From a bacterium (lineage in GTDB: Bacteria; Bacillota_I; Bacilli_A; RFN20; CAG-288), in contig CAVDUB010000003.1 of NCBI GenBank assembly GCA_963612025.1, forward strand, positions 37,235 through 101,234: a DNA stretch of 64,000 nucleotides. Reading direction: 5' to 3'. The translations under genes and the position numbers were made by a program. Position 1 is the stretch's first letter, and each line of letters opens with the position of its first letter. The notes under the pieces are model-generated. The model was not told where the DNA came from, did no database searches, and worked only from the letters and a program-made list of their open reading frames with translations. Positions 1 through 64,000 of the stretch are shown here, piece by piece.

Positions 1-2
1 AA

Positions 3-311
3 AAGAAGGAGCAGAAGATTTCTGTTATCTCTCTCATCGATCTCGATTCTGTCTGTTCTCTGAGTTTCTCCATGGAGGAACCACCCAAGGCAACGGACTA
101 CCTAACTGTGAAAATGGAATGTGAAGAAAAGAAGGAAGAGAAGAAATTCAAAGATGCTATCTGTAAAGATGATCTGTTTATCTTTAACGTCCCGTCGAAG
201 AAGACGAGAAGCCTTGTAATCACTTATACGCTTGCAGAGGATGTTGCCGAGGAGATACTTGAAACGAAGATGAATTTCACTGTCCAGTTGAAAGCTAAGA
301 CAGCCATCTAG
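3..311 (+). CDS. 3' fragment of a gene that starts upstream of the window; possibly another TasA/camelysin-like paralogue
   Basis: The reading frame is open from window position 3, with no in-frame stop before the listed ATG at 72. The C-terminal 'MNFTVQLKAKTAI' resembles the strand-rich C-termini of the two downstream SipW-cognate proteins. Confidence 0.3.
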   Translation, partial: KKEQKISVISLIDLDSVCSLSFSMEEPPKATDYLTVKMECEEKKEEKKFKDAICKDDLFIFNVPSKKTRSLVITYTLAEDVAEEILETKMNFTVQLKAKTAI

Positions 312-325
312 AAAGGAAAGAAGCT

Positions 326-973
326 ATGTCAGAAAAGAATAAGCCATCCACATGGAAACTTGTCGCTTCATTGGGATGCATCGCCGTATTTGGGGGTTTG
401 GCCATCGGAACGACCTATTCCCTCTTCACGTCGTCCAAGAACATCAATACACATCTGACGATTGCAGGAAGTGATTCTATTAAAGCAACTCTCTACCTCA
501 AGGAACTCAAGCAGGATGTCCTCAATGATGATGGTCTGATAGAGGAGCAGAGCATGCTTGATACTATCAAAAAGGAAGATGGAAGCGTGATAGTTCCTGA
601 TGAAAATACAGGACTTGTCGATCTCACGGATTATAAAGGAAATATTTTTGAGACAGTCAAGCTTGTTCCGACCATGAAGGGATCGGCGACATTCGTCCTT
701 ATGAATACTGGAGAAGTTGCATTCAACTATAGTGTCAGCGTCATGAAGTCTTTCTTCAAGAAGGATGGAACGACAGTGGATGAGGAACTTGAAAAGCAGA
801 TTGTGTTCACGGCTCCAGATGGGACGCAGGAAGAAGCACTCAAGAAGGGTGGAAAGAAGGAAATCAACATCAGCTACGAATTCAAGGATGATAAGAAGAA
901 CAACGCTGTTCAGGAATCCACATTTGCAGCCAATCTTACCTTCAATCTGAGCAGTGTCAGCAGAGCAGAATGA
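326..973 (+). CDS. SipW-cognate secreted protein, TasA/camelysin (peptidase M73-like) family
   Basis: The N-terminus has K-rich, hydrophobic and 'GGLAIGTTYSLFTSS' segments, matching the SipW-cognate signal-peptide motif (GTxYAxFT/S). It is about 215 aa, typical for camelysin/TasA. RBS is AAAGGAAAG. Confidence 0.6.
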   Translation: MSEKNKPSTWKLVASLGCIAVFGGLAIGTTYSLFTSSKNINTHLTIAGSDSIKATLYLKELKQDVLNDDGLIEEQSMLDTIKKEDGSVIVPDENTGLVDLTDYKGNIFETVKLVPTMKGSATFVLMNTGEVAFNYSVSVMKSFFKKDGTTVDEELEKQIVFTAPDGTQEEALKKGGKKEINISYEFKDDKKNNAVQESTFAANLTFNLSSVSRAE

Positions 974-1023
974 GATAAGACGTCAAGAAAAATATAAAAA
1001 CCGAAAGGAAAAAAAGGAAAACT

Positions 1024-2415
1024 ATGAAAAAAATGTCCAAAATGGGAAAGTCGATTCTATTGTCTTCTCTTGCCATCGTTGCCTTTGGAGGCATTGCGGC
1101 AGGCACGACCTATGCTTTGTTCACGAGCAATGCGGAGACGACGGTCTCTGTTTCGACAGGCAAGGTTAAAGTCGATACGAAAGTTTCTGATATTCATCTT
1201 TATTCTTTGGATGAATCTACGGATACGACGAAAGAACTTGCTGAGGGTGCAACGACCTTCACCAATGGTGGAACCTTCGCCTATGATGAAAACACTGGGG
1301 CTATTGAACTGGATCGACTTACTCCAGGCGATAAAGTCGAATTCACAATTACAGCAACGAATAGTTCAACTGTCAACATCAAGTATCGTACTGTCTTGAA
1401 GACACTCGATAAAGGATTGTTCCAGGGATTGAAAGTTATTGTCAATGACACTGAATATGATGGAACAACCGCTTTTTCGAACTATGCGGCTCTTTCTGCT
1501 GAGACTGATTTCACGGATAAGGAATATAAATTCTCTGTCGAACTTCCAAAAGATGCCGGTGACGAATATCAGGAAAAGAGTTGCGAGCTCAACTTCAATG
1601 TCGAAGCGGTTCAGGGCAATGCCGCAGTGAAAGATACAGATCCGACTCTCTATGAAATCTATACTTCATCCGATTTAGCTGCTTTTGCAAAGAAAGCGAA
1701 TGCGAACACACTTACATGCACAAAGGCTATTTTGATGGATGATATCGATATGAGTGGCATCAAGTATGATTCACCGCACTTCAGTGTTGAGAGCATTGAA
1801 TTCGATGGAAATGGTAAGACAATAAAGAATTTTGCTCCTTCTGTCCATTTTGATGGAAGCAATCCATATTTAGGCTTAATTGGTCAACCGGCTAATAATA
1901 CAAAAATATACAACGTTAACTTCGAAGCGGCAAAGGTGGAAGGAACAACAGCATTTGACACGGAAGATCCTGCCCTCAATGCAGGTGTTGTCGTTGGTTA
2001 TCTTGATAATGGTCAAGTCTCATTGGAAATCAGCAATGTTTCTGTTAAGAACTCCAGTGTTTCGAAAGTAAAATATTCAGGAGGTATTATTGGATATACA
2101 TCTTGCAATGACGTGAAACTTGAAAATATAACTGTAGAGAATAGCTCTTTTGAAGGATATACTGTCGGTGGCCTCATTGGTCAGGTTGGTGGTGGAAACA
2201 CTGTCATTAACAACGTCGTTGGAACTGCAGTCCATTCCAAGGGCTATAAACGAGAGGGTGGTATGGTTGGAGCAGTCACTGGTGCTTCTCTTGATATCAC
2301 TTATGATCCAACAAAATATTCTTCCAGCATCTCTGGTTCTGCAATTTCGGCCAAAGGCGCTGTTGTCGGCCTTCCAGGGACCAGCACCAAAGTCAATGGA
2401 GTTTTGTTGTCATAA
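1024..2415 (+). CDS. SipW-cognate TasA-like N-domain fused to a GLUG-repeat (beta-helix-like) C-terminal domain
   Basis: Signal region 'FGGIAAGTTYALFTSNAETT'. Roughly the first 200 aa are TasA-like. The C-terminal half carries repeated G-x-G-G-(I/L/V)-(I/V)-G units ('AGVVVGYL', 'SGGIIGYT', 'VGGLIGQV', 'EGGMVGAV'), which are typical of GLUG motifs. Confidence 0.6.
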   Translation: MKKMSKMGKSILLSSLAIVAFGGIAAGTTYALFTSNAETTVSVSTGKVKVDTKVSDIHLYSLDESTDTTKELAEGATTFTNGGTFAYDENTGAIELDRLTPGDKVEFTITATNSSTVNIKYRTVLKTLDKGLFQGLKVIVNDTEYDGTTAFSNYAALSAETDFTDKEYKFSVELPKDAGDEYQEKSCELNFNVEAVQGNAAVKDTDPTLYEIYTSSDLAAFAKKANANTLTCTKAILMDDIDMSGIKYDSPHFSVESIEFDGNGKTIKNFAPSVHFDGSNPYLGLIGQPANNTKIYNVNFEAAKVEGTTAFDTEDPALNAGVVVGYLDNGQVSLEISNVSVKNSSVSKVKYSGGIIGYTSCNDVKLENITVENSSFEGYTVGGLIGQVGGGNTVINNVVGTAVHSKGYKREGGMVGAVTGASLDITYDPTKYSSSISGSAISAKGAVVGLPGTSTKVNGVLLS

Positions 2416-2518
2416 ATCTAAAACCAGAGGTTCGATATCTTAAAAATCATATCCTTTATTTTAAGAAAAAATGTTTTTGAGTTTTGCAAATCAAATTCCA
2501 CAGATAAAATACATTATT

Positions 2519-2546
2519 GAAAGAAGAGCGGATTCGCTCTTCTTTC
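2519..2546 (+). terminator. Perfect 12-bp inverted repeat (GAAAGAAGAGCG-gatt-CGCTCTTCTTTC) between the TasA-GLUG gene and sipW
   Basis: The hairpin was read directly. The downstream tract is only partly U-rich (TTTCAATATATT), so it may be an attenuator rather than a full terminator. Confidence 0.4.
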
Positions 2547-2611
2547 AATATATTCGATTCACATTCATTTGTTTAATCTGAGATGTCCGTTGTTTATTTC
2601 ATTCATCGCTT

Positions 2612-3340
2612 ATGGAAGAGAAAAAAGAATCGGTTTGTTTATCGAATAAGAAGATCCTGAAAAGGATAGGAAATATTGTTTTCTACGTCTTTTTGTTTCT
2701 TTTCTTTTTTCTTGCTTGCTTTTCCTTGATCACAAGGATCACAAAGGGAAGAATTTTCAATAGTCAGTTTTTGGTCGTCATATCTGGATCTATGGATGGA
2801 GAAAAGCAAGAAGAATATGACATTAAGACAATTCCGATAAAGTCTCTAGTGAAGGTCTCCCTCATAGAGGAAGGAAAAGAAGCGGAATTCTACTCCTCTC
2901 TGAAAAAGGGAGATGTCTTGACGTTCAATTATCTTGCATTGAACAATGCGACAATCACCCATAGAATCATATCTGACCCGGTTGTCCTCGATGATGGAAC
3001 CTTCAAATATGAGCTTAAAGGTGATGCTGTCGATGGAAATGAGATGCAGACTCTCTATAGCGATGGAAGAAACGGCGAAATCTTAGGAAAGGTGACATTC
3101 GTCTCCCTTCCATTGGGACAAATGTACTTTTTTATTTCCTCGAAAGTGGGAACACTCTGCCTCGTTGTTCTTCCATCCACGGCAATTGTCTTATTCGAAA
3201 TCTGCAAAATCATCTTCATGGTTAGCGAGAATTCCAAGAAAAAGAGCGAAGAAAAAAGCAGGAAAGAAAAAGAGGAGAAGGATAAGGAAATTGAGGAACT
3301 GAAAAGACAACTTGAGGAATCGAAAAAGGAATGCAAGTAG
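2612..3340 (+). CDS. sipW: Signal peptidase I of the SipW (archaeal/ER Sec11-like, S26B) type, with a K/E-rich C-terminal tail
   Basis: An N-terminal TM anchor is followed by 'VVISGSMDGE' (catalytic-Ser box like SipW 'VLSGSMEP'). 'GDVLTF' and 'ITHRIIS' match the SipW 'IVTHRVVE' His box. It lies immediately downstream of the two cognate substrates. The C-terminal ~50 aa are charged and coiled-coil-like. Confidence 0.7.
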   Translation: MEEKKESVCLSNKKILKRIGNIVFYVFLFLFFFLACFSLITRITKGRIFNSQFLVVISGSMDGEKQEEYDIKTIPIKSLVKVSLIEEGKEAEFYSSLKKGDVLTFNYLALNNATITHRIISDPVVLDDGTFKYELKGDAVDGNEMQTLYSDGRNGEILGKVTFVSLPLGQMYFFISSKVGTLCLVVLPSTAIVLFEICKIIFMVSENSKKKSEEKSRKEKEEKDKEIEELKRQLEESKKECK

Positions 3341-3377
3341 AGAGAATGAATCGTTCTCTCTGCGCATTCTTTTTTTT
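3339..3377 (+). terminator. Rho-independent terminator after sipW
   Basis: Stem AGAGAGAA-tgaatcg-TTCTCTCT is followed by gcgcattc and a TTTTTTTT run. Confidence 0.5.
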
Positions 3378-3440
3378 GATGCCCAAGATTGAGCAAGTCG
3401 TATCTATTTTTTTCGATTGTTTGATTCAGAATCCGATTCT

Positions 3441-3893
3441 TCACCACCATAGATCATCGAAGTATTTCACGAATAAAGCAAAACCTTCGTTGAGACATTT
3501 TTCTCTATAATCATGATTTTCATCATTTCTGGATTCAGAAAAGAGAAACATCATTCGCGTTAGAATTTCATTCCATCGCTTTTCGCACCAGGTGGCTGCC
3601 TCTTCATAAATAACTTTGTTTGCCTCATTTTGTCCAAGAGAGAATTCTTTTTCTGTTCCGACAATTCGATCCTTATTCTTTTGGTAAAATTCGGCAAGCA
3701 AAGTGGTTGGATAGTTGTTTCTTTTTTTGTTTAGTTCATCGAGCATTTCTGGGATGATGCATAGAAACCAAGTGTTGATTTCATCGACGTCTCTTTCGCA
3801 ATATCCTTTTCTCGCTCTTTGCTTTGCACATTTTTGGTTATTCAAAAAACCATAATGTTTATCATAGACATCTAAGATGCAGTTCTTCTTCAT
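3441..3893 (-). CDS. Hypothetical Cys-rich cytoplasmic protein (150 aa), no recognisable family
   Basis: A clean ORF convergent with sipW. It has 5 Cys, ends in 'DDLWW', and has no signal peptide or TM segment. Upstream lies about 650 bp of non-coding DNA. Confidence 0.45.
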   Translation of the reverse strand: MKKNCILDVYDKHYGFLNNQKCAKQRARKGYCERDVDEINTWFLCIIPEMLDELNKKRNNYPTTLLAEFYQKNKDRIVGTEKEFSLGQNEANKVIYEEAATWCEKRWNEILTRMMFLFSESRNDENHDYREKCLNEGFALFVKYFDDLWW

Positions 3894-4543
3894 TTTAATT
3901 CCTTCTATTCGGTACTGAATATTCTTTCAGTACCAGAGCCATTATTATCTCTATTCTATCGACAGCATCGAAATTCGGCCATTTATTTGTGACTTATGAA
4001 TAGATGTTGCTTGCCAGATTCTTATTTTACAGTTATATTGAGGACCTTTCAATTGGTGAAATCACGATGCATTCGGAATATGATTTCGAATGATTTTGAT
4101 ACTTTTGAAAAGTGTCTTCGCAATGACTGGACACAGGCATGAATGAAGATGGGGCATATCGCATGCGAGTCGATTCAATATGAAAGAGAATCGATTTTTT
4201 GTTCACGGATAGGGAATTCGTGTTCTTGCTTTTTATCTTGGAGGTCAATGGAGTGATTTGAGATGAAATCAATTGAGATAACTACCAAACTCTTTTGACC
4301 GTCCTTCGATAGAAAATCTATGAATTCTGTCTTATGCGAGTGTCCTCTAGAAAGAGGAATGAAGGAAGAAGGATCCCTTCTTTATTTACAGAATCTTGTT
4401 CGAAACACCCTTGGAAAGCCGTGTTTTTGAACTTCATCGTCAGTTTTTTGTGGTATATTTTCCAGAAAAAATCTGCTTCCAAACGTCATTCTCCATGAAA
4501 AAAGACGATTCTAGATGGGAGTATAAGAATCGCCTTTGTCCTT

Positions 4544-6157
4544 CTAAAAATGAATCAGTGTTTTTCGGTCAATCTTTCCAATGGCTGTTCTTGGAAAGTG
4601 GGGGAGACAGGTAATGGTCTCTGGAAGAGAATAGCGGATGAGATGATCTTTTAGATGGGACATGACTTTGCTTGCCAGTTCCTGGTCATTGGCTGAATGA
4701 TTTTCCAGATAAAGGTGAATATAGGGATGATCGCCATCCACAAAGATGGCTGCTGAATCCACAACGCCGCCGACTTCATTGGCTAAGGCTTCAATATCGG
4801 AGGGAAAGACATTGTATCCGGCAATTTTGATCATATCGCGGTTTCGATTCTTGAAGACGATATATCCGTCCTTATCGATATGGCCGATATCGCCGCTGCA
4901 GACATAAGTGACTTTCTTGCTGTCGGTGAAGAAAGGCTGATGTCGTTTGTCGCAGTTGAGATAGCCAAGGCAGTTGCTCGGTCCGTTAAGAAGGATCTCG
5001 CCATCTTCTCCTAGAGGCATTTCCACTCTTCGATCGGATGGATTGACAATCTTGACTTTGACACCTCGCAGTGGCTTTCCAACTGTATTGGGCTTGTGTT
5101 CCTTGATGGTGTTGACGATATCCACCGTCACGACTTCCGTCATGCCATAGCCTTCATAGATTCGATTTTCGGAATGGTTTTCCTTCATCAATTTGTCGAA
5201 CTGATCGATGAGGGAGGCTTTGATTTTGTCGGCTCCGACAAAAGTCATATAGAGATTTCTCAATTGGGCTTTCTGGAACTTCTTGCACTTAAGAAGCTTC
5301 TCAATCATATATGGAACACCGATCAGGATATTGATCCGATTCTTGTTGATGGCAGAGGCGATTTCCTCTGGATCAAACCGTACCATCAGATAGGAAGCGG
5401 CATGGTTCATCAAAGGTGCGTGGATTCCCATGGCTAAGCCAAAGCCGTGGAATATGGGAAGAACACCAATCATGCTCATGGTGGTAATATCTTTTCCTAA
5501 GATCTCGTTTGCCAGACTTCCAGCATAACGGATAGCTGCATCATTTAAGATGACCGTCTTGCTTTTTCCGGTGGTTCCTCCTGAACGGAGATAGAAGCTC
5601 GGCTTGAGAGAATCCATGTTGATCTCAACGTCGATGTTTTCATTTTCTTTGAGTGGATCCTTGGAAGAAAGAACTTTTGACTTGTCAATAAAGGAGAGCT
5701 CTTTCTGGTATTTCTTTCGGACAACCTTCTTCTCAAAATAGCCGAGATCCGCAGACGTAGAAATGAAATAGATCTTCTGGATGACGCCATCGAGTTCTTC
5801 CATATATTCCATATAGCGAACATCCAAAAGTATCGTATATTCCGAATTTGTCTGACGGATGGAATCTGAGAGCCCTTTGACTGGAATGAGAGGATGGAGA
5901 ATGCTGATGATGGCTCCGATCTTGTCGAGAGCATAGAGTGTGATGATGGCTTCCGGAACATTGGGAGAAAGAAGACTGACGACACTGTCTTTCTTGATGC
6001 CCAGAGAAGCGAGCTTTTTTGCCATCACATCGATTCGATGGTTGAATTCGCTGAACTTTATTTTTCTATTCCGAAAATAGAGAGCGACTTTTTCGTTGTC
6101 GTTCTGGTAGGCGGAAATATCCAAGTAGAGCGTATTGATCTTTTGATTCTCATTCAT
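4544..6157 (-). CDS. AMP-dependent synthetase/ligase (acyl-CoA synthetase-like adenylating enzyme)
   Basis: AMP-binding motif 'LRSGGTTGKSKTVIL' (T/SGTTGxPK), 'YGMTE' and a C-terminal 'GKIDRK'-type motif. Length is 537 aa. Confidence 0.8.
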   Translation of the reverse strand: MNENQKINTLYLDISAYQNDNEKVALYFRNRKIKFSEFNHRIDVMAKKLASLGIKKDSVVSLLSPNVPEAIITLYALDKIGAIISILHPLIPVKGLSDSIRQTNSEYTILLDVRYMEYMEELDGVIQKIYFISTSADLGYFEKKVVRKKYQKELSFIDKSKVLSSKDPLKENENIDVEINMDSLKPSFYLRSGGTTGKSKTVILNDAAIRYAGSLANEILGKDITTMSMIGVLPIFHGFGLAMGIHAPLMNHAASYLMVRFDPEEIASAINKNRINILIGVPYMIEKLLKCKKFQKAQLRNLYMTFVGADKIKASLIDQFDKLMKENHSENRIYEGYGMTEVVTVDIVNTIKEHKPNTVGKPLRGVKVKIVNPSDRRVEMPLGEDGEILLNGPSNCLGYLNCDKRHQPFFTDSKKVTYVCSGDIGHIDKDGYIVFKNRNRDMIKIAGYNVFPSDIEALANEVGGVVDSAAIFVDGDHPYIHLYLENHSANDQELASKVMSHLKDHLIRYSLPETITCLPHFPRTAIGKIDRKTLIHF

Positions 6158-7074
6158 AATCTGAACCCCATGCTGAAAAAGACGATAAACAGGACAATGA
6201 TGATGACTGGCTGATGGAAGATATAGACGTAGAGTGTATGACGGCCGATGAAACAGATCGGCCGGAAGATATAAAGTGAACGTAGGAAGGGAACACGGCT
6301 TTTCCTTTTTTCTCCATAGAGAAGTTTACCAAAATAAGCTCCGAAGAAAAAGACGCCGGTATAAGGAAGGATTGGCCACCAGTCAATCGTTCCTGCATAT
6401 TTTCCAAGGGCTTCCAAGAAGAAATTGGAAAAAGAATGGTCATAGCGTTTCATTGGAAGGCCATAGATGAGTTTCACATACCAGGGATCAAAGGAAGTGC
6501 CATCAAAATGATAGCCGGCGTTCAGATAGATGGAAACGAGGAAGACAAGTCCGGCTATCCCTAGGCAAAGGTAAGGACTCACCTTCTTATGGAAGAGATG
6601 ATAGATTGTTTCGATGAGAGCATAGAATGTGACACTGAAGGCCATCAGGTGGAGGACACCCCAATCGATGAAGCAGTCATCTTCAATGATGGAGGATATT
6701 AGGAAAGTTCCAAGTGAAATGGCACCTGCGCAGAGAATCAGAAGCAGAGCTCTTTTCCAATTGTTCTTTGAAAAGACACAGGAGATTCCTGCGACAAAGA
6801 TAAAAAGCCCGCCTACAAGAGGAACGATGAAGGTTTGGATGAGGGTGCTATTCCCACCGAGAATGCGATCGGAAAGAAAGAAAGTGAAGTCTTTGATATT
6901 TGGATATTTCAGGAACATTTCCTGTGTGTTTGAGAAAAGAAAAATGATTTCATAAAACGACCAGCAGAAGTGATAGAGGACGACAAGAAAAATCGGAATG
7001 CCTCTCAGGAGGTCGATTTCTTCGATTCTTTCTTTTTTATTTAGATTTTTTGTCAAAATTTCTTTTCGGTTCAT
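6154..7074 (-). CDS. Polytopic membrane protein of the DUF1624 / acyltransferase-3 (HGSNAT-like) family
   Basis: N-terminal 'IDLLRGIPIFLVVLYH' is typical of DUF1624 and acyltransferase_3 proteins. It has about 8 TM segments and overlaps the ligase start by 4 nt, indicating an operon. Confidence 0.55.
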   Translation of the reverse strand: MNRKEILTKNLNKKERIEEIDLLRGIPIFLVVLYHFCWSFYEIIFLFSNTQEMFLKYPNIKDFTFFLSDRILGGNSTLIQTFIVPLVGGLFIFVAGISCVFSKNNWKRALLLILCAGAISLGTFLISSIIEDDCFIDWGVLHLMAFSVTFYALIETIYHLFHKKVSPYLCLGIAGLVFLVSIYLNAGYHFDGTSFDPWYVKLIYGLPMKRYDHSFSNFFLEALGKYAGTIDWWPILPYTGVFFFGAYFGKLLYGEKRKSRVPFLRSLYIFRPICFIGRHTLYVYIFHQPVIIIVLFIVFFSMGFRL

Positions 7075-7210
7075 GTGGGATATTATACATTCTAAAATCT
7101 ATATATAAAAGAAAAAAGAAAAGACGAATCAATTATACATGTAATCGCTTAGAAAAGTTGTTTCTTCTCGTTTCAAGAAGTGAAATTCAAAAAAAAACCT
7201 TAATGTTTTA

Positions 7211-7238
7211 TTGTATTGGCACCCGATTGACATTATAA
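7211..7238 (+). promoter_or_regulatory. Sigma-A-like promoter for the jetABC-like operon (-35 TTGTAT, 17-nt spacer, -10 TATAAT)
   Basis: Read directly from the sequence. An AAGGTGGG RBS follows about 15 nt downstream. Confidence 0.35.
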
Positions 7239-7256
7239 TTTTACAAGGTAGAAAAG

Positions 7257-8765
7257 GTGGGTCATGTTTTGAACAGATTATTTGATAAAGTGCCGGAGGA
7301 TCTCTTCTCTCCGCTATCTAGAAAATACAAGTCGATTTACGCATTCTGTCTCGTTTCTCTCTATCATATGCTTCGTCTCTACAAGACGGACATCAAGAAG
7401 AGCGATTATGTTTCATTCCTCAGAAGCCAAGGAGAAGAAATTCTCTCGCTTTTCAGTGTGGAAACCGATCGCTTGGATGACAAAGATGAAGAAGAAATGG
7501 TCGATATGGAGAATGTTTTGAATTCCGAAGACAGTTCCTCTGTCTTGTTTGCCAAGGTCAATTACATTGTCCGAAAATTGTCTAAATGTGGATGGTATAT
7601 CATCTCCAAGGATACCAAGACAAAGGTGGAATACCTGTTCATACCAGCTTATTCCATCCAGTTTTTGAAACTTCTCAATGACTTGACCAGCGATGCCGGA
7701 AGTTATCTTCCCTTGGTTCATCAGACCTATGCGGAACTCAAGATGGAAGATGAGAAGGAAGACGACTACATGTATCGTTCCCTTCTCAATGCCAAGAGCA
7801 ATGCCGATGAATTGGAAATGAACGTCACCTTGCTTCGCCAACAGATCTGCGTCTTTGGAAACCGGTTGACGAATGTTCTCGATCCCAATGATGCTTTAAG
7901 ACAGCATTTTGACGAATACCGTGTGGACGTCTCGGAGAAATATTATCATCCGATGAAAACGTTCGATTCCTTAGGCCTTTATGCCCAGCCGACCATTTCC
8001 ATTCTCAAGAAATGGCTCAACAGTGAAAGAATCATCACCCTTCTTGTCAAGGAAGCCAAGACAGACAGTGCCAATGCCGGAAAAGAGATTTCGGAAGTGA
8101 CCACGATGGTCATCAAGCTCATTTCCTCCATCATCGATGTTTTCTCCCGCCTCACGAGCGCGTTCAACGAAATCGATCAGGCCAATGCCAACTACACTGA
8201 GGCCGTCCAGAAGAAGGTCAACTATCTTTCGAGCACCGACAAGACCATCAAGGGAAAAATCGATCGCATCATCTTGGCTTTGGCCAATGAGATCAAGTCC
8301 AATCCTTCCCTTCGCTATGAAGAGATGCCGATATTGGAAAAGGCCACGAACTGCCTTTCCTTCACCCGTCAGGGCTATCTCGATTCCTTCTCGATGACGA
8401 TGCCTTTCAAAAGAAAGGGAACCAATCTTGATGAGGAACCGCTTGGCATGGATGATGATATATTCCCTGATGAAGTGGGCGACTATATGACCAACATCCT
8501 CGATGATGAACTCAATCGCTTCTCGGATTCCGCCATCGTGGAATTCATCGACCGAAATATGGAAGGGAGAGAGGAAATGCTCACCACGGATATCAAAGTC
8601 GATAATACGGATGAATTGGTTTTGACAATCTTGGGAACCTTGAAGGCCATGATGGGACTTCTTCCCTACAAAGCGGAAAAGGTTTCTGACCGTGTCGAAT
8701 TTTCGGGCTATTACATGCCGTTATACAAATTCACGAAAGTGAAGACGAAAAGAGGGGGTAGATAA
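7257..8765 (+). CDS. jetA: JetA/MksF-like kleisin-type subunit (DUF3375-like), first gene of a Wadjet/MksBEF-like operon
   Basis: A 500-aa largely helical protein sitting first in a 500 / 217 / 1170 aa, translationally coupled operon that matches jetA-jetB-jetC in order and size. The assignment rests on architecture and was not verified by motif. The start may be GTG 7257 or TTG 7269. Confidence 0.5.
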   Translation: MGHVLNRLFDKVPEDLFSPLSRKYKSIYAFCLVSLYHMLRLYKTDIKKSDYVSFLRSQGEEILSLFSVETDRLDDKDEEEMVDMENVLNSEDSSSVLFAKVNYIVRKLSKCGWYIISKDTKTKVEYLFIPAYSIQFLKLLNDLTSDAGSYLPLVHQTYAELKMEDEKEDDYMYRSLLNAKSNADELEMNVTLLRQQICVFGNRLTNVLDPNDALRQHFDEYRVDVSEKYYHPMKTFDSLGLYAQPTISILKKWLNSERIITLLVKEAKTDSANAGKEISEVTTMVIKLISSIIDVFSRLTSAFNEIDQANANYTEAVQKKVNYLSSTDKTIKGKIDRIILALANEIKSNPSLRYEEMPILEKATNCLSFTRQGYLDSFSMTMPFKRKGTNLDEEPLGMDDDIFPDEVGDYMTNILDDELNRFSDSAIVEFIDRNMEGREEMLTTDIKVDNTDELVLTILGTLKAMMGLLPYKAEKVSDRVEFSGYYMPLYKFTKVKTKRGGR

Positions 8766-8767
8766 AA

Positions 8768-9421
8768 ATGTTTCAGGAAGAATATGAGAAAATGAGCCGA
8801 GGAGACCGCAATCTCTTTTCGGAAACAGTCAACGATCTGCTCTACCAGTGCTTCATTGTCCGCAAGAGCTATGATCGAAAAAGCAAGATGTTCCGTGCGG
8901 ATCCGGGATATCTTTTCATCGAGAGATATTATTCCGTCTTTGAAGAATATCTTTCCTATATGGATATGACCTTATCCAAGAATGACGAAGATGGCATCAT
9001 CTTTGTCACATCCGCTGTGGAACGAAATCATTACCGCATGGATCCGACGACAACCCTGGTCGTTTTTGCTCTTCGCAGCTTCTATGAAGGCCAGGTCGAA
9101 AAGACTCCGGAGCAGACAGAAGTCATGATGACCTCTGCCCAGATGATGGCACTTGTCCAGGAACTTGGACTTTCCAACCTTTCCAAGCGTCTTTCCTTTT
9201 CGACGATTGCGTCGATTCTTCGCACCTTGGATGGCTTCAATGTCGTCAATCGAATCACCAACAACTACGGCGATCCGACCTATTCCTTCTATATCCTGCC
9301 GACAATCCGCTATGTTCTCTCCAGCGAAAAACTCAATTCTCTCTACACCTATCTGACTGCACCGGAAGAGACAAATAGCGAACCTTCTCTTTTTGATCTG
9401 AACGAAGGAGGAAATGACTGA
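8768..9421 (+). CDS. jetB: JetB/MksE-like small subunit (DUF4194-like)
   Basis: A 217-aa acidic protein starting 2 nt after the jetA stop; its stop overlaps the jetC start (ATGA). Position and size match JetB. Confidence 0.5.
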   Translation: MFQEEYEKMSRGDRNLFSETVNDLLYQCFIVRKSYDRKSKMFRADPGYLFIERYYSVFEEYLSYMDMTLSKNDEDGIIFVTSAVERNHYRMDPTTTLVVFALRSFYEGQVEKTPEQTEVMMTSAQMMALVQELGLSNLSKRLSFSTIASILRTLDGFNVVNRITNNYGDPTYSFYILPTIRYVLSSEKLNSLYTYLTAPEETNSEPSLFDLNEGGND

Positions 9422-12400
9422 TGAAAACATTACAGAGACTTCGTCTCATCAACTGGCACTACTTCACGAATACCACCACGGATATCAAGAATATCACGTT
9501 TTTGACCGGTCCGAATGGAACTGGAAAATCGACAATCATCGATGCACTTCAGATTCTGATTCTCGGTACGACGAGATCGGACAACTTCAATAAGGCTGCC
9601 AATGAAAAAGGCCGAAGTGGAAGAAATATCCTTTCCTACCTCCGCGGACAGACGGGTGTGAGGGATGACGGCTCCATCATCACGCTTCGAAGCGGTACTT
9701 TCACATCCTATATCGCTATCGAAATCTATGATGATGTCGAAAAAAGAACATTCACATTGGGCTGCTGCTTTGATGTGGATGCTTCCTCGGATAAACCAGA
9801 CAAGCACTACTTCTATCTCGATTCCCCATTCCCAGAGAATGGTTTCTCCAACAGCGATACCGCCAAGGACAAAGACAAAGTGCGTCCAATGATGTATAAG
9901 GAACTTTCCGCCTTTGCCAGAGAAAACTACAAAGTAAATCATTTCCGATTCTTCGAGACGGATGCGGATTACCAGGCCTTCATCAAAGAGGCTTTTGGAA
10001 ACTTGCCGGATAAATATTTTTCACTTTTCAAGAAGGCTGTTTCCTTCGCCCCGATTTCCAACATTTCTTCCTTCATCACGGAATATATCTGTGATGCGGA
10101 TTTGAATGTCGATATTTCGCCGATGGAAAAGACCATCACCCAATATCAGCTTCTGGAAGCTCAAGCCAAGAATCTTAAGACCAAAGTGGAATGCCTGACG
10201 AAGATCTCCGAGACCTTCAAGGAACTTCGCTCCTTTGATCGAAAAATTGACATGCTCAACTATGTCAACGCCCGTGTTTCCTATGAGGAATCGAAAAAGA
10301 AAATCGATACGCTCAATGAAAGACTTAAGAAGGACAATGAAAGACTTTCCTTCATCTCTGATGAAATCGGACACTTGGATAGCCAATTGGAAGATTTGAA
10401 TTCCGATCTGAACTCCTATAATGCCAAGAAGCTCCAGAGCGACAACTATTCCCTTACGGAAAAACTGTCTATGAAGAAGGAAGGCATCCTCCGGGAGATT
10501 TCCTCCATCCAGATGCAGGTGAACAATGTCGTTTCGACCATCAGTCAGTACTGCAAGGCCTATGGAGAAGTCTGCAATGAATTTGCTCGCTACTATCAGG
10601 ATTTCGATGCCAATCGCCTTTCCGATAAAATCAAGGAACCTTTTGACGAACTCGTCGAACTGTGTCGTGATGTCTCTTCGGAATGCACGAATCTTCTTTC
10701 GGGAATCAATGAGAACGAACTTGATTTCGAAAGCGTGAAGCTCTTCCGCAATGACATGGAACAGGTCAAGAACCAGTCGATCGCACTGAAGAGTCTTCTC
10801 AATGCGGAATTCTACAACACATCGAGAAAGTTGCAGTCTCTCCAGTCGGATTTGGCTGCGGTCAGCCAGGGAAAGAAACCGTTTGATAAACTCGGTCCTG
10901 TTTACTTGACTATTAAGGATAACCTGGAAAAATCCCTCAAGGCCAGACATTCGGATGCCTATGTGAATATCTATTGCGACCTTGTCGATGTCAATGATAT
11001 GGAATGGACGATGGCTCTTGAAGCTGTTCTTTATTCCCAGAAATTCAATTTCTTTGTCAATCCGAACTACTATGAAGAGGCAAACCGTCTCTTGAAGGAA
11101 TTGGCTGAGACGTATCACTATTATCATGTCTCCCTGGTCGATACGGAAAGACTTCTCCAGAATGATATCCATGCCAACCCGGATTCGATTGCTAAACTGA
11201 TTGATACTTCGGACAAGGGTGCAAGAGCCTATACGGACTATCTCTTGGGAAAAATCAAGAAGTGTACGACCTTCGATGAGGCGAGACGGTCTGGATCCGG
11301 TCTTCTTTCCGATTGCACCGGATATCGATCCTACGCCACATGGTATCTCAACAAGTCCAATGCCCGTGTCTTCTTCTTGGGAAGACAGGTTTCCAGCAAT
11401 GCAAAGGCGGTTTCCAGCGCGGACTATCAGAGCGTGAATCAGCAGTATTCGCTTCTTTCGGAAGCGCTGAATAAGCTTGAGAACCTTCTCAATCTCAAAC
11501 TCATGTCGGATAATGAATGTCTTGCCTATGAGGAAGATATCAAGAGAAGCAAGGAAATCACTTCCCGCCAGGATCAGATCAATGAGATTGACATGGAAAT
11601 GAAGAAGATCGCCCATGGTGATTTGACCATGGTCGATGAAAAAATCTATGAAATCCAGAACACCATCCGCGAACTCAATGACAAGAGAAATAGTCTTCTG
11701 ACCGAGCGTGGACAGATTCTTGCCGATACAAAGAGAATCAACATGGAAGACCTTCCTTCGGCAAATAGCGTCATGAAAGACAATACGACTGCCCTGTCCA
11801 AGTTCGATGAAAAGGTCATCAACGAGGAATATGAGCCGTTCTTCAACAAATTGCTCGATGAACAGGGCCTTACCTTGGCCCAGATTCGTGTCGAAGCCTA
11901 TCGTGAAAGCATCCAGGCTCAGAACAAGACGAATCGTGACCGCGGTGCCTTGATGAAACTGAGAAGCGACTATTGCGCACAATATCATCTCAACTATGAT
12001 GTTCAGAACGAGAAATCCAACGAGGAATTCGATAAGGAACTCGAAAATATCTCTAAGGTCATGCTTCCGGATTATGAGAAGAAGATTGCCAAGGCCCATG
12101 AAGATTCCATCCGTGAATTCAAGGATGACTTCATCTACAAGCTGAGAACAGCGATCGAGACCGTCTATTCCCAGATCGATGAACTCAATAAGGCGCTCGA
12201 GGATTCCCATTTCGGAAGAGATTCCTATCAGTTCAAGGTTTCCCCCAACAAGGACTACATCCAGTATTACAACATGATCATGGATCCGCTCCTTCTGAAG
12301 GCGGGCGATGCAGAAAGTCTCTTCATGGAAAAATACAAGACGACCATGAATGACCTTTTCGGTCTCATCTCCTCTTCGACGAGTGCCACAGGCGAACAAC

Positions 12401-12933
12401 AGGAACAGATTCTGAGAAACATCAAGACGTTTACAACCTATACCACCTATATCATCTTTGACCTTCTTGTCACCAGAGGACAGGAACAGGGTGCACCGAC
12501 AATCTCCTTGGGACGTTCCTTCACCTCCCAGTCGGGCGGTGAAACCCAGACGCCGTTCTATGTTTCCATCTTGGCATCTTTTGCCCAGATGTGCCGTGTG
12601 AATAATGCTGCGGATAGCAATACTCTCCGTCTTGTCTTGTTCGATGAGGCGTTCTCGAAGATGGATGCCACACGTATCATGAAGTCGACACAGCTCTTGA
12701 GACAATTCGGTCTTCAGTGCATCATGTCGACGCCGAGTGAGAAGCTCCGTGATCTTGTCTCCTGCGTGGATATCATCCTTGTCACCATCCACGAAGATAA
12801 AAGAAAACGCTCCTATATCGACATCTATCAGGAAAAGAAAAAGAGAGAAGGACAGGTTGAAGAACCAGTTCAGAAAGAGGAAGAAGGAACCCAGATGCGG
12901 ATTCCGGACGCTTCAGCAAAATCGATTCAGTGA
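9421..12933 (+). CDS. jetC: JetC/MksB-like SMC-family ATPase
   Basis: N-terminal 'LINWHYFTNTTTDIKNITFLTGPNGTGKSTIIDALQILILG' (Walker A, MukB/JetC-like). The 800-aa middle is predicted coiled coil. C-terminal 'SGGETQ', then 'LVLFDEAFSKMD' (Walker B / D-loop) and 'CIMSTPSEK'. Length is 1170 aa. Confidence 0.8.
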   Translation: MKTLQRLRLINWHYFTNTTTDIKNITFLTGPNGTGKSTIIDALQILILGTTRSDNFNKAANEKGRSGRNILSYLRGQTGVRDDGSIITLRSGTFTSYIAIEIYDDVEKRTFTLGCCFDVDASSDKPDKHYFYLDSPFPENGFSNSDTAKDKDKVRPMMYKELSAFARENYKVNHFRFFETDADYQAFIKEAFGNLPDKYFSLFKKAVSFAPISNISSFITEYICDADLNVDISPMEKTITQYQLLEAQAKNLKTKVECLTKISETFKELRSFDRKIDMLNYVNARVSYEESKKKIDTLNERLKKDNERLSFISDEIGHLDSQLEDLNSDLNSYNAKKLQSDNYSLTEKLSMKKEGILREISSIQMQVNNVVSTISQYCKAYGEVCNEFARYYQDFDANRLSDKIKEPFDELVELCRDVSSECTNLLSGINENELDFESVKLFRNDMEQVKNQSIALKSLLNAEFYNTSRKLQSLQSDLAAVSQGKKPFDKLGPVYLTIKDNLEKSLKARHSDAYVNIYCDLVDVNDMEWTMALEAVLYSQKFNFFVNPNYYEEANRLLKELAETYHYYHVSLVDTERLLQNDIHANPDSIAKLIDTSDKGARAYTDYLLGKIKKCTTFDEARRSGSGLLSDCTGYRSYATWYLNKSNARVFFLGRQVSSNAKAVSSADYQSVNQQYSLLSEALNKLENLLNLKLMSDNECLAYEEDIKRSKEITSRQDQINEIDMEMKKIAHGDLTMVDEKIYEIQNTIRELNDKRNSLLTERGQILADTKRINMEDLPSANSVMKDNTTALSKFDEKVINEEYEPFFNKLLDEQGLTLAQIRVEAYRESIQAQNKTNRDRGALMKLRSDYCAQYHLNYDVQNEKSNEEFDKELENISKVMLPDYEKKIAKAHEDSIREFKDDFIYKLRTAIETVYSQIDELNKALEDSHFGRDSYQFKVSPNKDYIQYYNMIMDPLLLKAGDAESLFMEKYKTTMNDLFGLISSSTSATGEQQEQILRNIKTFTTYTTYIIFDLLVTRGQEQGAPTISLGRSFTSQSGGETQTPFYVSILASFAQMCRVNNAADSNTLRLVLFDEAFSKMDATRIMKSTQLLRQFGLQCIMSTPSEKLRDLVSCVDIILVTIHEDKRKRSYIDIYQEKKKREGQVEEPVQKEEEGTQMRIPDASAKSIQ

Positions 12934-12950
12934 CGAAGTGGGCCATTCAA

Positions 12951-12992
12951 GCCTTCAGGTAAAAATGCCTGAAGGCCTGATGCCCTTTTTTG
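12951..12992 (+). terminator. Strong intrinsic terminator directly after jetC
   Basis: Perfect 9-bp stem GCCTTCAGG-taaaaatg-CCTGAAGGC, then ctgatgccc and TTTTTT. Confidence 0.55.
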
Positions 12993-13081
12993 GTGTCCGA
13001 AAACGAAATGAAATGGGATTTTCGTCTTTTTCCGTTATTTTTCCTTCTTCATAGCCCATATCTCTATGAGGAGACATAAAA

Positions 13082-13900
13082 ATGGACTCCAATCCGAAAG
13101 AGACTTCCCGAGAGGATGAACTCTTCCTTACGGAGGAAGAGACAAGAGAAGAGATGAGGAAGACCTGCCTGATGTCGGATATCGTCATGAACTATGCATT
13201 CAGCGGAAACACAGAACTGACGCAGTTCATCCTGAGGATTCTTCTTGAAAGAAATGACATCCATGTCGTGAACGTCAGAACGCAGGAAAGAATATCCCTC
13301 ATCGATTCCGATTCCCATTTCGTCGTCCTGGATATCCATGCCTCAGACCTTCCCCAGAGAGGGATGATTTATGGTGGGCATCTGCTCAGCCGTTATTTCC
13401 GGAAGGGAAGAAAGGATTACCGGAAGATGCCCAAGGTCTATGTCATCTTCCTCATCGACGACTGCAGATTTCCGGAAAGCAAGCTCTGCGAGAGATACTC
13501 CATGACCAGGGAAGACACGCATGAGGAAATGGACCGATCTCCCGAAGTCTATCTCTTCAACATGAAATACAAGGGAGAGAAGAAGAAATTCGTCACCCTT
13601 TTTTCGGACCTCGTGGAGAGCGAGGATAGGAAGATCAAGTATGGAGAAGTTAAGAAGACTATGGTACAATATCACCAAATAAACGGAGGAATGAACGATA
13701 TGATCAACCATCCGCTCGAGAATGCGACGAGACGAGGCATGGAATACGGGATGAAGAAGGGAATGGAAATGGGTGAGATGAAAGCCAATGAGCAATGCTG
13801 TCTGTCCCTATTAAGGGACGGTCTCTATCCAGAAGAGAAGATTGCCGAGCTTCTTCATATGCCTCTATCGAGAGTCCAGGAACTGAAAAAGACGATATAA
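13082..13900 (+). CDS. Rpn-family recombination-promoting nuclease/putative transposase (PD-(D/E)xK, transposase_31-like)
   Basis: N-terminal 'DIVMNYAF..ELTQFILRILL' and 'RISLIDSDSHFVVLDIHA' align to the Rpn D...IEMQ core with an E to D change. 'YGGHLLSRYFRKGRKDYRKMPKVYVIFLID' matches the conserved Rpn middle. The C-terminus has GMEYGMKKGMEMG repeats and an 'IAELLHMPLSRVQELKK' ending typical of this family. Confidence 0.55.
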   Translation: MDSNPKETSREDELFLTEEETREEMRKTCLMSDIVMNYAFSGNTELTQFILRILLERNDIHVVNVRTQERISLIDSDSHFVVLDIHASDLPQRGMIYGGHLLSRYFRKGRKDYRKMPKVYVIFLIDDCRFPESKLCERYSMTREDTHEEMDRSPEVYLFNMKYKGEKKKFVTLFSDLVESEDRKIKYGEVKKTMVQYHQINGGMNDMINHPLENATRRGMEYGMKKGMEMGEMKANEQCCLSLLRDGLYPEEKIAELLHMPLSRVQELKKTI

Positions 13901-14118
13901 GCATAGAGAATATCATTCTTTAGACTTTATTCGAGATACTGAATGATGGATTTAGAGTATCCGAATGAGGCTTTTCGATTTGAAATCGCAATACAATTCT
14001 CAACAAAAGTATAACAATCATAAAAAAATGTAAAAAAAATCGAAAAGGGCTAGCATACTTATAATAGTATATATATAATATATAAGTTAGTAAGCGGTTA
14101 CATAAGGAGGTACTCTCT

Positions 14119-15231
14119 ATGAAACAAGAAATGGTAGCCATGATTCTCGCCGGTGGCAGAGGAACCCGACTGAAATCATTGACAGCCAAGGTCGCAAAGC
14201 CAGCTGTCTTTTTCGGTGGTAAATATCGTATCATCGATTTTCCTTTGAGCAATGTTGCCAATTCCGGCATTCAGTCTGTTGGTGTGGCAACACAATATGA
14301 GTCTACGGATTTGAACAATTATATCGGTTCGGGTAGAAACTGGGGCCTCAACGGCACCAATTCTTTGGCGAGCATTCTCCCTCCAAGAGAGACTCCGGAT
14401 GGCGCAAGCTGGTATTTGGGAACTGCCGATGCCATCTATCAGAACATCGATTGGCTCGATAAGACACATTGCGAATATGTCGTCATTCTTTCGGGCGATC
14501 ACATTTATAAGATGGATTATTCGGATATGCTGAAATTCCACAAAGCGAATACAGCGGACTGCACGATTGCCTGCATTCAGGTCCCGATGAGCGAAGCGAG
14601 CCGTTTTGGCATTGTTGTCGCCAATGAGGAAAACCGCATTGTCGAATTCCAGGAGAAACCAAAGCAGCCGAAATCGGATTATGCATCCATGGGTATCTAT
14701 ATCTTCACTTATGATCTTCTTAGAAAGACATTGGTCGAAGATGCCAAGGATGAAAAATCCGAGCATGATTTCGGAAAGAATATTCTTCCGACTCTTCTTC
14801 ATGCCGACAAGAGACTGTTTGCCTATCCTTTCAAGGGATATTGGAAGGACGTTGGAACCGTTCAGTCTTTATGGGAAGCCAATATGGACTTGCTCAGCCC
14901 GAACTGTGAATTGCAGCTCTTCTCATCAAAGTTCAAGGTCTATTCCGCTGATACGGCCAGCAAACCGCAGTATATTGCCCCCTCGGCCAAGGTAGAGGAT
15001 TCCATTGTCAACCAGGGAGCCCAAATTTATGGCAAAGTCACTCATAGCGTCATCTGCAATGAGGCTGTCATCGAAAAGGGTGCCAAAGTCAAGAACTGCG
15101 TGATTCTTCCCGCTGCCGTTATCAAGAAAGGCGTCAAAGTTGAAAATGCCATTATCGGGGCCAAGACGATTGTCAGCGAAGATGTCTTGGGCAAAGAAGA
15201 TGATGTCGCATTGGTCAACGACGTCAAGTAA
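14119..15231 (+). CDS. glgC: Glucose-1-phosphate adenylyltransferase
   Basis: 'ILAGGRGTRLKSLTAKVAKPAVFFGGKYRIIDFPLSN' plus a C-terminal left-handed beta-helix region. RBS is AAGGAGG. Confidence 0.9.
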   Translation: MKQEMVAMILAGGRGTRLKSLTAKVAKPAVFFGGKYRIIDFPLSNVANSGIQSVGVATQYESTDLNNYIGSGRNWGLNGTNSLASILPPRETPDGASWYLGTADAIYQNIDWLDKTHCEYVVILSGDHIYKMDYSDMLKFHKANTADCTIACIQVPMSEASRFGIVVANEENRIVEFQEKPKQPKSDYASMGIYIFTYDLLRKTLVEDAKDEKSEHDFGKNILPTLLHADKRLFAYPFKGYWKDVGTVQSLWEANMDLLSPNCELQLFSSKFKVYSADTASKPQYIAPSAKVEDSIVNQGAQIYGKVTHSVICNEAVIEKGAKVKNCVILPAAVIKKGVKVENAIIGAKTIVSEDVLGKEDDVALVNDVK

Positions 15232-15245
15232 AGGAGAATAAATTT

Positions 15246-16364
15246 ATGGCATACACTGTTGCAGGTCTCATCGATTGTTTCCAAAACCCATCTTTTGGTC
15301 CATTGACGCAGCATAGACCGATTGCGTCCACATCCATCCTGGGAAGATTCTCTTTCATGGATTTCCATTTGAGCAATTTCCTCAATTCCGGAATTCTCAA
15401 TATCGGCATTCTCTGCCAGAATCATATCCGTTCTTTATCTAAGCATGTTGGAAACGGAAGATCCTGGATTACCAATACGAAGCGTGGTTCCTTGGTTGTC
15501 CTTTATGATGAACCGATGGTCTCCAACCCGGCATACAACACCGATATTGCAGATATTATCGAAAACAAAGTCTTTTTCCGCGAATGTCATCCGGACTATG
15601 TCGTCATTTCCATGCCGAACTTCGTTTATGAAGCCGATTTCAAGAAATTGGTTGATGACCACATCGCGTCTGGAGATCGCATTTCGCTTCTCTATACCCA
15701 TGTCGACAAAGGCTTGAAGAACAATTTCATCGGTGCGAGCAAATTAGGCATTTCCCAGAGAGGAAAAGTCAACCGCATGGAAGCCAATATTGGCGATGAG
15801 GATAGCGGAGATATCTCCCTTGGCTGCATGATTTTGGATTATCCAATGCTTGAATCCCTTGTCGAATATGCAAGATCCACCTCTGTCTTCTTCAATCTTT
15901 CAGATTGTCTGAAATATCTTGCACCGACGGTCATGATCCGTGCGGTGAAATTTGACGGCTATGTCCGTGATTTCGATTCATTGCCGCATTATCTTGAATA
16001 TTCCTTGGAACTCCTCGATCGCAAGGTCTTTGATTCCCTATTTATGGAAGGATGGCCAATCCATACCAGTACCTATGATACGCCTCCAGTTCAGTATCGT
16101 GTCGGATCCGCCGTCACGAATTCCTATCTTGCCAACGGCAGTGTCATCGAGGGTGAAGTCACCAACTCGATTCTCGGCCGTCATGTGAAGGTCGGAAAAG
16201 ATTGCAAGATTATCAATTCCATCATCGGAAACGATGTTGTCATCTCTGATGGCACACATATTGAAAATGCCGTCATCGACCGTGATGCCCAGATACTTCA
16301 CGTCTCCGAAATTGTTGGAACGAAGGATGATCCGATCTATATCGCCAGAGGAGACATTGTATAA
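15246..16364 (+). CDS. glgD: Glycogen biosynthesis protein GlgD (non-catalytic ADP-Glc PPase subunit)
   Basis: Paralogue of GlgC with a degenerate G-rich loop ('GRFSFMDFHLSN'), lying immediately between glgC and glgA as in Firmicutes. Confidence 0.8.
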   Translation: MAYTVAGLIDCFQNPSFGPLTQHRPIASTSILGRFSFMDFHLSNFLNSGILNIGILCQNHIRSLSKHVGNGRSWITNTKRGSLVVLYDEPMVSNPAYNTDIADIIENKVFFRECHPDYVVISMPNFVYEADFKKLVDDHIASGDRISLLYTHVDKGLKNNFIGASKLGISQRGKVNRMEANIGDEDSGDISLGCMILDYPMLESLVEYARSTSVFFNLSDCLKYLAPTVMIRAVKFDGYVRDFDSLPHYLEYSLELLDRKVFDSLFMEGWPIHTSTYDTPPVQYRVGSAVTNSYLANGSVIEGEVTNSILGRHVKVGKDCKIINSIIGNDVVISDGTHIENAVIDRDAQILHVSEIVGTKDDPIYIARGDIV

Positions 16365-16366
16365 AT

Positions 16367-17773
16367 ATGAAGATTCTTTTGGTCACACCGGAATCTCTTC
16401 CCTATGCGAAAAGCGGAGGGTTGGGAGATTTCATCTATTCCTATGGCAAGGCTTTAGCCAAACTTGGACAGGATGTTTCTGTCATCATGCCGCTTTATCT
16501 TCCGATGCGTTCGAAATATCCCGAAATCATGGAAGGATTCTATGATCAGTTCGATTTCAAGATGAGCTGGAGAACCCAGGGCTGTGGCGTCTTTTCCTTG
16601 AAGAGAGATGGAATCACATTCTATTTCTGTGCCATGGACCGTTTTGATCGCGATCAGATGTATGGCTATGGCGATGACAACGAGCGTTTTGCATGCTTTG
16701 TGATGGCCGTCAACACATTCATCACGCGGCACAACGACTATGACGTCGTCCATTGCAATGACTGGCAGGCAGCCATTCTGCCTCTGCTTCTCAAATACAA
16801 TCCGAAATCCATCAAGACTGTTTTGACGATTCATAATCCAGCTTATCAGGGATGGGCAAAAAGGGATGATCTCTCATTGTATTTCAATCTTTCGGTTGGC
16901 TATTATGATTCGGGATTTGTCCGTTTGGGTGATTCGTTCAACTTCTTAAAGTCGGGCATCATGTCCGCCGATAAAATCAATACCGTTTCCAAGACCCATG
17001 CAAGAGAACTCATCAGCGACCACAAGGGTTTTGGCGGAATGGGCGCTATTATCGATTGGTGCCGCCACAATGATTTTTCGGGCATCGTGAATGGGCTTGA
17101 TATCGACATTTGGAATCCAAAGACGGACAAATATCTCGCAAAGAACTATTCTTTGGAAGATGTTGTCGAGGGCAAGAAAGCCAACAAGCGAGCTATCTTT
17201 GAGAAATTGGGCATGGATGTTGATTTCTCAGGACCGCTCTTCTCGGCTATTACACGTCTTTCTGCCCAAAAAGGTGTCGAAAGAATCCTTTCTATCATGC
17301 CTCATCTTGAGGAAATGAATGCGAAACTGATTGTCATTGGCACCGGCGAAATGGAAAATCAGTTCTTGGCGAGCGCCTTGCAGTATAAGAATGTCTATTT
17401 CGTCAAGAGATATGATGAAATCCTGGCCCACCTTCTTTATGCAGCCAGCGACTTCTTCCTTATGCCTTCGTATTTCGAACCATGCGGAACAAGCCAGATG
17501 ATTTCCATGCGTTACGGCACGCTTCCGATTGTCAGCAATGTCGGCGGACTCAATGATACCGTCTTCGATGAGACGAAAGGAGACATTGCCAACGGCTATA
17601 CTTTCTATAATGATGACTACTTCGGCTGCCTGAATGCCTATTATCGTGCCTGCAAAGCCTATCACGAAAATCGCATTCACAAGATGCAGGAAGTCGGCAT
17701 GAAAGGCGACTATTCTTGGGCGAAATCGGCCAAGGAATATCTTGCCTTATATGCATCCATCACGTGGAAATAA
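16367..17773 (+). CDS. glgA: Glycogen synthase (ADP-glucose type)
   Basis: N-terminal 'KSGGLGDF' motif plus a GT-B C-terminal domain. Length is 468 aa. Confidence 0.9.
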   Translation: MKILLVTPESLPYAKSGGLGDFIYSYGKALAKLGQDVSVIMPLYLPMRSKYPEIMEGFYDQFDFKMSWRTQGCGVFSLKRDGITFYFCAMDRFDRDQMYGYGDDNERFACFVMAVNTFITRHNDYDVVHCNDWQAAILPLLLKYNPKSIKTVLTIHNPAYQGWAKRDDLSLYFNLSVGYYDSGFVRLGDSFNFLKSGIMSADKINTVSKTHARELISDHKGFGGMGAIIDWCRHNDFSGIVNGLDIDIWNPKTDKYLAKNYSLEDVVEGKKANKRAIFEKLGMDVDFSGPLFSAITRLSAQKGVERILSIMPHLEEMNAKLIVIGTGEMENQFLASALQYKNVYFVKRYDEILAHLLYAASDFFLMPSYFEPCGTSQMISMRYGTLPIVSNVGGLNDTVFDETKGDIANGYTFYNDDYFGCLNAYYRACKAYHENRIHKMQEVGMKGDYSWAKSAKEYLALYASITWK

Positions 17774-17804
17774 ACAATTCATTGCTGCATGAAGTAAAAA
17801 AATG

Positions 17805-17833
17805 TTTACTTTATTGCAGTCAGGTCTTATAAT
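17805..17833 (+). promoter_or_regulatory. Promoter for rpmF (-35 TTTACT, 17-nt spacer, -10 TATAAT)
   Basis: Read directly. A GGAGG RBS follows before the ATG at 17878. Confidence 0.45.
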
Positions 17834-17877
17834 AAACCTTGCGTTTTAGCATAGTTTGAAATTGGAGGATAAGACAT

Positions 17878-18066
17878 ATGGCAGTTCCAACCAGAAGAAG
17901 AGGCCACGCGAAACAGGGAATGGTCAGACAGAATACCGCTTTAAAGGCTGTTAACACTGTGACTTGCCCAAATTGCGGAGCTGTAATCAAGCCTCATCAC
18001 GTCTGCCCGAGTTGCGGTTATTATAACGGCAAGAAGGTCATGGACGTCAAAGAAAAGGCTGAGTAG
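17878..18066 (+). CDS. rpmF: 50S ribosomal protein L32
   Basis: 'MAVPTRRRGHAKQG' and a CPNCG...CPSCG zinc ribbon. Confidence 0.9.
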   Translation: MAVPTRRRGHAKQGMVRQNTALKAVNTVTCPNCGAVIKPHHVCPSCGYYNGKKVMDVKEKAE

Positions 18067-18096
18067 TTTTAGCCTCTATCAACTTTTGATCAAAGA

Positions 18097-18120
18097 ACCC
18101 ATCTCGTATGGGTTTTTTTG
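18097..18120 (+). terminator. Terminator after rpmF (ACCCAT-ctcgt-ATGGGT followed by T7)
   Basis: Read directly. It overlaps the first ATG of the listed ORF 18108, which argues for a later start of that ORF. Confidence 0.55.
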
Positions 18121-18140
18121 ATAACATCACAAAGGAGTCA

Positions 18141-18602
18141 ATGACTATGACATATTTAGAGTCCATTACCTATCTGACAGGAAACTTCATCCAAGTCAGC
18201 CAGTTTGTCCTTCGGAATGCTTATCGTGTCATTTCCCTGACGGCGGCCAAGAATAAGGAAAATGCCTATCTTTCTGGCGGAATGAGTCAGATAGAAGCTG
18301 CCGAGGCAATTGCCAATGCCTATATTCTTCAGAATAAGGGAATGGGACTTGGCTCATTGCTGAAGTTCTTCGAAATTCATCCGGGACTCAGCAAAAAGGA
18401 TTCTGATGATCTTCGGTTTGTCCTCAACAAGAGAGAATATCTGATTTCTTTCTTCTATATCGAGAATTCCAACCGCCTGGCTATGGAGGATGTTGCTGTC
18501 TATGAGTCGATTATCCGCGAACTCAAGGAATATATCGAAAAGGCCAACAACCTCAATTTATCCCTTTCGAAAGCCTGTGATCGGCTTTATAAGGCCTTTT
18601 AG
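18141..18602 (+). CDS. Hypothetical protein (about 153 aa), no recognisable family
   Basis: ORF with an AAAGGAG RBS at 18131-18137. It sits first in the conserved rsmB-rlmN-prpC-prkC-rsgA-rpe block. Confidence 0.4.
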   Translation: MTMTYLESITYLTGNFIQVSQFVLRNAYRVISLTAAKNKENAYLSGGMSQIEAAEAIANAYILQNKGMGLGSLLKFFEIHPGLSKKDSDDLRFVLNKREYLISFFYIENSNRLAMEDVAVYESIIRELKEYIEKANNLNLSLSKACDRLYKAF

Positions 18603-18668
18603 GCTTCTCTTTCGTTTTAAAATTGTTGAGTTTCGTATATAATGAAAGATGAATAAAGAGGTCTGAAT

Positions 18669-19952
18669 ATGTCTGATTATGTCCCTGAACTGAATGCCCT
18701 GACTTTGATTCTCCTTGAGAACAAGAATTACCATCAGGCAATCTTCAAAACGAATATGGAAGAAAAACTTTCCCAGATTGGGAAAAGAAAAATGCAGGAA
18801 AATGTCCAAGGTGTCTTGCGCCATTATTTCCGCCTTTCTTTTGAATGCCTGGACCTTTTCAATGATTCAAAAGAGAGCCAGGAACATATCCTTCTTTTGA
18901 TTGCCTTATATGAATTGAGATATCATCCATCCAAGAGCAGAGATGAGATCAGGGCTTCTTATTTGGATGCTTTTAAGAAGATGCGTCTTTTGGGCGACTG
19001 TGAAAAGAATGTCTTGACGCTTCTTGAGGCGAGCCAAAAACCTTATGTCTTCTCGGAGGAAGTCAAAAAGGCACCCTATTTATATAATTCGCTTCTCTTG
19101 GAAGCCCCGGAATTTCTATTAAAGAAACTGACCCTGGATTTTACGCCTCAGAGAAGCCTAGATATTCTTTCCAATCTGAAAAGAAAGCCGACCTATTTCT
19201 TTGCCCTATCCGACAAAGGAAAACAGGAAGAGATTCTTACGAATGAGAAATTCCAGTCCGTCATTCTGGAAAATCGAAAGGTTCTTTTCAAGACGGAATC
19301 TCCGCTTCCTTTGAAGGATGCCAAGAAACTGAATCTCTATCCGGTGGATTTTCTTCAGTTGTTGGCCTTCTCAAGAATTTCCCTTCCTTCTTTGACACCA
19401 AAGGTTCTTTTCACGGGATTTGATGATGGATTTTCTTTCCTTCCGATTGGTTTCCAGGTCGAGGAATACTATCAGGGAGAACTGACGATTGCCTATGATC
19501 ATCCAACCTCTTATCGGGCTGGAATGGATTGTATCCGTCATTTCCAGTTGAAGAAATCCAAGGCGATTGAATCGAATCTCTCTCTTTTGAAGACCTATGT
19601 CCAGATTGAACATTTTGATTTGGTGGTCTGCCTTGGAAAGGATACAAGGATTGCTCTTTCAAGAAGAGATCCATCGATTCTCCCTTCATTGAAAGAAGAT
19701 GCTTTCCTTAAGTCAGAGAAAAGACAGGTTTCCGATCTTCTTGAAAACGCCCTATTCGTCAAGGAAGGCGGCACTCTTCTTTTCATCAACCATTCCCTTG
19801 TCAAGCAGGAAACCTACGATGTTGTCAATCGTTTCCTTGAGAAGAGAAAGGACTTCATGCTGATCAAGAAGGAAATCCTATTCCCTGGACAGATGGATGC
19901 GGACGGCGGATTCTATTGTGTTTTGAGAAGAAAGGAAAAGCAACATGACTAG
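18669..19952 (+). CDS. RsmB/Sun-like protein (NusB-like N-domain plus methyltransferase fold) with degenerate catalytic and SAM motifs
   Basis: The C-terminal 'GGTLLFINHSLVKQE..VV..FL' aligns to RsmB motif VI 'GG.LVY.TCS', with TC replaced by NH. 'LVVCLGKDTRIALSRRDPSI' aligns to motif IV 'LVDAPCSGTG.IRR.PDI' without the Pro-Cys. No DxCAAPGGKT box is present. Confidence 0.6.
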   Translation: MSDYVPELNALTLILLENKNYHQAIFKTNMEEKLSQIGKRKMQENVQGVLRHYFRLSFECLDLFNDSKESQEHILLLIALYELRYHPSKSRDEIRASYLDAFKKMRLLGDCEKNVLTLLEASQKPYVFSEEVKKAPYLYNSLLLEAPEFLLKKLTLDFTPQRSLDILSNLKRKPTYFFALSDKGKQEEILTNEKFQSVILENRKVLFKTESPLPLKDAKKLNLYPVDFLQLLAFSRISLPSLTPKVLFTGFDDGFSFLPIGFQVEEYYQGELTIAYDHPTSYRAGMDCIRHFQLKKSKAIESNLSLLKTYVQIEHFDLVVCLGKDTRIALSRRDPSILPSLKEDAFLKSEKRQVSDLLENALFVKEGGTLLFINHSLVKQETYDVVNRFLEKRKDFMLIKKEILFPGQMDADGGFYCVLRRKEKQHD

Positions 19953-20994
19953 CATATATTCCTATTCCCTGGAAGACCTGACGAAACTGATGCAGGCGAT
20001 GAACCAGTCCTCCTATCGAAGCAAACAGATTTATTCCTGGCTTTATCAGAAAAGAGTGCATTCTTTTGATGAAATGAGCGATGTCAGCAAGGATTTCAGA
20101 GAAAAACTGAAGGCAAATTTCGATTTTTCCTTGCCGTGTCTTTCTCTTAAGCAGGAAAGCGCAGACGGAACAGTCAAATGCCTCTTCAAGCTCCGCGATG
20201 GCGAAGAGGTTGAAGGCGTCCTGATGCATTATGTCTATGGTTATAGCGTGTGTGTCTCTTCTCAGGTCGGCTGCAATATGTCCTGTGCCTTCTGTGCCTC
20301 GGGTCTTCTTAAGAAGAAGAGAAACCTCACGCCAGACGAAATGCTCGGACAGGTCCTCTTTTTTGACGAACTTCTCAGAAAGAAAGAGGATGGATCCCAT
20401 GTCACCCATGTGGTCGTCATGGGAACCGGCGAACCATTCGACAATTATGATAACGTCTTATCCTTTATCCGCATCATCAATAGTCAGTTTGGCCTCGATA
20501 TCGGTGCAAGACACATTACGGTCTCCACATGCGGTGTTGTTCCCGGAATCCTCAAATTCGGCAAGGAAGGGCTGCAGATCAATCTTGCCATTTCTCTCCA
20601 TGCGCCGAACAATGAAATCCGAAACCGCCTCATGCCCATCAACCAGGCTTATCCTCTTGAAGTGCTCATTCCAGCGATTTTGCAGTATTCCAAGGATTCA
20701 TCAGGACGAAGAGTCACATTTGAATATATCCTTATCAAGGGTGTCAATGATACAATAGAGTGTGCCCGAGAATTGTCGAAGCTGATTGCACCGACTTTCG
20801 GGTATGTGAACCTGATTCCCTATAATCCAGTCATGGAAAACGGATTTGAGCGTTCGACGGATGAGAATGTGGAACTTTTCCATAATTTCCTCCTTCAGAA
20901 GCATATCAAGTCTACAATCCGAAAGGAATTCGGCAGTGACATCGATGCAGCATGCGGTCAGTTGAGGGCAAAACACAAAAATGGAAACGAATGA
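19945..20994 (+). CDS. rlmN: 23S rRNA / tRNA m2A methyltransferase RlmN (radical SAM)
   Basis: 'CNMSCAFCASG' radical-SAM CxxxCxxC, 'MGTGEP', and a C-terminal 'CGQL' motif. Confidence 0.85.
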   Translation: MTSIYSYSLEDLTKLMQAMNQSSYRSKQIYSWLYQKRVHSFDEMSDVSKDFREKLKANFDFSLPCLSLKQESADGTVKCLFKLRDGEEVEGVLMHYVYGYSVCVSSQVGCNMSCAFCASGLLKKKRNLTPDEMLGQVLFFDELLRKKEDGSHVTHVVVMGTGEPFDNYDNVLSFIRIINSQFGLDIGARHITVSTCGVVPGILKFGKEGLQINLAISLHAPNNEIRNRLMPINQAYPLEVLIPAILQYSKDSSGRRVTFEYILIKGVNDTIECARELSKLIAPTFGYVNLIPYNPVMENGFERSTDENVELFHNFLLQKHIKSTIRKEFGSDIDAACGQLRAKHKNGNE

Positions 20995-21724
20995 AAAATT
21001 AGCGGCACTGAGTGATATCGGACTTCGCAGAAAAAACAATGAAGATGCGGCCTATGCGGTCAAAAACCAATATGGCACGCTTTTGGTTGTGGCTGATGGC
21101 ATGGGCGGACATCGAAAGGGTGAAGTCGCATCCAAGATTGTCGTCGATACCCTTTCCATCCGATTCAATTCCGAACATCATGTCTTCAATGCCCGTCGAG
21201 GCAAGAAATTTTATAAGAAACAGATGAAGAAAGCCAATCAGGAAATCTACAAGATGTCTTTGTCTGGCGATGAATATCGTGAGATGGGAACGACTCTTGT
21301 TTCTGCTCTCATCGATGAAAAGGAAACCCGTATCTTTTCAGTCGGTGATTCAAGATGCTATCTTCTCGGCTTGGATGGAATCCTTAAGCAGGTTACCCGT
21401 GACCAGACCTACGTTCAGTTTCTTTTCGAAAATGGAAAAATCACCAAATCGGAAATGGCAACCCATCCACAGAAAAACCTATTGATCAATGCCGTTGGCA
21501 TCAATCCGGATCTGACGGACTGCGAAGAATTCCTTTTTGAGAATGAGACCTATAAGAGCATCCTTCTTTGTTCGGATGGCTTATATAACATGGTCAATGA
21601 TGAAGATATTCAATCGACGATGAACAAAGAAATTCCTGCGATAGACAAGGCACGCGAACTGATAAAGAAAGCTTTGGATAAAGGTGGAAATGACAATATA
21701 GCTGTTGCAATTTACGATAACTGA
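20981..21724 (+). CDS. prpC: PP2C-family Ser/Thr phosphatase
   Basis: 'RKNNEDA', 'VADGMGGH' and 'SDG' metal-binding motifs. Length is 247 aa. Confidence 0.85.
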   Translation: METNEKLAALSDIGLRRKNNEDAAYAVKNQYGTLLVVADGMGGHRKGEVASKIVVDTLSIRFNSEHHVFNARRGKKFYKKQMKKANQEIYKMSLSGDEYREMGTTLVSALIDEKETRIFSVGDSRCYLLGLDGILKQVTRDQTYVQFLFENGKITKSEMATHPQKNLLINAVGINPDLTDCEEFLFENETYKSILLCSDGLYNMVNDEDIQSTMNKEIPAIDKARELIKKALDKGGNDNIAVAIYDN

Positions 21725-21728
21725 AAAT

Positions 21729-22718
21729 ATGGACGAATTTACAAGAGATAATGAAATCATCGATGATCGATACAAAATCATGGAGACAGCCGGCACAGGG
21801 GGCATGGCGATTGTTTACCGTGCCCATGATCTGATTTCCGATCGGGATGTGGCTATCAAAATGATGCGCTCGGAGACAGCCGCCAACCAGATCAATCTTT
21901 CCCGTTTCGAAAGGGAAGCGAGATCGGCTGCCAGTCTTTCCCATCAGAATATCGTCAAGGTGCTCAATGTCGGATCCTATCAGGGACTTCCCTATATCGT
22001 AAATGAATATATAGATGGACAGAACCTGAGACAGGTTTTGGATGTCAGGGGAAAGTTCTCTTTCATGGAAGCCTGCGATATCATGTATCAGCTCTGCTCG
22101 GCGGTTCTCTATGCCCATAATCATGGCGTTATCCATCGGGATATCAAGCCGCAGAATATTTTCCTAAATAGCGATGGCATCATCAAATTGGCCGATTTTG
22201 GCATTGCGACATTCCAGAATTCCAGCCATGTCACAAGACAGGATTTGGTTGTCGGAACGATTTTATATATATCTCCGGAAGTGGCCCAGGGAAACCCGGC
22301 GACAGTCCGAAGCGATGTCTATTCCATGGGCATCACCTTTTTCGAGTTGATCACAGGAACTCTTCCTTTCTATTCGGATAACAACTATACCCTTATGATG
22401 ATGAAAATCAAGAATGATTTTCCGTCCATCAAGAAATACAATCCGAAGACGCCCGAATGCATTGAAAACATTATCTACAAGGCCTGTTTAAGAAATCCGA
22501 ATGATCGCTATGTCTCAGCAGAAATGATGAGAAAGGATATTGAGAAAATCTTGAAGAATCCGTCGATGCTCGAAAAGAAGACGACCTCCCGCTTCTATGA
22601 TTTCTTCCATCCGCATTCACCCTCGGCAATCCAAAGAAAAGAAGAAAAGAAGCAGAGAAAAGAACTTCTGCGAGCGACGAGACAATCCAGGAAGGAACGT
22701 GACAAAAGTGGCCGATAA
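21729..22718 (+). CDS. prkC: Hanks-type Ser/Thr protein kinase, cytoplasmic form without TM or PASTA domains
   Basis: 'GTGGMAIVYRA', 'AIKMM', 'HRDIKPQN', 'DFG' and 'SPE' motifs. It ends in a K/R/E-rich tail at 330 aa. ATG 21729 is preferred over the listed TTG 21705. Confidence 0.8.
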   Translation: MDEFTRDNEIIDDRYKIMETAGTGGMAIVYRAHDLISDRDVAIKMMRSETAANQINLSRFEREARSAASLSHQNIVKVLNVGSYQGLPYIVNEYIDGQNLRQVLDVRGKFSFMEACDIMYQLCSAVLYAHNHGVIHRDIKPQNIFLNSDGIIKLADFGIATFQNSSHVTRQDLVVGTILYISPEVAQGNPATVRSDVYSMGITFFELITGTLPFYSDNNYTLMMMKIKNDFPSIKKYNPKTPECIENIIYKACLRNPNDRYVSAEMMRKDIEKILKNPSMLEKKTTSRFYDFFHPHSPSAIQRKEEKKQRKELLRATRQSRKERDKSGR

Positions 22719-23607
22719 TATCTTTCGCGTACTCAATTCCACATCGCTTGGATATCAGCTCTTTTCGATTGATGATCAATCGATTTCGGTTCATCCAAAC
22801 CGGAAGAAAATTACGTATCATGGAGATAAGATCGTCATCGGCGATTTTGTGAAAATCGATGATCAGGGCATGATTCGAGAAATTCTTCCGCGAGAGAATT
22901 ATCTCGAGCGTCCTCGGCTTTCCAATTGCGATCTTGCCTTTGTCCTCGTCTCTTTGAAGGAACCGGACTTTTCCTCTTATCTTTTGGATAAATTCCTCTC
23001 TTTTCTTCATTATCATCATATCCATGCTGGCATCATTCTGACAAAAACAGACCTTTTATCGAAAAAAGAAATGAATGAGATGAAGAAGAGGATTGAATTC
23101 TATAAGAAACTATCCTACGACGTCTTTTTCGTCAATGCCCATGATGAGAAGGCCTATGATTTTTCTCTTCTCAAAGAGAAAATAAAAGGAAAAAGCATTG
23201 CCTTTGTCGGACAGACAGGTGTTGGAAAGTCTTCTCTGATCAATTCGCTCTGCCCCGACTTCCAGAGAAAAGTGGATGCCTTATATGTCACAAGCGGAAG
23301 AGGACGACATACGACAAAGGAAATCATCCTGCTTCCTTTTGGGGATGGGTTCCTTTTCGATACGCCCGGATTCTCCGAACTTGAATTGAGGGATGTCAAG
23401 AGCCTTGATTTTGCACATTGTTTTCCGGGCTATGGGAAATACCTGAATTCCTGTTTTTTCAAGGATTGTCTCCATCTTCCTTCCTCGAAAGGCTGTGAAG
23501 TCATAAAGGCGATAAAGGAAGGCGAGCTTTCCTCAGATTCATACGAAAATTACCTCCGCATCATGGAGGAAGTAAAGGTAAACGATTTATGGAAAAAGAA
23601 AATTTAG
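22708..23607 (+). CDS. rsgA: Ribosome small-subunit biogenesis GTPase RsgA
   Basis: Circularly permuted GTPase motifs: 'TKTDL' (G4) precedes 'GQTGVGKSSL' (G1) and 'DTPG' (G3), followed by a C-terminal Zn-finger region. The likely start is GTG 22708, since the listed start overlaps prkC. Confidence 0.75.
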   Translation: MADNIFRVLNSTSLGYQLFSIDDQSISVHPNRKKITYHGDKIVIGDFVKIDDQGMIREILPRENYLERPRLSNCDLAFVLVSLKEPDFSSYLLDKFLSFLHYHHIHAGIILTKTDLLSKKEMNEMKKRIEFYKKLSYDVFFVNAHDEKAYDFSLLKEKIKGKSIAFVGQTGVGKSSLINSLCPDFQRKVDALYVTSGRGRHTTKEIILLPFGDGFLFDTPGFSELELRDVKSLDFAHCFPGYGKYLNSCFFKDCLHLPSSKGCEVIKAIKEGELSSDSYENYLRIMEEVKVNDLWKKKI

Positions 23608-24272
23608 TGCGTCCGTCATTGTTGAGTGCCGATTTCTGCCATCTTGGGAAAGATATTGAGGAATGCCTTTCTTTGGGAATCACGCATATCCATTATGATG
23701 TCATGGATGGAAGCTTTGTGGACGATATCTCTTTTGGTGAACCGATTTTCAAGAAGGTCGAGGATGCCTATGGAAGCCTTGTCACTTTTGACGTTCATCT
23801 GATGACTCTCAATCCGATCCGGCAGATGATCCAGTTTGCCCGTCTTGGCGCAAAGGAAATCTGTTTCCATTTTGAGACACTCACTTTGGGTGATATTCCA
23901 AAGATCAAGCAGGTTAGGGAAATGTATCCGTCCCTAAAAATCGGATTGGCTTTTTCTCCAGAGACGAAAGTCGATGAAATCAAGGCACTGCTCAGCCTCT
24001 TCGACTATGTCTTGGTTATGTCGGTCGTGCCAGGAAAGGGAGGACAGAAATTCATCCCCGGAAGCGAAACGAAAATTGCCTTGTTGGATGAATATCGAAA
24101 GACATTCTCCTTGTCTTATCAAATCGGCGTGGATGGCGGCATCAACGAGACGACGGGCCCTCTTTGTGTTGAGGCGGGTGTCGACTTTTTGGTGGCGGGC
24201 TCCTATTATTTCCGTTCGACTGAGAAGAAAATTGCCTTGAAAGCACTTCACAGCCAAAAGGCAATACGCTAA
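23589..24272 (+). CDS. rpe: Ribulose-phosphate 3-epimerase
   Basis: 'PSLLSADF', 'HIHYDVMDG' and 'VDGGI' motifs. Confidence 0.85.
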   Translation: MEKENLVRPSLLSADFCHLGKDIEECLSLGITHIHYDVMDGSFVDDISFGEPIFKKVEDAYGSLVTFDVHLMTLNPIRQMIQFARLGAKEICFHFETLTLGDIPKIKQVREMYPSLKIGLAFSPETKVDEIKALLSLFDYVLVMSVVPGKGGQKFIPGSETKIALLDEYRKTFSLSYQIGVDGGINETTGPLCVEAGVDFLVAGSYYFRSTEKKIALKALHSQKAIR

Positions 24273-24281
24273 AATGATGGT

Positions 24282-24956
24282 ATGAATCTAAATATTGCCG
24301 CAGCTCTTCTCATCATCGGATTCGGTTTCTTCCTTGCCTATATGGCTCTTCTGATTTATCAGAATCAGCTTTTGGATTCATTGAATCGGAATCACTTTCG
24401 GAATTCCTTTCCCTATAACTACTACATGGCTGCGTCGATGAAGGTCCGTGTTCTGCTCTATTCGTTTTTGGCGATATCGACGTTGACGAACATGACTGGC
24501 ATGAGTTTCTTCTTCATCTATTTTTCGACGGGATTCAGTTATATTCTCTCTGTCTTGATGCCTCTTTCTCTTCTTGCCTTGACAGTGGGCAATCTTCTTT
24601 CCTTGGAACACTACAGGATTCATATCATCTCTTCTGCTGTCAGCTTCTTTCTTTTCCCGCTGACCTGTCTTCTTTTCTCTTTCTCGACTGTGATTCCAGG
24701 TGCTCTTCTCTATCCAGAGAGAACAATCCCTTTCATTCAAGTTCTTTTGGGCGTTGTTGGGGGTATCCTTCTTCTTATTCTGATCAATCCGAAGCTGATG
24801 GATTGGTATAAGATGGAAAAAACGGAGGAGAACGGAAAGACCTATTACGTGAAGCCTAAAATCAACGCATTTGCATTCTATGAATGGGTTTATCTCATCT
24901 CGATGAATGCTGTCTCCTTCCTTCTCTTCTTGACGGCCGCTCTGGCTACAAAATAG
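24282..24956 (+). CDS. Hypothetical polytopic membrane protein (about 6 TM)
   Basis: Hydrophobic segments throughout, with no recognisable family. Confidence 0.4.
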   Translation: MNLNIAAALLIIGFGFFLAYMALLIYQNQLLDSLNRNHFRNSFPYNYYMAASMKVRVLLYSFLAISTLTNMTGMSFFFIYFSTGFSYILSVLMPLSLLALTVGNLLSLEHYRIHIISSAVSFFLFPLTCLLFSFSTVIPGALLYPERTIPFIQVLLGVVGGILLLILINPKLMDWYKMEKTEENGKTYYVKPKINAFAFYEWVYLISMNAVSFLLFLTAALATK

Positions 24957-24969
24957 TTCAAATAAAAAT

Positions 24970-25022
24970 ACGATCCCCTGATTTGTGCCCTGTGATAGGG
25001 CATAGAAAGGGATCGTTTTTTG
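24970..25022. terminator. Bidirectional nested-hairpin terminator between the membrane-protein gene (+) and rpmB (-)
   Basis: ACGATCCC...GGGATCGT outer stem with inner TGCCCT-gtgat-AGGGCA hairpin. T6 lies downstream on the plus strand and a T-rich tract on the minus strand. Confidence 0.5.
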
Positions 25023-25121
25023 TTTGTGTGATGGGAATACAAAAAAACGAACCGCGAGGGTTCGTCAATTTGTCGTACATTATCCGAGAAGAATTGCCCA
25101 TCCTCCTCGATGTATGGAAGA

Positions 25122-25394
25122 TTACTTGGCTTCTTCGACAGCTGGAGTTGCTTCAACCGGCTTGGCAGCAGCTTTGGCGTTCTTTCTTAAAGTACGTAAG
25201 CCAGCGGCAGAGACTCTGATTCTCTGTTTTTTGCCATCGACAACGATGGTGGTTGTCTGAAGGTTGACGTTCCAACGTCTGCAGGTATGTCTCATAGAAT
25301 GAGAAACATTCTTGCCAGACATCGGCTTCTTTCCAGTGATAGGGCATGTTCTAGACATATTAAGTATCCTCCCAATTAAAGCACAATAAAACAA
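25122..25394 (-). CDS. rpmB: 50S ribosomal protein L28
   Basis: 'MSRTCPITGKKPMSGKNVSHSMRHTCRRWNVNLQ'. Confidence 0.85.
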   Translation of the reverse strand: MFYCALIGRILNMSRTCPITGKKPMSGKNVSHSMRHTCRRWNVNLQTTTIVVDGKKQRIRVSAAGLRTLRKNAKAAAKPVEATPAVEEAK

Positions 25395-25542
25395 ATTCTT
25401 AAAAAACGTGCTTATTGACTATATCATGTTTCCATTTTTTTATCAAGAAAAATTTGTCAAAGTGATTCTCGGACTTCTGTTTTGTCCTTGATGAAGTCCT
25501 CAGACAGCGGTGCTATAATCAAGAGAAATAGGAGAATAATCT

Positions 25543-27006
25543 ATGGAATACAAAAATCCGATTCTTCAGGAAGACTTCTCAGACCCCGATGTCATCAAGG
25601 TCGGAGATGACTTTTTCCTTGTCGCCTCGTCCTTCAATTATATGCCGGGCATTCCTATACTGCAGTCAAAGGATATGGTTCATTTCCGTCTGATTAATTA
25701 TGTCTATGACTCCTTAGATGAAAGATATGACAAAGTCATCCATGGAGGAGGAAGCTGGGCTCCTTCTTTACGATATCATGACAAGACCTTCTATTGTCTT
25801 ATTCCAATGCCGGATGATGGCATCTATGAGACCCATACGAAGGATATCTATGGAAAGTGGTCCAAACTTCGCCTTGTCATTCCTCAAAAAGGATTGGAAG
25901 ACCCCTGCCCAATCTGGATCGATCAGAAATGCTATGTTGCGGTGGCTTTTGCCAAAAGCCGCATGGGGTTCAATTCGAAGATCGGCCTTTACGAAATGAG
26001 GGAGGATCTGAGCAGATGTGTTTCAGAAAACTATGAGATTATCTATGATGGACAGAATCAGAACCCGTTGATTGAAGGACCGAAATTCAACCAGAGGAAT
26101 GGTTATATCTATATTATGGCACCGGCTGGCTCAGTCACGAGCGGATGGCAGGTTGCACTGCGCAGCAAGAATATTCATGGACCATATGAATCGAAGATTG
26201 TCCTGATGCAGAAGGATTCCTCGATCAACGGACCCCATCAGGGAGCCTTGGTCGAATATGAAAAGGATAAATGGGCGTTCTATCATTTCCAGGATATGGG
26301 ACCATATGGAAGAGTCCTTCATCTTGAACCTGTTTTATGGCATGATGACTGGCCTCTTTGCGGAGAGGTGAATGATCCCCTTCTTTCCGGTCAGCCGGTT
26401 TCATCCCATGAAATGTTTCTGAAAGAGAAAAAAGATGATTTCATCGATCATGACTGCTTCTTCAATAATGAAATCAATCCCTGCTTCCAAACACCAGCCA
26501 ACAAGAAGGAAGGGTGGTCGACATTGACAGACCATGGACTGATTCTCCATTGTGTGAATTCCATCAAGGAACTGCATCTCCAGGAGAACACCTATTCAGA
26601 AAAGATACCGTATCTGAATTTCGATGTCCGGGTCGAATTCGAACTGAATCTTGAAAAAGAACTCGATGAAGTTGGCCTTTTCCTGATGGGGGAGGAATAT
26701 TCGTATCTTTGTGTGGTTCGTCGCAAGGGAAGAAATTATCTTGAGGAACGAACCGGTGGATTTTCTCATGCTGAAAAAACAATTTCCTCTTTGCCGATGA
26801 ACCAAAAAAGCATCATTCTGTATCTCGAGGGAAGAAAGAAAAATCAACACGATCTTTTCTATCGCTTCGGTTATGGAAAAAGAAAATCAGACCAGATTCA
26901 CCAAGCAATCAAAGGCAGGTGGGTTTCTTCTCGAATTGGATTCTATGCCAGAGGAAATGAAGGTGGCTCGGCTCGGATTCTCTCTTTTCAGATTAAGGAA
27001 AAATAG
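25543..27006 (+). CDS. Glycoside hydrolase family 43 (beta-xylosidase / alpha-L-arabinofuranosidase-like)
   Basis: N-terminal 'NPILQEDFSDPDVIKVGDDFFLVASSF' five-bladed propeller signature, followed by a C-terminal beta-sandwich. Confidence 0.75.
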   Translation: MEYKNPILQEDFSDPDVIKVGDDFFLVASSFNYMPGIPILQSKDMVHFRLINYVYDSLDERYDKVIHGGGSWAPSLRYHDKTFYCLIPMPDDGIYETHTKDIYGKWSKLRLVIPQKGLEDPCPIWIDQKCYVAVAFAKSRMGFNSKIGLYEMREDLSRCVSENYEIIYDGQNQNPLIEGPKFNQRNGYIYIMAPAGSVTSGWQVALRSKNIHGPYESKIVLMQKDSSINGPHQGALVEYEKDKWAFYHFQDMGPYGRVLHLEPVLWHDDWPLCGEVNDPLLSGQPVSSHEMFLKEKKDDFIDHDCFFNNEINPCFQTPANKKEGWSTLTDHGLILHCVNSIKELHLQENTYSEKIPYLNFDVRVEFELNLEKELDEVGLFLMGEEYSYLCVVRRKGRNYLEERTGGFSHAEKTISSLPMNQKSIILYLEGRKKNQHDLFYRFGYGKRKSDQIHQAIKGRWVSSRIGFYARGNEGGSARILSFQIKEK

Positions 27007-27165
27007 TCCGTGCGCACTTTTTGCACATAATTGAATATTTTTCTTGATGAATACGCATTCACGCTTCAATTTATCCTAATTTTGCTCATTTTGCATATAA
27101 AAGTATTGTATACGAATGCACGTTTTGATTATAATCTTGTCAGTGAAAATAGGAGGTATTGCACA

Positions 27166-29805
27166 ATGGATGAACAATTAGAACTGCAAACCAGCGAAGT
27201 ATTCAACAAATTATTGGAGAAGGTCAGAAAAGCGCAGGAAGCTTATTCCACCTATACCCAGGAACAAGTCGATAGAATTTTCCAGGCTGCTGCCATTGCC
27301 GCCAACAAGGCTCGTATTCCGCTTGCCAAGGAAGCGGTCGAAGAAACCGGCATGGGTGTCTTGGAAGACAAAGTCATGAAGAACCATTTTGCCGCCGAAT
27401 ACATTTATAATGCCTATCGTCATTCGAAAACATGCGATGTTCTCGAATCGGATGAAGACAACGGATATCAGACGATTGCCGAGCCTTTGGGTGTCTTAGG
27501 TGGCATTGTCCCAACGACCAACCCGACCGCCACGGTCATCTTCAAGTCCCTTCTTGCCCTCAAGACAAGAAATGGCATCATCTTCTCACCCCATCCAAGA
27601 GCGACGAAATGCACGATCCATGCCGCCCAGATCATTCTGGATGCTGCTGTCAAAGCCGGAGCCCCTGAAGGTATCATCGGTTGGATTGAAAAGCCATCCA
27701 TTGAAGCCTCTGGCTTGTTGATGAAGTCTTGCGACTGCATTTTGGCAACCGGTGGCCCAGGTATGGTCACTGCTGCCTATTCCTCTGGAAAACCGGCAAT
27801 CGGTGTCGGCCCTGGCAATGCCCCGACCATCATCGATGATTCTGCCGATGTCAAGATGGCTGTTTCTTCGGTCATCCATTCGAAGACCTTCGATAACGGT
27901 ATGATCTGTGCCTCGGAAAACTCGGTCATTGCCTTGAAGGGTATCTATGATGCCGTCAAGGAAGAATTCATTTACCGCGGCTGCCATTTCCTGAACAAGG
28001 AAGAACTTGAAAAGGTCAGAAAGACGATTATCATCCATGGTGCCATCAATGCCAAGATTGTTGGCCAAAGTGCCTACAAAGTCGCTCAAATGGCTGGATT
28101 CGAAGTTCCGGAATCGACTAAGATTTTGATTGGCGAAGTCGAAAAAGTCGATCTGAGCGAAGAATTTGCCCATGAGAAGCTTTGTCCGGTTCTTGCCATG
28201 TACAAGGCTGAAGATTTCACGGATGCCTTAAGCAAAGCCAAAGTCCTTCTCAAGGCCGGCTGGGGACATACCGCGGATCTTTATTGCGATGTCTTGAATC
28301 ATCATGACCTCATCGATCGCTTCAAGAATGAAATGCAGGCTTGCCGTCTTTTGGTCAATACTCCTTCCTCTTTAGGCGGCATCGGCGATATCTACAACTT
28401 CAGAATCAAGCCTTCCTTGACTCTGGGATGCGGTTCCTGGGGTGGAAACTCTGTTTCTGGACAGGTTGGCATCGAAAATCTTTTGAACGTAAAAACATTG
28501 GCAATAAGGAGAGAAAATATGCTTTGGTTCAGAACTCCGAGCAAGATCTTCTTCAAGCCTGGATGCTTGAATAAGGCTTTGGAAGAATTGAAATACGTCT
28601 ATGATAAGAAGAGAGTCTTGATTGTCACCGATAAGTTCCTATTCACTTCGGGAATGGCAAATAAGGTGGTCGCTCCTCTTCAGAGATTGGGCATTCAGAC
28701 GGAAATCTATTCCAATGTCGCACCCGATCCGACTCTTGCCTGTGCAGAGGAAATCGTTTCTGTCTGCAAATTCTTCATGCCGGATGTCATCATTGCTCTC
28801 GGTGGCGGTTCTCCGATGGATGCTGCAAAGATTGCCTGGGTCATGTATGAACATCCCGAGGTCAGCTTCGAAGATATGGCGATGGATTTCATGGATATCA
28901 GAAAGAGAGTCATCTCCTTCCCGAAACTCGGAGAAAAGGCCATGCTTGTCTGCGTCCCGACCACAGCCGGTACCGGTTCGGAAGTCACTCCTTTTGCCAT
29001 CATCACTGATCAGAAGGATGGAACGAAATATCCGATCACAGACTATGAATTGATGCCGAATATGGCCATCGTCGATTCGGATTTGATGCTCAACATTCCG
29101 AAGGGGTTGACGAAGGCTTCGGGTATCGATGCTTTGACCCACTGCATGGAAGCCTATGCTTCGATGTATGCGACGCCATTCAGCGATGCGATGGCAAAAG
29201 AAGGCATTCTTGAAATCTTCAACTATCTCCCGAGAGCCTATCACAATGGTGCGACTGATCCGGAAGCCAGAGAACATATGGCTCATGCCGCCACAATCGC
29301 CGGTATCGCCTTTGCCAATGCCTTCTTAGGAATCGATCATTCCATGGGACATAAGCTTGGTGCCTATCATCATCTTCCACATGGCATCTGCGTCTCGTTG
29401 ATGCTGGATGAAGTCATGAAGTATAATGCCGGTGAGCAGCCGACCAAGATGGGAACCTTCCCACAGTATAAATATCCACATACCTTAAGAAGATATTGTG
29501 AGATTGCGGAGATGCTCGGCATCACAGGAAAGACAGACGAAATCAAGTTTAAGAAACTCATCGAAAAGATCGATGAACTCAAGAAAGATATCGAACTTCC
29601 TTTGACAATCAAGGAAGCCGGTGTCGATGAGGCAAAATTCCTCGAGAATCTCGATGAAATGAGCGAGGCCGCTTTCAATGACCAGTGCACGGGTGCCAAC
29701 CCACGCTATCCTTTGATTTCTGAATTAAAAGAAATCTATCTCAAAGCTTTTTACGGCGAAGAGGTGTATAATAAGAATAAGAAAGCACTTACAAAGGAGA
29801 ACTGA
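27166..29805 (+). CDS. adhE: Bifunctional acetaldehyde-CoA / alcohol dehydrogenase
   Basis: Aldehyde-DH N-domain, GGGSPMD, and an Fe-ADH C-domain with a 'GxxHxxAHxxG'-type motif. AGGAGG RBS lies 9 nt before ATG 27166; the listed 27031 start is an upstream extension. Confidence 0.9.
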   Translation: MDEQLELQTSEVFNKLLEKVRKAQEAYSTYTQEQVDRIFQAAAIAANKARIPLAKEAVEETGMGVLEDKVMKNHFAAEYIYNAYRHSKTCDVLESDEDNGYQTIAEPLGVLGGIVPTTNPTATVIFKSLLALKTRNGIIFSPHPRATKCTIHAAQIILDAAVKAGAPEGIIGWIEKPSIEASGLLMKSCDCILATGGPGMVTAAYSSGKPAIGVGPGNAPTIIDDSADVKMAVSSVIHSKTFDNGMICASENSVIALKGIYDAVKEEFIYRGCHFLNKEELEKVRKTIIIHGAINAKIVGQSAYKVAQMAGFEVPESTKILIGEVEKVDLSEEFAHEKLCPVLAMYKAEDFTDALSKAKVLLKAGWGHTADLYCDVLNHHDLIDRFKNEMQACRLLVNTPSSLGGIGDIYNFRIKPSLTLGCGSWGGNSVSGQVGIENLLNVKTLAIRRENMLWFRTPSKIFFKPGCLNKALEELKYVYDKKRVLIVTDKFLFTSGMANKVVAPLQRLGIQTEIYSNVAPDPTLACAEEIVSVCKFFMPDVIIALGGGSPMDAAKIAWVMYEHPEVSFEDMAMDFMDIRKRVISFPKLGEKAMLVCVPTTAGTGSEVTPFAIITDQKDGTKYPITDYELMPNMAIVDSDLMLNIPKGLTKASGIDALTHCMEAYASMYATPFSDAMAKEGILEIFNYLPRAYHNGATDPEAREHMAHAATIAGIAFANAFLGIDHSMGHKLGAYHHLPHGICVSLMLDEVMKYNAGEQPTKMGTFPQYKYPHTLRRYCEIAEMLGITGKTDEIKFKKLIEKIDELKKDIELPLTIKEAGVDEAKFLENLDEMSEAAFNDQCTGANPRYPLISELKEIYLKAFYGEEVYNKNKKALTKEN

Positions 29806-29808
29806 TCC

Positions 29809-30576
29809 ATGGCTACTAGAGAATTAGGCGAATTGGTTGTCGAACACAACCATAAGAAGATTTTTGTCAAAGATGGCGTCATCACAAAGGTTTTCGACCA
29901 TAAATTCTATGATGGTTCCTTTGCGATGAAGGAAGCAATGTATCAGCAATATGCTTACGAAAGCAAGATTTCCGTTCCGGAAGTCTACGAAGTCTTCCGT
30001 GTTGGCGATGACTGGGCCTTTTCTTCCCAGGAAATCAAGGGAAAGACCCTTGCCCAGATGATGAAGGAAGATCCGGAGAACAAGAAGAAATATGTCGTCG
30101 AATTGGTGAAAATCCATATTCAGCTTCTTTCCCGTCTTTCCTCCAACCTGATGCTTCCGAAACTCAAGGACAAACTCAATGCCTACATCTCGGATTCCGG
30201 ATTGTCTTCCTCAACTCGATATGATCTTCATGTCAAACTTGAGAAAATGCCGAACCACTACAAGTTCTGCCATGGCGATTTCTATCCACAGAACATCATT
30301 TTCGATGAATCGGGAAAATATTACATCCTCGATTGGGCTCATGTGACAAGAGGCAATGCCTCAGCCGATGCAGCCATGACATATCTTCTCTTCTTGTTAG
30401 ATGGCGATGAAAAATCAGCCAACACCTATCTCAAGGAATTCTGCAAGAAGACTTATACGAATGCAAATTATGTTCAGCAGTGGATTTCTGTCTGCTCTGC
30501 TGCGAGACTCAAGGCTGTTCAGGATGAAGCTCAGAAGAAACTTCTTCTGGACAACATTGATGTCGTCGAATATTGA
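29809..30576 (+). CDS. Phosphotransferase of the APH / choline-kinase-like family
   Basis: 'HGDFYPQNIIF' (Brenner HGD motif) and 'ILDWAHV' (DxD-like). It starts 3 nt after the adhE stop. Confidence 0.6.
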   Translation: MATRELGELVVEHNHKKIFVKDGVITKVFDHKFYDGSFAMKEAMYQQYAYESKISVPEVYEVFRVGDDWAFSSQEIKGKTLAQMMKEDPENKKKYVVELVKIHIQLLSRLSSNLMLPKLKDKLNAYISDSGLSSSTRYDLHVKLEKMPNHYKFCHGDFYPQNIIFDESGKYYILDWAHVTRGNASADAAMTYLLFLLDGDEKSANTYLKEFCKKTYTNANYVQQWISVCSAARLKAVQDEAQKKLLLDNIDVVEY

Positions 30577-30593
30577 GAGTCCCCCTTTTCCAT

Positions 30594-30624
30594 AAAAAAA
30601 GCAGTCCGTTTGGACTGCTTTTTT
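30594..30624. terminator. Bidirectional terminator (A7-GCAGTCC-gttt-GGACTGC-T6) between the APH gene and the MIF-like gene
   Basis: Read directly. Confidence 0.6.
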
Positions 30625-30643
30625 GGTCATGTTTTTTCTTTTT

Positions 30644-30985
30644 CTAGAAATTGCTTCCGTTCCATCCCCAAGAGGGCGTCTCTTCATATTCGACGTAGAT
30701 ACGATCTGGCTTAATCTTCAAAATATTTGCGACTTCCTTGGTCAATGCTTCCGTTAGGGAATCGTAGGAGATTCTTCCTCCTTCGTGATAGACCTTGACT
30801 TCCAAGATGGCACAAGCCTCGTCGCTTCCCTGGAAATAGAGTTTTCTTTCATCTTCAATTTCGACCATGAGCCAGGCTTCGCTCTTCCCAGGAAGCAGAG
30901 AAATTTTCTTTCCGAAAATATCTTTTAGTATGATTTCCTCCTCTTTGGTGACGCTCTTGTTTGTCTTCAATTGGATATAGGGCAT
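30644..30985 (-). CDS. MIF (macrophage migration inhibitory factor)-like tautomerase
   Basis: 'MPYIQLKTNKSV...' has Pro-1 after the initiator Met, like MIF 'MPMFIVNTNVPR'. The C-terminal 'PDRIYVEYEETPSWGWNGSNF' is close to MIF '[23 protein letters not shown]'. AGAAGGAGG RBS precedes ATG 30985, so the listed 31021 start is an extension. Confidence 0.6.
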   Translation of the reverse strand: MPYIQLKTNKSVTKEEEIILKDIFGKKISLLPGKSEAWLMVEIEDERKLYFQGSDEACAILEVKVYHEGGRISYDSLTEALTKEVANILKIKPDRIYVEYEETPSWGWNGSNF

Positions 30986-31188
30986 ATTTCGCCTCCTTCT
31001 GATAAAAATATCATAAGGCATGAAAGAAGAAAAAACGACATAAAGTATCGTTGAAAATGAAAATGTTTGTTTTTGATTGCTTATGTTCGAAATATGCTTG
31101 TATTATGCTTTTTTATCAATCGAATTGTCAAAAACGATTTTTAAACCGGTTTCATGGTATCATATAACCAATGAAAAGGATGGGAAAA

Positions 31189-32628
31189 ATGAAAGTCATT
31201 TCGATTGACCTTGGGGCGACAAGCGGAAGAGTGATGACGGTATCTTACGAAGAAGGAAAAATCTCTTACGAGGAAAATTATCGTTTTGAGAATCGAACGT
31301 ATCTCGATGAAAAAGGCATTCTTCGTTGGGATTTTCAATTCCTGATAGGGAATGTCCTCTCAGGCCTAAAGAAGGCGCTTGGAGCACATCCGGATTGCAA
31401 GTCGATTTCCATCGATACATGGGCGGTGGATTATGGACTTTTAAAGGACGGAAAATTGCTCTTTGATCCAATCTGCTATCGGGATGTCCATTCTTTTGAA
31501 GCTCAAGAGAAGGTGCTCCGTAGAATGCGATTTGAAAACATCTATCAGAAAGTTGGCATTCAGAACCTTCATTTCAATACAATCTACCAGCTTGCCGCAA
31601 ATCAAGAGGAAATTGCAAAAGCGGATTGTCTCTTGATGATTCCAGACCTAATTGCCTATTTCCTCACAGGCGAGAGGAGAATTGAACAGACAAATGCATC
31701 GACAACATCTCTTTATTCTCTGGGACAGGATGGATTTGATGCTTCGCTGCTCGAACTTATCCATGTTCCAAGGGAAATCTTTCCAAAGATGATTTATCCT
31801 GGAGAAATCTATGGAAAACTTAAAAGAGATATCTATGATCTCGATATTCCTGTCATTGCATGCTGTAGCCATGATACGGCGAGCGCAGTCTTGGGCTGTT
31901 CCGGAGAGAATCATTTTGCCTATCTTTCGTCTGGGACCTGGTCTTTGATCGGAACAGAACTGAAACATACGTTGATTAATGAAGAAGGTCGAAAAACGAA
32001 TTTTACCAATGAGGTCGGATATGGAAATACCATTCGTTTTCTTAAGAATACAATGGGAATGTTTTTAATCAATGAAATTCGAAATGACTTTAAAAAGAAT
32101 GGTAAAAATATAACGGTAGATGAAATCTACAATCTTGTCTCTAAAAGTAAAGATGTTCCATCAGTGCTCGATGTGAATGCTCCATTGTTTGAGACACCAG
32201 GAAATATGATTTGGAAGGTGAATTCCTATCTTGAGAAGACGAATCAGGAAAAGCCTTCGACAGAGGGGGAAATGTTTCGTCTCATCTATAAATCCATGGC
32301 ACTTTCCTATCGGGATGTCATTCATCATCTCGAAAATTTAACGGGCGAGAAGTTTACATCCATTCTGGTTGTGGGCGGTGGAAATAAGGCAACGTATCTG
32401 AATCAGGCTTTCGCCGATGCTGTCAATCGAAAAGTGGAAACCGGTGCAAGCGAAGCCACGGTTGTTGGAAATGCCTTCGCTCAGTTTCTCTCCCTCGGTG
32501 TAATCAGGAACGTAACAGAAGGCAGAAGAATCATCAAGGATTCGTTTGAATGCCAATCATTCTTTCCAAAGAATTCGAAATATTACGATGATGAATATCG
32601 ACGTTATCAGGAAATTTGTGCAAAATAA
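31189..32628 (+). CDS. rhaB: Rhamnulokinase
   Basis: 'ISIDLGATSGRV' and an FGGY-kinase fold, adjacent to rhaA and rhaD. Confidence 0.8.
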   Translation: MKVISIDLGATSGRVMTVSYEEGKISYEENYRFENRTYLDEKGILRWDFQFLIGNVLSGLKKALGAHPDCKSISIDTWAVDYGLLKDGKLLFDPICYRDVHSFEAQEKVLRRMRFENIYQKVGIQNLHFNTIYQLAANQEEIAKADCLLMIPDLIAYFLTGERRIEQTNASTTSLYSLGQDGFDASLLELIHVPREIFPKMIYPGEIYGKLKRDIYDLDIPVIACCSHDTASAVLGCSGENHFAYLSSGTWSLIGTELKHTLINEEGRKTNFTNEVGYGNTIRFLKNTMGMFLINEIRNDFKKNGKNITVDEIYNLVSKSKDVPSVLDVNAPLFETPGNMIWKVNSYLEKTNQEKPSTEGEMFRLIYKSMALSYRDVIHHLENLTGEKFTSILVVGGGNKATYLNQAFADAVNRKVETGASEATVVGNAFAQFLSLGVIRNVTEGRRIIKDSFECQSFFPKNSKYYDDEYRRYQEICAK

Positions 32629-32641
32629 AGGAGAAAATGAA

Positions 32642-33901
32642 ATGTCTATCGAGGAAAATTATCGCTTAGCCAAAGAAGAATTCGAAAAGATAGGTGTTGA
32701 TACGGAAGAGGCTATCAACAAGGTGATGGGAATTCCTCTCTCTGTCCATTGCTGGCAGGGAGATGATGTTTTGGGCTTGGAAGGAAATTTGACGCTGGAA
32801 GGCGGAATTCAGACGACCGGGAATTATCTCGGAAGGGCAAGAAATAAGGAAGAATTGATGGCGGATATTAAAAAAGCCTTTTCTCTTATGCCGGGAAAAA
32901 AGAGACTCAATCTTCATGCGTCCTATGCGATACTTGGGGATGACCTCGGAAAAGTGGACCGTGATCAATATACCTACAAATATTTCGAACCATGGGTTGA
33001 TTTTGCAAAACAGATAGGTTTGGATGGCATCGACTTCAATCCGACTTTCTTTTCTTCTTCGAAGGTCAAGGATAATCTCACTCTTTCCAGCCTAGACGAA
33101 AAGACAAGAAGATTCTGGATTGAACATGGAAAAAGATGTCTGGAAATATCCTCGGAATTGGGAAAATCATTCAATAAGCCATGCATGATGAATATCTGGA
33201 TTCCGGATGGGTTCAAGGATGTCCCAGCCGATCGATATTCTCCAAGAAAGAGATTGGTTGAATCCCTCGATGAGATACTCTCTTCAAAAGGTTGGAATCA
33301 TGATTATGTGATTCCGACGGTTGAATCAAAGGTCTTTGGCATTGGCGTCGAATCGATGACCGTGGGAAACAGTGAATTCTATCAGAATTATGCTTCGACG
33401 AGAAACATCACCTGCTTGATGGATATGGGGCATTATCATCCGACAGAAGTTGTTTCGGATAAAATTCCATCTATGCTCTGTTTTTATGATAAAATAGCAC
33501 TCCATGTCTCTCGTCCTGTTCGATGGGATTCGGATCATGTTGTCTTATTTGATGATGAACTGAAGGAAGTCGCTAAGGAAATCATTCGCAATCATGCTGA
33601 AAAGAAGGTGTTGATCGGATTGGATTATTTTGATGCTTCCATCAATCGCATTTCAGCTTGGGTTACGGGAGAGAGAAGCATGGAGAAAGCACTTCTTTAT
33701 GCCGCTGTTCTTCCAAATGAGGAAATGGCAAAATTGCAGGATGAAGCGAATTTCACAAAATTGATGATTCTTCAGGAAAAAGCAAAGATGTTGCCTTTTG
33801 GCGCTATCTGGGATGAATATCTGAGAAGACAAAATCTCTCGGATGATTATTATGAAGATGTTATGCAGTATGAAAAAGACATCTTAACGAAGAGGAAATA
33901 A
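32642..33901 (+). CDS. rhaA: L-rhamnose isomerase
   Basis: A 420-aa RhaA-like protein with 'SVHCWQGDD' and 'MDMGHYHPTE'. AAGGAG RBS precedes ATG 32642. Confidence 0.85.
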   Translation: MSIEENYRLAKEEFEKIGVDTEEAINKVMGIPLSVHCWQGDDVLGLEGNLTLEGGIQTTGNYLGRARNKEELMADIKKAFSLMPGKKRLNLHASYAILGDDLGKVDRDQYTYKYFEPWVDFAKQIGLDGIDFNPTFFSSSKVKDNLTLSSLDEKTRRFWIEHGKRCLEISSELGKSFNKPCMMNIWIPDGFKDVPADRYSPRKRLVESLDEILSSKGWNHDYVIPTVESKVFGIGVESMTVGNSEFYQNYASTRNITCLMDMGHYHPTEVVSDKIPSMLCFYDKIALHVSRPVRWDSDHVVLFDDELKEVAKEIIRNHAEKKVLIGLDYFDASINRISAWVTGERSMEKALLYAAVLPNEEMAKLQDEANFTKLMILQEKAKMLPFGAIWDEYLRRQNLSDDYYEDVMQYEKDILTKRK

Positions 33902-33904
33902 AAG

Positions 33905-34756
33905 ATGAAAGATATTTTAACAGCACCATTTCTCGTCGAATTTGTCAAAACAGCGAGCAATATGTATCGCCTTGGTTGGGATGAGAGAAACGGAGGAAAT
34001 ATCTCTTATCTCCTCAAGGAAGAGGAATTGAAGGACTATCTTGACCTTGGGAAAGTCATCCGAGTCATACCGATGGCAGGCATTCTCAAATCAGATCTTG
34101 ATTTCACTCCTTTGATTGGAAAATATTTCCTTGTGACAGGAACCGGAAAATATTTCAAGAACGTCGAAAGCGATCCTGAAAATTGTCTTGGCATTTTCCG
34201 TATTGCCCCGGATGGAAAAAGTGTTGAATTGCTTTGGGGATATCAGGATGGCGGAAGATTCACGAGTGAACTGCCCGCCCATTTGATGAGCCATATGGCA
34301 AGACTGAAAGTCGATAAGGAAAATCGGGTTGTCATGCATTGCCATCCGACAAATATTCTGGCGATGACTTATGTGCATCCACTCGATGAAAAAAGTTTTT
34401 CACATACATTGTGGACAATGTCGACAGAATGCGTTGTCGTTTTTCCAGAGGGCGTTGGCGTTCTTCCTTGGATGCTTTGTGGAACCGATGAAATCGGTAT
34501 TGCAACAGCAAAAAAGATGAATGATTTCCGTATAGTTCTCTGGGCCAATCATGGCATCTATGGCGCTGGAAAGAACTTGGACGAGACCTTCGGACTGATT
34601 GAGACGGTCGAAAAATCGGCGCAGATTTACAACCTTATCGGCAATCGTCCGATTCTGAACAATATTTCAGATGAGAATATGGTCGAATTGATTCATATCT
34701 TCAAAATTGAGAATCAAGTTCGTTGGGAATTTCTGGATGTCAAAAAAGAAAACTGA
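33905..34756 (+). CDS. rhaD: Rhamnulose-1-phosphate aldolase (class II aldolase/adducin fold)
   Basis: 'MHCHPTNILAMT' and 'WANHGIYGAG' motifs. Confidence 0.8.
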   Translation: MKDILTAPFLVEFVKTASNMYRLGWDERNGGNISYLLKEEELKDYLDLGKVIRVIPMAGILKSDLDFTPLIGKYFLVTGTGKYFKNVESDPENCLGIFRIAPDGKSVELLWGYQDGGRFTSELPAHLMSHMARLKVDKENRVVMHCHPTNILAMTYVHPLDEKSFSHTLWTMSTECVVVFPEGVGVLPWMLCGTDEIGIATAKKMNDFRIVLWANHGIYGAGKNLDETFGLIETVEKSAQIYNLIGNRPILNNISDENMVELIHIFKIENQVRWEFLDVKKEN

Positions 34757-34965
34757 ATTCTTTTGTTTTGACAATTTCCTCTTCCGATAAAATGCATTCA
34801 AAAAGCGATTGAATTCTCCGTATGATTCTTCTTGAATCTCGGATGAATCATCGCTTTTTTTCATGTCAAAAAAATAAAGAAAAAACCGGAAGAACCGGTC
34901 TTTTCCAAGATGACAATATAGGATGTCGCTTCGAATTGGTTAAATGCGAACAACCAATTTGTATT

Positions 34966-37533
34966 TTATTTTGAAAGAACACAACTTTTTGTATGGTTTC
35001 CTTGTTTGAGTTCCATTTCACTTCCGTCTGGAAGAACAAGATGACATGTGGTAAACAAGGGAACATGGACGACAATCTGAAAGTCTGTTTCTTTCTTTTC
35101 CCATCGGACATAGATTTCTCCATAGGGTGAGATTGTTTTTGTTTCTGCAAAGGTCAGGTCTCCGCCTAGGATTGGACGGACTTCGAATGATTTATAGCCC
35201 GGTTCCCTGATGCGAAGACCGGCGATTCTCGTATAGAGGAATTCGCCGACGGACCCAGAGGCATAATGGTCAAAGGAAATCATATTTCCTGTGCCGTCCT
35301 TGCTTGGACGGACCGTGCCGTCTTCATTCATGCCATCGAATTTTTCCCAGATGGTCGTTCCGCCGACCTTGACATTGTATAACCAAGAAGGGGCTTTGGT
35401 ATTCAAGAGCATCTTATAGGCAATGTCTGCATATCCGTTGTCAATCAGGACAAATAGGATATAGGGTGTCCCCGGGAATCCGGTCATGATGCAATAGTCG
35501 TTCTTTTTGATGAGGGAGACAAGATTTTCCAATGCGTTTTTCTTATCTTCGTTTTCGAGCATATCGAAGGCAAGGGGGAGAACATATCCTGTTTGGAATT
35601 CCTTCTTCTTTAGTTTCCCCTTCTTCATCAGAATGGTGCGATAGGCTTCTTTGACTTTTTCAGACAGTTTCTTATAGTCGGCTTCATCCTCTTTCTTGCC
35701 GAGAATGGATGCGATTTTGCTTAAAAGAGCGCTGCATCGGCAAAGGCTTGCTGTCGCTGTATATTTTGAACGTTTCTGCCATTCAGACATTTTGTCGACA
35801 TCGGGAGAGACCCAATCACCGAAGTGAAGGAAACTCGGTGTATGCCAGATGTAGCGATGTTTTCCGACACTAAGAAGATTCGCCCAGAATTTCTCGGCAT
35901 TGACGTATTTCTTCATGCAAGAATAGTATTCGGATAAAACTTGCCTATCGCCGGTGTTTTCATAGATGGAATATGGGACGGTCAAGATGCAGTCGCCCCA
36001 GAAATCAATGGCCATCTCTGGCATGGTCGCCGGCATTTTGTAGCCATGAATGGGAACAGTGGTCGGAATTCCGCCTGTCTTCAGCTGCTCGGATTTTACA
36101 TCGCGGAGCCATTTTTTTAAAAAACGGCTCATTTGGAAATTATAGCAGGCGGTATTGCTGAAGATGGAAATGTCACCTGTCCATCCCATTCTTTCATCTC
36201 TTTGTGGACAATCTGTTGGAATGTCCATGAAGTTGTTTCGGCTGGACCATAAGATATTCTCGTTGAGACGGTTGAGCATCTCGTTTGAGCATGAAAAAGA
36301 TCCAATTTCTGGAATTTCACTCGTCAGGTGATAGGCAAGGATTTCGACCTGATCGAGAGAGTCAATGCCGGAAATGGAGATATAGCGGAAACCCATGTAG
36401 GTGAATTCGGGAGTGTATTCCTGATTGCCTTCCTTGCAGATGTAAGTCAGAGTTGCTTTTGCGCTTCTCAATAAGGAGAGATCGAGATCGCCTTCTTTGT
36501 TGAGGACTTCAGCATGGTGGACGAGAATTTTTTGACCTTTCTTGGCATTCTTGATATTCAGATGGATGATGCCACAGAGATTCTGATGGAAGTCGAAAAG
36601 ATATTTGTCTTCAATTTTCTTCAAGAAGGTCGGCTTCAATGTGCATTTGACCTTTATGTCGCAGGAATCATCTAATATGAGGTGAGGCGAAAAACTTAAA
36701 GACATTGTACTTGCCTTGTGGTAGTCAGCGAGATTTGAGGTATCTCTTCGGCAATCAAAAGTTTCTCCATCGTATAGATCAGCCATACGATAGGGACCTT
36801 CTGTGGAGACAAGGAAGGATTCATCCGAGAAAAGCTTTTCCTCTTTTCCGTTCTCATATTTAAGCGAAAGAGAGAGGAGTAGACTTTGCTTTTTTTCATA
36901 GACTCGATTGACTCTCGTGAAGACAAAACTTCCAACAGCCCATCCTCCAGCTACGTGGACAACAATTTCATTTTCACCTTCTTTCAAATAATCTTTCAGG
37001 TCATATCGTTGATAGAGGAGATTCTTTTTATAAGAGGTGAAGCCAGGCTTTAGAAAAGAATCGGAGACCTTCTTGTGGTTGATTTCCAGCCGGTAGACAC
37101 CGATGGCTGTGATTGAAAGAAGAGCTTCCTTCAAAGAGGGAGAAATGGTGAATACCTTTTTGAAGGTCATTACTTTGGGTGAGACTTTCTTTTCTCTGAA
37201 GGTATAGGATGGATCGGTTATCCATTTTCCTTCGGAAAATGAATCTTTTTGGTTTCCGGTGGTGAAGAATAAATCCTGTTTGTCTGTATTTCCTTCCTTG
37301 TCATACACAACAAGCGTTGCCTGATACTGTGTATTGGGTTTCAGCTCTTCTCCCTCATATCGATGAAACACTTCTTTTTGGAGTGTTTTTTGATAGCCGT
37401 TGGACAATCGGAAAATGGCATGGGAAAAATCTTCCTCCTTTCCTTCATAGAAAAATGTGAAGAGAGGATGGGGATTATCGCTCTGGCTAGGACCTGGTCG
37501 TCCATCCATTTGGAAATTCTTGATTGTAATCAT
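34966..37533 (-). CDS. Alpha-L-rhamnosidase, glycoside hydrolase family 78
   Basis: An 855-aa protein with the typical GH78 N-terminal beta-sandwich and (alpha/alpha)6 catalytic region ('FMDIPTDCPQRDERMGWTGD'). Confidence 0.8.
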   Translation of the reverse strand: MITIKNFQMDGRPGPSQSDNPHPLFTFFYEGKEEDFSHAIFRLSNGYQKTLQKEVFHRYEGEELKPNTQYQATLVVYDKEGNTDKQDLFFTTGNQKDSFSEGKWITDPSYTFREKKVSPKVMTFKKVFTISPSLKEALLSITAIGVYRLEINHKKVSDSFLKPGFTSYKKNLLYQRYDLKDYLKEGENEIVVHVAGGWAVGSFVFTRVNRVYEKKQSLLLSLSLKYENGKEEKLFSDESFLVSTEGPYRMADLYDGETFDCRRDTSNLADYHKASTMSLSFSPHLILDDSCDIKVKCTLKPTFLKKIEDKYLFDFHQNLCGIIHLNIKNAKKGQKILVHHAEVLNKEGDLDLSLLRSAKATLTYICKEGNQEYTPEFTYMGFRYISISGIDSLDQVEILAYHLTSEIPEIGSFSCSNEMLNRLNENILWSSRNNFMDIPTDCPQRDERMGWTGDISIFSNTACYNFQMSRFLKKWLRDVKSEQLKTGGIPTTVPIHGYKMPATMPEMAIDFWGDCILTVPYSIYENTGDRQVLSEYYSCMKKYVNAEKFWANLLSVGKHRYIWHTPSFLHFGDWVSPDVDKMSEWQKRSKYTATASLCRCSALLSKIASILGKKEDEADYKKLSEKVKEAYRTILMKKGKLKKKEFQTGYVLPLAFDMLENEDKKNALENLVSLIKKNDYCIMTGFPGTPYILFVLIDNGYADIAYKMLLNTKAPSWLYNVKVGGTTIWEKFDGMNEDGTVRPSKDGTGNMISFDHYASGSVGEFLYTRIAGLRIREPGYKSFEVRPILGGDLTFAETKTISPYGEIYVRWEKKETDFQIVVHVPLFTTCHLVLPDGSEMELKQGNHTKSCVLSK

Positions 37534-37611
37534 ATGTAGGCTCCTTTTGATTGAATTCAGAAAAGTCTTCGCTGACGATGAAATCAGCGAAGACTGAAAA
37601 GGGGTTCTTGG

Positions 37612-38097
37612 TTATTCAGAAACTTGCTCTGGCTTTTTTGTGAGTGAGAAGAAAGGGGTGATGACAGAAACAAGCCATGTGACTAAATAGAAGATGAAGG
37701 TTGTGATGCTCAAGGAAGCGGAATGAAGATTATCGGCTGTCTTGACTTCTCCGGCTAAGTTGGCATCAGAGAAGAAGATGTAGCCGAAACCTTCGGCACG
37801 GCTTCCGATGATGTTCAAGGCTGTTGAGATAAGGAAGACGCTTGCGCCGATCAGAAGGATGGATTGAACAATGGGAAGAATCTTTTCGAGCGCTCCTTTT
37901 TTTGGAATGAATGAGATGGCAATAGCAAGAAGAAGGCATAAGAGAGCAAAAATGGTGAATAAGACGACGAACGCCACAGGAACCTGATGAAAATATCCAG
38001 CAGCTGAGACGCTGACACCATATAGAATCCAAGAAATGATTGTGAGAATGAAAGTGGCAAGAGCCAAATAGGTTGCGATACCAAATTTTTTCAACAT
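37612..38097 (-). CDS. Small membrane protein (4 TM), co-transcribed downstream of the GH3 gene
   Basis: Hydrophobic ORF starting 5 nt after the GH3 stop. Confidence 0.4.
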   Translation of the reverse strand: MLKKFGIATYLALATFILTIISWILYGVSVSAAGYFHQVPVAFVVLFTIFALLCLLLAIAISFIPKKGALEKILPIVQSILLIGASVFLISTALNIIGSRAEGFGYIFFSDANLAGEVKTADNLHSASLSITTFIFYLVTWLVSVITPFFSLTKKPEQVSE

Positions 38098-38101
38098 GAT
38101 A

Positions 38102-41100
38102 CTATTCTCCTTTTAGACCGTTTAAGACGACCATGACGCCGCCAGCCAAAGAAAGAACACTGAATACGACGATGCATGTGACGATGGTTGCTTCCCACCA
38201 AGGCGTGACACGGACGGTGGTGACATTCATCAAAGCGGAATTGGCAAAGGCAAACAACTGATATTTTAAGTTCTGTCTGGCCTGTTCGACAAGAGCGTTG
38301 TCGTTCTTGATGGCTTCGGGAGATAAATATCCCCATGTCTTGTCGGTGCCGGAATTGTCTTTGGCCTGATTTAGATGGTTGTCGTTCGCGGCGAAATCAG
38401 CCATCATGGTGATTGTCGCCATGGTTGCGGATTCTGGATTGAAGTAGTAGGCATTGTTCATCATATCCGTAGAGATAAGGCCATTGAAATTCCATTCGCT
38501 GCGGAAGATGCCTTTGATGAGGCCGATGTTATGTGAGACGTTGGTCGCTCCCAATCTGTTGAATGCGACCATCATACCTAAGGCACCTTCATCTTCGATG
38601 GACATCTGGAAGCCTCTGAGATCTGTTTCACGGACTTTCTGTTCCGTCATATAGACCTGAAGACCGGAACGGTCATGCTCCTGATCGTTGAAGCCGATAT
38701 GCTTTGGCCCGACAATGATGCCATATTTCTTCGAACCGCGGATGATGGCGCCGCCAAGGATATTGCAGAGCATCGGATCTTCACTTGGATATTCCGTATT
38801 TCTTCCGTTGTAGGCTGTACGATGATAATTCAGCGCGGCACCCCAGATTTCGAATTTGTTGACCCATAATCCGGTATTGCCGAGTAAATCGCCCCAATCT
38901 TCAGCTAGTTTCGGAGAGAAGCAAGAGCCAAGAAGGGTCTGTGAATTGATACAGGCCTTGAATTTGCCTTCTTCAGATTCGGGATCGACATAATAGGCGT
39001 CGCCTTCCTTGCTGTCTTTTTTGGCTAGAGTCGTTGAGTTAAATCCGTTTGGACCATCGTTCTGTCCGACGATTGGATTCTCTGCGCCGGTCAAGGTGTC
39101 GGATTGGTTTCCGCCATGTGCAATGGCGCCAAGCGCTTCTTCGGCTGGAATCTCATCAACAAGCTTTGTCCAGAAATCGGAATTGATGTCGGTCAAGGCA
39201 TCGCCGGATGCATCTGCAAATTTGACGCCATGATCGATGCCATCGAAATTCTTTACTGGGTCATCTGTCTTGACGGTATAGTTCTTGTTCTGCAGATTCT
39301 TTATCCATTCATCTTTTTTCGGCGAAGATGCGATGGTAAATGCGTTTTCACTCTTGTTATAGTTCTTTGGATAGGTCGTATCCCAAGCGCTTCTTGTCAG
39401 GTAGGTAACCTTGTCTTTCTCATCGAGGAAATAGTTGATATCTGCGTCATCGACCTTGTTGGTGATGGCAGATCCGGAAGCGGATTTCGAGAACGTGACT
39501 GTATCGGTGTTGGATTCGGTTCCGTTATCCCAGACAAAGACCTTTCCTTCATCTCCTTCGACAGAGTAGCCTTCTTTCTTGAGGACGTTGTTCACAGCTT
39601 CATGGGAGCCATTGCCTGTGGCGAAATAATATTTTCCTCCATCAAGGATATAGGTCTTGGCTTTTTTATAGTCATAGGAAGCAAGATATTTGGTTGGGAC
39701 GCTCAACGTCACCTGCTTTGTAGCACCTTTTTCGATATGGACTTTTTCAGAAGAAAGGAAGTTGATGGCTGATTTTTCGACAAGATTTTCCTTATCATAA
39801 TCTGTATAAGGCGTATGAACATAGAGCTGACCTAAGAAATCACCGTCCTTGTCGCTTGTATTTGTGATTTCGATGGTTGCGACGACGTTTCCGTCAACCT
39901 TTTTGTCGACTGTGACATTGGTGAGCTTTTCGGTGTAGGAAAGATAGGATTGACCATATCCGAATGGATAACAGACTTCATGGTCATAGGTCCATTGGCT
40001 GTCGCCAGGGTAGGAGATGCCGACATTTGCGGAAGCATTTCCGTATTTGCGAATGACATCATAGTATCTCGTTTCGTAATACATGTATCCGGTATAGATG
40101 GATTCGGCCTCGACGATGTAATATCCACCGCTGTAGGAGGCGGATCCACCGAATGAGCCGGTGACATCATTGGAAATGTCGACATTCCATCTTGGATCCT
40201 GTCCTGCTTTCGTGGCAAGACTTTGGTAGTCGGTGAAGTATCCGCCACCGAAATTCTGCATGGCCGGGTTGACAGCAGTATCATAGGCATAGGTGTCGGC
40301 TAAGGCACCAGTAGAATTGTATTCTCCGGTTAGAACCTGCACGATTCCAGTGAACTGGTAGTCGTTTGGAATGCCGATATAGGCAATGCCATCGACTTTG
40401 TGTTCGCCTTCCAATAATGGCCCAACTTCGATTGTGCAGGAGGTGTTGAGCAGAACAACGACTTTTTTGCAGGTTTCCTTGGCCAAATCGATGATGGCAA
40501 GTTCTTCGGGAGAAATGGCAAGCGGATTCTGATCGAGCTTGTTTCCTTTGGCATCCTTGGAGACACCAGGATAATAGGTTGTTCCCTCTCCGCCTGGCCT
40601 CATAAGGACGACAATTCCTGTCTCGTTCTGATTTGCTTTGACTGTTTCTTTCCAGTTGCTTTCCGCCTGGCCCCCTTCTCCTTTTCCTAAGGTGAAGTAG
40701 GAGGTGTCGATTTCCTTGACTTGGAATCCTGTATCATCATAGTCTCCTGCGGAGGTGTTTGGAGCGAATTTATAGGTGCGTTTTTTCTCCATTTTGCCTG
40801 TCCATCGATTGGGGACTTCGACCTCCGTATAGACATCGAGCAAGTTCGTATAGATGCTTTTGATGGTCGGATCAAGTGTGACATTGCTCGACTCGAGTGC
40901 GCTGACCAAATCAACTTGATCTGTGTTTCCGGCTGCGGAGAAATAAGGAGAATAAGCGGCATTGCCAAACAACGCGACTTTCTTTCCGATTGGGAAGGAC
41001 TGATTGTCATTTTTCATGATGACTGTTCCTTCTCTTCCTTCGCGGACGGCCAATTCTTTGGCCGCATTCATCACTTCTTTTCCGGTCTTGTACTTGGATT

Positions 41101-41260
41101 TGTATTTTGTGGAATTGTTGTCGACCTTGTAAGACTGGGAACCCAATGCGTTGTCGACCTGCGTTCTAAATCCGTTTGCGATGCCATAGCCTAAGCTTGC
41201 CATGACGACCAAGGATAAAGACACGCCAGTCAATCCGCGCCACAGATTTGATTTTTTCAT
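38102..41260 (-). CDS. Glycoside hydrolase family 3 with reversed domain order, N-terminal signal peptide and C-terminal TM anchor
   Basis: The GH3 C-terminal alpha/beta domain ('GTVIMKNDNQSFPIGKKVALFGNAAY', 'VVVLLNTSCTIEVGPLL') comes first. An Fn3-like domain ('ATIEITNTSDKDGDFLGQLYVHTP') follows. The GH3 catalytic barrel ('GPKHIGFNDQEHDR', 'NGLISTDMM') comes last. The hydrophobic C-terminus 'TIVTCIVVFSVLSLAGGVMVV' forms the anchor. Confidence 0.7.
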   Translation of the reverse strand: MKKSNLWRGLTGVSLSLVVMASLGYGIANGFRTQVDNALGSQSYKVDNNSTKYKSKYKTGKEVMNAAKELAVREGREGTVIMKNDNQSFPIGKKVALFGNAAYSPYFSAAGNTDQVDLVSALESSNVTLDPTIKSIYTNLLDVYTEVEVPNRWTGKMEKKRTYKFAPNTSAGDYDDTGFQVKEIDTSYFTLGKGEGGQAESNWKETVKANQNETGIVVLMRPGGEGTTYYPGVSKDAKGNKLDQNPLAISPEELAIIDLAKETCKKVVVLLNTSCTIEVGPLLEGEHKVDGIAYIGIPNDYQFTGIVQVLTGEYNSTGALADTYAYDTAVNPAMQNFGGGYFTDYQSLATKAGQDPRWNVDISNDVTGSFGGSASYSGGYYIVEAESIYTGYMYYETRYYDVIRKYGNASANVGISYPGDSQWTYDHEVCYPFGYGQSYLSYTEKLTNVTVDKKVDGNVVATIEITNTSDKDGDFLGQLYVHTPYTDYDKENLVEKSAINFLSSEKVHIEKGATKQVTLSVPTKYLASYDYKKAKTYILDGGKYYFATGNGSHEAVNNVLKKEGYSVEGDEGKVFVWDNGTESNTDTVTFSKSASGSAITNKVDDADINYFLDEKDKVTYLTRSAWDTTYPKNYNKSENAFTIASSPKKDEWIKNLQNKNYTVKTDDPVKNFDGIDHGVKFADASGDALTDINSDFWTKLVDEIPAEEALGAIAHGGNQSDTLTGAENPIVGQNDGPNGFNSTTLAKKDSKEGDAYYVDPESEEGKFKACINSQTLLGSCFSPKLAEDWGDLLGNTGLWVNKFEIWGAALNYHRTAYNGRNTEYPSEDPMLCNILGGAIIRGSKKYGIIVGPKHIGFNDQEHDRSGLQVYMTEQKVRETDLRGFQMSIEDEGALGMMVAFNRLGATNVSHNIGLIKGIFRSEWNFNGLISTDMMNNAYYFNPESATMATITMMADFAANDNHLNQAKDNSGTDKTWGYLSPEAIKNDNALVEQARQNLKYQLFAFANSALMNVTTVRVTPWWEATIVTCIVVFSVLSLAGGVMVVLNGLKGE

Positions 41261-41543
41261 AGACGTTTTCCTCCCTTTGATTGAAAGTCTATTGTCGCGA
41301 AATGGGAGCTTTTCATTTGAGCATTGACTTACGAATTGTTTTTGAAAACGCTATCATTCCGATGACGATTGTATTCTATCATGTTCTTTCATGTGACGTT
41401 CGATTATTTTTGTTTTGAAAACAAAATAGATAAATAAGCATAGAAACGCCTTGTTATAGACATAAACAATCAAAAATAAGCAAAAAATAGTACGTAAAAT
41501 TATAGAAAGTGAATTCTATGAAACGAAGCAAGTGCTTTCATTT

Positions 41544-42305
41544 TCAGTGATTGGAGATTTTGATTCCGTTTTCTTTGTAGGCTAGGATTGTTTGATCGCA
41601 TGCGTTTGTATAGATTGCATCATAATCCGAAAGCGAACAGGTTCTGTATGGCTGAGAAAAACTGAATTTGTTTTTGTCAGCCAAAAGAATTTTCTGGTTG
41701 CTTCTTTTCAGTGCGTTGGATTTGAGTTCCATGGTTTCCAATGTCGGTTCATAGCTTCCATCCATTTGAATGGACGCGCAGCTGACTAAGCTGAGATCGA
41801 ACCGGAACCGGCTCAGCATGTCATTGGCAAAACAACCATCTGTGGAGTAGGACACATATTGGACAACACCGCCAAGAAAGATGATTTTCACATTTGGCTT
41901 ATTGAAAAATTTCATTGCCAGATGCAGCCCGTTGGTGACGATTGTCTTGTATTGGAAATCCATTTTTTCAGCTAAAGCAAGACAGGTCGAAGAATTATCG
42001 ATGAATATGGTATTGAAGGCAGGTAATCGGCTGAGGGCAATTGTGGCAGTCTTTTCTTTATCGGAGGCATTCTTCTCGATTCTCACAAAAATATTCGGCT
42101 CATTCTCTTCGCTTGTCAGAAGGGCTCCTCCATGGGTTCTTTTGACCATGCCAAGTTTTTGCATTTCATTGAGGTCTCTGCGAATGGTCGCTTCTGAGAC
42201 ATAGAGCATTTTCGAGAGTTCTTCGACGGTTGCACGCTGATGCTTTTTCAGGTAGTCCTCAATCTCCTTGAATCTTTCCGTGGTGAACAAGACATTTTCA
42301 GGCAT
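41544..42305 (-). CDS. DeoR-family transcriptional regulator
   Basis: N-terminal HTH 'LYVSEATIRRDL' and a C-terminal DeoR sugar-binding domain. AAGGAGG RBS precedes ATG 42305. Confidence 0.75.
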   Translation of the reverse strand: MPENVLFTTERFKEIEDYLKKHQRATVEELSKMLYVSEATIRRDLNEMQKLGMVKRTHGGALLTSEENEPNIFVRIEKNASDKEKTATIALSRLPAFNTIFIDNSSTCLALAEKMDFQYKTIVTNGLHLAMKFFNKPNVKIIFLGGVVQYVSYSTDGCFANDMLSRFRFDLSLVSCASIQMDGSYEPTLETMELKSNALKRSNQKILLADKNKFSFSQPYRTCSLSDYDAIYTNACDQTILAYKENGIKISNH

Positions 42306-42461
42306 GATGAAAGGCCTCCTTTTTTCTATTATTATGATTGTTGATGATTGATATTGCAAATTTTTGCTTGGTCATTTTCTTTGTGCTCTAAGAACAAAGT
42401 TTGACAAATTAATTATAGGTATATAGTAGAATGGTGCTAGAAAAGTTTGTGACCCAACTAT

Positions 42462-42482
42462 TTTTGTGCTGCGGGCACAAAA
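42462..42482. promoter_or_regulatory. Palindrome TTTTGTGC-tgcgg-GCACAAAA in the DeoR / SDR divergent intergenic region
   Basis: Read directly. It is a candidate operator or weak bidirectional terminator. Confidence 0.25.
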
Positions 42483-42561
42483 TAAGATGTAAGGGCTTTA
42501 AACTTGTATACAAGAAGTCTATAATTTGTGGAAGGGCAATGCCCGAAAAAGGAGAAAAAAT

Positions 42562-43362
42562 ATGGATACAAATGCATTCCGTCTAGATGGAAAAGTCGCT
42601 TTGGTCACAGGTGCCAGCTATGGCATCGGTTTTGCCATTGCTTCTGCTTACGCTCAAATGGGCGCCAAGATTGTCTTCAATGATCGCAATGAAGAAAAGC
42701 TTCAGGCCGGTATCAAGTCCTACAAGGAAATTGGCATCGATGCAAAAGGCTATATTTGTGATGTCACCAAGGAAGATCAGGTTAAGGCCATGGTCGAAGA
42801 TATCATCAAGGAATTTGGTCACCTTGATATCTTGGTCAACAATGCGGGTATCATCAAACGTATCCCGATGACGGAGATGTCGTCTGAAGATTTCAGAGGT
42901 GTTGTCGATGTCGACTTGGTTGCTCCATTCATTGTCTCCAAGGCTGTCATTCCTTATATGATTAAGGAAGGCCATGGAAAGATTATCAATATCTGCTCCA
43001 TGATGTCTGAACTTGGAAGAGAGACTGTCTCTGCCTATGCAGCTGCTAAGGGTGGTTTGAAGATGCTCACCAGAAATATCTGCTCTGAATATGGTGAAGC
43101 CAACATTCAGTGCAACGGCATCGGCCCTGGCTATATCGCCACTCCACAGACTGCTCCTTTGAGAGAAAAACAGCCCGATGGTTCCATGCATCCATTCGAT
43201 GCCTTCATCCGTGCAAAGACACCAGCTGCAAGATGGGGAACTCCGGAAGATCTTCAGGGACCGGCTGTCTTCTTGGCTTCTGATGCGTCGAACTTCGTCA
43301 ATGGACATATCCTCTATGTCGATGGCGGCATCTTGGCCTACATCGGCAAACAGCCTAAGTAA
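42562..43362 (+). CDS. kduD: SDR oxidoreductase, 2-dehydro-3-deoxy-D-gluconate 5-dehydrogenase / gluconate 5-dehydrogenase-like
   Basis: 'VALVTGASYGIGFAIA', 'NNAG' and a YxxxK-type SDR active-site region. It lies in a pectin-catabolism locus. Confidence 0.65.
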   Translation: MDTNAFRLDGKVALVTGASYGIGFAIASAYAQMGAKIVFNDRNEEKLQAGIKSYKEIGIDAKGYICDVTKEDQVKAMVEDIIKEFGHLDILVNNAGIIKRIPMTEMSSEDFRGVVDVDLVAPFIVSKAVIPYMIKEGHGKIINICSMMSELGRETVSAYAAAKGGLKMLTRNICSEYGEANIQCNGIGPGYIATPQTAPLREKQPDGSMHPFDAFIRAKTPAARWGTPEDLQGPAVFLASDASNFVNGHILYVDGGILAYIGKQPK

Positions 43363-43417
43363 TCTGATTTGTTTTTGAAATTCTCTTGCCTAGACAAGGG
43401 AGAAAGGATTCTTCAAT

Positions 43418-44368
43418 ATGAGAAATAACAAAAAAACATTATCCATGTTTCTTCTTGCTATCAGCACGCTTTCGATGACGGGCTGTGCAAAGGAAATGAA
43501 AGTCGATGCCTATGGTATTAATACAGGATGGAAAAACCAATATTATGGTGATTCCGTTTTCATGACCCGTTCTGTCGTGAAGAGCGGAAAATTCGTTTCC
43601 GCCTCTCTTGAAGAGACCTATACTCCCAATGTCTGGGCAAGAATCGAATCGGATGATTTGTCCAAGGTCGGAGAGGACGACTATCTGACTGTGAAAGATG
43701 TCAAACTGGAAACAGGTGACACTGGCAATTTGTATTTTGCCAAATATATCGAAATCAACGGCACAATCTGGACAGGAAATATCCGCGATGAGGATGACAG
43801 ATATTACAGTCATTATGAATATGTTCAGTATTCGGCTTCGGACAATACCGAATCTGCTGATAATGACCTTTTGAGATACCTTTCCGTCAAGGATGCTTCG
43901 ACTTATAAGTTGGGTGATAACGTGAAAACTTACTACAATGCGGTCATTGATGGAAACATCAAGATTATGAAAAAGACCAGTGAGGACAAATACGACGATT
44001 CTACAATCGCTCCGTATTTCCCGAACGGAAAGAAGCTCAAGAGCGAGAATATTGAAGTTTGGAAGAACTCTGCAAAGGCGCTTTGCGATTACTTTGTCGG
44101 AAAGGGTTTAAACTACAAAGAAAAAATTGAAGATCCGGCCTTCGACACGCATTACACTCTGAAATTGGATGACGGAACATGGTTTTACAATCCGGAACTC
44201 TGCAATATCAATAATGAAAAACAGAAACAAGTGAACGAAGCGGAAAAGAATGGATGGGAAGAAATCAAGGGATGCACGAAAGATGGCATCAATTCCATTG
44301 AAATGGACCTTTATTTCTATACCTTCAACCAAGCCTTTGCCTCTGTTGAATACGATTCTCTTTCATAA
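43418..44368 (+). CDS. Lipoprotein of unknown function
   Basis: Lipobox 'LSMTGC'. Length is 316 aa. Confidence 0.5.
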   Translation: MRNNKKTLSMFLLAISTLSMTGCAKEMKVDAYGINTGWKNQYYGDSVFMTRSVVKSGKFVSASLEETYTPNVWARIESDDLSKVGEDDYLTVKDVKLETGDTGNLYFAKYIEINGTIWTGNIRDEDDRYYSHYEYVQYSASDNTESADNDLLRYLSVKDASTYKLGDNVKTYYNAVIDGNIKIMKKTSEDKYDDSTIAPYFPNGKKLKSENIEVWKNSAKALCDYFVGKGLNYKEKIEDPAFDTHYTLKLDDGTWFYNPELCNINNEKQKQVNEAEKNGWEEIKGCTKDGINSIEMDLYFYTFNQAFASVEYDSLS

Positions 44369-44373
44369 AGATA

Positions 44374-45204
44374 ATGGAATACAGACTTCTTTATCCGGGA
44401 TATAAAAAGAAAGCTGTCACCTTCTCATATGATGATGGCGTTATCCAGGATGTGAAACTCATCGAAATTCTCAATCGCTATTCCCTCAAAGGAACGTTCA
44501 ATCTGAATTATGGACAATCCGGGGAAGGAAAAGTTCGCCTGGACAAAGATGGAAAAGAGATTGATTGTTCTCATCTTCTTCTTGATGAGAATGTCTCTCT
44601 CTATCAGAATCATGAAATTGCGAATCATACTTATCATCATCCTCATCTTGAGACCATTGATGAAGAGATGCAACTTGAGGAATATAAGACCAACAAAGTC
44701 GCCTTGGAAAGAGTCTTTCAGAAACCGGTTCTTGGAGCCGCCTATCCCTATGGGACATACAATATGGATAGCATAAAGGCCCAAAAAAAACTTGGCATCG
44801 AATATGACAGAACGACGCGGTCGACTTATTCCTTTGCTCTTCCGTATGATTGGCTCTTGTGGCATCCCACAATTCATCATCGCGATCCGAAGATGATGGA
44901 AATTCTTGAAAAATTCTTTGTCGCAGAAGATGAATTGGCCTTGCTCTATATATGGGGCCATGCCTATGAGTTTGCAATCGATCATAATTTTGAACTGATG
45001 GAGGAAATCGGAAAGAAATTATCCGCACACTCCGATATTGCCTACATGACAAATCATGAAGTCTATGCTTATGTTCATGCGGCTGGCATGGTTTATTATC
45101 GAAATGAGAAGTTTGTGAATCCAAGCGAAGAAGATGTCTATTTAATGGTCGATGGGACAATGATTCTTGTTCCTGCCAAAGGGGAGGTAACCTATGTTAG
45201 ATGA
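44374..45204 (+). CDS. Polysaccharide deacetylase (carbohydrate esterase family 4-like)
   Basis: 'VTFSYDDG' (TFDDG motif) and a His-rich metal-binding region 'HTYHHPHL'. Confidence 0.6.
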   Translation: MEYRLLYPGYKKKAVTFSYDDGVIQDVKLIEILNRYSLKGTFNLNYGQSGEGKVRLDKDGKEIDCSHLLLDENVSLYQNHEIANHTYHHPHLETIDEEMQLEEYKTNKVALERVFQKPVLGAAYPYGTYNMDSIKAQKKLGIEYDRTTRSTYSFALPYDWLLWHPTIHHRDPKMMEILEKFFVAEDELALLYIWGHAYEFAIDHNFELMEEIGKKLSAHSDIAYMTNHEVYAYVHAAGMVYYRNEKFVNPSEEDVYLMVDGTMILVPAKGEVTYVR

Positions 45205-46204
45205 TACGAAGACGGTCATCGGATTGGGTGAATTCCTGATTCGATTTACTGCGGAACGAGGAACTTTGATCCGTGAAGCAAGAAACTATGTCGCCAACTA
45301 TGGTGGCAGTGAAGCAAATGTCATTATTTCCTTGTGTCATTTAGGACATAAAGGCCGATACATCACCCGAGTCAGCAATGATGAATTGGGTTTAGGTGCT
45401 ATTGATTATCTGAAAACTCAGGGCGTGGATACTTCCTTCATTCAGATGAGAGGCGAGCATCCATTAGGAACAAGCATTGTTGAGGAAGGTGAAGGATGCA
45501 GACCGAGCGTTGTCATTTATAATCGAAAATGGTCTTCTGCAGCCCAGATGAAGCCGGAGGATTTCGATATTGAGGGCTTCTTGCAGAATGGAAACATCTT
45601 CCATGTCTCGGGAATCACTTTGTCCATTTCCGAAAAGGCTAGAAATACGGCAATTGCTGCCATGAAAAAGGCAAAGGAAATGGGAATGAAAGTCTCTTTC
45701 GACTTCAATTATCGAAAGAAGTTGATGTCCCTTGAGGATGCAAAGAAGGTTTATCCTTGCATTGCGAAATACGCCGATATTGTTTCCGCCTCCCCATGGG
45801 ATATAAAAGAACTTCTTGGTTTCCATCCGGATGAGGAAAATCAGGATAAATTGTTCGAAGATGCCTGCAAGGAATTTGGCTTTGAATATATTTTCACTAG
45901 AAAGAGAACAATTATCTCTTCCCGTGTGCAGAAACTCCAGGCTTTTGCCTATACAAAGGACAAGAAAGTCATCGGAAAAGAATATCAATTCGAAATCTTT
46001 GATCGCATCGGTGCTGGTGATGCCTTTGTGGCTGGATATCTGCATGGCTTGCTTAAAGATGAAGACGATTTGGCTCAGGCTATGAAATATGGCATGGCCA
46101 ACTGTGTTTTGGAACAGACAATCCTTGGGGACTGCTCGAGGTTTTCTGAAAAAGATCTGGATCGTTTCTTAGAAACATCCGGACTTCAGGAGGTGGATCG
46201 ATGA
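45194..46204 (+). CDS. kdgK: PfkB-family sugar kinase, 2-dehydro-3-deoxygluconokinase-like
   Basis: 'GAGDAFVAGYL' PfkB signature 2 and an N-terminal GG motif. Confidence 0.7.
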   Translation: MLDDTKTVIGLGEFLIRFTAERGTLIREARNYVANYGGSEANVIISLCHLGHKGRYITRVSNDELGLGAIDYLKTQGVDTSFIQMRGEHPLGTSIVEEGEGCRPSVVIYNRKWSSAAQMKPEDFDIEGFLQNGNIFHVSGITLSISEKARNTAIAAMKKAKEMGMKVSFDFNYRKKLMSLEDAKKVYPCIAKYADIVSASPWDIKELLGFHPDEENQDKLFEDACKEFGFEYIFTRKRTIISSRVQKLQAFAYTKDKKVIGKEYQFEIFDRIGAGDAFVAGYLHGLLKDEDDLAQAMKYGMANCVLEQTILGDCSRFSEKDLDRFLETSGLQEVDR

Positions 46205-46875
46205 ATTTGATTTTCCTAGGTGATTCCCTTATGCAACCAAATGGGATGGACACCTATCCTCAGAAAGGTTGGCCTCAGATGCTTGACCCTTATCTGGCAG
46301 ATCCAGAAGAAACAAAGGTTTTGGATTTTGCTCTCAATGGAAGAAGCACGAAATCTTTCCTTGATGAGGGAAGATTCAAGGAAGCACTTGATGCTGCCAA
46401 AGACGGAGATGTCTGCTTCATATCCTTTGGACATAACGATGAGAAAATCGAAGATCCAAAAAGATATACGACCCCTTATGGAACCTATATCGAAAATCTT
46501 GCCTATATGGAAAGCGAAATGAAGAAGAAAGGCGTTCGCTCGATCTTCTTAACAAGCGTCACAAGATTGAAATATGATGAGAATGGTCTCCTACTTCATA
46601 CGCACAAGGAATATCCGACGGCGATGAAGGAATTGGCTGAGAAACTCCATGATCCACTGATCGATTTGGAAAATCTCACCTATGATGATCTACAAAAGCA
46701 TTCGAAAGAAGAGAATTCGAAATATTATATGATCCTAAAGCCGGGCGAATTCGAAACGTGTCCGGAAGGAAAGAAAGATACGACTCATATGAGGGTCGAA
46801 GGAGCAAAATGGATTTGTTCCCTTGTCGTTCCGGAAATGAAAAAGATTCCGTTTGTCGCTTCTTGTTTCAAATAA
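46201..46875 (+). CDS. SGNH/GDSL hydrolase, rhamnogalacturonan acetylesterase-like
   Basis: 'LIFLGDSLM' block I with catalytic Ser, 'GHND' block. Its start overlaps the kdgK stop (ATGA). Confidence 0.6.
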   Translation: MNLIFLGDSLMQPNGMDTYPQKGWPQMLDPYLADPEETKVLDFALNGRSTKSFLDEGRFKEALDAAKDGDVCFISFGHNDEKIEDPKRYTTPYGTYIENLAYMESEMKKKGVRSIFLTSVTRLKYDENGLLLHTHKEYPTAMKELAEKLHDPLIDLENLTYDDLQKHSKEENSKYYMILKPGEFETCPEGKKDTTHMRVEGAKWICSLVVPEMKKIPFVASCFK

Positions 46876-46892
46876 AAGGAGGCCTATAGAAA

Positions 46893-48107
46893 ATGCCACT
46901 TGAATTAAAGAATATTTACAAGGTTTATCCAAATGGATACCAAGCCATTACGAATTTCAACCTCAAAATCGAAGACAAGGAGTTCATCGTTCTTGTCGGC
47001 CCGAGCGGTTGCGGTAAATCCACAACGCTTAGAATGATCGCTGGTCTTGAGGACATCACACATGGCGACTTCGTCATTGATGGAAAGAAAGTCAACAATC
47101 TTCCACCGAAGGATCGTGGTATCGCCATGGTTTTCCAAAGCTATGCCCTTTATCCGACGTTGACTGTCTATGAGAACATGGCATTCGCATTGGATTTAGC
47201 TGGCTTTGATGAAGATGTCATCCGCAAGAGAGTTGAAAGCACAGCCAAGATTTTGGGCCTCGAACCCTACTTGGAAAGACTTCCGAGAGCTCTCTCAGGC
47301 GGTCAGAGACAAAGAGTTGCCTTGGGAAGAGCCATTATCCGCAATGCAAAAATCTTCCTTATGGATGAGCCTTTGAGTAACCTCGATGCCAGACAGAGAG
47401 TCTCCATGCGTTCTGAATTGGCAAGAATCCATCGTGATGCCGGTGCAACCACCATCTACGTCACACACGATCAGATTGAAGCAATGACTATGGCTTCGAG
47501 AATCGTCTGTATGGATGTCGGTGTCATCAAGCAGGTCGGCACTCCTGAAGAACTCTATTTCCACCCGAAGAATCTCTTCGTCGCCGGATTCATTGGTGAC
47601 CCGCCGATGAACTTCATCAAGGGAAAAGTCAAAGATGGTACCTTCAAGTCTCTTGATGGCTATTATGACTTCGATCTTTCTTCCTATTCTGCGAAAGCCC
47701 GTGCTCTCCTTGAAGGAAAGAATATCACCCTTGGCTATCGTCCGGAAAACGCAGTTATGGAAGACGAAGTTGTCGATGCAAATGATTATCTTAAGATGAA
47801 TGGTATCATCGAAGTCTATGAAATGCTCGGTGACTTGCAGAACGTCTATCTCAATGTCGGTTCTGAAAAAGCCATCATCAAGGCCAAGCCGGAAGTTGAA
47901 ATCAACATCGGCTCTGAAATGATCTATTACATTAAGAAAACCGATTTCCGTTTCTTTGATTCGGATACAGAAGATGCTATCGAATTTGATGATGAACCAA
48001 TCGAATCCGTTTCTGAAAAAGCTGAAGAAGTGAAGGAAACGGCTCCGGAAGCCTCTCTTGAACAACCGGAAGAAGCACCTGTACAAGGAACGCTTGAATC
48101 GAAATGA
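46893..48107 (+). CDS. msmX: Sugar ABC transporter ATP-binding protein (MsmX/MalK-like)
   Basis: 'GPSGCGKST', 'LSGGQRQRVALGRAI', 'IFLMDEPLSNLD', and a C-terminal TOBE-like domain. Confidence 0.85.
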   Translation: MPLELKNIYKVYPNGYQAITNFNLKIEDKEFIVLVGPSGCGKSTTLRMIAGLEDITHGDFVIDGKKVNNLPPKDRGIAMVFQSYALYPTLTVYENMAFALDLAGFDEDVIRKRVESTAKILGLEPYLERLPRALSGGQRQRVALGRAIIRNAKIFLMDEPLSNLDARQRVSMRSELARIHRDAGATTIYVTHDQIEAMTMASRIVCMDVGVIKQVGTPEELYFHPKNLFVAGFIGDPPMNFIKGKVKDGTFKSLDGYYDFDLSSYSAKARALLEGKNITLGYRPENAVMEDEVVDANDYLKMNGIIEVYEMLGDLQNVYLNVGSEKAIIKAKPEVEINIGSEMIYYIKKTDFRFFDSDTEDAIEFDDEPIESVSEKAEEVKETAPEASLEQPEEAPVQGTLESK

Positions 48108-49546
48108 GCAAAACCACGTTTACCATCAGTAAGAAAGAATTGAAGCGAAGAGATTTTATTCTTCATGGTAATTTGTGGAAGGTTGTCTTTGTTATCGCAT
48201 TACCATTATTCTTCTATTCTTTGTTCAACTATGCCTATTCCATCATCGATACGATTATGTGTTCAGGCATTTCGAAAAGTGCTTTGAATGCGGTTGGGGC
48301 GTTAAACCAAGTCAACAATATGATATCTGCCATCGGCGCTGGTTTGGGCGCCGGTGGTTCTATTCTGATTGCCCGAGAAATCGGGAAAGGCGATTATAAA
48401 AAGGCAAAAAAACTTTCTTCGACTGTCTTCTTCTACGTCTTCATCATCGCAGCGTTGACGATTGCGATTGTCTTGCCTTTGACTGCGCCGATTCTGCGAT
48501 TGATGAATATCGCAGAGGAATCCATTGCTATCGGGTCGACCTATTTCATGATATCGGTCTGCTCGAGTGCGGTCGTCATGATCAACACAGTCTACATGGG
48601 TGTCGAAAAAGCCCATGGGTCGACTTTGCCAATCACCCTGCTGAATGTCGGAGTTGTTGTTGTGAAGGTTCTTCTGAACGTCTTATTCATCTATGCACTT
48701 CAGCTGAAGGAAATGATGTATGTTTCCTTGGCGACATTGATTGCCAATGGATGTCTGACTCTGTTTATTCTCACTCGCCTTTTTTTCACCAACTATATCT
48801 TCCGTTTCGATTTCAAGGAAATCTCCCTCAATTTCAAGATGCTCAAGAAGGTTTCCATCATCTCGTTTCCAATCTTTCTTGGAAAATTCATCTTCTCTTT
48901 AGGGAAGGTGGTCATCAATGGCCTAGCCAATGAATTTGGTTCGGATGTCGTCGGTGCCTTAGGCGTTTCCAATAATATGGGCGGATCGGTCACCAATCCT
49001 CTTTCATCTATTGAGGATTCGTCTTCGAGCATCATCTCTCAGAATGTTGGTGCCAATCAGGTGGATCGAGCCATCAAGACATTTTTCGTCGGTTTGGTCT
49101 ATTCTCTCTCGATTGCTGTCATCGGCGTGGCGATTGTGACGATTTTCGATAAGCCGATTACGATGTTTTTTGCAAGAAGTGCAGACGATGTCGAAACGTA
49201 TGCTAATCATATTTCGCAGGTGTTCTTTTATGAAAAGATGGGTATCATCACTTTAGCCATCAACTCCTCGGTCTTGGGCCTTCTTTATGGCTTGGGAAAG
49301 ACGAAAGTCGCTTCAGTGATGAATATTGCAAGAGTCTTTGCTTTCCGCATCCCTTCCTTTGCCATCTGCAATGCCTTAGTGAAAGCGGGTGTTCAGTTCC
49401 CAGGCGTCGGAAATGAAAACCCGGGATTCATGGTTGCAGGCATCTCTATGGGTGTCAGCAACATCAGCATTGGCCTTGTTGCCATTGTCGTGGCGATTGT
49501 TGAGATTCGTTCGATTATGAAAAAGAAAAAAATCCAGGAGGAAAGT
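48104..49546 (+). CDS. MATE-family membrane transporter portion of an in-frame MATE-GH105 ORF
   Basis: Twelve predicted TM segments in a NorM-like protein. No stop codon precedes the GH105 ATG at 49547. Confidence 0.65.
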
Positions 49547-50653
49547 ATGACACTCAATGAAGATGAATTGAAGAAGGTCGATGAATTTATCCGTTCTTTC
49601 TTGACAGAATACAAGCCTTACAAGAATGGAACATGGTGCTATGAGGACGGCGTTGTTCTCAATGGCGCTTGGCAGATGTATAAGGCCAAAAAGGATTCGT
49701 TCTATCTTGATTTCTGTGTGAAATATTTTGATACACACATTCAGGAAGATGGTGCTTTGAAGGGTTTCGATGTGAAGAACTGCAATTTGGATGACTTGGA
49801 GGCAGGTTATGCTCTTTATCATGTCAACAAGGTTCATCATGAAGAAAAATACGATAAGGCCATTGCTCTTCTCCAGTCTCAGTTTGCTGTGCAGAAGAGA
49901 TTAGAGAATGGGGCTTTCATCCACAAGGAACGTTATCCTGCCCAATTATGGCTTGATGGCCTCTATATGGCAAACCCATTCTATGCTCTTTATGCTGCAG
50001 ATGAACATTCTATCAAGATGATGGATGATTTGAAGAATCAGTTCGAAAACGTCGAAAAATACAATGTCAATCCAACGGACGGATTCTATTATCATTGCTA
50101 TGATGAAAACAAGGTCATGCAGTGGGCTGACAAGGAAACGGGAAGAAGCCCGAATGTTTGGCTCAGAAGCGTTGGCTGGCTTGCCATGGCGGATTGTGAT
50201 GTCTATCAGATTGTCTCTGATTCTGTCATTGGAAAGATTCATGCTCCTTTCTATAAGAAGCAACTGAAGAATGTTCTGTCTTCTTTGAAAGATTATGAGG
50301 ATGAGACGACAAATATGTACTATGATCTTCCTGTCCTGAAGGATTTGAAGGGGAATTATCTTGAATCTTCGGGCTCTCTCATGTTCGCCTATGGCTATTT
50401 GAAAGGATCTCGCCTGGGTATGCTTCCTTATGAGGAAAGAGAGCACGGATGCAAGATCTTCGAAGGCGTTGTTCGCAATTGCCTCAAGGACAATCATCTT
50501 GAGAACATCTGCAAAGTTTCCGGATTGGATAACGAAAGAAGAAACGGAACGGTGGAATATTATCTCTCTGAACCGATTGTCGCTGATGACAGCAAGGGTG
50601 TAGGCCCTTTCATGATGGCTTACAGCGAATATCTTGCTCTGCCGAAATTATAG
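49547..50653 (+). CDS. Unsaturated rhamnogalacturonyl hydrolase (GH105, YteR/YesR-like)
   Basis: (alpha/alpha)6 GH105/GH88-like sequence 'EDGVVLNGAWQMY...WLDGLYMANPF'. AGGAGG at 49535-49540 lies 6 nt before ATG 49547. Confidence 0.7.
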   Translation: MTLNEDELKKVDEFIRSFLTEYKPYKNGTWCYEDGVVLNGAWQMYKAKKDSFYLDFCVKYFDTHIQEDGALKGFDVKNCNLDDLEAGYALYHVNKVHHEEKYDKAIALLQSQFAVQKRLENGAFIHKERYPAQLWLDGLYMANPFYALYAADEHSIKMMDDLKNQFENVEKYNVNPTDGFYYHCYDENKVMQWADKETGRSPNVWLRSVGWLAMADCDVYQIVSDSVIGKIHAPFYKKQLKNVLSSLKDYEDETTNMYYDLPVLKDLKGNYLESSGSLMFAYGYLKGSRLGMLPYEEREHGCKIFEGVVRNCLKDNHLENICKVSGLDNERRNGTVEYYLSEPIVADDSKGVGPFMMAYSEYLALPKL

Positions 50654-50705
50654 ATGGTATGATATTTTAGTATCCATAAGTAAAATATAAAGGGGAAAAA
50701 CAATT

Positions 50706-52178
50706 ATGGAAAATCTTGAAATTCTGTCGAAGAAGAATCACGAAAAGAAGACGGCTCCGATCAAAATTATGCAGTTCGGTGAAGGAAACTTCCTTCGTGC
50801 TTTCGTCGACTGGTTGATTCAGAAGATGAACGATTCCGGAAAATATGAAGGTCATGTCGTTGTTGTTCAGCCACTTCCAAACGGAAGAGTTCAGAACCTT
50901 GCCGATCAGGATGGTCTTTATACTCTCATCCTTCAGGGAATCAACGAAGAAGGAAAGGCAGTCAAAGAACATCAGATCATCGATGTCTTGGATGACTTTG
51001 TCAATCCCTATGCTGATTATCAGAAATTCTTGAAATATGGTGAGTCTAAGGACTTGGAAGTCTTGGTTTCCAATACCACTGAAGCGGGTATTGCCTTTGA
51101 TGAAAATGATACCAAGATCAATATCGATGTCCAGACTCCGACTTCCTACCCAGGAAAGGTTTTGGCATTGCTCAAGCATCGTTATGAGACTCTTGGCAAA
51201 GAATATGGTCTTGCCTTGATTCCTTGCGAATTGCTCGATGACAATGGCGATAAGCTGAAAGCTGTCCTCAACCAGTTGGCCACCGCAATGCATCTCAGCG
51301 ATGACTTTATTGACTATATCAACAATTCCTGCCACTACACCTCCACCTTGGTTGACCGTATTGTTCCTGGTTTCCCAAGAGATGAGTTTGGCGAACTCTG
51401 CCAACAGTATGGCTATGTTGACAACAACATGGTCAAGGGTGAATATTTCCACCTCTATGTTTTGAAGGAAGAAGCCTATGTTGAAGAAAAATTCCCGGTT
51501 CATAAAGTGGGACTTCATGCCATCTATGTTCCGGATGTCCATCCATACAAGCAGAGAAAGGTCCGCATTCTGAATGGTACACATACCACTTTGGTTCCTG
51601 TCAGCTACCTTGCTGGCTTCAACGAAGTGAGAGAATCTCTTCTCAATCCGGAAATCAATCAGTTCATCCTTTCTGAACAGAAGGAAGAAATCGTTCCGAC
51701 TGTCACCACCAAGGATGCTCAGAAATTCGCCGATGATGTTCTTCAGAGATTCCTTAATCCCTATGTCCATCATCAGCTTATGTCCATCGCTTTGAACTCC
51801 ATTTCCAAATTCAAGGAAAGAGATCTTCCGACGATTTTGGATGATTTCAAGAAGGGACTTGTTCCTTCCCATATGTGCTTTGCCTTCGCTTCCTTGATGA
51901 AGTTCTATGATGGCTATCGCATCGTGGATGGCAAGAAGGAAGAAATCAAGTTGGCCGATGATGCCAAGAATATCGCTTGGTTCAGAAAGACCTGGGATAG
52001 CTATTATGCTTCCAAGGATGTCCATGCCTTGGTTGAAACCATCATGAAGAATGAGGAATTCTGGGGACAGGACCTCACTTTGGTCCCTGGATTTGAGAAT
52101 GAAGTCGAAAAGTGGATGAATGTCATCCTTTCGAGTGCTACGCACATGGATGCCATCAAGACATTCTTAAAAAAGTAA
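50706..52178 (+). CDS. uxaB: Altronate oxidoreductase (tagaturonate reductase), mannitol-DH family
   Basis: 'IMQFGEGNFLRAF' N-terminal Rossmann motif. Length is 490 aa. Confidence 0.8.
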   Translation: MENLEILSKKNHEKKTAPIKIMQFGEGNFLRAFVDWLIQKMNDSGKYEGHVVVVQPLPNGRVQNLADQDGLYTLILQGINEEGKAVKEHQIIDVLDDFVNPYADYQKFLKYGESKDLEVLVSNTTEAGIAFDENDTKINIDVQTPTSYPGKVLALLKHRYETLGKEYGLALIPCELLDDNGDKLKAVLNQLATAMHLSDDFIDYINNSCHYTSTLVDRIVPGFPRDEFGELCQQYGYVDNNMVKGEYFHLYVLKEEAYVEEKFPVHKVGLHAIYVPDVHPYKQRKVRILNGTHTTLVPVSYLAGFNEVRESLLNPEINQFILSEQKEEIVPTVTTKDAQKFADDVLQRFLNPYVHHQLMSIALNSISKFKERDLPTILDDFKKGLVPSHMCFAFASLMKFYDGYRIVDGKKEEIKLADDAKNIAWFRKTWDSYYASKDVHALVETIMKNEEFWGQDLTLVPGFENEVEKWMNVILSSATHMDAIKTFLKK

Positions 52179-52181
52179 GCT

Positions 52182-53654
52182 ATGAACGATTTCATTAAGA
52201 TCAATCCAAAGGATGATGTCATCGTTGCCTTGAAAGATTTCAAGAAAGGGGATGTCGTTGATGGCATCACCCTTCTTGATGACGTCAAAATGGGCCATAA
52301 GATTGCCCTTCATGACATGGAAAAGGGACATCATCTCATCAAATATGGCAATGTCATCGGTGTTTTGAACGAGGATGTCAAGAAAGGAACTTGGATCCAT
52401 TCCCACAATCTTCACACCTCTCTTGCCGAAGGGGAGCCGACCTACCATTATGATCGCCATCTTCCGGAACTTCCCAAACCGAGTGAAAAGACTTGGAAAG
52501 GATTCCTTCGTGAAAATGGAAAGGCCGGAACTCGAAATGATTTCTATTTCATTCCGACGGTCGGCTGCATAAACAATATTCTGGAAGATATCAAGGATGC
52601 TTTCGTTCTTGCCCATCCAGAAATGAAGGGCCGTGTTAAAGTTCTTTCCCATCCCTATGGCTGTTCCCAGTTGGGGGATGATCTGAAGAATACAGCCAAA
52701 TTGCTGGCTGGCCTTGCACACAATCCCAATGCCGGCGGCGTCCTGCTTGTTGGCTTAGGATGTGAGAACAACCGTATGCAGGATTTCCTCTCTGTCCTTG
52801 GAAAGGTCGATGAAAAGAGAGTGAAATATTTCCTCTGTCAGGAACACGAAGATGAAATTGGCTATGGTCTTTCCTTGGCTGAGGAAATCTATTCCATCAT
52901 GAAGGATGACAAGCGCGTCGAGCTTCCGCTCAGCAAGATCACTTTGGGTCTCAAGTGCGGTGGAAGCGATGGCTTCTCCGGATTGACGGCTAATCCGTTG
53001 GTCGGACTTGTCAGCGATGTCATCGGTGCAAGCGGCGGAAAAGTCGCATTGACCGAAGTCCCAGAAATGTTCGGTGCTGAACAGATGCTGATGAACCGTG
53101 CCAAGGATGAAAAGACATTCGAGAAGGTTGTTGCCCTCATTGAAAACTTCAAAGGCTATTATGCTGCCAACCATCAGCCCTGCTACGAGAATCCCTCTCC
53201 GGGAAACAAGGATGGTGGAATCACGACGTTGGAAGAAAAATCCAATGGCTGTGTCCTCAAGGGCGGTGATTTGGAAATTGATGATGTCTTGGATGTCGGC
53301 GAAGAAATTAAGGCCGATAATCTGACGCTCGTCAATGGCCCAGGCAATGATTTGGTTGCGTCGACCAATCTGGCAGCCAGCGGATGCAACATCATGTTCT
53401 TTACCACTGGAAGAGGAACTCCATTCGGCTGCGTCATTCCGACCATCAAGGTCGGCACCCAGCATAAGGTTTCTTCCTTCAAAAATGATTGGATTGATTT
53501 CGATGGTGGTAAAATGTTGGATGAGGATATCTATGCCGTCCGCGATCAGCTGATCGACCTTCTCATCAAAGTCGCCTCGGGTGAAGAAAAAGCCAAGGCG
53601 GAAAGAAGCGATAGAGGATTGATTGCCTTGTTCAAGACAGGCGTAACCTTATAG
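52182..53654 (+). CDS. uxaA: Altronate dehydratase
   Basis: SAF N-domain plus a D-galactarate-dehydratase/altronate-hydrolase C-domain. Length is 490 aa. Confidence 0.85.
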   Translation: MNDFIKINPKDDVIVALKDFKKGDVVDGITLLDDVKMGHKIALHDMEKGHHLIKYGNVIGVLNEDVKKGTWIHSHNLHTSLAEGEPTYHYDRHLPELPKPSEKTWKGFLRENGKAGTRNDFYFIPTVGCINNILEDIKDAFVLAHPEMKGRVKVLSHPYGCSQLGDDLKNTAKLLAGLAHNPNAGGVLLVGLGCENNRMQDFLSVLGKVDEKRVKYFLCQEHEDEIGYGLSLAEEIYSIMKDDKRVELPLSKITLGLKCGGSDGFSGLTANPLVGLVSDVIGASGGKVALTEVPEMFGAEQMLMNRAKDEKTFEKVVALIENFKGYYAANHQPCYENPSPGNKDGGITTLEEKSNGCVLKGGDLEIDDVLDVGEEIKADNLTLVNGPGNDLVASTNLAASGCNIMFFTTGRGTPFGCVIPTIKVGTQHKVSSFKNDWIDFDGGKMLDEDIYAVRDQLIDLLIKVASGEEKAKAERSDRGLIALFKTGVTL

Positions 53655-53665
53655 GAGATAACAAA

Positions 53666-55069
53666 ATGAAAGAATTTTTAGGAGACGATTTTCTTCTTGA
53701 TTCCGACTTGGCAAAGAAACTGTACAACGAACATGCCAAGAAGATGCCGATTTTCGATTTCCATTGCCATCTTGTCCCGCAGCAGATTGCTGAAGACTAT
53801 CATTTCAAGTCTATCACGGAAGCCTGGCTTGGCGCCGATGGCTATGGCGATCACTACAAATGGAGACTTCTCCGTGAGATGGGTGTCGATGAAGACTACA
53901 TCACCGGAAACAAGTCCGATTGGGAAAAGTTCGAAAAGTATGCTCAGTGCATGCCTTATTTCATCGGAAATCCAATCTATGAGTGGACTCATTTGGAATT
54001 GAAGACCTATTTTGGCATTCATGAACCTCTCAGTTCGAAGAACGCCAAGAAGATTTATGATGCCTGCAATGAGAAACTCAAGACCCTTTCTGCCAGAAAG
54101 ATGATGGAGCTCAACAATGTCGCCACGGTCTATACGACAGATGATCCTGTCGATGATCTTCACTACCATGAAGTCATGGCCAAGGATCCGACTTTGAAGA
54201 CCAAGGTCTATCCAGCCTGGAGACCGGATAAGGCCATCAATGTCGAAAGAGATACCTTTATTCCTTGGGTTGAGAAGCTTTCTCAGGTCACTGGAAAGAA
54301 ACTTGGTGATTTACAGTCCTTCCTTGATGCTATCGATGAAAGACTCAAATTCTTCGTCGATCATGGCTGCACAGCTTCTGATCATGCCCTTGATGTCCTT
54401 CACTTCAAGAAGGCCAGCTATGAAGAAGCCAATGCTGTCTATCTCAAGGGTCTGAAGGGCGAAGCCATCTCCTTTGAAGAAGAAGATATCTACAAAGGAT
54501 ATGTCATGCTCCATTTGGGCAGAATGTATCACAAATACAATATGGTTCAGGAATATCATATCGGTGCTTTGAGAAATAATTCTCTTCGCAATTACAAGAG
54601 AATCGGTGCTGATACTGGATATGATGCGGTCGAGGACAAGGATTTTGCAGAAAAGCTTTCTGCTCTTCTCAATGCCCTTGATGAGACCGATGAGCTTCCA
54701 AAGACCATTCTCTTCACTCTGAATGAGAAAGATTATATCGTCTTGGCCACTTTGAAGAATTGCTTCCAGGGTGGAATGAAGGGAAAGATTCAACTTGGCA
54801 CAGCTTGGTGGTTCAATGATCACTATGATGGAATGGATGCCCAGATGAAGAAACTTTCTGCAGACGGATTGATTTCCTGCTTTGTCGGCATGCTGACGGA
54901 TTCGAGATCCTTCCTTAGCTATCCTCGCCATGACTATTTCCGCAGAGAACTCTGCAATTTCTTGGCCAACCTTGTTCTTGCTGGACGTTATCCGCTTGAT
55001 GAGGAGACCTTAGGCAAGATTGTCGAGGACATTTCCTACAATAACGCCAACGAATATTTCAAAAGATAA
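53666..55069 (+). CDS. uxaC: Glucuronate isomerase
   Basis: 'IFDFHCHL' and a 467-aa uronate-isomerase fold. Confidence 0.85.
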   Translation: MKEFLGDDFLLDSDLAKKLYNEHAKKMPIFDFHCHLVPQQIAEDYHFKSITEAWLGADGYGDHYKWRLLREMGVDEDYITGNKSDWEKFEKYAQCMPYFIGNPIYEWTHLELKTYFGIHEPLSSKNAKKIYDACNEKLKTLSARKMMELNNVATVYTTDDPVDDLHYHEVMAKDPTLKTKVYPAWRPDKAINVERDTFIPWVEKLSQVTGKKLGDLQSFLDAIDERLKFFVDHGCTASDHALDVLHFKKASYEEANAVYLKGLKGEAISFEEEDIYKGYVMLHLGRMYHKYNMVQEYHIGALRNNSLRNYKRIGADTGYDAVEDKDFAEKLSALLNALDETDELPKTILFTLNEKDYIVLATLKNCFQGGMKGKIQLGTAWWFNDHYDGMDAQMKKLSADGLISCFVGMLTDSRSFLSYPRHDYFRRELCNFLANLVLAGRYPLDEETLGKIVEDISYNNANEYFKR

Positions 55070-55140
55070 TCGTTTCTGATTCGATTGATAGACCAGTCTT
55101 CATCGGCTGGTCTTTTTGTTGGAATGAAAAATGCCAACTC

Positions 55141-56124
55141 TTAGTTGGCATTCGTTTCTTCATCGATGGCATCGCGGAGCTGTTTGATGGCAAGCGTATA
55201 TTTCTCGGGAAGAAGAGAACCTTTCTTGTTATATGTCCAATAGACTCTTCCTTCCTGGAGAGGATATTCTTCAAAACGAGCTGTTCGAATACGACAGACA
55301 TTCGACCAATCGTGGAATCCCTCTATGGAGATATGGTCTTCATATTGGCAATAGGCAAAGACAGCTTTTCCATAGTCGCGCCATGGACGAGCAAGAAAGA
55401 TGGTTTCTTTTTCGACACCATTGTCCTTCTTAAACTTGCACTGGTAGAAGAGATAGCCGAAATCATCCTTCAGAGAATGGGAGGGTGCGACGACGTAGGA
55501 TTCTTTTCTCTTGTCGGCGACCGTGATGAGCGTGCAGTTGTCGAAGATTGCCCTTCCGGCACCAAAGATGAAATCGATGCTTCCATAGATCTTGCAGTCG
55601 TGGAAATAGTTGGTCGCATTTCCATCGAAGTATCTTTCATCCTGTGGAAGAAAATCGATATAGCGTGTGCATAAGTCATCAGGAAGAGGGCCGACAAAAA
55701 GGGTATCCTGGGTTGATTTTAGAACGCATGAGAGAAAGAGATTATTATCCCCATAGACACCTAAGGCGACTTCCTGGCCTTTTGTTTCGGGTTCAAAGGC
55801 GACATTTTCAATGACAAGATTCTCAAAGAGGTTATCATTTCCAGTCACTTTCAGGGCAGCTGTCTTCCAGGTCGTCAGTTCTTCATTGTTTTCGTCTTTC
55901 ATCTTGGCATAGCGAGTCGAGACGAGGCTTCCCGAGAGAGAGACGATTCGGAACTTGGAGAAGGGAAATTTGAGATAGCCGACTTCTTTTTCCTTTCCTT
56001 TTATATATATGCAGAACGGTTCATCTGGATATTGGAAACGGAGTGTCTGGCAAAGAAGAATCATCTCCTGGTAAGAGGAAACGGTATATTCTTTTGCTCC
56101 TTTGAAGAAACTTTTCGAAATCAT
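55141..56124 (-). CDS. Pectinesterase (carbohydrate esterase family 8), apparently cytoplasmic
   Basis: 'GQEVALGVYGD' (QAVAL-like) and 'IDFIFG'. No signal peptide. Confidence 0.75.
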   Translation of the reverse strand: MISKSFFKGAKEYTVSSYQEMILLCQTLRFQYPDEPFCIYIKGKEKEVGYLKFPFSKFRIVSLSGSLVSTRYAKMKDENNEELTTWKTAALKVTGNDNLFENLVIENVAFEPETKGQEVALGVYGDNNLFLSCVLKSTQDTLFVGPLPDDLCTRYIDFLPQDERYFDGNATNYFHDCKIYGSIDFIFGAGRAIFDNCTLITVADKRKESYVVAPSHSLKDDFGYLFYQCKFKKDNGVEKETIFLARPWRDYGKAVFAYCQYEDHISIEGFHDWSNVCRIRTARFEEYPLQEGRVYWTYNKKGSLLPEKYTLAIKQLRDAIDEETNAN

Positions 56125-56191
56125 GCTAGCCTCCCATGTGTAAAATCAGTAAAATCAGTATTATTATAAAAAGGAAGGGAGAAAAAAGAAA

Positions 56192-57019
56192 ATGAATTTG
56201 AAAATTGGTGTCCGTGCCCATGATTTGGCTGACAAGACGACGATTGAGGAATTAATCCGCTCCGTCAAGGCTTTTCCTCTTGAGAATATTCAGTTGGTTT
56301 TTCCAAAAGCCCTGAAGGATTATTCCTATGAGGATGAATTTGTCATCCATGTCCGGGACGAACTGAAAAAGAACAATCTGAATGTCTGCATGCTTGGAGC
56401 ATATTTTAATCCGGTCCATTCGGATCGGAAGGTCGTCGAGAAGGGAATTGAGAATTTCAAGGCAAATTTGCGAATCTCCCATTTCTTTGAGAATGTTCCT
56501 CCGGTGGGAAGTGAAACGGGTTCCTATAATGATTCTCCATGGATCTACCATCCGAAGAATCAGACGGAGGAAGGATATCAGGAGACAAAGAAAGTTTTCA
56601 AGGAATTGCTAGACTATGCATTATCTATCGATAGCAAGATCATCATTGAATCGGCGTGGGGACATGTCATCTATTCTTATGAGCAGCAGGCGAGGCTGTT
56701 GAGGGAACTCGATTCGGATCATCTTTTTGCCACGGTTGATTTGTATAACCTTCTCTATGAGGGAAACTTCGAGAAAAGAGATGAAATCTTTGAGGGTGCT
56801 TTGAGAACTTTGGGAAACAAGGTCAAGGTGATTCACATCAAGGATGGGGCTATGGAGAACGGGAAACTGATTCAGTTGGCACCGGGCGATGGCAAGTTCC
56901 ACTATGGGTTCATGCTCGATTGCGTCAAGCGATATTGCCCGGATGCAACGCTTGTTTTCGAGGGCGTGAAAAAGGATAAAATCGAACAATCATTGCAAGT
57001 GCTTTCCAAGGCAATCTAA
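56192..57019 (+). CDS. Sugar phosphate isomerase/epimerase (xylose-isomerase-like TIM barrel)
   Basis: AP-endonuclease-2 / TIM-barrel pattern. It lies inside the uronate locus. Confidence 0.55.
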   Translation: MNLKIGVRAHDLADKTTIEELIRSVKAFPLENIQLVFPKALKDYSYEDEFVIHVRDELKKNNLNVCMLGAYFNPVHSDRKVVEKGIENFKANLRISHFFENVPPVGSETGSYNDSPWIYHPKNQTEEGYQETKKVFKELLDYALSIDSKIIIESAWGHVIYSYEQQARLLRELDSDHLFATVDLYNLLYEGNFEKRDEIFEGALRTLGNKVKVIHIKDGAMENGKLIQLAPGDGKFHYGFMLDCVKRYCPDATLVFEGVKKDKIEQSLQVLSKAI

Positions 57020-57169
57020 GAAAATGGAAGGGATTGCATCGACTTCGAGATGAAAAATCCTTGCAAAAACACCTCTAAAAGTAGAAGAATTGCAATGTAT
57101 TCTTGCAATAACTTGTATACAAGAAAAGGGCTTGTCAAGAAAAAAGTATAAAAATTTATTTCGAAAAAT

Positions 57170-57200
57170 GCCGATAAAATCGGCGTTTTTTTCTTTTTTT
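57170..57200 (+). terminator. Intrinsic terminator (GCCGAT-aaa-ATCGGC followed by GT7CT7)
   Basis: Read directly. Confidence 0.6.
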
Positions 57201-57285
57201 AAAAAAACTCGCATAAACTTTTTTTGGTCTTGTGGTACAATACGTGTAAGCGATTTCACTTGGACAAAGAATTGCAAACTAAAAA

Positions 57286-58113
57286 ATGACAAAACAAAAC
57301 TACCGCTTATTCGATCTTGCTGTCTTCACACTCATCGCCTGTGTCGTCGAGGGAATCAATGTTCTCGTCTTCAACCTGATGAAGGTTCAGGTCGGGAAAT
57401 ACGCTCTCAATCAAGTCTACACATTGTCATTTGCCTGCATGCTTGGCATGATTGCAATCTATCGGTGGAACGCGTATGGTCTCTTCGTGGCACCGTTGGC
57501 GGGTGTTGTCTCCATCTGCTGCAGAATGTTCCTTCAGCAGAGTGTGACGACGAACCTCTGGCTAAGCTTCTCCATCGGCTATCTCGGATTGGCGACTTGT
57601 CTCTTATTTTTCTATAAAAAGGACAAGGACAAGCTTCGGGAAGATAAAGGAAAAATGATTCTCTACTATTTATCTGGTTTCCTTTCGGTGGAAGTTCTAA
57701 GGGCCTTCTGTCAGATTGGTGCGGAGGACTATTGGCTTCTTCTTCTCAATTATGTTTCCTTCGACATGATCAACATCGTCTTTGGGGGGCTGGTTTTCTA
57801 TATCGCCCTCAGGCAGGATGGATTAGTTGTCGATATGGAATCCTATCTGAGGCATATGAAGGACGTTCAAAAGAAGTTTGCCGGTCAAGAATTCGCTAGC
57901 AAAAATGTCAACATCAATGTCGAAGAACTTGCGGAAGCGGATGAAATCAACGAAGCGGCGCTTCTCGATGGCGGAACCTTATCGACCGAAGACCTAAAGA
58001 AGATGGAAGACAATCGACGAAAATTAGAGAATCGGCAGACGAAATTCGATCAGGAAAATCAGGAATTGGAAGCCTATAGAAAGGCTAAGGAGGCAAAACA
58101 TGGCAGTCGCTAA
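57286..58113 (+). CDS. Membrane protein (6 TM) with a C-terminal cytoplasmic coiled-coil tail; first gene of the ABC-transporter operon
   Basis: Six hydrophobic helices, then an E/K-rich 80-aa tail. Its end overlaps the permease start by 14 nt. Confidence 0.45.
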   Translation: MTKQNYRLFDLAVFTLIACVVEGINVLVFNLMKVQVGKYALNQVYTLSFACMLGMIAIYRWNAYGLFVAPLAGVVSICCRMFLQQSVTTNLWLSFSIGYLGLATCLLFFYKKDKDKLREDKGKMILYYLSGFLSVEVLRAFCQIGAEDYWLLLLNYVSFDMINIVFGGLVFYIALRQDGLVVDMESYLRHMKDVQKKFAGQEFASKNVNINVEELAEADEINEAALLDGGTLSTEDLKKMEDNRRKLENRQTKFDQENQELEAYRKAKEAKHGSR

Positions 58114-59107
58114 ATCATTACCTAAAGCTACTGAAGAAGAAGTCCAGTCCATGGAGAGAGGGTATTGGAGAGAAAAATTCCATAATATTCTCGCAGATTG
58201 GAGATTATACGTTCTTTTCTTCCCACTCTTCTTCTTCCTTGTCGCATGGAAGTATTTCCCAATCGCATCCATGGTCGTTTCGTTTAAGTATCTCCAAATC
58301 GATTCCTCATTTGGAGGCGGAACCTTCACATCGGATTTCATCGGATTTGATTCCTTCATTTATTTATTCAAAAACTTGGATTTCTGGTCTGCGTTCAGAA
58401 ATACCTTTGCACTGAGCTTCTACGGATTGGTCTTCGGATTCCCGTTCCCAATCATTCTCGCTCTCTTCTTCTCTGAAATCAGAGTGAAATGGTTCCGTTC
58501 GATTGCACAGGTCTTCTGCTATCTTCCGAAGTTCATCTCCATCGTTGTTATGACAACCTTGGTCAGCATGCTTCTTCAGTCCTCTGATCCAATCTATGGC
58601 GTCAAGGCGGGTCCGATTGCCGCTATCTTTGAGGCCATGGGCGTCAAAAAAATGATTAGTCAGCCAGGTGCCTTCCGTTCCATTTTCACCGTTTCGGGTA
58701 TTTGGTCGGATGCGGGTTATGGTTCCATTGTCTATTTTGCCGCAATCTTAGGCATTTCGCCAACAAGTTATGAAGCGGCAAAAATTGATGGCGCCAACAA
58801 GATGCAGCAAATCAAATACGTCACCTTCCCAGGTATGGCTCCGACATTGGTCATCATGTTGATTCTCAAGATGGGCCAACTTCTCACCATTGGTTATGAA
58901 AAGGTCTATTTGCTGCAGCAGATTGGATGTTCTTATGTTACATCTGAAACTGTCTCGACCTATGTTATTAACAAGATTATGTCCAGCGCTCAGATGAACC
59001 AGGGTATCGGTGCTGCCGCTGATATGTTCAACTCACTCCTGTCTATGCTTCTTGTCATCGGTTCGAATAAGATATCGAGAAAAGTCTCTTCGACTTCTCT
59101 CTTCTAA
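58100..59107 (+). CDS. CUT1-family ABC transporter permease (LplB/YtcP-like)
   Basis: 'EAAKIDGANKMQQIKYVTFP' EAA loop and 6 TM segments. Confidence 0.8.
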   Translation: MAVAKSLPKATEEEVQSMERGYWREKFHNILADWRLYVLFFPLFFFLVAWKYFPIASMVVSFKYLQIDSSFGGGTFTSDFIGFDSFIYLFKNLDFWSAFRNTFALSFYGLVFGFPFPIILALFFSEIRVKWFRSIAQVFCYLPKFISIVVMTTLVSMLLQSSDPIYGVKAGPIAAIFEAMGVKKMISQPGAFRSIFTVSGIWSDAGYGSIVYFAAILGISPTSYEAAKIDGANKMQQIKYVTFPGMAPTLVIMLILKMGQLLTIGYEKVYLLQQIGCSYVTSETVSTYVINKIMSSAQMNQGIGAAADMFNSLLSMLLVIGSNKISRKVSSTSLF

Positions 59108-59118
59108 GGAGGTTATCT

Positions 59119-60072
59119 ATGGCTGTAACAAAAACCGCAAAAGGCCTCAATAGAAAAATCAAGGGGTCATCCGGAAGCAATCAATTGGATTCTTCTGAAA
59201 TTATCTTCAAAGTTATCTCCTATACGTTTGTCGGCATTTTTGCTCTGATGTGTCTTTATCCGCTTGTCTTTGCATTTTCTGCTTCTATTTCCTCCGGACA
59301 GGCTATGTTGGATGGTAGCGTCGTTCTTTTCCCAATCGGCTTCCAATTGGAGGCCTTCCAGGCCGTTGTCTTGAATAAGCAATTCTGGATTTCCTACTGC
59401 AACACATTCTTCGTCACGGCTTATGGTACTGTCTACTGTATGGGATTATCCATCTTTGGTGCCTATGCCTTGAGTAAGAAAAGACTTTATGGACATAAAC
59501 TCTTCAACTTCCTTCTCATCTTCACCATGTGGTTCTCGGCCGGTGTTATTCCGATGCATTTGAACTATCAGTCTACAAGAGACATTCTCACCAGCATGGG
59601 AATTGTTGATCAAAAGTGGTTGATTGTCATTGCTATGGGTATGTCAGCCTTCAACATCATCTTATTGAGAAATGCGTTCGAGAGCGTTCCGAAGGAAATC
59701 GAAGAAGCTGCCAACGTTGATGGCGCAAACGACTTCCAGATTATGTCGAAAATCTATGTTCCGATGAGCAAGGCCACTGTTGCCACCGTCGGTTTGTTCT
59801 ATGGTATCTCCCGTTGGAATGGTTACTTCTGGGCGATGAAAGAAGTCAGTCAGTCGACCGACTTGCCGCTTCAGGTCGTCATTCAGACACAGATTTCCAA
59901 CTTCCAAACCGATATGGCTGATAATGGTGCGACTTTGATTAATGGTGTCTATTCGATGCAGTCTCTGATTTATGCAATGATTATCTTTGCAATCATTCCT
60001 ATCCTGATCATCTATCCGTTCATTCAGAAATACTTTGCAGCTGGTGTGAACTTGGGCGGTGTGAAGGAGTAG
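59119..60072 (+). CDS. CUT1-family ABC transporter permease (LplC/YesQ-like)
   Basis: 'EAANVDGANDFQIMSKIYVPMSKA' EAA loop. Confidence 0.8.
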   Translation: MAVTKTAKGLNRKIKGSSGSNQLDSSEIIFKVISYTFVGIFALMCLYPLVFAFSASISSGQAMLDGSVVLFPIGFQLEAFQAVVLNKQFWISYCNTFFVTAYGTVYCMGLSIFGAYALSKKRLYGHKLFNFLLIFTMWFSAGVIPMHLNYQSTRDILTSMGIVDQKWLIVIAMGMSAFNIILLRNAFESVPKEIEEAANVDGANDFQIMSKIYVPMSKATVATVGLFYGISRWNGYFWAMKEVSQSTDLPLQVVIQTQISNFQTDMADNGATLINGVYSMQSLIYAMIIFAIIPILIIYPFIQKYFAAGVNLGGVKE

Positions 60073-60132
60073 TTGACAATATTATTTGGACGATACGGGA
60101 CGATTTACATGGATTACATAGGGGGAAAACAA

Positions 60133-62295
60133 ATGAAATCCAAAAAAATTAGTTTGAGTCTTTTGACTCTTGCTGCCGCTTGTGCCGGATTGGTCGGTTG
60201 TAAGCCGGGAACAACGAGCAGTTCGACAGCTGACGCAGATACGACCGATACGACTGAGGAAGAAAAAGTTTCTTTGACCATGTCTGTCTATTATGATAAT
60301 GATGACAGACATATGAAATTCATCGAAGGCGCTGCTGCAAATTTGCCATATTCGTCTTGTGATGGCAACACCTATAAGGCTGGCGACTTCAAACCGGTTT
60401 GGAAGGCAATTCAGAAGAATTTGAACTTCACAATCGATGATCAGTCTCCGACTGGAAAAGTTTCAATCAAGGACAACTTCTCGACTCTTGTCACACAGGC
60501 ATTCAAGACCAATTCAAAGGATATCAATATCGCTCAGGGTAACTCCGATCAGATTCTTTCTGAAGGTACAACAAACAAAACCATTCTCGATTTGAACCAG
60601 TATTTGAGCAAGATGCCGAACTTCAAGAAATTCTTGGAGGATAATCCGGTTGTCAAGAAGACAATTTCTTCTGCTGATGGAAAGATCTTCTATGCTCCAT
60701 ATTTCGATGGTTTCGATGATATCGAACGTATGTTGATGCTCCGTCAGGATTGGGTTGAAAAACTTCTCGATGGTGATTTGCCAACGACTTTGGATACAAC
60801 TTCTATTGAAACAAAGTCCTATACTCCATTCTATACGACAAATATTAATTCTACGGTTGATGTTTTGAAAGCCGATGAGTCTGGCAAAGAAACGATTACA
60901 AAGAATGTTCCAGCTGCCAAGAACATCATCAAGCAGATGAATGATGCCGAAAACTTGACGGGCGCCTCTGCTGTCAAACTTCTCAGAGATTATATTGATG
61001 AAGTTTATGGAAGTACCTATGGAACAAAGAGAAGCGACCTCTTCTGCTCAGGCAGAGCTGTCTATGATGTCGATGAATTGGTTGCTTTGTTCCGCTGCGT
61101 CAAGGCCAATGCAAAATTCTTGACTGGAAAGAGCGATGTCACAATCACTCCATTATTCCCAAGAGCCAAAACCTCTGACAGAACGACCGATTTATATCGT
61201 TTCCTTCAGTTCTTTGGAATCCGTGGAACAGAATCCAGAAATAACTGGTTCTACGTTGACAAGGATGGAAAATTGTGCGATACCCGCGGCACTTCCGAAT
61301 TCGCTGATGGTCTTGAAAAACTTCATGAGATGTATGAAGAAGGCTTGATCATGCAGAACTTCACAGATGCTCAGATCAACAAAAAAGATGATTATCGTGG
61401 ACCGATGTATACCTGTGCTGATGGTACAACCAATATCGGATTCGCAACCTATGACTACAACCAGACAACCACCATCTATAACGATACAACCAAGGATACG
61501 AAGATGAAGTTGATTTCTGTTCTTCCTGCCGTTGCGGATTGGGATGATGGAACGGAAGGCAATTTCATCCACTATACGGAATCTTGGAGATCTGTCAAGA
61601 CCCAGGGATGGTTCATTACCGCCAAGACGGCCAGTGATGAAAAGAAGCTGAACAAAGCTCTTCAATTATTTGATTATCTCTATAGCGATGAGGGCAACCG
61701 TTTGATGTCTTATGGTCCTGATGGCTATTTGAAGAAAGATGCATCGGGCAACATCGCTACGATGGATTATCAGGGAAAACAGGTTCCGGTCCTCTCGGAT
61801 GACTGCAAAAAGGAATTGAACGATTCCAAGATCGGTAATGGTAACTACACCAACTATTATCGTTATTATTTGGGTGCTACATTGCCAGTCGGCTATGTCA
61901 AGGAACAGGGTATGGAATATCAGACTGTTTCCAAGACTGCTCAGCCTTCCCTCAATACCATCAACAAGGCCATCCAGCATGGTGTCTTACAGCATGTCAA
62001 CCATACGACAACCAATACCAACCATCTCTACGATATTGTTCCAACCACTTTGCCATTCACGCAGGCTCAGAACACAACCTTAGGTGATGGATTTGTTGAC
62101 CTGAATACTGCATTCACTTCGGATAAGAGCAAAGTCATGACCATCTCCAAGATTGTCATCAACGGCTGGTCTACACAGGATAAACTTGATTTCTCCACCA
62201 AAGAGAAATATTTGGACACTGTCAAGAACCAGTTGAAGGTCACTCAGTTCGAAAATCTCTACAACGAAGCCTATACGACTTATAAGAATCTTTAG
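60133..62295 (+). CDS. Extracellular solute-binding lipoprotein (LplA-like large SBP) of the ABC importer
   Basis: Lipobox 'LVGCKP'. The mature protein is about 720 aa, typical of polysaccharide or oligogalacturonide SBPs. GGGGGA RBS precedes ATG 60133. Confidence 0.75.
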   Translation: MKSKKISLSLLTLAAACAGLVGCKPGTTSSSTADADTTDTTEEEKVSLTMSVYYDNDDRHMKFIEGAAANLPYSSCDGNTYKAGDFKPVWKAIQKNLNFTIDDQSPTGKVSIKDNFSTLVTQAFKTNSKDINIAQGNSDQILSEGTTNKTILDLNQYLSKMPNFKKFLEDNPVVKKTISSADGKIFYAPYFDGFDDIERMLMLRQDWVEKLLDGDLPTTLDTTSIETKSYTPFYTTNINSTVDVLKADESGKETITKNVPAAKNIIKQMNDAENLTGASAVKLLRDYIDEVYGSTYGTKRSDLFCSGRAVYDVDELVALFRCVKANAKFLTGKSDVTITPLFPRAKTSDRTTDLYRFLQFFGIRGTESRNNWFYVDKDGKLCDTRGTSEFADGLEKLHEMYEEGLIMQNFTDAQINKKDDYRGPMYTCADGTTNIGFATYDYNQTTTIYNDTTKDTKMKLISVLPAVADWDDGTEGNFIHYTESWRSVKTQGWFITAKTASDEKKLNKALQLFDYLYSDEGNRLMSYGPDGYLKKDASGNIATMDYQGKQVPVLSDDCKKELNDSKIGNGNYTNYYRYYLGATLPVGYVKEQGMEYQTVSKTAQPSLNTINKAIQHGVLQHVNHTTTNTNHLYDIVPTTLPFTQAQNTTLGDGFVDLNTAFTSDKSKVMTISKIVINGWSTQDKLDFSTKEKYLDTVKNQLKVTQFENLYNEAYTTYKNL

Positions 62296-62313
62296 TTTCT
62301 TGCCGATTATCAA

Positions 62314-62340
62314 GAGTTAGGGACATTTTGTCCCTAACTC
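62314..62340 (+). terminator. 10-bp hairpin GAGTTAGGGA-cattttg-TCCCTAACTC after the SBP gene (attenuator-like)
   Basis: Read directly. The U-tract is weak. Confidence 0.35.
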
Positions 62341-62371
62341 ATTCCTGATATAAATATTTGGAGGAAAACAA

Positions 62372-62962
62372 ATGAAAAAAATAGTATCTATTTTTCAAAA
62401 ATACAATGGCTATATCTCGATTGTCGTTTTTGCTTTAATGGCTGTTTATGCTTTGGGTATGGCTACACCTGCTGCTCCCTGTAAAAAATATCAGGAAACC
62501 TATGAATTCTATAGTCAGATCATGCCTTATAACAATACATTCTTAATTCTGAGTATTGTCGGTTTGCTTCTTGCGGCATTCTACTTTATTTTGAGAAATC
62601 ATGTGAGAATTGTTTATTACATTTCCAATTATGTTTGGAATGGATTGAATATAGTTTTCTCCTTGACTTCCAGCATCATTCTCTTTATGGGTGTTGCTTT
62701 CTATCAAGGAAAGTATATGGCATTGGATTTCACTGCAATCAATGAATACTTGGATGGCGTCAGCAAGGGCACTGTTCTCAATGCGAACACACCCGTCTTT
62801 GTTCTTGGATACATCCTTGCCGTTGTCGTTCTTCTTTCTTTGATTCCACATGTTTTGGTCTTGGTTGACAAAGTCAAGCTTTCGATTCGCTACAATGCCA
62901 ATCGTAAGGCTGGAATCCCAAATGCTGTCTCTTACAATCCCAATGCAAAGGAGGCGAACTAA
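62372..62962 (+). CDS. Hypothetical membrane protein (4 TM)
   Basis: ORF with a GGAGG RBS. It sits inside the ABC operon between the SBP and the ATPase. Confidence 0.45.
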   Translation: MKKIVSIFQKYNGYISIVVFALMAVYALGMATPAAPCKKYQETYEFYSQIMPYNNTFLILSIVGLLLAAFYFILRNHVRIVYYISNYVWNGLNIVFSLTSSIILFMGVAFYQGKYMALDFTAINEYLDGVSKGTVLNANTPVFVLGYILAVVVLLSLIPHVLVLVDKVKLSIRYNANRKAGIPNAVSYNPNAKEAN

Positions 62963-62966
62963 TTTT

Positions 62967-63572
62967 ATGAAAAAAGATCAGGAAAACGCGACTTTGGAAG
63001 CCGTTGACGAAATCGATGAAGTTGTCAAGCCGAAGAAAGATCCTCTTTCGGTCCGTGCAAAGAACTACTTCAATCCCGAAGGCATCCATTTGGAGATGCT
63101 TCGCTATCGTCCGAACAAGACTTCCTATATGTTAGGTTTGCTTGCTGCCTTATCCCTTGCTGTTGGATTCTGTGCATTCTATTCTGGCACGGAATTGGAT
63201 AAGATTGCCGGATTCAGTCTCTTCGGTTCTTCCATGCCGGGTCCATGGCTTGGCCTCGATATTGTCATTAATATTCTTATGCTTCTCTTCATGCTCTTCT
63301 CCGCAATGAGAATGAAGGATTATTCTATTCAGATGGGCGGTGTCTCCATCGGTCTTGGTGTCTTCCAGATTGCCAGAATCTTCATGCTTCCTTTATCATT
63401 GAGAATAATCGATTGTATGTCGGCACCGATCTTCACGGTTTTGGCTATCTTCTATACGATTTCTGGAGTTTGTAGCATCTTTGCCGGCTTTTTGGCTATC
63501 AAGCTTGGTCTTTCCTTGATTGCATACCTTAAGACTGTGAAGCCGATTGAAAATGAAAAGGTTGGTAAGTAA
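62967..63572 (+). CDS. Hypothetical membrane protein (4 TM) with a 50-aa acidic N-terminal cytoplasmic region
   Basis: ATG 62967 lies 4 nt after the previous stop, preceded by an AGGAGG. Confidence 0.45.
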   Translation: MKKDQENATLEAVDEIDEVVKPKKDPLSVRAKNYFNPEGIHLEMLRYRPNKTSYMLGLLAALSLAVGFCAFYSGTELDKIAGFSLFGSSMPGPWLGLDIVINILMLLFMLFSAMRMKDYSIQMGGVSIGLGVFQIARIFMLPLSLRIIDCMSAPIFTVLAIFYTISGVCSIFAGFLAIKLGLSLIAYLKTVKPIENEKVGK

Positions 63573-63574
63573 TT

Positions 63575-64000
63575 ATGGCAACATTAAAACTTCAAAATAT
63601 CAAGAAAGTCTATGATGGCGGCAATATTGCTGTTCATAACTTCAATATCGACATCAAGGACGGCGAATTCATTGTATTGGTCGGTCCTTCTGGATGTGGT
63701 AAATCCACAACCTTGAGAATGATTGCAGGTTTGGAAGATATCTCGGATGGTACATTGATGATTGGCGACAAGGACTGCACAAAGCTTCCTGCCAAGGATC
63801 GTGATATTGCCATGGTCTTTCAAAACTATGCTCTTTATGCAAATATGACGGTTTATGAGAATATGGCTTTCTCTTTGACTCTGAGAAAAGAAAAACCAGA
63901 GATTATTCATGAAAAGGTCATGAGTGCAGCCGAGAGAATCGGCTTGACTCAGCAGCTCAACAAAAAGCCAAGAGAATTATCCGGTGGTCAGCGTCAGCGT
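63575..64000 (+). CDS. Sugar ABC transporter ATP-binding protein (MsmX/MalK-like), 3'-truncated by the window end
   Basis: 'GPSGCGKST' and 'LSGGQRQR'. It is a paralogue of the 46893 gene and is not in the ORF track because it has no stop. Confidence 0.8.
   Translation, partial: MATLKLQNIKKVYDGGNIAVHNFNIDIKDGEFIVLVGPSGCGKSTTLRMIAGLEDISDGTLMIGDKDCTKLPAKDRDIAMVFQNYALYANMTVYENMAFSLTLRKEKPEIIHEKVMSAAERIGLTQQLNKKPRELSGGQRQR

What the first reader, a model, noticed from the sequence alone, without database searches (positions are those of the whole stretch)
7257..12933. Wadjet/MksFEB-like jetABC operon with no JetD (Toprim) gene
Three translationally coupled genes (502, 217 and 1170 aa) reproduce the jetA-jetB-jetC architecture. 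The third gene is a MukB/JetC-type SMC ATPase (Walker A 'GPNGTGKST', Walker B/D-loop 'LVLFDEAFSKMD', about 800 aa of coiled coil). The fourth Wadjet gene, jetD (DUF2220/Toprim nuclease), is absent on both flanks, and the operon is closed by a strong intrinsic terminator at 12951-12992. The island sits between an acylation operon and glgCDA, a position typical of accessory defence loci.

Two readings are possible: (i) a nuclease-less MksBEF-type condensin, which would be unusual beside SMC-ScpAB in a Firmicute; (ii) a Wadjet-derived plasmid-restriction system whose cleavage module is supplied in trans or by a different nuclease family. The second reading would be a new variant.
Basis: partly seen in the sequence, partly recalled or inferred. 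Interest (0 to 1): 0.75.

Follow-up and report, generated by a model that had tools for sequence, protein, structure and literature searches.

The report
Nuclease-free Wadjet (JetABC) SMC operon
This is a real three-gene JetA-JetB-JetC operon that lost its DNA-cutting partner JetD long ago and has since been kept as a stable core chromosomal locus in a group of uncultured gut Bacilli, so it is most likely a MksBEF-like DNA-folding machine, not a new plasmid-cutting defence system.

Summary
jetA (7269/7257-8765), jetB (8768-9421) and jetC (9421-12933) are type I Wadjet genes by Pfam, PADLOC and fold search. They are translationally coupled and end at a strong terminator. No JetD is found in the 64 kb window.

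The "defence island" reading is not supported:
- About 15 related loci (JetC identity 35-99%) also lack JetD.
- These loci keep the same neighbourhood: acyl-CoA ligase and acyltransferase or glgB upstream, glgCDA downstream.
- dN/dS is 0.01-0.03, the same as the flanking housekeeping genes.
- The ATPase motifs are intact.
- A two-residue deletion removes the JetC phenylalanine that corresponds to E. coli F919, the JetD docking residue. It occurs in every member of this clade and in no JetD-containing relative.

The downstream 272-aa PD-(D/E)XK gene is not a substitute nuclease. It lies on a 970-bp insertion that the nearest relative lacks, and its catalytic core is deleted.

The best reading is a domesticated, nuclease-free JetABC, analogous to MksBEF. 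[quoted passage not shown] This is therefore a new member of a known kind. It is one of at least three independent losses among the loci sampled.

I could not test whether the same genome encodes Smc-ScpAB, or JetD at another site.

The parts
7211..7239 (+). Promoter-like site: TTGTAT, 17 nt, TATAAT, upstream of jetA
   Evidence: Read directly from the sequence. It is a consensus match only. It lies in the 182-bp divergent intergenic region.
7257..8765 (+). jetA, the kleisin subunit (MukF/MksF-like). The likely true start is TTG 7269 (498 aa) with SD AAGGTGG at 7254-7260.
   Evidence: Pfam PF18982 JetA, 1.4e-59. PADLOC JetA1, 2.8e-85. A 498-aa identical protein is on record. The AF2 model (pLDDT 77) has Wadjet-II JetABC chain E and MukF as its top PDB folds, prob 1.00.
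8768..9421 (+). jetB, the KITE subunit (MukE/MksE-like, DUF4194)
   Evidence: PF13835, 1.3e-15. PADLOC JetB1, 8.3e-64. The top 21 Foldseek PDB hits of a low-confidence model are all JetB or MukE chains.
9421..12933 (+). jetC, the SMC-type ATPase (MukB/MksB-like). Walker A is at 9508-9534, the signature motif at 12532-12549 and Walker B/D-loop at 12631-12666.
   Evidence: PADLOC JetC1, 2.8e-288 over residues 1-1145. AAA_29 and SbcC_Walker_B also match. The best solved relatives are JetC chains 9qxt, 8as8 and 8dk2. The motifs are invariant across 23 homologues.
12301..12324 (+). JetC 'larynx' segment AGDA|ESLF. A 2-residue deletion here removes the residue equivalent to E. coli JetC F919, which docks JetD.
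   Evidence: An HMM alignment to 8as8/9qxt and two MAFFT alignments place F919 in an L-F column. That column is F or M in all 9 JetD+ loci and is deleted in all 9 gut-Bacilli JetC. The deletion is also present in L030, L031, L033 and L034.
12950..12991 (+). Intrinsic terminator closing the three-gene operon
   Evidence: RNA fold of -32.8 kcal/mol, z = -6.0, hairpin followed by a T-run. Equivalent hairpins follow jetC in L001, L003, L004 and L005.
13010..13978 (+). NOT part of the system. A 970-bp insertion carrying a degenerate PD-(D/E)XK (PDDEXK_2, Rpn-like) gene at 13082-13900.
   Evidence: The insertion is absent from L001, which is 90% nt-identical on both flanks. The match to PF12784 is weak, E = 1e-3. 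A 17-aa in-frame deletion removes 'IHAxDxxGTHYDIEMQR' relative to homologues P0002-P0004. Conspecific assemblies break at this point.

Best explanation
The operon encodes a complete, functional JetA (kleisin), JetB (KITE) and JetC (SMC ATPase) complex. It descends from a type I Wadjet system that lost its Toprim nuclease JetD in an ancestor of a clade of uncultured gut Bacilli; relatives are labelled Candidatus Enterosoma, 'Bacilli bacterium' and Clostridium sp. CAG:568.

Shown here:
- The three genes are intact and co-transcribed in one terminator-closed unit.
- They are inherited vertically at a fixed chromosomal site, inside or next to the glycogen gene cluster.
- They evolve under purifying selection as strong as that on neighbouring housekeeping genes.
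- JetC has lost the surface residue that docks JetD.

Inferred:
- The complex still dimerises through JetA, binds DNA and hydrolyses ATP, and extrudes DNA loops like other JetABC, MksBEF and MukBEF complexes.
- It cannot cleave DNA.
- Its selected role is therefore most likely chromosome folding or segregation, as described for P. aeruginosa MksBEF and mycobacterial MksB.
- A less likely role is nuclease-independent handling of small circular DNA.
For: Identity of the three proteins.

No JetD: none in the 64 kb window and none within +/-10 kb in L001-L009, L019 and L026-L034. More distant type I relatives (L010, L012, L016-18, L021, L023-25) have jetD immediately downstream of jetC.

Phylogeny: the JetD-less gut clade is monophyletic (100% bootstrap). 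It groups with the JetD+ loci L016 and L010 (100%). It never joins the two other JetD-less clades (0%).

Synteny: AMP-ligase and HGSNAT acyltransferase or glgB upstream and glgCDA downstream are kept down to 35% JetC identity.

Selection: dN/dS between the window and L001 is 0.032 for jetA, 0.011 for jetB and 0.011 for jetC, with dS 0.35-0.55. The flanking genes give 0.012 (glgC) and 0.039 (ligase). L005 against L006 gives 0.02-0.03.

ATPase motifs are invariant.

The F919-equivalent residue is deleted only in this clade. F919E inactivates E. coli JET in vivo (bioRxiv 10.1101/2023.11.03.565488).

Terminators follow jetC in five species.

Against: - No functional data exist for this lineage.
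- The rest of the genome could not be searched, so a distant jetD copy is not formally excluded. It is also unknown whether Smc-ScpAB is present.
- The F919 mapping rests on alignment to a JetC with about 25% identity in the head region. It is gapless from a conserved anchor and reproduced by three alignment methods, but it is still remote.
- The two other JetD-less clades keep the phenylalanine, so loss of that residue is not a necessary consequence of losing JetD.
- A chromosome-organising activity has not been documented for any type I JetABC as such (PMC10586767).
Confidence: 0.72

Rival explanations
1. It is a working Wadjet plasmid-restriction system whose JetD nuclease is encoded elsewhere in the genome and joins JetABC in trans.
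For: Only 64 kb of the genome, plus +/-10 kb in the relatives, could be inspected. JetABC is otherwise a typical type I complex.
Against: - In every JetD+ relative sampled, jetD directly follows jetC.
- About 15 independent loci of this clade have none nearby.
- The residue equivalent to E. coli JetC F919, which inserts into the JetD aCAP pocket and is required for restriction, is deleted throughout the clade.
- The locus behaves as a core locus, not as a mobile one.
Confidence: 0.07
2. It is a Wadjet derivative that uses a different nuclease family as effector. Candidates are the adjacent PD-(D/E)XK gene at 13082-13900 or another unlinked nuclease.
For: A gene with a weak PDDEXK_2 match lies 150 bp downstream of jetC. 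One distant JetD-less locus (L014) has a Uma2 endonuclease gene after jetC. L007 has a DEAD/ResIII helicase 22 bp after jetC.
Against: - The PDDEXK_2 gene sits behind the operon terminator.
- It lies on a 970-bp insertion that the 90%-identical relative L001 and all other loci lack.
- It carries a 17-aa deletion that removes the D...E-x-Q catalytic core present in its homologues.
- No gene is conserved downstream of jetC across the clade. The small downstream ORFs are unrelated membrane proteins or lipoproteins.
Confidence: 0.04
3. It is a decaying remnant of a defence system with no current function.
For: Defence systems are often lost piecemeal, and the effector gene is gone.
Against: - All three ORFs are full-length in every species examined.
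- dN/dS is 0.01-0.03 at dS 0.35-1.3.
- The catalytic motifs are invariant.
- The gene order is retained over divergence down to 35% identity.
Confidence: 0.02
4. It is a nuclease-free JetABC that still acts against small circular DNA, or otherwise on extrachromosomal DNA, without cutting. For example, it might extrude plasmids fully and stall on them, hindering their replication or partition.
For: JetABC alone senses DNA shape and size and entraps plasmids. The complex is intact and under selection.
Against: In the tested systems, deleting jetD/mksG gives the same loss of restriction as deleting jetC/mksB (PMC10123090; PMC10586767). The fixed core-genome location and housekeeping-like constraint are atypical for defence genes.
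Confidence: 0.15

Closest known systems
Type I Wadjet / JetABCD (E. coli GF4-3 JET, P. aeruginosa PA14 JetABCD; PADLOC JetA1/B1/C1)
   Same: The JetA kleisin, JetB KITE and JetC SMC ATPase families are the same, in the same gene order with translational coupling. The best HMM and fold matches are to these proteins. The locus nests phylogenetically among JetD-containing type I loci.
   Different: There is no JetD Toprim nuclease. The JetD-docking Phe in the JetC larynx is deleted. The locus is core and syntenic, not an island. By the known mechanism it therefore cannot cleave plasmids.
MksBEF condensin-like complexes without MksG (P. aeruginosa MksBEF; mycobacterial MksB)
   Same: Both are three-subunit SMC/kleisin/KITE complexes without a nuclease. 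[quoted passage not shown]
   Different: This is an independent loss in Bacillota from a type I ancestor. No orthology to the Pseudomonas or Mycobacterium proteins was shown, and no functional data exist. Coexistence with Smc-ScpAB is unknown here.
MukBEF (Enterobacteria)
   Same: The architecture is the same. The JetA and JetB models hit the MukF and MukE folds. The MukB N-terminal Pfam match is weak, 3.9e-5.
   Different: Sequence is far closer to JetABC than to MukBEF. There is no evidence that it replaced Smc-ScpAB.

Membership tests
Wadjet type I (JetABCD) | JetA kleisin (PF18982/DUF5716) | tested here: met
   Pfam 1.4e-59 and PADLOC JetA1 2.8e-85. The fold hits Wadjet JetA and MukF.
Wadjet type I (JetABCD) | JetB KITE subunit (DUF4194/PF13835) | tested here: met
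   Pfam 1.3e-15 and PADLOC JetB1 8.3e-64. The top fold hits are JetB and MukE, from a low-pLDDT model.
Wadjet type I (JetABCD) | JetC SMC-type ATPase with intact Walker A, signature and Walker B motifs | tested here: met
   PADLOC JetC1 2.8e-288. The motifs were located and are invariant.
Wadjet type I (JetABCD) | JetD Toprim nuclease (PF09983 + DUF3322) encoded in the operon | tested here: not met
   The JetD HMM finds nothing in the window or in about 18 related loci. It scores 500-680 bits on JetD+ loci.
Wadjet type I (JetABCD) | JetD-docking hydrophobic residue in the JetC larynx (E. coli F919) | tested here: not met
   A 2-aa deletion removes the aligned L-F in all members of the clade. 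It is F or M in 9 of 9 JetD+ loci. The alignment is remote.
Wadjet type I (JetABCD) | Restriction or cleavage of small circular DNA | not testable with these tools
   This needs transformation or plasmid-stability assays, or in vitro cleavage.
MksBEF-type nuclease-free SMC complex | Kleisin-KITE-SMC operon with no fourth nuclease gene, closed as a transcription unit | tested here: met
MksBEF-type nuclease-free SMC complex | Maintained by selection as a functional complex | tested here: met
   dN/dS is 0.01-0.03, equal to the flanking housekeeping genes. Full-length ORFs are kept down to 35% identity.
MksBEF-type nuclease-free SMC complex | Acts in chromosome organisation or segregation | not testable with these tools
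   This requires Hi-C, ChIP-seq or genetics.
MksBEF-type nuclease-free SMC complex | Coexists with, or replaces, Smc-ScpAB in the genome | not tested
MukBEF | MukB, MukF and MukE sequence families | tested here: not met
   The only match is a borderline MukB_N hit (23.9 bits against a 23-bit cutoff). There is no MukF or MukE Pfam hit, and the Jet families score far higher.
PD-(D/E)XK (PDDEXK_2/Rpn-like) nuclease as substitute effector | Intact D...(D/E)xK catalytic core, and conserved linkage to jetABC | tested here: not met
   A 17-aa deletion removes the core. The gene is absent from L001 and from all other loci.

The most novel reading that the evidence does not exclude
In this lineage of small-genome gut Bacilli (Candidatus Enterosoma and relatives), a type I Wadjet complex has been fully converted into a housekeeping chromosome-folding motor. 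It may have replaced Smc-ScpAB or become co-essential with it. That would be a further independent MukBEF-like takeover, and the deletion of the JetD-docking site would be its molecular scar.
Probability: 0.12. Interest if true: 0.8.

Novelty: new member of a known kind. Interest (0 to 1): 0.42.

Why it matters
SMC researchers have proposed that MukBEF and MksBEF are former defence systems (Wadjet) that lost their nuclease and became chromosome organisers. This locus is a clean natural example of that transition in Bacillota:
- The JetD+ relatives are still identifiable.
- The loss is old and clade-wide.
- The genes are under housekeeping-level constraint.
- JetC carries a specific deletion at the nuclease-docking site.

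At least three independent losses appear among 23 sampled loci. That suggests the conversion is recurrent.

There is also a practical point. Defence-system annotators that label such operons 'Wadjet' from JetA, JetB and JetC hits alone would overcall anti-plasmid immunity in common human and animal gut Bacilli.

Tried and rejected
1. Small ORFs (140-185 aa) directly after jetC in L003, L005, L006, L008, L013, L015, L019 and L020 were tested as a possible shared fourth subunit. They fall into unrelated families (membrane proteins, lipoprotein/thioredoxin-like) and are absent from the window.

2. The 272-aa PDDEXK_2 gene as a JetD replacement was rejected.

3. The N-terminus of JetB, reported to contact JetD aCAP, was compared between JetD+ and JetD- loci. 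No consistent difference was seen.

4. Sequence and profile searches of JetA and JetB against PDB chains found nothing. Fold search was needed instead.

5. Looking up the 502-aa JetA by exact sequence failed, because databases use the TTG start at 7269. Looking up P0001 also failed.

6. NCBIfam has no model hitting JetA or JetB.

8. GC content does not mark the operon as foreign: 0.453 against 0.405-0.44 in the flanks and 0.432 for the window.

9. I could not find a way to retrieve the other contigs of the source genome to look for smc, scpAB or jetD.
Full report
**1. Observation**

jetA is listed from GTG 7257. Public gene calls start it at the in-frame TTG 7269, giving 498 aa that are 100% identical (P0005). 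That start follows an AAGGTGG Shine-Dalgarno site and a TTGTAT-17-TATAAT promoter-like site.

jetA ends in TAA two bases before the jetB ATG. jetB and jetC overlap as TGATG. Both downstream starts have strong ribosome-binding sites.

Family assignments are unambiguous:
- JetA: Pfam PF18982, 1.4e-59; PADLOC JetA1, 2.8e-85.
- JetB: PF13835 (DUF4194), 1.3e-15; PADLOC JetB1, 8e-64.
- JetC: PADLOC JetC1, 2.8e-288 across residues 1-1145, with AAA_29 and SbcC_Walker_B head domains.

It did not match. The type I JetA family PF18982 matched instead.

The closest solved proteins to JetC are the E. coli and P. aeruginosa JetC chains. JetA and JetB have no sequence-level match in the PDB. Their models do match at the fold level:
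- The AlphaFold2 model of JetA (pLDDT 77) has Wadjet-II JetABC chain E and MukF as its top folds.
- The low-confidence JetB model (pLDDT 55) returns only JetB and MukE chains in its first 21 hits.

That criterion is not met.

The hairpin at 12950-12991 is a strong terminator: -32.8 kcal/mol, z = -6.

**2. JetD is absent, and not only here**

I built an HMM from nine JetD proteins found downstream of jetC in distant relatives. Four of these were confirmed as JetD_C/DUF3322 by Pfam. A six-frame search with this HMM found nothing in the 64 kb window and nothing in L001-L009 or L019. It scored 500-680 bits on each JetD+ locus.

Nine further loci were recovered through exact-protein look-ups of JetA and JetB homologues (L026-L034). 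They are also negative.

**3. The downstream nuclease-like gene is a red herring**

The 272-aa ORF at 13082-13900 matches PDDEXK_2 weakly, E = 1e-3. The window and L001 are about 90% identical in DNA on both sides, but window 13010-13978 has no counterpart in L001. In L001, jetC is followed after 225 bp by glgC.

No other locus encodes a homologue. Three conspecific assemblies break at exactly this point, as expected for a repeated mobile sequence.

Aligned to its three database homologues, the window copy lacks 17 residues, 'IHAxDxxGTHYDIEMQR'. From my knowledge of the fold, this segment is the D...E-x-Q/K catalytic core of the PD-(D/E)XK family. The gene also lies behind the operon terminator. 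It is therefore not a JetD substitute.

**4. The locus is core, not an island**

BLASTP of the window's flanking proteins against all loci shows conserved neighbours. The AMP-binding ligase and HGSNAT acyltransferase pair upstream, and/or glgCDA downstream, accompany jetABC in L001, L003, L004, L005, L006, L008 and L019. JetC identity in these loci ranges from 99% down to 35%.

In L030-L034 the order is ftsK, then intervening genes, then glgB, an acyltransferase (plus the AMP-ligase/HGSNAT pair in L031/L032) and jetABC. In L033/L034 glgC-glgD-glgA-rpmF follow directly. In L030 glgC follows after inserted genes. In L031/L032 no glg gene lies within the fetched downstream flank. In L030, L033 and L034, therefore, jetABC sits inside the glycogen gene cluster.

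Relatives are annotated 'Bacilli bacterium' and 'Candidatus Enterosoma sp.', and one JetB cluster was seen on 596 contigs. This is a common gut lineage. GC content does not set the operon apart.

**5. Selection**

Nei-Gojobori estimates between the window and L001 give these dN/dS values, at dS 0.35-0.55:

| Gene | dN/dS |
|---|---|
| jetA | 0.032 |
| jetB | 0.011 |
| jetC | 0.011 |
| glgC (flank) | 0.012 |
| AMP-ligase (flank) | 0.039 |
| HGSNAT acyltransferase (flank) | 0.039 |
| Four further flanking ORFs | 0.015-0.049 |

L005 against L006 gives 0.02-0.03 at dS of about 1.0-1.3.

The signature, Walker B/D-loop and downstream head motifs are invariant in an alignment of 23 JetC C-terminal regions, the only exception being the SGGGAQ signature variant in L011, L014 and L020. 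Walker A is intact wherever it was checked. The complex is clearly maintained.

**6. Phylogeny**

An NJ tree of 23 JetC proteins was built on 1,059 trimmed columns with Kimura distances and 500 bootstraps.
- The gut-Bacilli JetD-less loci form one clade (100%).
- That clade groups with the JetD+ loci L016 and L010 (100%).
- Two other JetD-less clades are each supported at 100%: L013/L015, Izemoplasmatales-like; and L011/L014/L020, Desulfotomaculia.
- These two never join the gut clade or each other (0%).

This implies at least three independent losses, or unlinkings, of jetD among the sampled type I systems.

**7. A molecular correlate**

In E. coli JET, the JetD aCAP domain docks on the JetC 'larynx' through F919. 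Mutating F919 to glutamate abolishes restriction (bioRxiv 10.1101/2023.11.03.565488).

A profile of the JetC C-terminal region aligns E. coli residues 818-1080. F919 falls in an 'L-F' column, with no gap between it and a conserved downstream anchor. Two independent MAFFT runs agree.

The state of that column is:
- F or M in all nine JetD+ loci.
- F in the five members of the other two JetD-less clades.
- Removed by a two-residue deletion (GDA--ESLF) in all nine gut-Bacilli JetC, and also in L030, L031, L033 and L034.

The alignment to E. coli is remote, so this is supporting evidence and not decisive. It does argue specifically against a JetD acting in trans.

**8. Interpretation**

In all tested Wadjet systems the known defence activity needs JetD/MksG (PMC10586767; PMC10123090).

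A JetABC complex that has no JetD, has lost the docking residue, has no conserved alternative nuclease, and is kept as a core gene cluster under strong constraint is best explained as a nuclease-free SMC complex of the MksBEF kind.

The literature already treats P. aeruginosa MksBEF as a probable JetABCD derivative that lost JetD and works on the chromosome. It describes MksBEF as 'scattered over the phylogenetic tree'. The category is therefore known. What is new is this particular lineage and the features documented here.

I put about 0.72 on a functional nuclease-free JetABC whose main role is on the chromosome. The rivals are:
- About 0.15 on a nuclease-independent role against extrachromosomal DNA.
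- About 0.07 on JetD in trans.
- About 0.04 on another nuclease.
- About 0.02 on decay.

**9. Limits**

The rest of the source genome could not be searched. Two questions therefore remain open: whether Smc-ScpAB coexists with this operon, and whether a jetD lies elsewhere in the genome. The JetB structural model is of low confidence. The trees are distance-based. All functional statements are inference.

Noticed in passing
window 13010-13978: A 970-bp insertion relative to the closest relative L001. It carries a PDDEXK_2 (Rpn-like 'transposase') gene with a 17-aa deletion of its catalytic core. Three conspecific assemblies (L026, L027, L029) end at this spot, which suggests a repeated mobile sequence. 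No terminal repeats were looked for.
   Followed up: partly
L033/L034 1-20645; L030 (glgB ... jetABC ... glgC); L031/L032 (upstream side only): In relatives from human-gut and other metagenomes, jetABC lies between glgB-acyltransferase and glgC-glgD-glgA, inside the glycogen gene cluster. ftsK lies a few genes upstream and rpmF/rlmN downstream. In L031/L032 only the glgB side is seen. Why an SMC-like operon is fixed there is unexplained.
   Followed up: partly
L011, L014, L020 (Desulfotomaculia) and L013, L015 (Izemoplasmatales-like): These are two further, independent JetD-less type I jetABC clades. The Desulfotomaculia group has a variant signature motif, SGGGAQ. In L014 a Uma2-family putative endonuclease gene (13397-14056) lies directly after jetC. 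In L013/L015 jetABC is followed, after one small ORF, by rsmE-like and MiaB-like housekeeping genes.
   Followed up: partly
L007 13508-14722: In Clostridium sp. CAG:568 a DEAD/ResIII-type helicase gene starts 22 bp after jetC, where JetD would be. It is not seen in other members of the clade. Whether it is functionally linked is unknown.
   Followed up: no
window 48104-50653: A single 849-aa ORF combines a MatE transporter domain (aa 34-194 and beyond) with a C-terminal GH88 unsaturated glucuronyl hydrolase domain (aa 507-844). This is either an unusual fusion or two genes merged by a sequencing or assembly error.
   Followed up: no
window 25543-50653: A dense block of glycoside hydrolase and sugar-utilisation genes: GH43, an AdhE-like aldehyde/alcohol dehydrogenase, an FGGY kinase, an alpha-L-rhamnosidase, a 1052-aa GH3 and a MalK-type ABC ATPase. 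This fits a polysaccharide-degrading gut organism.
   Followed up: no
window 326-3340: A SipW-type signal peptidase (2612-3340) lies next to ORFs with a weak SipW-dependent signal-peptide match (1024-2415), reminiscent of TasA/camelysin-type secreted fibre operons.
   Followed up: no
L002 (CAVCCX010000065.1): An 8.5-kb contig whose jetABC is 98% identical to the window is binned as 'Bacteroides uniformis'. This is almost certainly a mis-binned contig from the Bacilli lineage.
   Followed up: no
JetB alignment, window JetB aa ~37-45: Gut-clade JetB proteins and the JetD+ locus L016 share a 5-7-residue insertion (..RKSKMFRAD..) that the other type I JetB lack. Its significance is unknown.
   Followed up: no
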